Source of the DNA: a virus | Taxonomy: Duplodnaviria; Heunggongvirae; Uroviricota; Caudoviricetes | Direction: 5' to 3' (one strand) | Length of the DNA: 4,163 nucleotides | IMG/VR virus record: IMGVR_UViG_2541047896_000024 | In this document: piece after piece, positions 1-4,163 of the stretch | How positions within the stretch are numbered: position 1 is the stretch's first letter | Layout of the letters: each line of letters begins with the position of its first letter | Translations under genes and position numbers: made by a program | Notes under the pieces: model-generated | Seen by the model: only the letters and a program-made list of their open reading frames with translations | Database searches by the model: none | What the model was told of the DNA's origin: nothing

Positions 1-7
1 CATCCAA

Positions 8-40
8 CCGCAGCACGTTCTTGCTTAAGACGTGCTGCGG
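8..40. other. Perfect 10-bp GC-rich inverted repeat with 13-nt spacer (ccgcagcacg / cgtgctgcgg)
   Basis: 8..17 ccgcagcacg is the exact reverse complement of 31..40 cgtgctgcgg. It lies 15 nt downstream (minus strand) of the tfa-remnant stop. No U-tract follows on either strand, so it is not a canonical intrinsic terminator. Confidence 0.35.
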
Positions 41-54
41 CATAATCCCAATGA

Positions 55-183
55 TTACTCCCTGACAGGGTTCGTAGGCCACTCAATATCAGGTGCAGTT
101 GATGTATCAACACGGTTCAGCAACACCCGATACTTTTTCCAGGCTTCCAGCAACGGGGTTTCTTCCTCCGTTGCATATACAGC
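55..183 (-). pseudogene. tfa: 3' remnant (last ~42 codons) of a tail fibre assembly gene; the 5' ~150 codons are missing
   Basis: Minus-strand frame between the in-frame TGA (184..186) and TAA (55..57) translates to [42 protein letters not shown]. This matches the C-terminus of lambda Tfa as I recall it (...[32 protein letters not shown]). There is no start codon or N-terminal Tfa sequence; the upstream frame is closed by a stop. Confidence 0.65.
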
Positions 184-193
184 TCACCTTTTT

Positions 194-487
194 TCACCCA
201 CGATTAACCAACAGCCAGACCAGCAGACACGCCACCACCGGCACAGCAAAATCTATCAGGCTTGCCACATCCCAAACACGCGGATCAAAACCGCCCCACC
301 ACGGCATGTTAATCCACTTGCCATGCCCGAACATTTCAATCCAGCGATATTCTGCCTGGGTGTGTTCACGCGCAATGAAGAACGTACAACCGGCTATCGC
401 CCCGTAAACCCAGTTTCCGGCAAAAAGACCAATCATTACCTGCGCAGCCACAGCACAAAGCGCATGAAGAAAAGGTGTTATATCCAT
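194..487 (-). CDS. Small hydrophobic protein (97 aa), predicted membrane protein with 2-3 transmembrane helices
   Basis: ORF 194..487 (-). AGGAGG Shine-Dalgarno directly follows the stop of the upstream 234-aa gene (minus strand TAA-AGGAGGAGTA-ATG). Hydrophobic stretches at about residues 6-39 (FLHALCAVAAQVMIGLFAGNWVYGAIAGCTFFIA) and 72-94 (LIDFAVPVVACLLVWLLV), separated by a Trp-rich polar loop (KWINMPWWGGFDPRVWD). No cleavable signal peptide or lipobox seen. Confidence 0.6.
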   Translation of the reverse strand: MDITPFLHALCAVAAQVMIGLFAGNWVYGAIAGCTFFIAREHTQAEYRWIEMFGHGKWINMPWWGGFDPRVWDVASLIDFAVPVVACLLVWLLVNRG

Positions 488-497
488 TACTCCTCCT

Positions 498-1202
498 TTA
501 TCCGATATCGCTTTGGGAAGTTGATAACAACTTCAATTCTGACTCAAGTTCATCAACTCTTTCAGTCAGTTTCTGGATATGGTGAATCAGTGGAACAACC
601 AGACGTTCGTACATTACACCTTCGGCAACAAGGCCATTGCTGGAAATGGTTTCCGGTGCATCATCTTCGTTGGCTGGTCGCCAGTGAACAAACTGAGGGG
701 CAATTTCTCCTACTTCCTCGGCAATCAATCCATAGAATCCCCAGTCACGCCTGTCATTTTCGCATTGCGACCTGTACCACACAGGGCGCATCCTGAAAAT
801 GAGATCGGCGTGCTCTGAATCTATCGTCTCTACTGAATGTTTATAGCGGATAGACGATGTTGACCGCAGCACAGACGAAATTGCAGGGTCAGGATTAAGA
901 TAAAGATTTGCCGCCGCTGTAGTTGTGCCCAATCCCCATAAATAAAACGCTTCACGGCCAGTCAGCGGGTAAAAATCTCCGCCATAACGACCACTTTCCA
1001 GATCGTTCACTTCCACTTTGTTTTTCAGCTTATTATCCACTTCTGTTTTTGTGTATCTGGTACTGATATCCTGCTTTGCACTGTCCATATCAGTCTGAAG
1101 CGTTGATACTTTTACGTTAATTGAGGAAATATCTTCCTTTGCCTTACTGACATCTCCCTTTAGCGTTTTGATGTCATCAGGAATTACTGTCGATGTAGCC
1201 AT
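498..1202 (-). CDS. Coiled-coil protein with C-terminal peptidase S74-like domain (intramolecular chaperone / chaperone-of-endosialidase type); tail-fibre-like
   Basis: ORF 498..1202 (-) with GAGGAAG Shine-Dalgarno 5 nt upstream of the ATG at 1200..1202. Residues ~9-69 are charged and heptad-like (DIKTLKGDVSKAKEDISSINVKVSTLQTDMDSAKQD...). Residues 116-225 fit the S74 self-cleaving chaperone domain pattern: S116-SIRY-K121 (Ser-Lys dyad spacing as in the SDRRLK motif), ...LIFRMRPVWYR..., ...WGFYGLIAEEVGEIAPQFV..., ...LVVPLIHHIQKLTERVDELESEL. Domain call is by pattern recognition, not a profile search. Confidence 0.7.
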   Translation of the reverse strand: MATSTVIPDDIKTLKGDVSKAKEDISSINVKVSTLQTDMDSAKQDISTRYTKTEVDNKLKNKVEVNDLESGRYGGDFYPLTGREAFYLWGLGTTTAAANLYLNPDPAISSVLRSTSSIRYKHSVETIDSEHADLIFRMRPVWYRSQCENDRRDWGFYGLIAEEVGEIAPQFVHWRPANEDDAPETISSNGLVAEGVMYERLVVPLIHHIQKLTERVDELESELKLLSTSQSDIG

Positions 1203-1211
1203 TTTTCTTCC

Positions 1212-1493
1212 TCACATCCAGCTACGGAGTTGATGCTCAACAGCAACCACGTATTCATCGAATAATGACGATATTTGCGAATCATTAATGATGCGCACAT
1301 TTACAAAATATCCGTCCTCCTTAACACATACCGGCTCGCCATCTTCAGTAAGTTCTCCGGTTTCTTTGTACACATTACCTATCACGTCAATAAGAATATC
1401 ATCCTGCATCGACTCGTCATCATAATAGCCAATGCTCTCCATAAAGGCCGAAAAGTCGGCCCTGTCTGCAAATTTGAGTGTTAAATCTTTCAT
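1212..1493 (-). CDS. Hypothetical small acidic protein (93 aa), translationally coupled to stf
   Basis: ORF 1212..1493 (-). Its ATG (complement of 1491..1493) overlaps the stf stop (complement of 1493..1495) as TAATG. GGGGGAG Shine-Dalgarno about 8 nt upstream inside the stf 3' end. Asp/Glu-rich, no hydrophobic segment. No family recognised from memory. Confidence 0.6.
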   Translation of the reverse strand: MKDLTLKFADRADFSAFMESIGYYDDESMQDDILIDVIGNVYKETGELTEDGEPVCVKEDGYFVNVRIINDSQISSLFDEYVVAVEHQLRSWM

Positions 1494-3895
1494 TAGATTG
1501 ACTCCCCCATCTGAGCATCAGTCAATGCCTTGTGCCAAATACGCAGATTTCGAACGTGTCCAAATAGGTGACGGTTGCCGGATGATGATTGACCACCAAT
1601 ATTAATGAAGCCTCCTGTATATTTGTGTTTTTTATAAGGAGAAACTACCTTAGCACCAATATTACCGTTAACCACAACACACAATTCTCGACTTTCTGTG
1701 AATCTAAAGCCGATAATGCTTTTTCTCTCTGGTCGTTCTATAACGCTTTTATATTCTATTTTAGTGCCTTTACCATTTGTAATGATTGCGCGTGCTCCCA
1801 AAGATGTATACCCCAAATACATATAACTTTCATCTGCAATTTCAGTTGTATCTCCCGTAGTGGAAATATTAAGAATACGTGCGCTACCTTCTTTGTTTGG
1901 CGATTCATCCCAATTGGTATTAACTTCTGCTAATGAACTAATAGCGGGATTGCACCAATTTAGAGAAATGGGGACCGTTACAATATCGCTGGCGCGTGTT
2001 ACAGGGGATGCGCCTGTTATAATAAACGATGAAGCGCATGCCCCACCTTCAACTTGAGGGGTCGCAATATAAATATAATCATCCGCGCCAGTGCCCACTC
2101 CTTTTGCCGGGGCATACTGAACCATTCCACCTATCATATTTTCTGTATCAAGTGCCTTAATTGTCGCCTCAAAAAAGATCCATTTGCTTGCTTCATCTTT
2201 AACAGCCCTTGCAGTAATGCGATTAGCGGCACCACCCGTCTTATCAATAGATAAATCTGTCGTATTTAAGTAAGCGTCACCTAAGAATGTGTAGGTAGAA
2301 CCATCATAGTTTTCAAATCGTAATCGGCATCTTAAATTTGGAGTGCCACTTTGCACCCTGCATGATATGGTTACATACTTTTCTCCGCCTGTTACATCAA
2401 AACCTTTACTGCCGGAAACGGTTACTATGTTAATCGCTGAAATTTGCCCTACCATTTCTGGTTTTAATGTAAATTTTGCGTACTGGAATCCGAAATCATC
2501 TACACCTGATGCACTTAAGATCATATTTGACGACTTGTTCCATTTAGTCGGATTTGTTGAATTGATTAGCAGGTTAGTTCTTTGCCCCTCAATAAGCAGG
2601 CCATCACGTTCAAATCGTGGCTCGTCAATGGCAGCCTCTGTCAGCACACCAGATTTATTAATGTAAGTTGCTTTCGATGCGCGTTTAAACTTTACAATCT
2701 TGTCGCCAGGCATTGTTATTTCATCGTCGCCAATAACAATTTTTTTATATGATGGCGAAAAGCCCGTAATCATATCCAGTGAATCGTTAAACGGTATCCA
2801 CACATCAGGCAGTGGCTGTAAGACATATTTATACGGCTCTGCTGCCTGACTTGCATACTCTCTGGCTGCGTCTTCACTTGCTTTAGCTGCTGTCTGGCTT
2901 GCTGCCGATGCTTGCGCCGAGTTCGCCGCCGCAGTCTCGCTCGCCTTTGCGTTGGTTTCACTGGTTTTTGCTGCTTTTTGACTGTTAGCTGATGCAGTGG
3001 CAGAAGCAGCCGCCGCGCTTGCAGAACTGGCTGCGGCACTCTCGCTTTGGGCCGCTGCATCCTGACTGCTTTTCGCCGCAGTTTCACTGGCTTTGGCATT
3101 CGTTTCGCTGGTCTTCGCTGCCGTCTGGCTGGACTTTGCGTTAGTTTCACTCGTCTTCGCAGCTTTCTGGCTGTTAGCCGCAGCAGTTGCTGATCCAGCT
3201 GCTGAAGTCGCAGAACCGGCTGCCGCGCTCTCGCTTTGGGCTGCTGCAACCTGGCTGTTTTTTGCCGCAGTTTCACTGGCTTTGGCATTCGTTTCGCTGG
3301 TTTTCGCTGCCGTCTGGCTGGACTTTGCGTTGGTTTCGCTCGTCTTTGCGGCTGTCTCGCTATTTTTCGCGTTGGTTTCTGATTTTTTGGCTGCTGTCGC
3401 GGAGTTTGCCGATGCAGTCTTTGAGGTCGCTGCCGCCTGTGCACTATTAGCTGCATTCGTTTCTGAGGTTTTCGCCGCGTTCTTCGATGATGCCGCTGCA
3501 GTTTCGGATTTCTTTGCCGCCGCTGCGCTCTGAGAGGCGGCTTCAGCGTTGCGTGCCGCTTCTTCCACCATTTCCTCAAAACGACGCAATGCCTCCGGCA
3601 TGACATCATCTTCCGTCATGGCACCGAGAAAATCATTCAGCGTCCCCGGCTTAGAATCTTCATACACGGTGATGGTCCCGGCATGTGAAGGCGAAAAACC
3701 TTCAACCAGCAGGATAACGCTGTACTGGCCATACTCAACATCCATACTGTAACGCCCGGCTTCATCCGGATTTTCTGAGGCCAGCGTGTTCACTACCACC
3801 GTGGTGCTGTTACGTTTTGCTTTCAGCTGGATTGAGCAGTTCTGTACCGGTTTTCCTGTGCCGTCTTTCAGTACACCTGAAATCTTTACTGCCAT
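1493..3895 (-). CDS. stf: Side tail fibre protein, lambda Stf family (800 aa) with a divergent C-terminal receptor-binding region
   Basis: ORF 1493..3895 (-). The N-terminal ~115 aa (MAVKISGVLKDGTGKPVQNC...YSMDVEYGQYSVIL...HAGTITVYEDS...) match the lambda Stf N-terminus as I recall it. G-rich Shine-Dalgarno (GGGGGG) 3 nt upstream of the ATG at 3893..3895. Residues ~118-350 are Ala/Ser/Thr-rich heptad-like repeats (KTSETNA/KSSQTAA...). C-terminal 450 aa are non-repetitive and end in ...GFINIGGQSSSGNRHLFGHVRNLRIWHKALTDAQM, which resembles the C-terminal strand of ConA-like/LamG lectin domains. Confidence 0.92.
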   Translation of the reverse strand: MAVKISGVLKDGTGKPVQNCSIQLKAKRNSTTVVVNTLASENPDEAGRYSMDVEYGQYSVILLVEGFSPSHAGTITVYEDSKPGTLNDFLGAMTEDDVMPEALRRFEEMVEEAARNAEAASQSAAAAKKSETAAASSKNAAKTSETNAANSAQAAATSKTASANSATAAKKSETNAKNSETAAKTSETNAKSSQTAAKTSETNAKASETAAKNSQVAAAQSESAAAGSATSAAGSATAAANSQKAAKTSETNAKSSQTAAKTSETNAKASETAAKSSQDAAAQSESAAASSASAAAASATASANSQKAAKTSETNAKASETAAANSAQASAASQTAAKASEDAAREYASQAAEPYKYVLQPLPDVWIPFNDSLDMITGFSPSYKKIVIGDDEITMPGDKIVKFKRASKATYINKSGVLTEAAIDEPRFERDGLLIEGQRTNLLINSTNPTKWNKSSNMILSASGVDDFGFQYAKFTLKPEMVGQISAINIVTVSGSKGFDVTGGEKYVTISCRVQSGTPNLRCRLRFENYDGSTYTFLGDAYLNTTDLSIDKTGGAANRITARAVKDEASKWIFFEATIKALDTENMIGGMVQYAPAKGVGTGADDYIYIATPQVEGGACASSFIITGASPVTRASDIVTVPISLNWCNPAISSLAEVNTNWDESPNKEGSARILNISTTGDTTEIADESYMYLGYTSLGARAIITNGKGTKIEYKSVIERPERKSIIGFRFTESRELCVVVNGNIGAKVVSPYKKHKYTGGFINIGGQSSSGNRHLFGHVRNLRIWHKALTDAQMGESI
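2846..3545. repeat. Degenerate tandem repeats inside stf: about three 189-nt (63-aa) units with 21-nt (7-aa) sub-periodicity
   Basis: Direct comparison at a 189-nt offset: 3078..3140 and 3267..3329 are nearly identical (gcagtttcactggctttggcattcgtttcgctgg...ccgtctggctggactttgcg); 2944..2999 versus 3133..3188 is about 80% identical. A 21-nt periodicity is visible at 3327..3400 (gcgttggtttcgctcgtcttt / gcggctgtctcgctatttttc / gcgttggtttctgattttttg). Boundaries are approximate. Confidence 0.75.
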
Positions 3896-3906
3896 ATTCC
3901 CCCCAC

Positions 3907-3932
3907 AAAAAAGCCCACCTGAACCGGCGGGC
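3907..3932 (-). terminator. Rho-independent terminator downstream of lom
   Basis: On the minus-strand transcript: stem GCCCGCC (3926..3932) / GGUGGGC (3913..3919) with one G-U wobble, 6-nt loop (3920..3925), followed by a U6 run (complement of the A-run 3907..3912). The hairpin pairs better on the minus strand than on the plus strand (A-C mismatch there). Confidence 0.6.
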
Positions 3933-3959
3933 TGTCATAACACTGTGTTACCTGGCTAA

Positions 3960-4163
3960 TCAGAATTTATAACCGACACCCACGATGAAACCGTCAGTGC
4001 GCCAGTCACCACTGCCAGAACCTTCATAAGCAATATCAATGGCCACGGATTCGGTCGGGTTAAACTGCACGCCAGCCCCCCACGCCAGAGACGTGTTGCT
4101 GTGGCGACCGTCATCACTTCCGGTCAGCACATCGTGCGTTTTCCCCTTGTTGTCAGTTACGCG
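3960..4163 (-). CDS. lom: 3' end of lom (Ail/Lom/PagC/OmpX-family outer-membrane beta-barrel protein); 5' part lies beyond the window edge
   Basis: Minus-strand translation of 3963..4163 gives ...SLAWGAGVQFNPTESVAIDIAYEGSGSGDWRTDGFIVGVGYKF*, ending in the aromatic-terminal GVGYKF beta-strand typical of this family; stop TGA is the complement of 3960..3962. Position immediately upstream of stf matches the lambda order J-lom-stf-tfa. Confidence 0.85.
   Translation of the reverse strand, partial: RVTDNKGKTHDVLTGSDDGRHSNTSLAWGAGVQFNPTESVAIDIAYEGSGSGDWRTDGFIVGVGYKF

Follow-up and report, generated by a model that had tools for sequence, protein, structure and literature searches.

A 3' remnant of the tail fibre assembly gene tfa behind orf97 in lambdoid side tail fibre loci of Escherichia coli prophages

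Organisation of the locus

The window, i.e. the whole stretch of DNA analysed here, comprises 4,163 nucleotides of a tailed phage genome (Caudoviricetes, IMG/VR record IMGVR_UViG_2541047896_000024). Every gene in it is oriented on the minus strand. From the 3' end of lom, the gene order leads through the side tail fibre gene stf and three smaller open reading frames to a 3'-terminal remnant of the tail fibre assembly gene tfa:

4163–3960, minus strand: 3' end of lom
3895–1493, minus strand: stf, 800-residue side tail fibre gene, with phage_tail_N at residues 1–131
3546–3895, minus strand: conserved 5' end of stf (phage_tail_N; PF08400, E = 1.2e-68 in Pfam)
1493–1212, minus strand: orf93 (phrog_1361, function unassigned)
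1202–498, minus strand: gene for a 234-residue fibre-like protein with a Peptidase_S74 chaperone domain
194–487, minus strand: orf97, small predicted membrane protein (phrog_1443, E = 2.3e-56, function unassigned)
175–193, minus strand: junction filler AAAAAAGGTGAGCTGTATA T, from the orf97 stop to the first clear tfa base, including an in-frame TGA (184–186)
55–174, minus strand: tfa 3' remnant, 39 codons and a TAA stop, tfaD-type allele of the conserved C-terminal domain of Tfa
1–54, minus strand: DNA past the end of tfa, colinear with the DNA that precedes ybcY in the tfaD/PhiR30_1 context

In a profile search orf97 matched no Pfam family; its counterpart in phage 21 carries the annotation "putative membrane protein, 2 TMDs". 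The remnant does not directly follow the fibre gene, since orf93, the 234-residue gene and orf97 separate the two, and the left neighbour of the joint is always orf97. In the middle of Stf, rich in alanine, serine and threonine, about 249 nt are directly repeated within 2927–3364 (2927–3175 against 3116–3364, about 83% identity), and the register and copy number of the repeat vary among relatives. The long open reading frames in other frames or strands of this region (2770–3609 minus, 3093–3533 plus) are composition artefacts.

Just after the tfa stop, a strong hairpin is located at about 8–41 (RNA dG −27.2 kcal/mol, z = −5.0). tfaD, PhiR30_1 and lambda all retain it, lambda with one compensatory change from a C-G to an A-T pair. 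A canonical intrinsic terminator was rejected, as there is no T-run on either strand; the hairpin may serve as a 3'-end or stability element of an RNA, or may terminate a convergent ybcY/b-region transcript. Three independent IMG/VR viral contigs (L028, L044 and L053) all end at the base equivalent to window position 1, which suggests that assemblies break there owing to repetition of the tfa 3' end and the hairpin within genomes. None of the three is the source of the window, from which they differ in distal stf.

Identity and extent of the tfa remnant

The reading frame of the remnant is open on the minus strand from 183 to 58, giving 42 codons, and ends with the stop codon at 57–55; an in-frame TGA is present upstream (186–184). 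The frame has the same orientation as stf. The stop codon of orf97 (196–194) is 10 nt away from it, with clear tfa sequence starting 10–20 nt beyond that stop. The 42-residue peptide matches the Caudo_TAP family (PF02413) over profile positions 95–130 of 131 with E = 6.6e-17 (62.3 bits against a gathering cut-off of 22.1), as well as several PHROG tail fibre assembly families. In tblastn searches, its residues 4–42 share 97% identity with the C-terminal end of the intact, annotated Tfa of PhiR30_1 and of Salmonella phage SPF_0923, and about 87–90% with lambda Tfa. The profile match, the tblastn results and this geometry bear out the first-pass annotation of the DNA, which had proposed a tfa 3' stump in stf orientation about 10 nt from the orf97 stop.

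Similarity to tfa is present at the nucleotide as well as the protein level:

PhiR30_1 tfa and downstream DNA, window 1–174: 98.9% nucleotide identity
K-12 DLP12 tfaD, window 1–174: 97.7% nucleotide identity
lambda, window 6–175: 87.3% nucleotide identity, diverging over the final codons, near 76
tfaR and tfaQ, window 77–175: 91.9% nucleotide identity, unrelated below 77, where pin-context DNA begins

The same annotation had called for alignment with the genes of lambda, Rac, Qin and e14. The identity stops at 174/175, and tfaE of e14 was ruled out as a relative, having no nucleotide match to the window. The annotation's estimate of about 42 remaining tfa codons is correct for the open frame but not for the tfa sequence: clear identity begins at 174/175, not at 183, so that 39 tfa codons are left, and the open frame begins with three codons (AVY) that do not resemble tfa. 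The filler (175–193) is identical across all orf97-bearing phages and contigs examined. Within it, GAGCTG (bases 180–186) matches the tfa-remnant allele of mEp460 and Ayreon, and these bases may come from tfa codons that have degenerated and shifted frame, with a 1-nt deletion, in which case tfa-derived DNA would reach to about 186.

Of the two domains of Tfa proteins, the N-terminal one, which binds the fibre, is variable, and the C-terminal helical one is conserved (PMC9608196); what is left in the window is essentially the latter. In E. coli AVS0969, where the locus is 96.9% identical, PGAP calls the equivalent of 55–174 "tail fiber assembly protein, incomplete, missing N-terminus". One change in the peptide, S>P at window position 156, is specific to the remnants and was found in none of 97 intact tfa genes.

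The replaced block and relatives with intact tfa

When the window is compared by blastn with PhiR30_1, lambda and Rac, which have intact stf-tfa, the similarity is limited to 1–174/175 and 3546–4163; the block 175–3545 is therefore a replacement relative to the lambda-type arrangement. These alignments place the remnant at the right edge, and the stf 5' end at the left edge, of what would be an ancestral replacement of a lambda-type stf C-terminus and tfa. That related phages carry intact tfa at the same position, a point raised by the first-pass annotation, is seen in PhiR30_1, with the gene order J-lom-stf-tfa-ybcY-tfa fragment-ompT, as against J-lom-stf'-orf93-234aa-orf97-stump-ybcY-tfa fragment-ompT in PhiR49_1: tfa-ybcY in one corresponds to stump-ybcY in the other, followed by the same downstream DNA. 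The proposal that the remnant marks the right boundary of the exchanged module thus holds for the ancestral block 175–3545, but the joint is not specific to the module of the window, and the recent swap lies elsewhere (see below).

Distribution and age of the joint

The joint (...CGTGGGTGAAAAAAGGTGAGCTGTATAT|GCAACGGAGG...) is identical over 42 nt in phage 21, 2G7b, HannyBb and PhiR49_1. Of 5426 complete E. coli genomes, 1737 (32%) contain it when searched with a 101-nt probe across it (140–240, coverage of at least 80%), with up to four copies per genome and about 2700 in total. The exact 42-mer is present in 63 IMG/VR contigs and, in a search of species representatives, in that of Escherichia ruysiae only. 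A seemingly separate class with a break at 142 (megablast matches from query base 3, for instance in JJ1886) was rejected; it is the phage 21/sitABCD type, in which a W>R mismatch at 141 trims the alignment.

Upstream of orf97, the adjoining 2.3 kb fall into 24 clusters among 60 loci, all behind the same joint, and distal stf, orf93 and the 234-residue gene are each variously present, replaced or absent. Genomes that differ on both sides (24 upstream types, at least eight downstream endings) thus have the same joint in common, as is characteristic of a mosaic joint. Its occurrence behind so many cassettes points to a single old event that preceded cassette diversification, and because it connects tfa to unrelated DNA, it was made by illegitimate recombination rather than through tfa 3' homology. 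Our literature search found no publication on this specific orf97-stump joint.

An orf97 of another type, found in IdasGreatGrand (L013, 4992–5279), diverges at the equivalent of window position 209, five codons before the stop, and is not followed by a tfa stump; it is also present in mEp460_4F5, PhiR11_1 and PhiR55_1. This could be the ancestral donor configuration or the result of a later deletion.

Exchanges within the remnant

Behind the identical joint, the 69 remnant sequences end at the C-terminus in at least eight different ways, in addition to two truncations by inserted DNA. The endings include the tfaD-type ...PTNPVRE, the tfaR/Q-type ...QDIEWPALP, and ...PEEPDTM, ...LIQP, ...PEIPEV, ...AAPIG and ...SQP, and the same endings are carried by intact tfa genes. 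The stump-specific S>P change at 156 occurs together with tfaD-type, tfaR-type and LIQP-type endings, while the 5' haplotypes SLR and PLLEAR are each found with both D-type and R-type endings. One 5' haplotype with differing endings implies crossovers inside the remnant, between about 156/141 and about 103/92. HannyBb changes to the tfaR allele at about 77–80, and fibre type U4, that of the window, is linked to the D ending in the window and to the R ending in four further contigs. As read from these haplotypes, the combinations show that the type of cassette upstream and the ending of the remnant have been reassorted.

In experiments, Red-mediated recombination of lambda with Rac and Qin takes place across stf/tfa, about 30 bp being the minimum (De Paepe et al. 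2014, PMC3945230). By extension from that work, Red/RecET-type (Rad52-like) phage recombinases that accept about 30–50 bp are likely to be the agents at the present locus.

On the downstream side, cargo varies. The sitABCD iron/manganese transporter operon adjoins a remnant truncated at the equivalent of window position 118 in phage 21 (L003, 3128–4076) and in E. coli JJ1886 (L195, 1–3052). As phage 21 shares this arrangement with ExPEC strains (JJ1886 and ATCC 25922-type matches), virulence-associated sit cargo occupies this prophage slot. In HannyBb, a gene for a pin-like DNA invertase (L008, 4300–4890) is located directly downstream of the tfaR-type end, as in tfaR-pinR of Rac, although no invertible segment of the fibre is left beside it.

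The recent exchange in the fibre gene of the window

The window was compared with related contigs in bins and then base by base. With contig L028, its closest relative, there are no mismatches over 1–1494 and none over about 3087–4099, while 1495–2753 is about 45% divergent. Contigs L054 and L021, on the other hand, are identical to the window over 1468–2785, are 5–7% divergent from it in orf93, the 234-residue gene and orf97, and have a tfaR-type remnant end. An L028-identical backbone carrying a stretch identical to L054 and L021 identifies the recent event as the replacement of about 1.3 kb of distal Stf, delimited as follows:

1468–1494, minus strand: right crossover interval (last L054/L021 mismatch at 1467, first L028 mismatch at 1495)
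1495–2753, minus strand: exchanged patch, distal (C-terminal) Stf (0–1 mismatches to L054, L021, L039 and L051; phrog_1419 tail protein)
2754–2785, minus strand: left crossover interval (last dense L028 mismatch at 2753, first L054/L021 mismatch at 2786)

The right crossover falls on the overlap of the stf stop and the orf93 start (TAATG). The exchanged part of Stf is presumably the receptor-binding one. The remnant had no part in this window-specific swap. Smaller alternating patches are present at 2786–3086, within the alanine-rich repeat region.

Decay of the remnant

The remnant contains no usable start: there is no ATG in its frame, and nothing but TTG at 153, an internal codon, resembles a start. 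The N-terminal fibre-binding domain is absent, the tfa sequence being reduced to 39 codons by the end of identity at 174/175, with TGA at 186–184. A ten-residue conserved core is altered in 36 of the 69 orf97-linked remnants, as opposed to 4 of the 97 intact genes (Fisher p = 4e-13, which overstates the significance, as the counted sequences share ancestry and are not independent events); distinct core variants number five and two, respectively. The replacements in the remnants are W>R, W>L, L>R, V>M and E>A. The purifying selection on the C-terminal core that is expected of a functional Tfa is not apparent in them. In phage 21 and the JJ1886-type prophage, the remnant extends only down to 118, where it is followed by sitD, and since phage 21 is viable, the remnant is dispensable for a viable phage. 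Most copies retain an open frame of 36–39 codons, which can be attributed to repeated conversion by intact tfa alleles, although it would also be compatible with some constraint. As part of our preferred explanation, 55–174 is probably a non-functional remnant of tfa.

Origin of the remnant

We consider it probable that the remnant stems from one old illegitimate recombination, spread, and later served as a homology tract, and that the fibre swap of the window took place elsewhere. The founding event would have left only the conserved C-terminal helical domain of Tfa, exchanging distal stf and most of tfa for a Tfa-independent side-fibre cassette. That cassette would have brought in a new distal region of Stf, orf93, optionally a fibre protein of the Peptidase_S74 type, and orf97. 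As its identical sequence everywhere shows, the orf97-stump joint was then inherited and spread through the lambdoid prophages of E. coli. The remnant, of about 120 nt, is nearly identical to the intact tfa 3' ends of other prophages, hence its repeated use as a short homology tract. The haplotype combinations show that fibre cassettes on its left and accessory DNA on its right (ybcY/ompT, pin, DinI-like genes and others) were reassorted across it. In some lineages, the remnant is shortened further by cargo such as sitABCD.

Similarity to the intact stf-tfa phages that is confined to 1–174 and 3546–4163, and downstream DNA that is colinear with tfaD and PhiR30_1, would also be expected if the remnant were the right junction of the very exchange that produced the fibre of the window, with the tfa 3' and stf 5' ends as homology arms, as the first-pass annotation had suggested. 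However, the comparison of L028 with L054 and L021 puts the crossovers at 1468–1494 and 2754–2785, a third of complete E. coli genomes share the joint, behind many types of fibre, and it connects tfa to non-homologous DNA, which makes this origin quite unlikely. What survives of the homology-arm proposal is the use of the remnant in later exchanges; the joint itself is illegitimate. It is rather unlikely that two events were involved, in which a cassette replaced stf while orf97 was separately inserted as a moron into tfa and deleted its 5' part, so that the remnant would be the mark of the insertion. The several unrelated arrangements found upstream of orf97, in which orf93 and the 234-residue gene may each be present or absent, would fit such a course, as would the orf97 variant with another 3' end and without a remnant (IdasGreatGrand, mEp460_4F5 and PhiR11_1, break at 209) and the remnants that directly follow a long stf without orf97 in mEp460 and Ayreon; yet at no locus examined is orf97 found beside a longer piece of tfa, or with an intact tfa upstream of it. 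As far as the sequences go, either order of events, a one-step cassette replacement or a separate insertion of orf97, could have led to the arrangement.

A function of the remnant itself, either as a small translated peptide of the Tfa C-domain (for example from the TTG at 153) or as a selected cis element, is very improbable. A GGAGG is located about 11 nt upstream of this TTG, the frame is open in most of the 69 copies, and short-protein PHROG families (phrog_2341 and phrog_3792) end in the same domain. Nevertheless, invariant tryptophan and leucine residues of the core are radically replaced in about half of the copies, the remnant is truncated at 118 in phage 21 and the JJ1886-type prophage, it has no ATG and an in-frame stop upstream, PGAP treats it as a pseudogene, and frequent conversion from intact tfa alleles accounts for the open frame.

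Comparison with related tfa genes and fragments

The Caudo_TAP family (PF02413) comprises tail fibre assembly chaperones such as lambda orf-194, TfaR of Rac, TfaQ of Qin, TfaD of DLP12, U of Mu and G of P2. The last 39 residues of the remnant are 87–97% identical to the C-termini of lambda Tfa and other Caudo_TAP proteins, and correspond to their conserved helical domain. Unlike these proteins, the remnant lacks a start codon as well as the variable N-terminal domain for fibre binding, which in lambda has about 155 residues. It also differs from intact tfa in not immediately following a Tfa-dependent fibre gene and in carrying S>P, with W>R and L>R in the core of sister copies.

Short tfa 3' pieces beside accessory DNA of the ybcY/ompT type are likewise present in DLP12 of K-12, as tfaX and the 5'-truncated tfaD. 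The remnant is a tfaD allele (97.7% identity), and the DNA downstream of it is the same as that of DLP12 tfaD. In contrast to the DLP12 fragments, its partner at the breakpoint is orf97 of a Tfa-independent fibre cassette, and this joint is much commoner, occurring in 32% of complete E. coli genomes. The tfaX-type fragments form a third class of remnants, with the sequence ATEEERSLLEAWNKY... and K>N in the core (L012, K-12 DLP12, 4876–5061; L002, 3282–3416; L005, 5900–6205). Their place in the same contigs is downstream of ybcY; some prophages therefore have two pieces of tfa with the same orientation and about 1 kb between them.

A tfa 3' stump of similar length is also found in mEp460 and Ayreon, there directly after a Tfa-independent long stf, and again with several C-terminal endings. 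It differs in the absence of orf97, in about 10 more diverged tfa codons upstream and in the sequence of the joint. This class, observed in at least nine contigs with several C-terminal endings, one copy being frame-shifted, is located about 50 nt after an stf of about 1200 residues and contains the extra codons VQTVVELEI (L014, mEp460, 4938–5108; L006, Ayreon, 4938–5117). A link between the two classes through the 234-residue Peptidase_S74 gene, as the C-terminus of the long Stf of mEp460 and Ayreon, was discarded, as tblastn found nothing. The orf97, mEp460 and tfaX types are three independent classes in which the same 40 or so codons are kept, a shared retention that is partly an ascertainment effect, as the classes were found with a probe inside the conserved end.

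In having a short conserved tract beside variable cassettes, with crossovers inside it, the remnant resembles the mosaic boundaries, or "HR traces", of lambdoid phages (De Paepe et al. 2014, PMC3945230), with which it shares the stf/tfa genes, the host and the prophage pool. Unlike that system, in which exchange was observed experimentally, the remnant is a pseudogene fragment known here from its sequences.

Implications

For annotation, 55–174 should be treated as a tfa pseudogene fragment and not as a gene. Nor should it be read as the breakpoint of a receptor-binding swap, as the real crossover is located at the stf/orf93 boundary. It is unlikely that the remnant and the hairpin downstream of it were kept by second-order selection as a "linker" for swapping fibre cassettes and downstream cargo. 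If they were, they would be a concrete example of the conserved boundary sequences postulated by modular theories of phage evolution, and the cargo would include virulence and fitness genes such as sitABCD, ompT, pin and DinI-like genes.

The joint fits established models, and tfa fragments at mosaic boundaries are already a known kind of feature; the findings on the remnant support these models and do not change them. They provide a well-populated natural example of how one illegitimate joint becomes a widely shared homology tract, across which fibre cassettes and accessory cargo, including sitABCD of ExPEC strains, are reassorted among E. coli prophages.

What the first reader, a model, noticed from the sequence alone, without database searches (positions are those of the whole stretch)
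194..2845. Tail-fibre distal module replaced: foreign receptor-binding half plus a three-gene cassette in place of tfa
The lambda-like stf N-terminus and shaft repeats are followed by a C-terminal half that looks unlike lambda Stf. The next three genes are linked by overlapping or abutting stops, starts and ribosome-binding sites (TAATG; TGA-GAGGAAG-ATG; TAA-AGGAGG-ATG), and they end exactly where a 3' stump of tfa begins. This pattern suggests one recombination event swapped the receptor-binding region and its accessory genes as a unit. None of the three genes is a recognisable Tfa-type chaperone, so they are the best candidate here for an undescribed fibre-accessory or fibre-linked exclusion system.
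Basis: partly seen in the sequence, partly recalled or inferred. Interest (0 to 1): 0.8.

Follow-up and report, generated by a model that had tools for sequence, protein, structure and literature searches.

The report
Phage-21-type two-part side tail fibre locus
This is a common, already catalogued kind of tail-fibre locus in E. coli lambda-like prophages: a sugar-binding fibre, its small partner protein, a short add-on fibre and an unrelated small membrane protein, not a newly swapped-in cassette or a new defence system.

Summary
On the minus strand lie lom, an 800-aa stf, three tightly packed genes (A93, B234, C97) and a 39-codon relic of tfa. The Stf N-terminus and shaft are lambda-like; the distal half is not.

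The layout is the phage 21 type of side-tail-fibre locus. Each accessory gene occurs in about 1,000-1,900 of 5,426 complete E. coli genomes and in cultured phages.

The three genes are not one unit:
- **A93** always follows a fibre gene with this distal module, in temperate and virulent phages alike.
- **B234** fills an optional slot for a short second fibre. It has a conserved N-terminal motif, a coiled coil and a self-cleaving S74 chaperone domain. Phage 21 lacks it; 2G7b has a 345-aa alternative.
- **C97** is a three-helix membrane protein with no known family. It follows unrelated fibre genes in temperate phages and also stands alone in chromosomes.

The Stf distal half resembles the polysaccharide-binding head-spike fibre of the Rhodobacter gene transfer agent. 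The window is itself a recombinant: only stf codons ~381-800 were exchanged, while A-B-C stayed with the backbone.

The functions of A93 and C97 remain unknown. C97 is the only part where an exclusion role stays open.

The parts
3960..4163 (-). 3' end of lom (Ail/Lom outer-membrane protein), cut by the window edge
   Evidence: Pfam PF06316 E=1.8e-34. It is 87% identical at the DNA level to the lambda lom end.
3912..3933 (-). Terminator-like hairpin between lom and stf
   Evidence: A consensus scan finds 8 pairs followed by a T run. Phage 21 has an annotated terminator just upstream of stf, between J and stf.
3503..3895 (-). Stf N-terminal collar/attachment domain (aa 1-131), lambda-like
   Evidence: PF08400 E=1.2e-68. 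PDB 9E7M/9MGH, the Ur-lambda side tail fibre collar, E=5e-50.
2846..3502 (-). Stf shaft (aa ~132-350): Ala/Ser/Thr-rich repeats, including a 189-nt tandem repeat at 2927-3361
   Evidence: TRF finds period 189, 2.3 copies, 83% matches. BLASTP to lambda orf-401 extends to aa 272.
1496..2845 (-). Stf distal half (aa 351-800). It has a conserved hinge (351-433), a domain like the RcGTA head-spike fibre (~380-640), and a C-terminal region ending in IGGQ..G..HLFGH.RN.RIWHK.LTD that I read as a LamG/galectin-like jelly roll.
   Evidence: NCBIfam NF048003 GTA_spike_fiber scores 61.2 bits against a cut-off of 36, aa 434-635. A profile of the distal half hits PDB 6TB9 Rcc01080 at E=9.3e-32. It is 44-48% identical to phage 21 Stf, the Drexlerviridae lateral tail fibre and IrisVonRoten gp22. 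The authors of PMC11990801 predict a galectin-like C-terminal domain for gp22. The jelly-roll reading here rests on that homology and the end motif, not on a model of this protein.
1495..2753 (-). Recombinant tract: stf codons ~381-800 carry the allele of haplotype L082 inside a backbone identical to haplotype L013
   Evidence: All 307 differences from L013 lie between window 1495 and 3086. They are sparse in the shaft repeats (2914-3086) and dense from 2753 down to 1495. Window 1-1494 has none. L082 shows a single mismatch across this tract.
1212..1493 (-). A93: 93-aa acidic protein whose start overlaps the stf stop (TAATG). It is the constant companion of this type of fibre distal module.
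   Evidence: phrog_1361 E=2.7e-46. tblastn hits 183 phage records, lying directly after a tail-fibre gene wherever the record is annotated. dN/dS is 0.09-0.37.
858..1202 (-). B234 mature part (aa 1-115): N-terminal motif MATSTVIPDDIKTLK, a coiled coil and a small tip
   Evidence: The N-terminal motif is shared with 2G7b gp24, IrisVonRoten gp24, Drexlerviridae and Queuovirinae proteins. Pfam gives weak coiled-coil family matches over aa 9-70.
498..857 (-). B234 C-terminal intramolecular chaperone (Peptidase_S74) domain, aa 116-234, plus the stop codon. S116 and K121 occupy the Ser-Lys dyad positions.
   Evidence: PF13884 scores 27.3 bits against a cut-off of 22, with model position 1 at residue 116. 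PDB 8HQZ, an L-shaped tail fibre C-terminus, E=4.9e-7. dN/dS is 0.16-0.23.
194..487 (-). C97: 97-aa three-helix membrane protein with an invariant AREHTQAEYRWI...MPWWGGFD motif
   Evidence: phrog_1443 E=2.3e-56. No Pfam, NCBIfam or PADLOC match. The AlphaFold2 model has pLDDT 90.9 with helices 4-23, 26-53 and 74-96.
55..183 (-). 3' relic of tfa (last 39 codons), a pseudogene. Homology to lambda begins at about 175.
   Evidence: Caudo_TAP E=6.6e-17. It is 87% identical to lambda Tfa 156-194. The same C97/relic junction, 23 nt after C97, recurs in IMG/VR and Escherichia ruysiae loci. Phage 21 DNA aligns across it, window 118-499.

Best explanation
The region is the side-tail-fibre end of the late operon of a lambda-like E. 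coli prophage, in the phage 21 arrangement.

**Shown by homology**
- Stf attaches to the tail tip through a lambda-type N-terminal collar and extends through a repeat-rich shaft.
- Stf does not end in the gp37-like tip that needs Tfa. It ends in a module homologous to the polysaccharide-binding head-spike fibre of the Rhodobacter gene transfer agent, followed by a C-terminal region.
- A93 belongs to a family that always lies directly after a fibre gene with this module, in temperate and virulent phages.
- B234 shares an N-terminal motif and a C-terminal S74 domain with interchangeable proteins in the same slot.
- C97 belongs to a separate family. It is found after many kinds of fibre gene in temperate phages and also alone in chromosomes.

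**Inferred**
- The fibre binds a surface glycan (O-antigen, capsule or LPS), and the C-terminal region is a LamG/galectin-like jelly roll.
- A93 is made together with Stf through the TAATG overlap. It is a dedicated assembly factor or adaptor for this module, and it replaces Tfa.
- B234 is a short second fibre. Its first ~15-30 residues dock it on the Stf/A93 end and its coiled coil trimerises. The S74 domain folds the tip, then cuts itself off between T115 and S116, leaving a 115-residue mature protein.
- C97 is not part of the fibre. It is a moron-type membrane protein, probably acting on the lysogen's envelope by modifying a receptor or excluding superinfecting phages.

The tfa relic is a fossil of an old replacement that phage 21 shares. 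Current variation arises from separate exchanges of the Stf distal tract, of the B slot and of flanking DNA.
For: **Fibre identity**
- Phage 21 has stf (48% identical over the full length), a 92-aa protein (54% to A93) and a 97-aa membrane protein (89% to C97), with no B gene.
- The same trio is syntenic elsewhere. Drexlerviridae have a lateral tail fibre (46%), a 92-aa protein (47-54%) and a 225-231-aa 'putative lateral tail fiber chaperone' (55-59%). T5-like IrisVonRoten has gp22 (44%), gp23 (39%) and gp24, which shares the N-terminal motif and the chaperone domain. Its authors model gp24 as a distal fibre attached to a proximal fibre.

**B slot**
- 2G7b gp24 (345 aa) shares B234's first 15 residues exactly (72% over the first 32) and has a canonical S74 end, but a different middle.
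- Among 80 IMG/VR loci with A at least 92% identical, the two slot types occur with Stf distal halves 43-100% identical to the window's.
- The motif is found in the corresponding proteins of lambdoid phages, Queuovirinae and Drexlerviridae.

**Selection and abundance**
- dN/dS is below 1 for A, B and C.
- These genes occur in 983-1,886 of 5,426 complete E. coli genomes.

**C97 independence**
- Its contexts are shown.
- No full-length copy appears in the virulent phages that carry the fibre plus A.
- G+C is 0.49-0.54 over C97 against 0.36-0.46 over A, B and the Stf distal half.

**Recombination**
-.
Against: - No experiment or complex model ties A93 or B234 physically to Stf. The docking role of the B motif is inferred from conservation and from another group's AlphaFold models of a homologue.
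- B234's mature part is very small (115 aa) for a receptor-binding fibre. BASEL annotators called its homologue a chaperone.
- The A93 structure model is poor (pLDDT 58) and its fold search gave nothing significant.
- C97 lies in the late operon with a good ribosome-binding site. No promoter-like site was found on its strand. Prophage-state expression, which an exclusion role would usually require, is therefore not shown.
- Most C97 relatives in other genera are not next to recognisable fibre genes.
- The RcGTA head fibre is present as a single subunit per spike. How such a module sits on a trimeric shaft is unknown.
Confidence: 0.72

Rival explanations
1. A single recombination brought in a foreign receptor-binding half together with a three-gene cassette. 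The cassette acts as one undescribed fibre-accessory or fibre-linked exclusion system.
For: The genes are tightly packed and read in one direction. The C97/tfa-relic junction is the same in many loci. G+C is low across the Stf distal half, A and B. No PADLOC, Pfam or NCBIfam name exists for A93 or C97.
Against: Phage 21 and many lambda-like phages lack B. The B slot and the Stf distal allele reassort independently. The window's own exchange tract stops exactly at the stf stop codon. A and B occur in virulent phages without C. C occurs with unrelated fibres and without phages.
Confidence: 0.08
2. B234 is a stand-alone, trans-acting chaperone. It helps Stf or another fibre to fold and is not part of the virion, as the BASEL annotation 'putative lateral tail fiber chaperone' implies.
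For: Half of the protein is an S74 chaperone domain. The remaining 115 residues are mostly coiled coil. Drexlerviridae records annotate the homologue as a chaperone.
Against: From established knowledge of endosialidase and T5 pb1, S74 domains act in cis on the polypeptide they end, and are then cleaved off. Phage 21-type loci assemble the same Stf type without B. KarlJaspers, which has B, and phage 21, which lacks it, share the same Stf C-terminal subtype. Proteins in the same slot with the same N-terminal motif carry large receptor-binding-like middles.
Confidence: 0.15
3. B234 is a dead remnant: the 3' end of a former long fibre gene that happens to keep an ATG.
For: Its whole length matches the last ~240 positions of a 1,385-residue PHROG family profile (phrog_3299).
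Against: dN/dS is 0.16-0.23. It has its own ribosome-binding site and a conserved N-terminal motif shared with other slot proteins. Proteins of the same length are conserved at 55-60% identity in compact virulent Drexlerviridae genomes. About 740 E. coli genomes carry at least 80% of the gene.
Confidence: 0.03
4. C97 is a membrane-bound assembly or release factor for this fibre type during lytic growth, not a lysogen-benefit gene.
For: It is co-oriented with the late genes and abuts them, with a strong ribosome-binding site and no promoter-like site of its own. In Comamonas, Pantoea and Chelativorans prophages it again directly follows the same fibre module, with or without an A-like protein.
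Against: It is absent from virulent phages with the same fibre plus A. It is present after unrelated fibres and as a lone chromosomal gene in Aeromonas and Sphingomonas.
Confidence: 0.12

Closest known systems
Phage 21 side-tail-fibre locus (OL657228: side tail fiber, hypothetical protein, putative membrane protein)
   Same: The Stf type is the same over the full length (48% identity). The 92-aa partner is 54% identical and the 97-aa membrane protein 89%. DNA is 94.5% identical across window 118-499, which includes the C97/tfa-relic junction.
   Different: Phage 21 has no gene between A and C. It has no lom upstream of stf, and it carries sitABCD downstream.
Lateral tail fibre loci of BASEL Drexlerviridae (PeterMerian bas05_0031-0029, KarlJaspers bas06_0037-0035)
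   Same: The order and homology are the same: fibre distal half 41-46%, small protein 47-54%, coiled-coil plus S74 protein 55-59%.
   Different: The N-terminal attachment domain differs. There is no C97, no lom and no tfa relic. These are virulent phages.
Two-part lateral fibre of T5-like phage IrisVonRoten (gp22 proximal fibre, gp23, gp24 T-shaped distal fibre; PMC11990801)
   Same: gp22 is 44% identical to Stf aa 130-800 and gp23 is 39% identical to A93. gp24 shares the N-terminal motif and the C-terminal chaperone domain with B234. The authors model gp24 as attached to the proximal fibre and note a galectin-like C-terminal domain on gp22.
   Different: gp24 is 574 aa with two receptor-binding domains, whereas B234 has only ~50 residues between the coiled coil and the cleavage site. 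The attachment of gp24 rests on structure prediction, not experiment.
Lambda (Ur-lambda) Stf-Tfa
   Same: The N-terminal collar domain and shaft repeats match, the position after lom is the same, and a tfa 3' relic plus downstream DNA is retained.
   Different: There is no similarity to the gp37-like distal half (orf-314) and no functional Tfa. From the literature, the lambda tip binds OmpC and needs Tfa.
RcGTA head-spike fibre Rcc01080 (GhsB), PDB 6TB9
   Same: There is sequence-profile homology to Stf aa ~380-640 (E=9.3e-32; NCBIfam NF048003). The RcGTA protein mediates attachment to capsular polysaccharide.
   Different: It sits on the capsid as a single subunit held by an N-terminal Leu-Gly repeat. 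It is not at the end of a trimeric tail fibre, and it lacks the extra C-terminal region.
Branched LtfA/LtfB fibres of T5-like DT57C (PMC4728585)
   Same: A second fibre protein hangs on the first through a short conserved N-terminus and ends in a self-cleaving S74 domain.
   Different: In DT57C both proteins carry S74 domains. I did not fetch or compare the DT57C sequences, and the passages I read mention no A93-like small gene.

Membership tests
Lambda-type side tail fibre (Stf) | N-terminal 'prophage tail fibre N-terminal' collar domain that attaches to the tail tip | tested here: met
   PF08400 E=1.2e-68, aa 1-131. PDB 9E7M/9MGH E=5e-50.
Lambda-type side tail fibre (Stf) | gp37-like distal receptor-binding half (lambda orf-314) | tested here: not met
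   BLASTP of the 800-aa Stf against lambda orf-314 gives no hit at E<=1e-3.
Tfa / Caudo_TAP tail fibre assembly chaperone | Full-length protein (~190 aa) with the PF02413 domain, encoded directly after the fibre gene | tested here: not met
   Only profile positions 95-130 of 131 survive, in a 42-codon frame after C97. A93, B234 and C97 have no Caudo_TAP match.
Fibre proteins with a C-terminal intramolecular chaperone (Peptidase_S74) | S74 domain at the C-terminus above the Pfam gathering score | tested here: met
   B234 aa 116-172 match PF13884 at 27.3 bits against a cut-off of 22. The C-terminus of a T5-like L-shaped fibre, 8HQZ, matches at E=4.9e-7, and MYRF 7DC3 matches weakly.
Fibre proteins with a C-terminal intramolecular chaperone (Peptidase_S74) | Ser-Lys catalytic dyad (S, then K five residues later) at the start of the domain | tested here: met
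   Model position 1 aligns to S116 and K121 lies five residues on (SSIRYK). This is read. That these positions are the dyad comes from my knowledge of endosialidase and T5 pb1.
Fibre proteins with a C-terminal intramolecular chaperone (Peptidase_S74) | Autoproteolytic release of the domain after trimer folding | not testable with these tools
   This needs protein chemistry or virion mass spectrometry.
RcGTA head-spike-fibre-like glycan-binding module | NF048003 domain above its cut-off, with homology to Rcc01080 | tested here: met
   61.2 bits against a cut-off of 36. The profile hits 6TB9 at E=9.3e-32.
RcGTA head-spike-fibre-like glycan-binding module | Binds a surface polysaccharide | not testable with these tools
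   This is known only for RcGTA.
Two-part lateral fibre (proximal fibre, small protein, distal S74 fibre) as in IrisVonRoten and Drexlerviridae | All three genes homologous and in the same order | tested here: met
Two-part lateral fibre (proximal fibre, small protein, distal S74 fibre) as in IrisVonRoten and Drexlerviridae | Physical attachment of the distal protein to the proximal fibre | not testable with these tools
   No multimer prediction was available here. In the literature it rests on AlphaFold-Multimer models.
Known anti-phage defence or superinfection-exclusion proteins | Match to a PADLOC-DB model | tested here: not met
   None of Stf, A93, B234 or C97 has a family hit at E<=0.1.

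The most novel reading that the evidence does not exclude
C97 represents an uncharacterised, widespread family of ~97-residue three-helix membrane proteins. It forms 435 clusters at 50% identity, has no Pfam family and carries a near-invariant AREHTQAEYRWI...MPWWGGFD motif. Temperate phages of all three tail types place it directly after their fibre genes. Its proposed role is to alter the lysogen's envelope or block superinfection by phages that use the same receptors. On this reading it would be a new kind of fibre-adjacent lysogenic-conversion or exclusion gene. A93 would separately be a new class of fibre assembly factor that replaces Tfa for glycan-binding fibre ends.
Probability: 0.3. 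Interest if true: 0.6.

Novelty: new member of a known kind. Interest (0 to 1): 0.33.

Why it matters
For annotation, this locus should be read as a complete, probably functional two-part side tail fibre, not as a broken stf-tfa pair with unknown passengers.

The exchange points found here are the conserved hinge at about aa 358-440 and the stf stop/A93 start. They are natural splice sites for anyone engineering lambda-type particles with new host ranges. If this reading is right, such constructs should carry A93, not Tfa, with this type of fibre end.

Two very common E. coli prophage proteins remain without a known function. A93 occurs in at least ~1,000 of 5,426 complete genomes, and C97 in ~1,900 with up to 7 copies per genome. 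Both are cheap to test.

Tried and rejected
- **A93 structure.** The allowed alignment was shallow (at least 83% identity), and the model is poor (pLDDT 58). Foldseek against the PDB gave nothing at E<=0.001. The PII-like beta-alpha-beta topology should not be trusted.
- **afdb50 fold library.** It was not available.
- **PADLOC scan.** All four proteins were negative.
- **Rfam scan of the window.** No match.
- **Tai tail-assembly-inhibition systems.** I considered them for the cassette. They sit mostly upstream of the packaging module and target the central tail fibre J or the podovirus tail needle. I did not compare sequences.
- **Literature on chimeric lambda Stf and on phage 21.** I found no description of A93 or C97.
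- **A B-specific docking feature in Stf.** Comparing loci with and without B gave nothing. KarlJaspers (with B) and phage 21 (without B) share the same C-terminal subtype.
- **C97 as a holin.** I considered this because of its size and three helices. I set it aside because of its position, its lone chromosomal copies and its strongly conserved loop. I ran no test.

Full report
**What is in the window**

All coding is on the minus strand. In order of transcription the genes are:
- the 3' end of lom (3960-4163)
- a terminator-like hairpin (3933-3912)
- an 800-aa stf (1493-3895)
- a 93-aa gene, here A93 (1212-1493)
- a 234-aa gene, B234 (498-1202)
- a 97-aa gene, C97 (194-487)
- a 42-codon frame (55-183) that is the 3' end of tfa

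Stf and A93 share TAATG. A93 and B234 are joined by TGAGGAAGAAAAATG. B234 and C97 are joined by TAA-AGGAGGAGTA-ATG.

The relic is significant. It matches Caudo_TAP at E=6.6e-17 and is 87% identical to lambda Tfa 156-194. Window 6-175 aligns to lambda 22437-22608, the end of tfa plus the DNA after it.

**Where lambda likeness ends**

DNA similarity to lambda covers window 3546-4087 only, the lom end and the first ~350 nt of stf. Protein similarity to lambda orf-401 runs to Stf aa 272, and there is none to orf-314.

The N-terminal 131 residues are the PF08400 domain. They match the Ur-lambda side-fibre collar solved in 9E7M/9MGH. The shaft holds a 189-nt tandem repeat.

At about aa 350 (window ~2845) the protein changes character. 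G+C drops from 0.54-0.59 to 0.36-0.46.

**What the distal half is**

It is not exotic. Phage 21 Stf is homologous over its full length (48%). So are the lateral tail fibres of Drexlerviridae (41-46% over aa ~260-800) and gp22 of the T5-like phage IrisVonRoten (44%).

NCBIfam recognises a 'GTA head spike fiber' domain at aa 434-635. A profile of nine distal halves hits Rcc01080, the head-spike fibre of the Rhodobacter capsulatus gene transfer agent, at E=9.3e-32. That protein mediates attachment to the capsular polysaccharide.

The last ~160 residues end in a conserved IGGQ..G..HLFGH.RN.RIWHK.LTD motif. The BASEL authors predict a galectin-like domain at the C-terminus of gp22. I therefore infer that this is a glycan-binding fibre end. 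That is an inference, not a result.

**A93**

It matches phrog_1361, of unknown function. It has no Pfam or NCBIfam match.

tblastn finds it in 183 phage records: lambdoid phages, Drexlerviridae, Dhillonvirus, Queuovirinae, T5-like and rV5-like phages. In the rows listed, wherever the record is annotated, it overlaps or abuts a tail-fibre gene. In the phages examined, that upstream gene has the same distal module.

In Comamonas and Pantoea prophages an A-like domain forms the N-terminal half of a 171-188-aa protein. That protein again follows a stand-alone version of the module.

dN/dS is 0.09-0.37. The structure model was poor (pLDDT 58) and its fold search empty.

The constant position, the start that overlaps the stf stop, and the presence in virulent phages all point one way. 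A93 is most likely a dedicated assembly factor or adaptor for this fibre end, filling the place of Tfa.

**B234**

Residues 116-234 are a Peptidase_S74 intramolecular chaperone domain. Pfam scores it above its gathering score, and it resembles the C-terminus of a T5-like L-shaped fibre, 8HQZ. S116 and K121 fall at the positions of the Ser-Lys dyad. Residues 1-115 hold a short N-terminal motif, a coiled coil and a ~50-residue tip.

Three findings show that it occupies a slot for interchangeable second fibres:
1. [quoted passage not shown] Its first 15 residues are identical to B234's (MATSTVIPDDIKTLK), its middle is different, and its end is a canonical S74 domain.
2. IrisVonRoten gp24, a 574-aa T-shaped fibre, has the same N-terminal motif and chaperone domain. 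Its authors model it as attached to the proximal fibre.
3. The motif recurs in the corresponding proteins of Queuovirinae and Drexlerviridae.

Phage 21 and many lambda-like phages have no gene in the slot. B234 therefore cannot be needed to fold Stf.

dN/dS is 0.16-0.23, and proteins of the same length are kept in virulent Drexlerviridae. B234 is therefore not a dead remnant.

The best reading is a short add-on fibre that cleaves off its own chaperone domain. The rival reading, a trans-acting chaperone, follows the BASEL annotation. I rate it at about 0.15.

**C97**

It matches phrog_1443. It has no Pfam, NCBIfam or PADLOC match.

The family is large. There are 556 relatives in the word-indexed search and 435 clusters at 50% identity in the exhaustive search, all small stand-alone proteins. 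Conservation is striking: AREHTQAEYRWI and MPWWGGFD are essentially invariant from Escherichia to Comamonas and Aeromonas.

Its contexts set it apart from A and B:
- It follows the same fibre module in Escherichia, Comamonas, Pantoea and Chelativorans.
- It follows unrelated fibres or spikes in Leclercia and Desulfovibrio, and in the Uetakevirus phiv142-3.
- In Halomonas phage phiHAP-1 it follows the tail-fibre assembly gene, just before the sheath gene.
- It lies a short way after J in Comamonas, separated by a 72-aa gene in one locus.
- It stands alone among housekeeping genes in Aeromonas and Sphingomonas.
- No full-length copy appears in the virulent phages that share the fibre and A.
- Its G+C (0.49-0.54) differs from that of A, B and the Stf distal half.

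C97 therefore behaves like a moron that temperate phages park after their fibre genes. An envelope-modifying or exclusion role is plausible but untested. I found no promoter-like site on its strand.

**History of the locus**

The C97/tfa-relic junction, 23 nt after C97, recurs in IMG/VR and Escherichia ruysiae loci. Phage 21 DNA aligns across it at 94.5% (window 118-499). The displacement of tfa is therefore old and shared, not specific to this window.

Among 80 IMG/VR loci whose A is at least 92% identical, the Stf distal half ranges from 43 to 100% identity. The slot holds either the B234 or the 2G7b type in any combination.

The window itself is a recombinant:
- It is identical to locus L013 over 1-1494 (A, B, C and the relic). 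It matches L013 almost perfectly over 2754-4163.
- Over 1495-2753 it is only ~58-70% identical to L013.
- Over that tract it matches L082, with one mismatch.
- L082 differs by up to ~18% per 100-nt bin elsewhere.

The crossovers lie in the conserved hinge and at the stf stop/A93 start. The receptor-binding tract therefore moved on its own.

**How common it is**

Whole-window matches at ~97% identity occur in 76 complete E. coli genomes. The nearest is a prophage beside yecD/aspS in strain AVS0969, where stf is a pseudogene.

The B234-type gene is in 983 of 5,426 genomes, including NCTC86 and 042. C97 is in 1,886, with up to 7 copies. A93 of this sequence type is in 988.

Cultured phages with the full A-B-C set include IdasGreatGrand, PhiR49_1 and PhiR55_1.

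**Verdict**

The true exchange boundary is 2754-2785 against the predicted 2840-2850. The downstream boundary is about 175-193, as predicted.

The interpretation as one foreign cassette and an undescribed system is not supported. This is a new member of a known kind: the phage 21-type two-part, probably glycan-binding side tail fibre, plus an unrelated membrane moron.

Two things remain of interest. A93 and C97 are very common and conserved, and no function has been tested for either. The exact exchange points may also be useful for fibre engineering.

Noticed in passing
window 1495-2753 versus 1-1494 and 2754-4163: The window is a mosaic of two haplotypes found in IMG/VR. It is identical to L013 outside this tract and identical to L082 (one mismatch) inside it. 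The crossovers fall in the conserved Stf hinge and at the stf stop/A93 start.
   Followed up: yes
window 2927-3361: The Stf shaft contains a 189-nt (63-codon) tandem repeat, 2.3 copies at 83% identity, with shorter 42- and 21-nt periodicities nested in it. The long antisense ORFs here (for example 2770-3609, and 3093-3533 on the + strand) are probably by-products of the Ala/Ser-rich repeat, like lambda's annotated orf206b.
   Followed up: partly
window 3912-3933, minus strand: A terminator-like hairpin (8 pairs, then a T run) lies between lom and stf. Phage 21 has an annotated terminator just upstream of stf, between J and stf.
   Followed up: no
window 8-40: A perfect 10-bp inverted repeat (ccgcagcacg / cgtgctgcgg) with a 13-nt loop lies just downstream of the tfa relic. 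It is inside the stretch shared with lambda 22437-22608. It may be a terminator between convergent genes.
   Followed up: no
L105 4484-4999, L113 4432-4998, L117, L104 (Pantoea and Comamonas prophages): The A93-like domain is the N-terminal half of a 171-188-aa protein with an extra C-terminal part (phrog_6034). It sits between a stand-alone ~400-aa version of the Stf distal module and a C97-like gene.
   Followed up: partly
L011 6001-6309 (Aeromonas rivipollensis); L155 (Sphingomonas arvum): C97-family genes stand alone among housekeeping genes: between a pirin and a RIO1 kinase gene, and after NAD-dependent DNA ligase. No phage genes are nearby.
   Followed up: partly
L165 3501-3806 (Halomonas phage phiHAP-1): A C97 relative (about 40% identity) overlaps the stop of the tail fibre assembly gene and precedes the sheath gene. 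From memory, this is the position where phage P2 carries its non-essential fun(Z) gene.
   Followed up: no
L001 6269-8272 (E. coli AVS0969, nearest complete genome): The stf gene is annotated as a pseudogene missing its C-terminus, whereas the window's stf is an intact 800-codon frame. Many chromosomal copies of this locus may be decaying.
   Followed up: no
L007 6203-7350, L009 5365-6388 (PhiR49_1, 2G7b): In some phages a reverse-strand gene is inserted between C97 and the tfa relic. It is annotated as a class I SAM-dependent methyltransferase in 2G7b and as a YbcY-like hypothetical protein in PhiR49_1. The spot after C97 is therefore a further insertion point.
   Followed up: no

Follow-up and report, generated by a model that had tools for sequence, protein, structure and literature searches.

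T4 Imm, P22 SieA and HK97 gp15 are small inner-membrane exclusion proteins whose action follows adsorption and does not depend on the fine specificity of the receptor-binding protein. Expression of these proteins occurs early or in the prophage, and gp15, a moron, has its own promoter. Cor of phi80, N15 and T1 and Llp of T5 are outer-membrane lipoproteins specific for FhuA. The genes lom and Z/fun are reportedly expressed from the prophage, and in both T4 and T7 a fibre gene is immediately followed by a holin gene (t after gene 38 and 17.5 after 17, respectively). The gp15 gene of HK97 is reported to lie inside the tail gene region (PMC11364771). Very small phage proteins, namely Iap of the Pseudomonas phage D3 and Gnarl1–3, have been described as changing the surface polysaccharide without being classical enzymes, and small seroconversion effectors of this kind occur in lytic and temperate phages (PMC12373910).

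The window analyzed here is the whole 4,163-nt stretch of the virus record IMGVR_UViG_2541047896_000024. It carries a side-tail-fibre cassette of the lambdoid type, arranged in the order lom', stf, orf93, orf234, orf97 and tfa remnant, with the following features:

lom': 3960 to 4163, first gene of the cassette in the window
stf: 1493 to 3895, minus strand, side tail fibre gene (PF08400, E 1.2e-68; NF048003 at residues 434–635; phrog_1419)
orf93: 1212 to 1493, minus strand, small acidic protein (phrog_1361), start overlapping the stf stop
orf234: 498 to 1202, minus strand, short tail-fibre protein (PF13884, E 4.6e-6; phrog_3299, positions 1147–1384 of 1385)
Shine-Dalgarno sequence of orf97: AGGAGGAG, 490 to 497, minus strand, directly after the TAA stop of orf234 (500–498)
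orf97: 194 to 487, minus strand, 97 aa, ATG at 487–485 and TGA at 196–194, three-helix membrane protein of phrog_1443
codons 40–59 of orf97: 311 to 370, minus strand, signature R40-E41-H-T-Q44-A45-E46-Y47-R48-W49-I50 ... K57-W58, defined by conservation
tfa remnant: 58 to 183, minus strand, 42 codons from the 3' end of a tail-fibre-assembly gene, stop at 57–55, recognized by translation

The stf product is a side tail fibre of 800 aa in which a conserved N-terminal domain is followed by Ala/Ser/Thr-rich repeats and a C-terminal receptor-binding region of the 'head spike fibre' type, for which orf93 is probably the fibre-specific assembly partner. The orf234 protein combines an N-terminal coiled coil with a C-terminal Peptidase_S74 intramolecular chaperone domain. 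Across prophage loci its slot is occupied by orf234 in 50 cases, by a 346-aa gene in 26 and by neither in 7, and in phage 21 it is empty. The tfa remnant, which RefSeq labels 'tail fiber assembly protein, incomplete, missing N-terminus', shows where the cassette is bounded by recombination on its right-hand side. An earlier note on this DNA had placed orf97 at the end of the fibre cassette, and it is indeed the final gene after lom', stf, orf93 and orf234. The same note regarded it as an odd passenger in a tail-fibre operon, a view that we cannot share since prophages of E. coli normally have this gene order.

The ORF listing of the window contains the 97-codon frame at 194–487 on the minus strand. 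The length of this frame carries no significance by itself, and overlapping unsupported frames are longer (e.g. 254 aa on the plus strand at 32–796). The gene is nonetheless genuine and under constraint, because its product matches phrog_1443 over the full length of the profile (E 2.3e-56, residues 1–96 on profile positions 1–96 of 97), homologous clusters exist (556 with a single-sequence query, 982 with a profile), dN/dS among the E. coli copies amounts to 0.17–0.23, a Shine-Dalgarno sequence precedes the start codon and the AlphaFold model is confident. When PHROGs were searched with hmmscan at E ≤ 0.01, phrog_1443 and phrog_34165 alone were returned, each of 'unknown function'. Scans of Pfam, NCBIfam and PADLOC gave no match, a PDB sequence profile search produced a single spurious one (E 0.71), and the model found no informative fold match. 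An exhaustive single-sequence search (315 representative clusters) and the profile search (982) likewise revealed no Pfam domain, no informative name and, leaving out a few metagenomic calls of about 194 aa, no informative domain fusion. The homology check proposed in the earlier note has thereby been carried out in PHROGs, Pfam, NCBIfam and PADLOC, and no relation to a holin, a lysis protein or any other protein of known function emerged. A literature search retrieved no paper on the family.

The approximately 980 clusters of phrog_1443 range over alpha-, beta-, gamma- and deltaproteobacteria, and members from E. coli, Aeromonas and Comamonas are 55–60% identical. Among complete E. coli genomes, 1,895 of 5,426 (about 35%), BL21 included, carry the family gene in up to seven copies each, and throughout these genomes it is annotated as 'hypothetical'. 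It occurs in virulent phages, such as a Kuttervirus-like contig (L007) and the jumbo phage AVP1, as well as in temperate ones. In sum, phrog_1443 is an uncharacterized yet strongly conserved membrane-protein family.

The AlphaFold (AF2) model of the protein has a mean pLDDT of 90.3 and places helices at residues 4–23, 26–53 and 74–96. Kyte-Doolittle hydropathy strongly supports segments 1–24 and 73–96 and weakly 19–39, so that the two to three transmembrane helices expected at the outset correspond to three in the model and to two strong and one weak in the hydropathy profile. Seven of the 97 residues are tryptophans, five of them between residues 49 and 72. Together with the phrog_1443 match, these data agree with the initial description of the reading frame as coding for a small membrane protein with a Trp-rich loop. 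We counted residue conservation over the 148 phrog_1443 representatives below 70% identity. H8 (144/146), R40 (147/148), E41 and W72 (148/148 each) and P83 (146/148) are near-invariant, as are Q44 (145), A45 (144) and E46 (144), and D79 completes a near-invariant polar set comprising H8, R40, E41, Q44, E46, W72, D79 and P83. In the predicted model, the near-invariant residues all lie on one membrane face, and the polar set points to a single conserved target. Residue 58, an arginine in 272 of 297 family members, is a tryptophan (TGG) in the window's copy. One of the loop tryptophans, W58, is hence a lineage-specific replacement of a nearly invariant arginine. Since dN/dS is also raised on the window's own copy, this allele may be impaired.

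The N-terminus, MDITPFLHALC, has no basic n-region of a signal peptide, the residues H-A-L-C do not form a lipobox, and C11 lacks conservation, most family members having I, L or V at this position. The protein therefore looks like an integral inner-membrane protein rather than an outer-membrane lipoprotein, its topology and location both being predicted. Charge counting gives conflicting signals on the topology: the roughly five K/R residues per sequence in the conserved loop of phrog_1443 argue for a cytoplasmic loop, whereas the acidic N-terminal flank and K/R-rich C-terminal tails argue for an N-out/C-in orientation. In orf97 itself just three residues (NRG; the copy ends ...LLVNRG) follow the third helix, compared to an average of 6.5 in the tails of the family.

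The linkage of orf97 to receptor-binding genes, which had been noted from the window, recurs across unrelated phages. In at least seven phage architectures of sipho-, myo- and podovirus type, the family gene ends a receptor-binding module or adjoins one, and in most cases it sits directly behind the fibre or spike gene with a gap of −20 to +27 nt. The elements that harbor it include lambdoid, SSU5-like, P2/HP1-like, hapunavirus and Ackermannviridae elements, DGR-carrying prophages and podovirus-like elements, and the receptor-binding proteins that precede it include S74 fibres, pectate-lyase spikes, DGR-diversified Mtd-like proteins and gpJ. Among close relatives the gene is present or absent, and in related phages it is absent or decayed.

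Despite this linkage, orf97 copies that are 88–100% identical sit behind Stf C-termini that are 34–100% identical (median 49%), and the covariation with the Stf C-terminus is rho 0.04 for orf97 compared to rho 0.50 for orf93. The DNA that the window has in common with other lambdoid phages comprises positions 118–499 only, at about 94.5% identity, whereas the Stf C-terminus and orf93 of the same phages are only 42–56% identical at the protein level. The suggested co-transfer of orf97 with a new receptor-binding half is thus contradicted. At the level of sequence, these comparisons demonstrate that orf97 does not track receptor specificity, and as far as the shared block indicates, the gene forms a module complete in itself whose recombination is not tied to the receptor-binding end of the fibre. 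Because of this independence, we propose that orf97 acts on a conserved host target. A Tfa-like nature did not become apparent either, as orf97 has no Pfam or PHROG Tfa match and does not covary with the fibre C-terminus.

Homologues of orf97 are also found at phage-free chromosomal sites in Aeromonas, Leclercia, Silvania and sphingomonads; hence, the function of the family needs no phage receptor-binding protein. The Aeromonas copies lie in a conserved synteny with pirin, an orf and RIO1 kinase in five loci. Those of sphingomonads have unrelated housekeeping genes as neighbours (ligA, pnp), a setting that speaks for a cellular role of the family. Pfam scans of the chromosomal neighbours (pirin, RIO1, ligA, pnp, DAHP synthase, PhyH, polysaccharide export, cyclopropane synthase, cyclophilin, LigT and M15 peptidase) revealed no functional theme.

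The strong Shine-Dalgarno sequence of orf97 abuts the orf234 stop, and the intergenic gap is 10 nt, an arrangement that indicates probable cotranscription and coupling with the fibre genes. In window positions 1–1600, a simple consensus search, which weak promoters may escape, detected neither a sigma-70-like minus-strand promoter nor a terminator. Since the conserved module holding orf97 begins 12 nt upstream of its ATG, the module appears to have no promoter of its own and to be read with the late genes, and we infer that orf97 is expressed late only, from the fibre transcript. Classical prophage-expressed exclusion is doubtful because no promoter was found in the conserved module. As for the hallmarks of a moron, the simple consensus search gave neither an own promoter nor a terminator, and the base composition is deviant (GC 0.52–0.54 in orf97 versus 0.36–0.46 in orf93 and the Stf C-terminus).

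Since orf97 lies beside a receptor-binding gene, as llp and cor do, and this linkage recurs in many phages, it could be a receptor-specific mask, inactivating the receptor of the adjacent Stf and thereby preventing phage binding to lysogens or cell debris. We consider such masking, which the earlier note had suggested by reference to Cor and Llp, highly unlikely because orf97 does not track receptor specificity: nearly the same protein stands behind strongly diverged Stf C-termini and behind unrelated spikes and fibres, without covariation. In addition, the protein is a predicted polytopic inner-membrane protein without lipoprotein signal (neither lipobox nor n-region, C11 unconserved), homologues reside at phage-free chromosomal sites, and the consensus search revealed no promoter in the module for expression in the prophage state. 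The tight operon linkage and the translational coupling to fibre genes in many phages would also suit a membrane-anchored helper of fibre or virion assembly that folds, matures or attaches the adjacent receptor-binding protein. In E. coli, and remotely in the Comamonas locus L112, where orf93 has a remote homologue, a receptor-binding protein of head-spike-fibre type, an orf93-like gene and the family gene form a three-gene set that is possibly ancient, and in Chelativorans (L110) the family gene directly follows the receptor-binding protein. Such a helper is nevertheless very improbable, as orf97 stays unvarying while the fibres diverge, the fibre covaries with orf93 instead, and no phage genes are found near the chromosomal homologues. 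Moreover, the presence of the gene is patchy in close relatives, and it is intact in the defective Qin prophage of BL21 although stf is truncated there by IS3. We also know of no tailed phage that requires a polytopic membrane protein for fibre assembly.

The invariant His/Arg/Glu/Gln/Asp/Trp cluster on one membrane face of the model resembles a ligand or active site, as would be expected if orf97 modulated envelope glycan or lipid-carrier metabolism as an enzyme, inhibitor or regulator, e.g. in undecaprenyl-phosphate-linked polysaccharide synthesis or export. Made together with the receptor-binding proteins, it would alter surface polysaccharides and so keep progeny or competing phages from unproductive adsorption, a role similar to the one that Iap of D3 and the small Gnarl proteins have been suggested to play. 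The high conservation across bacterial classes and the existence of stand-alone homologues on chromosomes point to a cellular substrate that is itself conserved, the family accompanies O-antigen- or capsule-directed spikes with pectate-lyase and S74 domains, and phage proteins of 40–90 aa that alter the O-antigen are documented (PMC12373910). However, no sequence or fold relation to any known enzyme was found, the chromosomal neighbours show no envelope theme, and neither the family nor the orf97 motif appears in the supplementary files of the Gnarl screen. As sphingomonads have no classical LPS, the target cannot be O-antigen specific. We regard modulation of envelope glycan or lipid-carrier metabolism as unlikely. 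Three transmembrane helices, a length of about 100 aa and late co-expression would likewise be compatible with a lysis-timing factor, i.e. an antiholin or holin accessory that modulates holin triggering (cf. P2 LysA), and in Comamonas, Acidovorax and Pantoea prophages the family gene is located immediately upstream of a holin/SAR-endolysin/spanin cassette. These lysis-adjacent prophages, however, possess a separate holin candidate between the family gene and the endolysin (a small transmembrane protein in L112, L115, L117 and L134), the intervening candidates being either a multi-transmembrane protein of 125–132 aa (c38) or single- or double-transmembrane proteins of 67, 102 and 105 aa. On account of these separate candidates, orf97 was rejected as a holin. 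In L004, another small transmembrane protein separates the family gene from the next downstream genes, and no endolysin was identified there. With respect to class I holins, orf97 has no charged C-terminal tail and is not the sole holin candidate beside an endolysin, and no holin family was matched in Pfam or PHROGs. A role in lysis timing is further disfavoured by the long conserved loop and the very high sequence conservation, by the distance of the lysis genes in E. coli lambdoid, P2-like, DGR and Ackermannviridae contexts and by the dispensability of the gene, which is absent or decayed in related phages; we consider it improbable.

With low confidence, we propose for orf97 a generic role at the inner membrane, exerted by a late-expressed factor that either prevents secondary infection or remodels the envelope. 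The best explanation overall, which we put forward tentatively, is that this late factor acts on a conserved host target and blocks a post-adsorption step of secondary infection. Translated from the late fibre transcript at the time of fibre and virion production, the protein would insert into the cytoplasmic membrane, where the invariant interfacial polar cluster (H8, R40, E41, Q44, E46, R48, R58, W72 and D79) might bind a conserved membrane component. The target would be a conserved component of the host inner membrane or envelope and not the particular receptor of the phage, and a post-adsorption step of secondary infection would be blocked as with T4 Imm, P22 SieA or HK97 gp15, a functional step that we wholly infer. 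Since the family occurs in virulent and temperate phages, a function during lytic growth fits. The chromosomal copies with conserved synteny fit a host-side target, and a phage-excluding factor could have been domesticated there. A generic inner-membrane exclusion role is possible. Against exclusion stands that the family has no homology to any exclusion protein in PHROGs or PADLOC, that late-only expression would not protect an established lysogen, and that exclusion proteins do not usually combine 55–60% identity across genera with a polar set resembling that of an enzyme. Such features would be just as expected of a small enzyme or a regulator in a universal envelope pathway. In a bolder and rather unlikely variant, the family would be a minimal, previously unrecognized membrane enzyme or regulator of a universal envelope component, e.g. 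a polyprenyl-phosphate-linked intermediate, that phages captured repeatedly. Its gene would serve bacteria in a housekeeping or accessory capacity, and in phages of all three tail morphotypes it would have become connected to the receptor-binding genes, so that the host surface is remodelled just when virions are produced. If true, this would represent a new class of phage-host interface factor that is independent of receptor identity.

Whatever its function, the family is among the accessory genes most consistently linked to receptor-binding genes across unrelated phages, yet it is indifferent to receptor specificity. Its function would be relevant to host-range engineering, in which fibre cassettes are usually swapped together with orf97, and would bear on the interpretation of prophage-mediated resistance. 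The family could also reveal small membrane proteins with a cellular role in Aeromonas and sphingomonads, and it is experimentally tractable owing to its small size, confident fold and handful of invariant residues.

When compared to the known systems, orf97 resembles T4 Imm, P22 SieA and HK97 gp15 as a small phage-encoded protein of predicted inner-membrane location, but no promoter was found in its module, it is far more conserved and it has chromosomal homologues. By sequence it belongs to none of these proteins nor to Sie2009 (PHROGs hmmscan at E ≤ 0.01; PADLOC). Like orf97, Cor and Llp are encoded beside receptor-binding genes and were proposed to prevent re-adsorption or superinfection; unlike them, orf97 has no lipobox, has three predicted membrane helices and does not track receptor specificity. 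The Tai tail-assembly-interference systems consist of non-membrane proteins and are unrelated. Gnarl3 binds the cytoplasmic GalU, whereas orf97 is predicted to be polytopic, and no sequence relation between them is known. With lambda S105, T4 t and T7 gp17.5, orf97 shares a length of about 100 aa, three transmembrane helices and the nature of a late gene, and a position next to fibre genes or upstream of the lysis cassette is sometimes common to its family and holins. It differs from class I holins in its conserved 34-residue loop, in the missing charged C-terminal tail and in not lying beside an endolysin in E. coli phages. The P2 Z/fun slot and lambda lom occupy the same genomic niche in or after tail-fibre modules, and in phiHAP-1 the homologue is flanked by the tail-fibre-assembly and sheath genes and so holds the Z/fun position; the proteins are unrelated, and orf97, unlike lom and Z/fun, is apparently coupled to the late transcript. 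In phage 21, the 'putative membrane protein' CPT_21_24 is 88.7% identical to orf97 and is encoded at the same position, after stf and orf92.

The window spans the distal part of a late operon of lambdoid type, with all of its genes on the minus strand:

3960-4163, minus: lom, 3′ part
1493-3895, minus: stf, encoding an 800-aa side tail fibre with PF08400 at its N-terminus and the NF048003 'head spike fibre' domain at residues 434-635
1212-1493, minus: orf93, phrog_1361
498-1202, minus: orf234, Peptidase_S74 chaperone domain; corresponds to the C-terminal 234 residues of the 1385-aa fibres in phrog_3299
194-487, minus: orf97, phrog_1443
58-183, minus: 42-codon remnant of the 3′ end of tfa, directly after orf97 in another frame

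The reading frame, length, strand and position of orf97 are as the earlier note described them. Since longer unsupported reading frames overlap orf97, length alone says little. That orf97 is a real gene is established by an end-to-end match to phrog_1443 (E 2.3e-56), by its homologous clusters (556 with a single-sequence query, 982 with a profile), by mostly synonymous differences among the E. coli copies (dN/dS 0.17-0.23), by a Shine-Dalgarno sequence (AGGAGGAG) at 497-490 immediately past the orf234 TAA and by a confident AlphaFold2 model (pLDDT 90.3, pTM 0.75). The three helices of this model (residues 4-23, 26-53 and 74-96) agree with the earlier description of a small multi-helix membrane protein, and the Trp-rich loop described with it is also present, as Trp accounts for 7 of the 97 residues and five of these lie within 49-72. 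The indications of topology point in both directions. The loop at 40-73 contains, per sequence, about 5.1 K/R and 4.2 D/E, and by the positive-inside rule this favours a cytoplasmic loop; the acidic N-terminal flank with almost no K/R and the K/R-rich C-terminal extensions of chromosomal homologues each favour N-out/C-in with a periplasmic loop. The annotation of the phage 21 homologue gives a TMHMM prediction of N-in/C-in and a SignalP signal; the conserved H8 and Q16 in helix 1 speak against cleavage of a signal peptide.

The window copy encodes Trp (TGG) at residue 58 (codons 57-58, window 311-316), a position occupied by Arg in 272 of the 297 family members and by Trp in only three other sequences. 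Between the window copy and other E. coli copies dN/dS is raised to 0.34-0.50, and to 1.34 for the comparison with BL21, whereas it is 0.17-0.23 among the others. The substitution and the raised dN/dS suggest that this particular allele may be impaired or functionally altered.

We compared orf97 with the receptor-binding end of the fibre across 62 unique E. coli loci, which are the best orf97 matches, so that the range of orf97 identity is narrowed by selection.

Protein identity and covariation with the Stf C-terminus
Stf C-terminal 380 aa: 34-100%, median 49%
orf93: 31-100%, median 88%, rho 0.50
orf97: 88-100%, median 96%, rho 0.04

Despite this selected range, the finding that near-identical orf97 copies are paired with very different fibres still stands. 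Phage 21 and other lambdoid phages share DNA with the window only at 118-499 (about 94.5% identity), a block comprising orf97, 12 nt upstream and the start of the tfa remnant, while identity of the Stf C-terminus and orf93 in these phages is only 42-56% at the protein level. GC content is 0.52-0.54 in orf97 versus 0.36-0.46 upstream. The shared block, the covariation data and the GC content together mark orf97 as a conserved module of its own, placed at the right-hand edge of the exchangeable fibre cassette. The proposal that orf97 was transferred together with a new receptor-binding half therefore does not hold, as orf97 is not part of that half.

Counterparts of the entire window, at about 97% identity, occur in 76 complete E. 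coli genomes. Escherichia phage PhiR49_1 is 99.9% identical over window 1-1494, and the C-terminal 440 aa of its Stf are only 56% identical to those of the window. A recombination breakpoint lies at about 1494 (stf stop/orf93 start), where the orf93-orf234-orf97 block has been joined to a different receptor-binding end. The tfa remnant encodes the conserved C-terminus of the tail-fibre-assembly protein, and its BL21 counterpart, labelled partial Tfa in RefSeq, adjoins pinQ. The remnant has the appearance of a recombination anchor on the right-hand side that stayed behind as the cassette replaced an stf-tfa segment. At window 8-40 lies an 11-bp inverted repeat with perfect arms (CCGCAGCACGT, 11-nt loop, ACGTGCTGCGG) that lacks a T-run. 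In PhiR49_1 this repeat separates the end of the late operon from the convergent ybcY-like gene, and it may act as a terminator in both directions or as a site of recombination. The small acidic orf93 product is probably a fibre-specific chaperone replacing Tfa for this fibre type; Comamonas thiooxydans (L112) has remote homologues of both the Stf C-terminal domain and orf93, the latter following the former. The orf234 product consists only of a short coiled coil and the S74 intramolecular-chaperone domain. Its slot varies between loci, being filled by the 234-aa gene or a 346-aa gene or left empty. The orf234 product may represent a second, branched receptor-binding protein or else be left over from recombination.

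The phrog_1443 family is carried by 1,895 of 5,426 complete E. coli genomes (~35%), with 2 places per genome at the median and up to 7. In BL21 the family gene lies in the defective Qin prophage (L158), where orf93, orf234 and orf97 are intact though an IS3 element truncates stf upstream of them. Gene-order classes were taken from E. coli prophages in IMG/VR.

Gene order around the family gene
E. coli: stf, orf93, orf234, orf97; 50 loci, gap 10 nt
E. coli: stf, orf93, 346-aa fibre gene, family gene; 26 loci, gap 27 nt
E. coli: stf, orf92, orf97, as in phage 21; 7 loci, gap 12 nt
Leclercia: directly after a P2/HP1-like fibre with S74 domain, gap 0; also directly after a CBA120-type tailspike
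Desulfovibrio: directly after a spike with pectate-lyase and S74 domains, gap 0
Chelativorans: directly after a Laminin_G_3 fibre, 4-nt overlap
Sphingobium prophage: directly after a tail-fibre gene
Comamonas, Pantoea and Acidovorax prophages: directly after gpJ, a fibre and a small ORF
SSU5-like phage-plasmid: directly after Stf and orf92
Halomonas phage phiHAP-1: directly after the tail-fibre-assembly gene and just ahead of the sheath gene, the P2 Z/fun slot
160-kb Salmonella-assembly contig: between two tailspikes
Kuttervirus KFSST3: decayed copy in the same tailspike cluster
Halomonas podovirus-like element: 442 nt downstream of a fibre gene, just before internal virion proteins
Dehalococcoidia MAG: just before a spike gene

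From its size and its Tail_spike_N spikes we infer that the Salmonella-assembly contig is Kuttervirus-like. At two betaproteobacterial DGR loci (L116 4785-8054 and L118; Comamonas nitrativorans, Pigmentiphaga humi) the family gene lies between a VR-bearing Mtd-like target gene and bAvd, with the VR at 5810-5928 in the target gene, the template repeat at 6697-6815 and the reverse transcriptase downstream; a gene for a membrane protein is an uncommon addition to a DGR cassette. There are exceptions to the fibre-linked position: a Mu-like Desulfovibrio prophage carries the family gene between the portal gene and a gene downstream of the terminase, in the jumbo Aeromonas phage AVP1 it comes after a putative helicase/terminase gene, and in Aeromonas phage 62AhydR11PP it is surrounded by small genes without annotation. 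It is secure that the family protein travels as the terminal gene of receptor-binding cassettes.

Family members are stand-alone proteins of 90-130 aa from Escherichia, Salmonella, Leclercia, Pantoea, Aeromonas, Halomonas, Comamonas, Acidovorax, Pigmentiphaga, sphingomonads, Devosia, Chelativorans and Desulfovibrio. Five metagenomic gene calls of ~190-194 aa (P0264-P0266, P0268, P0273) contain the whole of orf97 at 86-92% identity and may be orf92-orf97 read-through or fusion calls. Conservation is unusually strong, with 55-60% identity between the E. coli, Aeromonas and Comamonas proteins. We aligned 148 representatives below 70% identity and used a broader alignment in addition; among the representatives H8, R40, E41, Q44, A45, E46, W72 and P83 are essentially invariant and Y47, R48, I50, R58 and D79 nearly so. 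In the model the conserved residues share one membrane face (start of helix 1, end of helix 2, start of helix 3), and helix 2 bears a small-xxx-small motif (G29...G33). Such conservation points to a single conserved ligand or partner, or to a buried network of polar residues, and does not resemble that of a fast-evolving receptor mimic.

The family gene also occurs on chromosomes. At five Aeromonas loci from four species (L003, L092, L093, L094, L098) it lies between pirin and RIO1 kinase genes with no phage genes nearby, and this one conserved, phage-free site suggests vertical inheritance and a cellular role. Leclercia and Silvania carry it at their own conserved chromosomal sites, and in sphingomonads and related alphaproteobacteria the gene ahead of it is ligA (four loci), pnp or another housekeeping gene. 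No functional theme was found among these chromosomal neighbours.

The search of the orf97 strand gave neither a sigma-70-like promoter nor an intrinsic terminator, the conserved module reaches no further upstream than the Shine-Dalgarno, and in unrelated phages the family gene overlaps or abuts the preceding structural gene. Hence, we infer that orf97 is transcribed late, by read-through from the fibre genes. Functions that require expression in a quiescent lysogen lose ground on this reading, and the presence of the family gene in virulent phages points in the same direction.

It is secure that orf97 encodes a real, widespread and uncharacterised three-helix membrane protein. Homology does not reveal its function: Pfam, NCBIfam and PADLOC scans gave no match, no solved-structure relative was found by sequence, a fold search gave no informative match, and every source labels the family 'hypothetical' (phage 21: 'putative membrane protein'). 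Our ranking of possible functions is approximate and leaves the remaining probability to other explanations. We tentatively place first a generic block of secondary infection, in which the orf97 product, made late, would act at the inner membrane. A modulator of an envelope pathway ranks second and is rather doubtful. An accessory role in lysis timing, third, is unlikely, and an assembly helper, fourth, is quite improbable. The receptor-specific mask, one of the candidate roles raised in the earlier note, ranks fifth and is the least probable of these.

We rejected orf97 as a holin since in lysis-adjacent loci another small membrane protein lies between the family gene and the endolysin (L117, 132 aa, multi-TM; L134, 102 aa; L112, 105 aa; L115, 67 aa). 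In L004, where no endolysin was identified, a 125-aa multi-TM homologue of the L117 protein follows the family gene. The family also differs from holins in having no charged C-terminal tail, in its long conserved loop and in being dispensable among close relatives. The arrangement of orf97, with neither promoter nor terminator of its own found and with a conserved module that extends upstream only as far as the Shine-Dalgarno sequence, also differs from that of a classical moron.

Follow-up and report, generated by a model that had tools for sequence, protein, structure and literature searches.

A 234-residue coiled-coil and S74-domain protein of E. coli lambdoid prophages is probably a minimal distal subunit of a two-component side tail fibre

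The window analyzed here, a 4,163-nt stretch of viral DNA (IMG/VR record IMGVR_UViG_2541047896_000024), is E. coli lambdoid prophage DNA, and its full length finds a ~97% match in many E. coli chromosomes. Every gene in the window is encoded on the minus strand (Table 1). The gene under study, which we term the mini-fibre gene, lies two genes downstream of the side tail fibre gene stf. The Stf shaft is long and Ala-rich, with KTSETNAK repeats, and its C-terminal head (residues 434-635) matches NF048003, the “phage head spike fiber domain”. Between stf and the three small genes that follow it, the minus strand shows no promoter-like or terminator-like site; given the tight spacing of these genes and the lack of an internal terminator, the mini-fibre gene is probably co-transcribed with stf. 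The 93-aa protein encoded between the two is predicted to fold as an alpha/beta sandwich, for which structure comparison gave no informative match, and the 97-aa predicted membrane protein on the other side is probably not part of the fibre. DNA from E. coli NCTC86 is 100% identical to the mini-fibre gene, and a protein of the lambdoid phage PhiR49_1 is 100% identical to its product, which carries the RefSeq/PGAP label “tail fiber domain-containing protein”.

Table 1. Features of the window and of the mini-fibre gene (positions are those of the whole window)
Feature	Position	Strand	Remarks
97-aa predicted membrane protein, phrog_1443	194..487	minus	downstream neighbour in lambdoid prophages
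Mini-fibre gene, 234 aa, 26.3-kDa precursor	498..1202	minus	ATG start; stop codon 498-500
S74/ICA intramolecular chaperone domain (predicted), residues 116-234, 13.8 kDa	501..857	minus	long C-terminal helix 198-231
S116-S-I-R-Y-K121, predicted nucleophile and general base	840..857	minus	S116 at nt 855-857, K121 at nt 840-842
Short pre-cleavage tip, residues 71-115	858..992	minus	C-terminal end of predicted mature protein
Coiled coil, six heptads, residues 7-49	1056..1184	minus	uninterrupted a/d core I7-I46
Proposed anchor to the proximal fibre complex, codons 1-15, MATSTVIPDDIKTLK	1158..1202	minus	peptide conserved in four phage groups
Conserved junction block	1159..1601	minus	last ~36 stf codons, 93-aa gene and first 15 third-gene codons
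Shine-Dalgarno GAGGA	1209-1213	minus	direct sequence reading; overlaps TGA stop of 93-aa gene
93-aa gene, phrog_1361	1212..1493	minus	its ATG and the stf stop share one base
stf, 800 aa	1493..3895	minus	PF08400 N-terminal domain, Ala-rich shaft, lectin-like C-terminal head
Terminator-like hairpin	3912-3933		
lom, 3′ end (PF06316)	3960-4163	minus	

A first-pass annotation had described the mini-fibre protein as a coiled coil fused to a self-cleaving peptidase S74 chaperone domain with an intact Ser-Lys dyad, and both elements are borne out. A Pfam search identifies PF13884 (Peptidase_S74) with an E-value of 4.6e-6 and a score of 27.3 bits, above the gathering cut-off of 22. Residues 116-172 align to positions 1-57 of the 58-position profile, such that the model begins precisely at S116. 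The Ser-Lys pair opens the domain and is spaced S-x4-K, as in the S74 family; across 35 aligned homologues, K121 never varies and conservation of S116 is 90% or more. Based on this motif, the chain is predicted to be cut between T115 and S116, which would leave a mature chain of 12.6 kDa and release a domain of 13.8 kDa. The S74 domain extends to the last residue of the protein (234 of 234), with the heptad coiled coil upstream.

An AlphaFold2 (AF2) monomer model of the protein shows a block-mean pLDDT of 65 at residues 121-130 and of 77-93 over residues 131-230. When residues 120-234 of this model were compared with known structures using Foldseek, the best match was the intramolecular chaperone (ICA) domain of MyRF (7dc3; E 6e-5, probability 1.0), with weaker matches to endosialidase (3gw6) and GA-1 (3gud) at E-values of 0.15-0.6. 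By sequence, the best solved relative in the PDB is 8hqz_d, the C-terminus of DT57C LtfA (E 4.9e-7), and a family-profile search of the PDB found nothing beyond 8hqz. The mini-fibre domain shares with the ICA domains of endosialidase K1F (3GW6), GA-1 gp12 (3GUD), T5 pb1 and MyRF (7DC3), all of MEROPS family S74, the Ser-Lys motif, a length of ~120 residues, the fold and a final long helix. In those proteins, however, hundreds of beta-helix or receptor-binding residues precede the domain, whereas here there are 115, mostly coiled coil.

The first-pass annotation had further held that S74 domains normally sit at the end of large tailspike or tail-fibre proteins. This is broadly true: 3,465 representatives match the mini-fibre protein at E ≤ 1e-3, and among the best 150 of them, nearly all align to residues ~85-226 only, a region that lies C-terminally in proteins of 183-1,284 aa. 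Short S74 proteins are nevertheless not rare, and relatives of the mini-fibre protein may be among the members of RBPseg class TC7 (“coiled-coil N-terminus + S74”).

The coiled coil is built on a regular series of a and d positions (I7, I11, L14, V18, A21, I25, I28, V32, L35, M39, A42 and I46), and AF2 models residues 9-47 as a helix with a block-mean pLDDT of ~60-83 that peaks over residues 11-40. Natural 227-aa and 234-aa forms of the protein differ by exactly one heptad (DVSKAKE), an indel that keeps the coiled-coil register. Between the coiled coil and the cleavage site lie ~45 residues of linker or tip with no recognisable receptor-binding domain. In the monomer model, the pLDDT of residues 62-115 falls below 50, which is what an intertwined trimer element would be expected to give when modelled as a single chain. 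By its predicted architecture, then, the protein appears to consist of an anchor peptide, a coiled coil, a minimal tip and a chaperone domain, with no separate receptor-binding domain.

Residues ~45-234 are 57-61% identical to the last ~185 residues of the lambdoid Stf proteins P0066 and P0067, and the C-terminal tail of P0067 is almost identical to that of the mini-fibre (...ELESELKLLSTSRSDIG). On this comparison, the tip and chaperone module is a standard fibre end that has been moved by recombination. The same similarity could be taken to mean that the gene is a tolerated remnant, the leftover 3′ end of an ancestral S74-ending Stf, cut off by the insertion of a lectin-head and 93-aa module and now functionless or nearly so; the absence of the gene from some relatives and its frameshifting in some T1-like phages would fit such an origin. 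The N-terminal anchor peptide, however, has no match inside long Stf proteins of the P0066/P0067 type, yet is common to the third-gene alleles of four phage groups, and the gene has its own Shine-Dalgarno sequence and ATG.

Sequence variation in the gene speaks more strongly against a remnant. A scan of IMG/VR recovered 80 loci encoding a 91-100% identical protein, which represent 47 distinct DNA alleles and 41 distinct proteins. The reading frame is intact in all 80, with an ATG start and a length of 227-241 aa. In pairwise Nei-Gojobori comparisons of the 34 alleles of 234 aa, pS is 0.127 and pN 0.020, for a dN/dS of 0.145; by segment, dN/dS is 0.20 in residues 1-15, 0.23 in the coil, 0.11 in the tip and 0.12 in the S74 domain, and it is at most 0.31 in every segment. 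The gene is thus real and under purifying selection. A decaying remnant should gather stop codons and non-synonymous changes, and this gene does not, which largely refutes the remnant reading and leaves it with very little probability. The suggestion in the first-pass annotation that the gene might be a degenerate second fibre is contradicted by the same data.

The annotation's implication that the gene is a rarity also proves overstated. We found it at a coverage of at least 80% in 740 of 5,426 complete E. coli genomes (~14%), and annotated homologues are present in many T1-like phages. A scan of GTDB gave nothing credible outside Escherichia. The non-Escherichia matches are tiny contigs filed under unrelated taxon names, two of them with a read coverage below 1 in the contig name, and they look like contamination.

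The homologues in T1-like phages, such as KarlJaspers bas06_0035 and vB_EcoS_XY3 GNY05_00056, are full-length, 55-60% identical and of the same architecture. They differ from the window's protein in belonging to lytic phages and in having a coil of 11-residue repeats that vary in number (221-245 aa overall); we found no experimental characterisation of them in the literature searched. In five T1-like records, a tblastn match to the gene falls in two pieces. In phage orkinos the split traces to a C-run within the tip codons that is one C too long, which could be either a genuine inactivation or a sequencing error in the homopolymer. On rough K-12 hosts, T1-like and T5-like phages do not need their lateral fibres (PMC8594841, PMC4728585). 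Since the gene is split in several T1-like phages isolated on K-12, it would likewise be dispensable at least on rough hosts, although the orkinos split may reflect a sequencing error.

In all 80 IMG/VR loci, the mini-fibre gene directly follows a lectin-head fibre gene and its ~92-aa partner. The same gene order, a ~650-800-aa fibre with a lectin-like head, a ~92-aa gene and a third gene ending in an S74 domain, recurs as a cassette on unrelated phage backbones: in the lambdoid phages PhiR49_1, IdasGreatGrand and 2G7b; in the T1-like Drexlerviridae KarlJaspers, XY3 and ~45 others; in one Nonagvirus, ESCO3; and in the T5-like Tequintaviruses HMD-P4, IrisVonRoten and mar004NP2. The fibre heads are homologous across these cassettes, starting with QPLPDVWIPFNDSLDMITGF and ending with GGQTxxGxRHLFGHxRNFRIWHKxLTDxQ, and the ~92-aa proteins form one family. 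Members of that family also follow lectin-headed fibres that lack a third gene, in phage 21, ev243 and the rV5-like EmilHeitz. Because the ~92-aa protein is present both with and without a third gene, it is a companion of the head and not of the third gene. We looked for a segment of the Stf head exclusive to cassettes with a third gene and found none; KarlJaspers, which has the third gene, and phage 21, which has none, share the same head subtype. In the vB_Eco_mar004NP2 record, the note “confirmed by MS” stands on the large fibre only.

Third-gene products vary widely in length, from 221-245 aa in T1-like phages and 234 aa in the window to 333 aa in HMD-P4, 345-351 aa in 2G7b and ESCO3, and 574-589 aa in IrisVonRoten and mar004NP2. 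Across this whole range and all four phage groups, they start with M(A/V)TxTxIPxDIxxLK and end with an S74 domain. The anchor peptide occurs in different phages as MATSTVIPDDIKTLK, MATVTVIPSDITKLK or MVTKTVIPTDITKLK, and nucleotides 1-44 of the mini-fibre gene are 100% identical to the start of a different, 346-aa allele found in other E. coli genomes. The anchor takes the form MVTKTVIP in each of the three loci whose small protein is a divergent one of 89 aa, and in none of the other 77. This association is suggestive, and linkage explains it equally well, as the two features lie 13 nt apart.

The slot that the gene occupies, and the anchor peptide it shares with larger distal fibres in four phage groups, favour its reading as a small tip or adaptor, one of three roles that the first-pass annotation had put forward; the other two were the degenerate fibre and a fibre chaperone acting in trans. 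We consider it probable, though by no means certain, that the gene is a minimal allele of the second, distal subunit in a side tail fibre with two components.

How these elements are exchanged emerged when blastn was used to align the window to 2G7b, ESCO3 and E. coli FDAARGOS_1249. Homology with 2G7b and FDAARGOS_1249 falls into three stretches: positions 2573-4163, which encode the Stf N-terminus, shaft and start of the head; the junction block at 1159-1601; and the lom-distal end of the window (positions 1-488 with 2G7b, 118-488 with FDAARGOS_1249). In the same comparison, neither has homology to the window in the body of the head (1602-2572) or in the body of the third gene (489-1158), where both carry the 345/346-aa allele instead. 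This pattern indicates that two variable cassettes, the head and the third-gene body, are exchanged independently around the conserved junction block. Among the 80 loci, mini-fibre proteins that are 91-100% identical are paired with heads anywhere from 35 to 100% identical to the window's. In phage 21 and ev243, homology to the window resumes at position 498/499, and the third gene is cleanly absent.

The junction bears on the possibility that the gene encodes an independent small fibre attached elsewhere on the virion, at the tail tip, collar or head, and not to Stf. Residues 10-51 weakly resemble regions of Bacillus phages named “minor head protein”, and there are PHROG matches of the “head and packaging” kind. 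The Bacillus matches, however, sit in low-complexity coiled coil. Moreover, the third gene keeps strict synteny with the lectin-head fibre and ~92-aa genes in phages whose tails otherwise differ, and the junction block ties the C-terminus of Stf, the 93-aa gene and the anchor peptide together. Attachment at such a site is in our view quite improbable.

The same observations inform a different view of the gene, as a trans-acting assembly factor. Here, the N-terminal peptide would dock, for a time or for good, where the Stf shaft has its C-terminal end, and the factor's own chaperone-driven trimerisation would set the register of the three Stf chains, with a small cap or nothing staying behind after cleavage. 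Such a factor would be useful to a fibre of this kind, as the long, Ala-rich coiled coil of the shaft leads into lectin domains that appear to be monomeric, and lectin-like heads offer no C-terminal trimerisation module. The mature part of the mini-fibre protein is also too small for an obvious receptor-binding domain, it is conserved while the heads vary, and database names for such proteins include “putative lateral tail fiber chaperone”. These names, however, merely echo the Pfam title “Chaperone of endosialidase”, and positional homologues with the same N-terminus bear large receptor-binding domains and are hence fibres. S74 domains are known to act in cis on their own chain, as in endoNF and T5 pb1. 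A chaperone in trans should furthermore co-vary with its client and be indispensable to the head family. Neither holds, given the range of heads found beside near-identical mini-fibres and the presence in phage 21 and ev243 of the same head family and ~92-aa partner with no third gene, and the trans-acting role is therefore disfavoured. Searches of Pfam, NCBIfam and PHROG gave no match to known Tfa or assembly-protein families (lambda Tfa, Mu U, T4 gp38/gp57A type). Overall, we regard a dedicated assembly factor as unlikely. A little less likely still is a chaperone on loan, in which the anchor would co-assemble with the three Stf shaft ends and the S74 domain would supply trimer register in trans, its self-cleavage leaving a coiled-coil cap; the 115-residue product would then not be a receptor-binding fibre. 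If so, an S74 intramolecular chaperone would here be used between molecules for the first time.

The closest known system to the distal subunit that we favour is in the Tequintavirus IrisVonRoten (Bas32). Its Gp22 is a proximal fibre with a galectin-like head, and its Gp24 is a 574-aa “T-shaped” distal fibre with two predicted receptor-binding domains and an intramolecular chaperone (IMC) at its C-terminus, which the BASEL authors predicted by AlphaFold-Multimer to attach to Gp22 (bioRxiv 10.1101/2024.09.12.612763). The window shares with IrisVonRoten the same order of three genes, the homologous head family and the ~92-aa protein (Gp23, 92 aa), and the mini-fibre protein shares with Gp24 an N-terminal anchor peptide (MVTKTVIPTDITKLK in Gp24) and a C-terminal S74 domain. 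Unlike Gp24, however, the 234-aa mini-fibre protein has only a coiled coil and a tip of 45 residues ahead of its predicted cleavage site. Their S74 subtypes also differ, with SDSRLK in Gp24 and SSIRYK in the window.

A second point of comparison is LtfA and LtfB, which form the branched L-shaped fibres of the T5-like phage DT57C (Golomidova 2016, PMC4728585; Ayala 2023, PMC10713586). Like the proposed two-component fibre, the DT57C fibre has two proteins; the first carries the second, each of them ends in a self-cleaving pfam13884 domain, and the shaft repeat YTKTEVD is shared. In contrast, LtfA ends in its own IMC and not in a lectin head, and no ~92-aa gene lies between LtfA and LtfB. Homology to LtfB itself was to be expected, since gp51 of vB_Eco_mar004NP2 had been called an ltfB orthologue, but the anchor finds no match there: the LtfB N-terminus (MSRPLMPKSG...) is unrelated to it, and the alignment is confined to the S74 domain (E 0.026). 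The N-terminal 45 residues of the LtfB/phiEco32 gp15 type, which attach to LtfA, are absent from the mini-fibre protein. LtfA/LtfB is a functional analogue.

Taken as the distal subunit, the mini-fibre protein would assemble as follows. The C-terminal S74 domain would set three chains in register and act as template for both the short intertwined tip (residues ~71-115) and the coiled coil of six heptads. With K121 as its activator, S116 would then cut the chain just before itself, freeing the 13.8-kDa chaperone and leaving a rod of three 12.6-kDa chains. Residues 1-15 would fasten the rod onto lectin-headed Stf at its distal end, either directly or via the 93-aa protein. Farther out than the hypervariable lectin heads, the mature stub may provide a second contact that is conserved, or a spacer. 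Formation of a trimer, its cleavage, its attachment to Stf and any binding to a receptor are steps that we only infer.

Several observations count against a distal subunit. The mature part shows no recognisable receptor-binding domain, and in lambdoid prophages it is conserved and not hypervariable, which is unusual for a determinant of host range. Phage 21 and ev243 manage without the third gene, the gene is split in several T1-like phages, and the MS confirmation noted for vB_Eco_mar004NP2 concerns the large fibre alone. Our literature search found neither virion proteomics for a stand-alone S74 protein of this kind nor a characterised example.

The mini-fibre gene does not overturn current views and is only moderately surprising. 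It is a common, already annotated and uncharacterised gene that most likely belongs to two-component fibres with a self-cleaving chaperone. Labels such as “lateral tail fiber chaperone” and “chaperone of endosialidase” are probable mis-annotations, as comparison points to structural distal subunits. With 115 residues, the mature part is the smallest natural cargo of an S74 chaperone, and a convenient model for the nucleation of trimer folding. The conserved junction, for its part, is a natural splice point at which four phage groups exchange distal modules of 221-589 aa, and it could serve to retarget lambda-type particles.

Directly downstream of stf in the E. coli prophage lies a small gene whose protein, assigned to phrog_1361, follows every fibre bearing a lectin-like head of the stf type across 183 phage records, drawn from the lambdoid, T1-like, Dhillonvirus, Queuovirinae, T5-like, and rV5-like groups. 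The 93-aa protein has no family match in Pfam or NCBIfam, and its predicted structure is an alpha/beta sandwich for which structural matches were uninformative. It could act as a head chaperone or an adaptor.

Features of the fibre locus and of two related lambdoid phages
Feature	Coordinates	Strand	Assignment or basis
Perfect 11-bp inverted repeat, CCGCAGCACGT(N10)ACGTGCTGCGG, downstream of the 97-aa gene	9-40		
97-aa predicted membrane protein	194-487	minus	phrog_1443
93-aa gene	1212-1493	minus	phrog_1361
Hypervariable cassette in the middle of the lectin-like Stf head	1602-2572	minus	identity across 80 loci
Long internal direct repeats, Ala-rich stf shaft	2927-3364	minus (within stf)	
Short tfa (tail fibre assembly) gene fragment, phage PhiR49_1 (L001)	7092-7350		
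Short tfa gene fragment, phage 2G7b (L007)	9590-9888		

The phrog_1443 gene lies 3' of the fibre cassette in all lambdoid loci that reach that far, and is kept both with and without the third (mini-fibre) gene; its counterpart in phage 21 is annotated with a signal sequence and two transmembrane domains. The inverted repeat beyond this gene has no T-run after it, and terminator prediction did not call it. A few kb 3' of the cassette, lambdoid phages carry tfa fragments of 44-66 aa. Their presence suggests that an older distal module of the stf-tfa type gave way to the lectin-head cassette.

In some T1-like records, the mini-fibre homologue appears split. In the T1-like phage orkinos (L099), a TTTTTACCCCC run at ~2840-2850 carries one additional C, breaking the homologue into ORFs of 86 and 168 aa at a site corresponding approximately to mini-fibre codons ~77-80. 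Four further T1-like records match the mini-fibre in two pieces. Such splits have one of two causes: errors in sequencing a homopolymer, or inactivation that has recurred on K-12 hosts. Separately, the E. coli prophage mini-fibre gene occurs on small contigs (L095-L097; 267-2,836 bp) in assemblies labelled Collinsella, Corallococcus, and Alkalicoccobacillus. These contigs look like contamination or binning errors; the names of the Corallococcus and Alkalicoccobacillus contigs give read coverage below 1.

Among relatives, the length of Stf ranges from 686 to 812 aa, a variation explained by the long direct repeats within the shaft, where blocks of ~249 nt share 83% mutual identity and encode KTSETNAKxSxTAA units. 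Across the 80 loci, in which the downstream mini-fibre is nearly identical, the Stf head is 35%-100% identical to that of the window. The central head cassette is probably what chiefly determines host range at this locus.

Follow-up and report, generated by a model that had tools for sequence, protein, structure and literature searches.

A small acidic protein translationally coupled to a lectin-tipped side tail fibre of a lambdoid prophage and its possible role in fibre assembly

What does a small acidic protein do when it is encoded directly behind a side tail fibre gene, in the place where a fibre assembly protein of the Tfa family would be expected? The question is raised by a 4,163-nt stretch of DNA, hereafter the window, which is the right end of the tail operon of an E. 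coli lambdoid prophage and in which every gene lies on the minus strand. In the direction of transcription, a partial lom (3960 onward) is followed by a terminator-like element (3912-3933, minus strand; a GC-rich hairpin and then a T-run), by stf, which encodes an 800-aa side tail fibre (1493-3895), and by orf93 (1212-1493), an ATG-started gene for a 93-aa protein. The next gene begins 9 nt past orf93 and encodes a 234-aa 'tail fiber domain-containing protein', a stub of a second fibre (498-1202), and a 97-aa protein with two strongly hydrophobic segments (194-487; phrog_1443, function unknown) closes the cassette. Beyond it lies the 3' remnant of a lambda-type tfa (55-153, extending to ~174). 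The closest complete genomes are 97% identical across the whole window and carry ruvABC/aspS-side chromosomal genes just past the tfa remnant, which is the right-hand edge of a cassette (stf-distal/orf93/second-fibre/membrane-protein) that took the place of the original 3' end of stf and 5' end of tfa. RefSeq labels the equivalent stretch 'tail fiber assembly protein, missing N-terminus'. The stf of the window is a complete 800-aa frame, whereas that of NZ_CP124475.1 (9895-11898), the closest complete genome at 97% identity, is annotated as a pseudogene with its C-terminus missing; both sequences have an intact orf93. The 97-aa protein could be a membrane-located superinfection or receptor-modifying factor.

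The stf/orf93 junction

A preliminary description, made from the DNA letters alone, had noted an acidic 93-aa reading frame joined to stf by a one-nucleotide TAATG overlap, with a ribosome-binding site embedded in the stf 3' end, and both observations were borne out. CATTA at plus-strand positions 1491-1495 reads TAATG on the coding strand, where the last A of the stf stop (TAA, 1495-1493) is also the first base of the orf93 ATG (1493-1491). A Shine-Dalgarno-like GGGGGAG (1508-1502, minus strand) is located 8 nt 5' of the ATG, within the stf 3' coding sequence, and G-rich sites are also present at the fibre/orf93 junctions of other loci. The encoded protein contains 21 Asp and Glu against 7 Lys and Arg, with a pI of 4.05 and no hydrophobic segment. 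Among 37 distinct orthologous sequences, pN/pS in the orf93 frame was 0.21, indicating purifying selection. Four of the five control frames gave values of 0.9-2.2, and the 0.27 of the codon-aligned antisense frame is the usual artefact expected of that frame. orf93 is a genuine gene and not a chance reading frame.

The coding strand of the window showed no promoter-like site, and no terminator-like site was seen between stf and orf93; besides the lom/stf hairpin, the sole coding-strand terminator-like site (2047-2028) lies inside stf. Considering that the lom/stf hairpin resembles a terminator, expression of stf and orf93 presumably depends on antiterminated late transcription. At the level of translation, orf93 would be made by termination-reinitiation at TAATG, and as the ribosomes would be those just finishing stf, orf93 would be produced beside each fibre chain, probably in comparable amounts.

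The orf93 family and its predicted fold

orf93 was matched over its full length by phrog_1361 (PHROGs, function unknown; E = 2.7e-46, residues 1-93 against profile positions 1-92 of 92), as were all 40 diverse relatives. Pfam contained no family at E <= 1 for orf93 and no match for the 40 relatives, and NCBIfam and PADLOC gave no match to orf93. An exhaustive HMM search of 1.84 billion representatives returned 109 relatives, nearly all of them stand-alone proteins of 85-110 aa, and the family spans E. coli prophages to distant metagenomic phages. In the alignment, M-x-D-x-x-L-K-F is conserved at the N-terminus, one strand carries G-Y-[FYH]-V-N-[VIL]-R, and P-x-R-x-W-x closes the proteins exactly one residue past its Trp; the extra length of longer members consists of insertions in one loop. 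All 40 members examined are acidic, with net charges of -3 to -15. No paper addressing the family was found, and a full-text search for the PHROG identifier returned nothing; databases already list the family, as a PHROG and under thousands of 'hypothetical protein' entries, with no function assigned.

Giant PKD-repeat/TPR proteins, which also appeared in the HMM search, were rejected as homologues, as Pfam describes them as PKD, cadherin or TPR arrays. These matches (P0185, P0192, P0211, P0219 and P0222) comprise 5-10 stretches each, and the three that were scanned with Pfam (P0185, P0192 and P0211) are PKD/cadherin repeats. Considering that orf93 is predicted to be an alpha/beta protein, we judged the resemblance to lie at the level of a motif (the GYYVNVRV hairpin against a PKD strand) and not of homology.

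Structure prediction, proposed in the preliminary description as a check, gave a confident single alpha/beta domain: the AlphaFold2 model, built from 47 sequences, has a pLDDT of 85.5 and the order beta-alpha-alpha-beta-beta-beta-beta-alpha, and its final three residues, including the nearly invariant Trp, are disordered. When the model was compared with viral models using Foldseek, only uncharacterised proteins were matched and no lectin or adhesin fold was found. Sequence searches of the PDB with the single protein and with a profile returned chance-level matches only (GAPDH and telomerase p19, E > 0.02). Since all of these matches are uncharacterised or at chance level, the fold has no informative solved relative and, as modelled, is new. 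Homology to an unrelated known family, which according to the preliminary description would count against a fibre-specific role, was not found in Pfam, NCBIfam, PADLOC or the PDB sequence searches.

That description had also placed orf93 in the slot of Tfa, at half the size and without a Tfa motif, which agrees with the remnant state of tfa at 55-153, the 93-aa length and the lack of a PF02413 match. Like members of the Tfa family (lambda Tfa, Mu TfaMu, P2 gpG and Pam3 gp25; Caudo_TAP, PF02413), orf93 lies directly downstream of a fibre gene, is presumably made in step with the fibre and would act on the fibre distal end. Tfa proteins are about 160-200 aa long, and whereas gp25 and TfaMu combine a fibre-binding domain with a C-terminal helical trimerisation bundle (PMC9608196), the predicted structure of orf93 is one alpha/beta domain that has no such bundle. 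Furthermore, the presumed client of orf93 is a pair of lectin-type beta-sandwiches and not an interdigitated trimeric tip, and orf93 does not appear to co-vary with the receptor-binding part. As such, orf93 is not a Tfa, and among the testable features of that family it possesses only the gene position.

Other fibre helpers differ as well. T4 gp57A is a small acidic cytoplasmic protein that acts as a general chaperone of several fibres, forms an all-helical coiled-coil oligomer and is not translationally coupled to them. orf93 resembles it in being small, acidic, cytoplasmic and presumably concerned with fibre assembly, but it serves one fibre type only, its predicted fold is alpha/beta, and the searches used here detected no sequence similarity to gp57A. 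Peptidase_S74 chaperones (T5 pb1, K1F endosialidase, DT57C LtfA/LtfB) and the 'chaperone caps' of Alteromonas V22/A5 represent alternative solutions to fibre-tip assembly. No PF13884 match was obtained with orf93, and the S74 domain in the window belongs to the neighbouring 234-aa protein. The trans-acting chaperones of V22/A5 are, according to their paper, structurally like intramolecular chaperone domains, in contrast with the small predicted alpha/beta domain of orf93.

Pairing of orf93 with lectin-tipped fibres

In the window Stf, a PF08400 anchor occupies aa 1-131 and is followed by a shaft of Ala/Ser-rich repeats. The distal module (aa ~359-800; aa 359-800 at 1496-2821, minus strand) has two beta-sandwiches, the GTA_spike_fiber domain and a terminal LamG/galectin-like one, in addition to a conserved neck. 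NF048003 matched aa 434-635 with 61.2 bits (cut-off 36 bits), and phmmer related the first lectin domain to the RcGTA head spike fibre 6tb9_F3 (E = 5e-5). In the monomer model of aa 359-800, only the first beta-sandwich is reliable (pLDDT 80-96, against 63.6 overall), and the alignment was shallow (28 sequences), which may be all that lies behind the poor confidence of the terminal domain. With this model, Foldseek matched tandem LG/galectin pairs, namely laminin LG4-5, neurexin, galectin-8/9 and the adenovirus fibre galectin domain. Pfam Laminin_G_3 (PF13385) was found in one homologue of the distal module, and the BASEL authors independently named the equivalent domain of IrisVonRoten gp22 'galectin-like'. 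The RcGTA head spike fibre Rcc01080 (PDB 6TB9) is homologous to the first lectin domain but is 325 aa long with only ~45 residues past that domain, so it apparently lacks the terminal LamG-like domain; no orf93-like gene is mentioned at rcc01079-rcc01080 in the RcGTA literature. The window Stf has no S74 intramolecular chaperone, and tfa is reduced to a remnant. The Ala/Ser/Thr-rich shaft, with repeats of the form AAKTSETNAKxS..., is encoded by a 189-nt tandem repeat at 2927-3361 (2.3 copies, 83% matches, nested periods of 42 and 21 nt). This repeat also generates long spurious opposite-strand reading frames, such as 3093-3533 (+) and 2770-3609 (-).

To place orf93 in its genomic surroundings, we relied on synteny, which is the strongest evidence on this gene. 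tblastn located the family in 181 phage records, which include lambdoid phages (phage 21 and mEp460 among them), Drexlerviridae, Dhillonvirus, Queuovirinae, T5-like Tequintavirus/Epseptimavirus and Vequintavirinae, the last with a divergent tail; among the matches listed with annotation, most overlap a gene annotated as a tail or side-tail fibre. At 167 of 169 enterobacterial loci, the orf93 start overlaps the stop of the upstream fibre gene, by 1 nt in 134 and by 4 nt in 33, and the two loci without overlap are apparently disrupted, one of them being phage D2, where mobile-element genes are inserted in stf. The anchors of these upstream fibres are unrelated: PF08400 in lambdoid phages, and those of T1-like phages, Dhillonvirus, Queuovirinae, T5-like phages (LtfA-type; IrisVonRoten gp22/gp23) and a 1479-aa Vequintavirus fibre. 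Their last ~440 residues, in the fibres examined, are homologous to Stf 360-800 with 36-75% identity. The fibre end reads ...HLFGH.RN.RIWH..LT.. in 86 of 167 fibres and ...RN[LF]RIWH.xLT.. in nearly all others listed, the fuller motif being ...RHLFGH.RN.RIWH.xLT..Q... P2-type N-termini (PF03406/PF12571) are also found on the distal module, and their gene neighbourhoods lie outside the synteny count.

The same arrangement was found at great distance. Two distant members of the family, with 35-60% mutual identity and ~30% identity to orf93, were used to retrieve 41 environmental viral contigs, and in those with an intact upstream frame the homologue lies at -4 or ~+9 nt after a protein of ~400-800 aa. 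These upstream proteins end in ...[KR][KR][IL]AYYPxRLTxxQLQxLT[SA], analogous to the enterobacterial fibre end, and NF048003 matched all nine that were tested with 50-283 bits. The pairing of orf93 with the lectin module is shown to be near-universal, and it is ancient. Downstream of the homologue, nearly all environmental loci carry small, unrelated genes and no second fibre.

Several further observations concern the distribution. A contig scan of genomes yielded four loci only, three from Escherichia and one from a mis-binned Collinsella MAG contig, and added no taxonomic breadth. The 'Campylobacter phage' and 'Listeria phage' records (MG065652-MG065692, OR847733) carry an E. coli phage fibre module at <=100% protein identity, as does the Collinsella contig (locus L213) at 91%; these entries are probably mislabelled, contaminated or mis-binned. 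Within the same phage groups, fibres end either in an S74 domain (DT57C LtfA) or in the lectin module followed by orf93 (phA11, AZ21, IrisVonRoten). The main fibre allele of rV5 has an S74-type end, and the rV5 virion proteomics paper lists no protein of the orf93 kind, which speaks neither for nor against a place of orf93 in the virion.

The synteny bears on a remark of the preliminary description that the acidity of orf93 is also compatible with a DNA-mimic or anti-defence moron. Under this proposal, orf93 would have nothing to do with the fibre and would be an acidic DNA mimic, an anti-defence protein or a moron of lysogenic conversion, carried along behind the tail genes. Strong acidity (pI 4.05; family net charge -3 to -15), the adjoining lom-type morons at the prophage end and the lack of an assigned function would suit such a protein. 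However, orf93 starts inside the stf stop and lacks its own promoter-like or terminator-like site, the same arrangement occurs in the middle of the late tail module of strictly virulent phages, and PADLOC gave no match. Moreover, orf93 tracks one fibre module across very distant phages, a pairing that hitch-hiking would not preserve. When compared with DNA mimics of the Ocr and ArdA type, orf93 has the acidic surface but no structural similarity to a known mimic, and its expression signals and late-module position do not point to early or independent expression. We therefore consider this proposal very unlikely. The other suggestion of the preliminary description, a fibre-specific chaperone of a new class, was retained as to fibre-dedicated pairing (167/169 loci; 9/9 environmental upstream proteins with NF048003) and a new fold.

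Possible roles in fibre assembly

To see which part of the fibre orf93 might act on, we compared the conservation of the two proteins among 48 distinct close E. coli fibres. orf93 has a mean pairwise identity of 96% (minimum 88%), whereas that of Stf is 55% at aa 441-620 and 51% at aa 651-770, with minima of ~20%; means are higher in the Stf neck (91%, aa 351-440) and over the last 30 aa (84%). Considering that orf93 remains constant while the lectin domains diverge, it cannot read the variable, presumably receptor-binding surfaces and must act on a constant feature. In these alignments, orf93 does not co-diversify with the receptor-binding loops; the weak correlation between orf93 identity and Stf-segment identity (r = 0.07-0.30) is confounded by physical linkage and carries no information on this point. 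The last 25 aa of the fibres are basic, with a mean charge of +3.2 and about two His besides, and the remaining distal module is neutral, which suggests an electrostatic match between acidic orf93 and the terminal strand of the fibre.

On balance, we lean towards orf93 being a co-translated, fibre-dedicated assembly partner of a new structural class, a function that we infer from context, as we do physical binding to Stf, the binding site and chaperone activity. orf93 would then be a cytoplasmic partner dedicated to fibres tipped with the tandem of GTA-head-spike-fibre and LamG/galectin-like beta-sandwiches. It would bind a constant element of the Stf distal module, either the C-terminal strand or the neck, and the best candidate for docking is the conserved basic last strand and helix (RHLFGHVRNLRIWHK...), at aa 771-800 of the window Stf (...RHLFGHVRNLRIWHKALTDAQMGESI; 1496-1585, minus strand). 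The acidic surface of orf93 and its invariant termini would mediate binding. Once bound, orf93 would aid folding, solubility or assembly of the module, as a holdase or a cap, and would either depart before adsorption or remain as a small accessory subunit. A need for such a helper is consistent with an Stf that has no S74 chaperone, with a tfa that persists only as a remnant and with a terminal lectin domain that is poorly predicted in the monomer model. On the other hand, beta-sandwich domains of the lectin type usually fold without help, so that it is not obvious why a chaperone would be needed, and a structural subunit or an adaptor would equally give tight linkage and conservation.

One such subunit would be a permanent part of the distal fibre with a role in adsorption, as gp38 adhesins sit on the fibre tips of T2 and S16. 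In that case, orf93 could, for example, complete or regulate the sugar site, or recognise a conserved secondary receptor such as LPS core or ECA. Stoichiometric co-translation and a carbohydrate-binding module as partner are in keeping with this idea, and an invariant ligand could explain the strict conservation of orf93. The conserved polar residues Asn65 and Arg67, along with position 63 (Phe or His), alternate along the strand of aa 62-68 and should, from this inferred geometry, share one face of the sheet. However, orf93 matches no lectin or adhesin fold, a strongly acidic protein of 93 aa is ill suited to bind anionic LPS or ECA, orf93 does not show the diversification that is normal for receptor-binding proteins, and no detection in virions is known. 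We regard an adsorption role as improbable.

An adaptor is suggested by the gene that follows. Here, orf93 would reside in the virion on a proximal fibre (Stf/LtfA-like) and serve as a socket for the N-terminus of a second, distal fibre, giving a branched or T-shaped structure. At 161 of 165 enterobacterial loci, the order is first fibre, orf93 and second fibre with a 9-11 nt spacer, which an adaptor fits at least as well as an assembly partner does, and the high conservation of orf93 would suit a constant joint. An N-terminal motif of second fibres, M-[AV]-T-x-T-x-IP-x-DI-x-x-LK, is common to the 234-aa protein of the window, IrisVonRoten gp24, phA11, KarlBarth and VogelGryff. The 234-aa protein carries this N-terminus of T-shaped distal fibres (MATSTVIPDDIKTLKG, its first 28 residues), a short coiled coil and, in its C-terminal half, Peptidase_S74 (PF13884; aa 116-172, E = 4.6e-6), and it has no ~400-aa receptor-binding middle. 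By comparison with other S74 fibres, SSIRYKH is a candidate cleavage motif in this protein, and cleavage there would leave a mature protein of only ~115 aa.

The closest described counterpart is the directly homologous three-gene module gp22-gp23-gp24 of IrisVonRoten (Bas32), where gp23 is a 92-aa orf93 homologue with a 4-nt overlap with the gp22 stop. According to the BASEL collection papers, gp22 is the proximal fibre and gp24 the T-shaped distal receptor-binding fibre, and these papers on the locus assign no role to gp23. The window differs in its distal fibre, the stub, and in its lambdoid PF08400 anchor. gp23 was annotated 'tail fiber protein' by the BASEL authors without published evidence, a label that favours an adaptor over an assembly partner. 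Furthermore, the attachment partner of gp24 varies between 'Gp22' and 'Gp23' in the BASEL paper: the Fig 12 legend and the main text of PMC11990801 disagree on whether the proximal fibre is 'Gp22' or 'Gp23'. Since Gp23 is the 92-aa orf93 homologue, this mismatch makes the presence of gp23 in the multimer model of that paper ambiguous.

Against an adaptor, the second fibre follows orf93 in enterobacterial loci but is missing from nearly all environmental ones, and it is not constant even among the former. Phage D2 and PhiR40_1 have no second fibre, and the 97-aa membrane protein directly follows their orf93 homologue. The next gene in Vequintavirus is unrelated and 98 nt away, and small unrelated genes occupy this place in nearly all distant environmental loci. 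In addition, the N-termini of second fibres are of at least two unrelated types, MANRID... and MATSTVIP.... The branched LtfA/LtfB fibre of DT57C is described in two papers, neither of which mentions an orf93-like protein. As these papers describe S74 ends on both DT57C fibres and report no small gene between the two, the DT57C model system does not cover the orf93 family. Taken all together, we think it unlikely that orf93 is a docking adaptor.

The assembly partner and the joint might also be two sides of one protein. In this bolder form, which we consider doubtful, orf93 would be the founder of structurally new trans-acting fibre factors that are obligate partners of lectin-tipped fibres across diverse phages. 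It would clamp onto the basic C-terminal strand as a removable cap that keeps the sugar-binding heads silent or soluble in the cell, and in enterobacterial phages would additionally provide a socket for the second fibre. The 10-kDa protein would then be a hidden third component of 'branched' lateral fibres, required for transplanting receptor-binding modules. If instead orf93 is the assembly partner that we favour, it would add a structurally new class to the trans-acting fibre assembly factors, a functional kind that is already known.

Swaps of fibre tips for host-range engineering usually fail unless the cognate helper moves along; if orf93 is needed, any fibre-tip cassette must include it, and considering that orf93 is constant while the lectin domains vary, a single copy might serve many tips. 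The lectin-type distal module is common and occurs in model and therapeutic groups, including BASEL Drexlerviridae, Dhillonvirus, Queuovirinae, T5-like phages and Vequintavirus. Published structural models, such as that of IrisVonRoten gp22/gp24, give the orf93 homologue no role, and deciding between chaperone, cap and joint would complete the parts list of branched lateral fibres. With a role for orf93, a PHROG and thousands of proteins now annotated 'hypothetical protein' would also gain a function. In E. coli itself, a close variant of orf93 is present in 988 of 5426 complete genomes.
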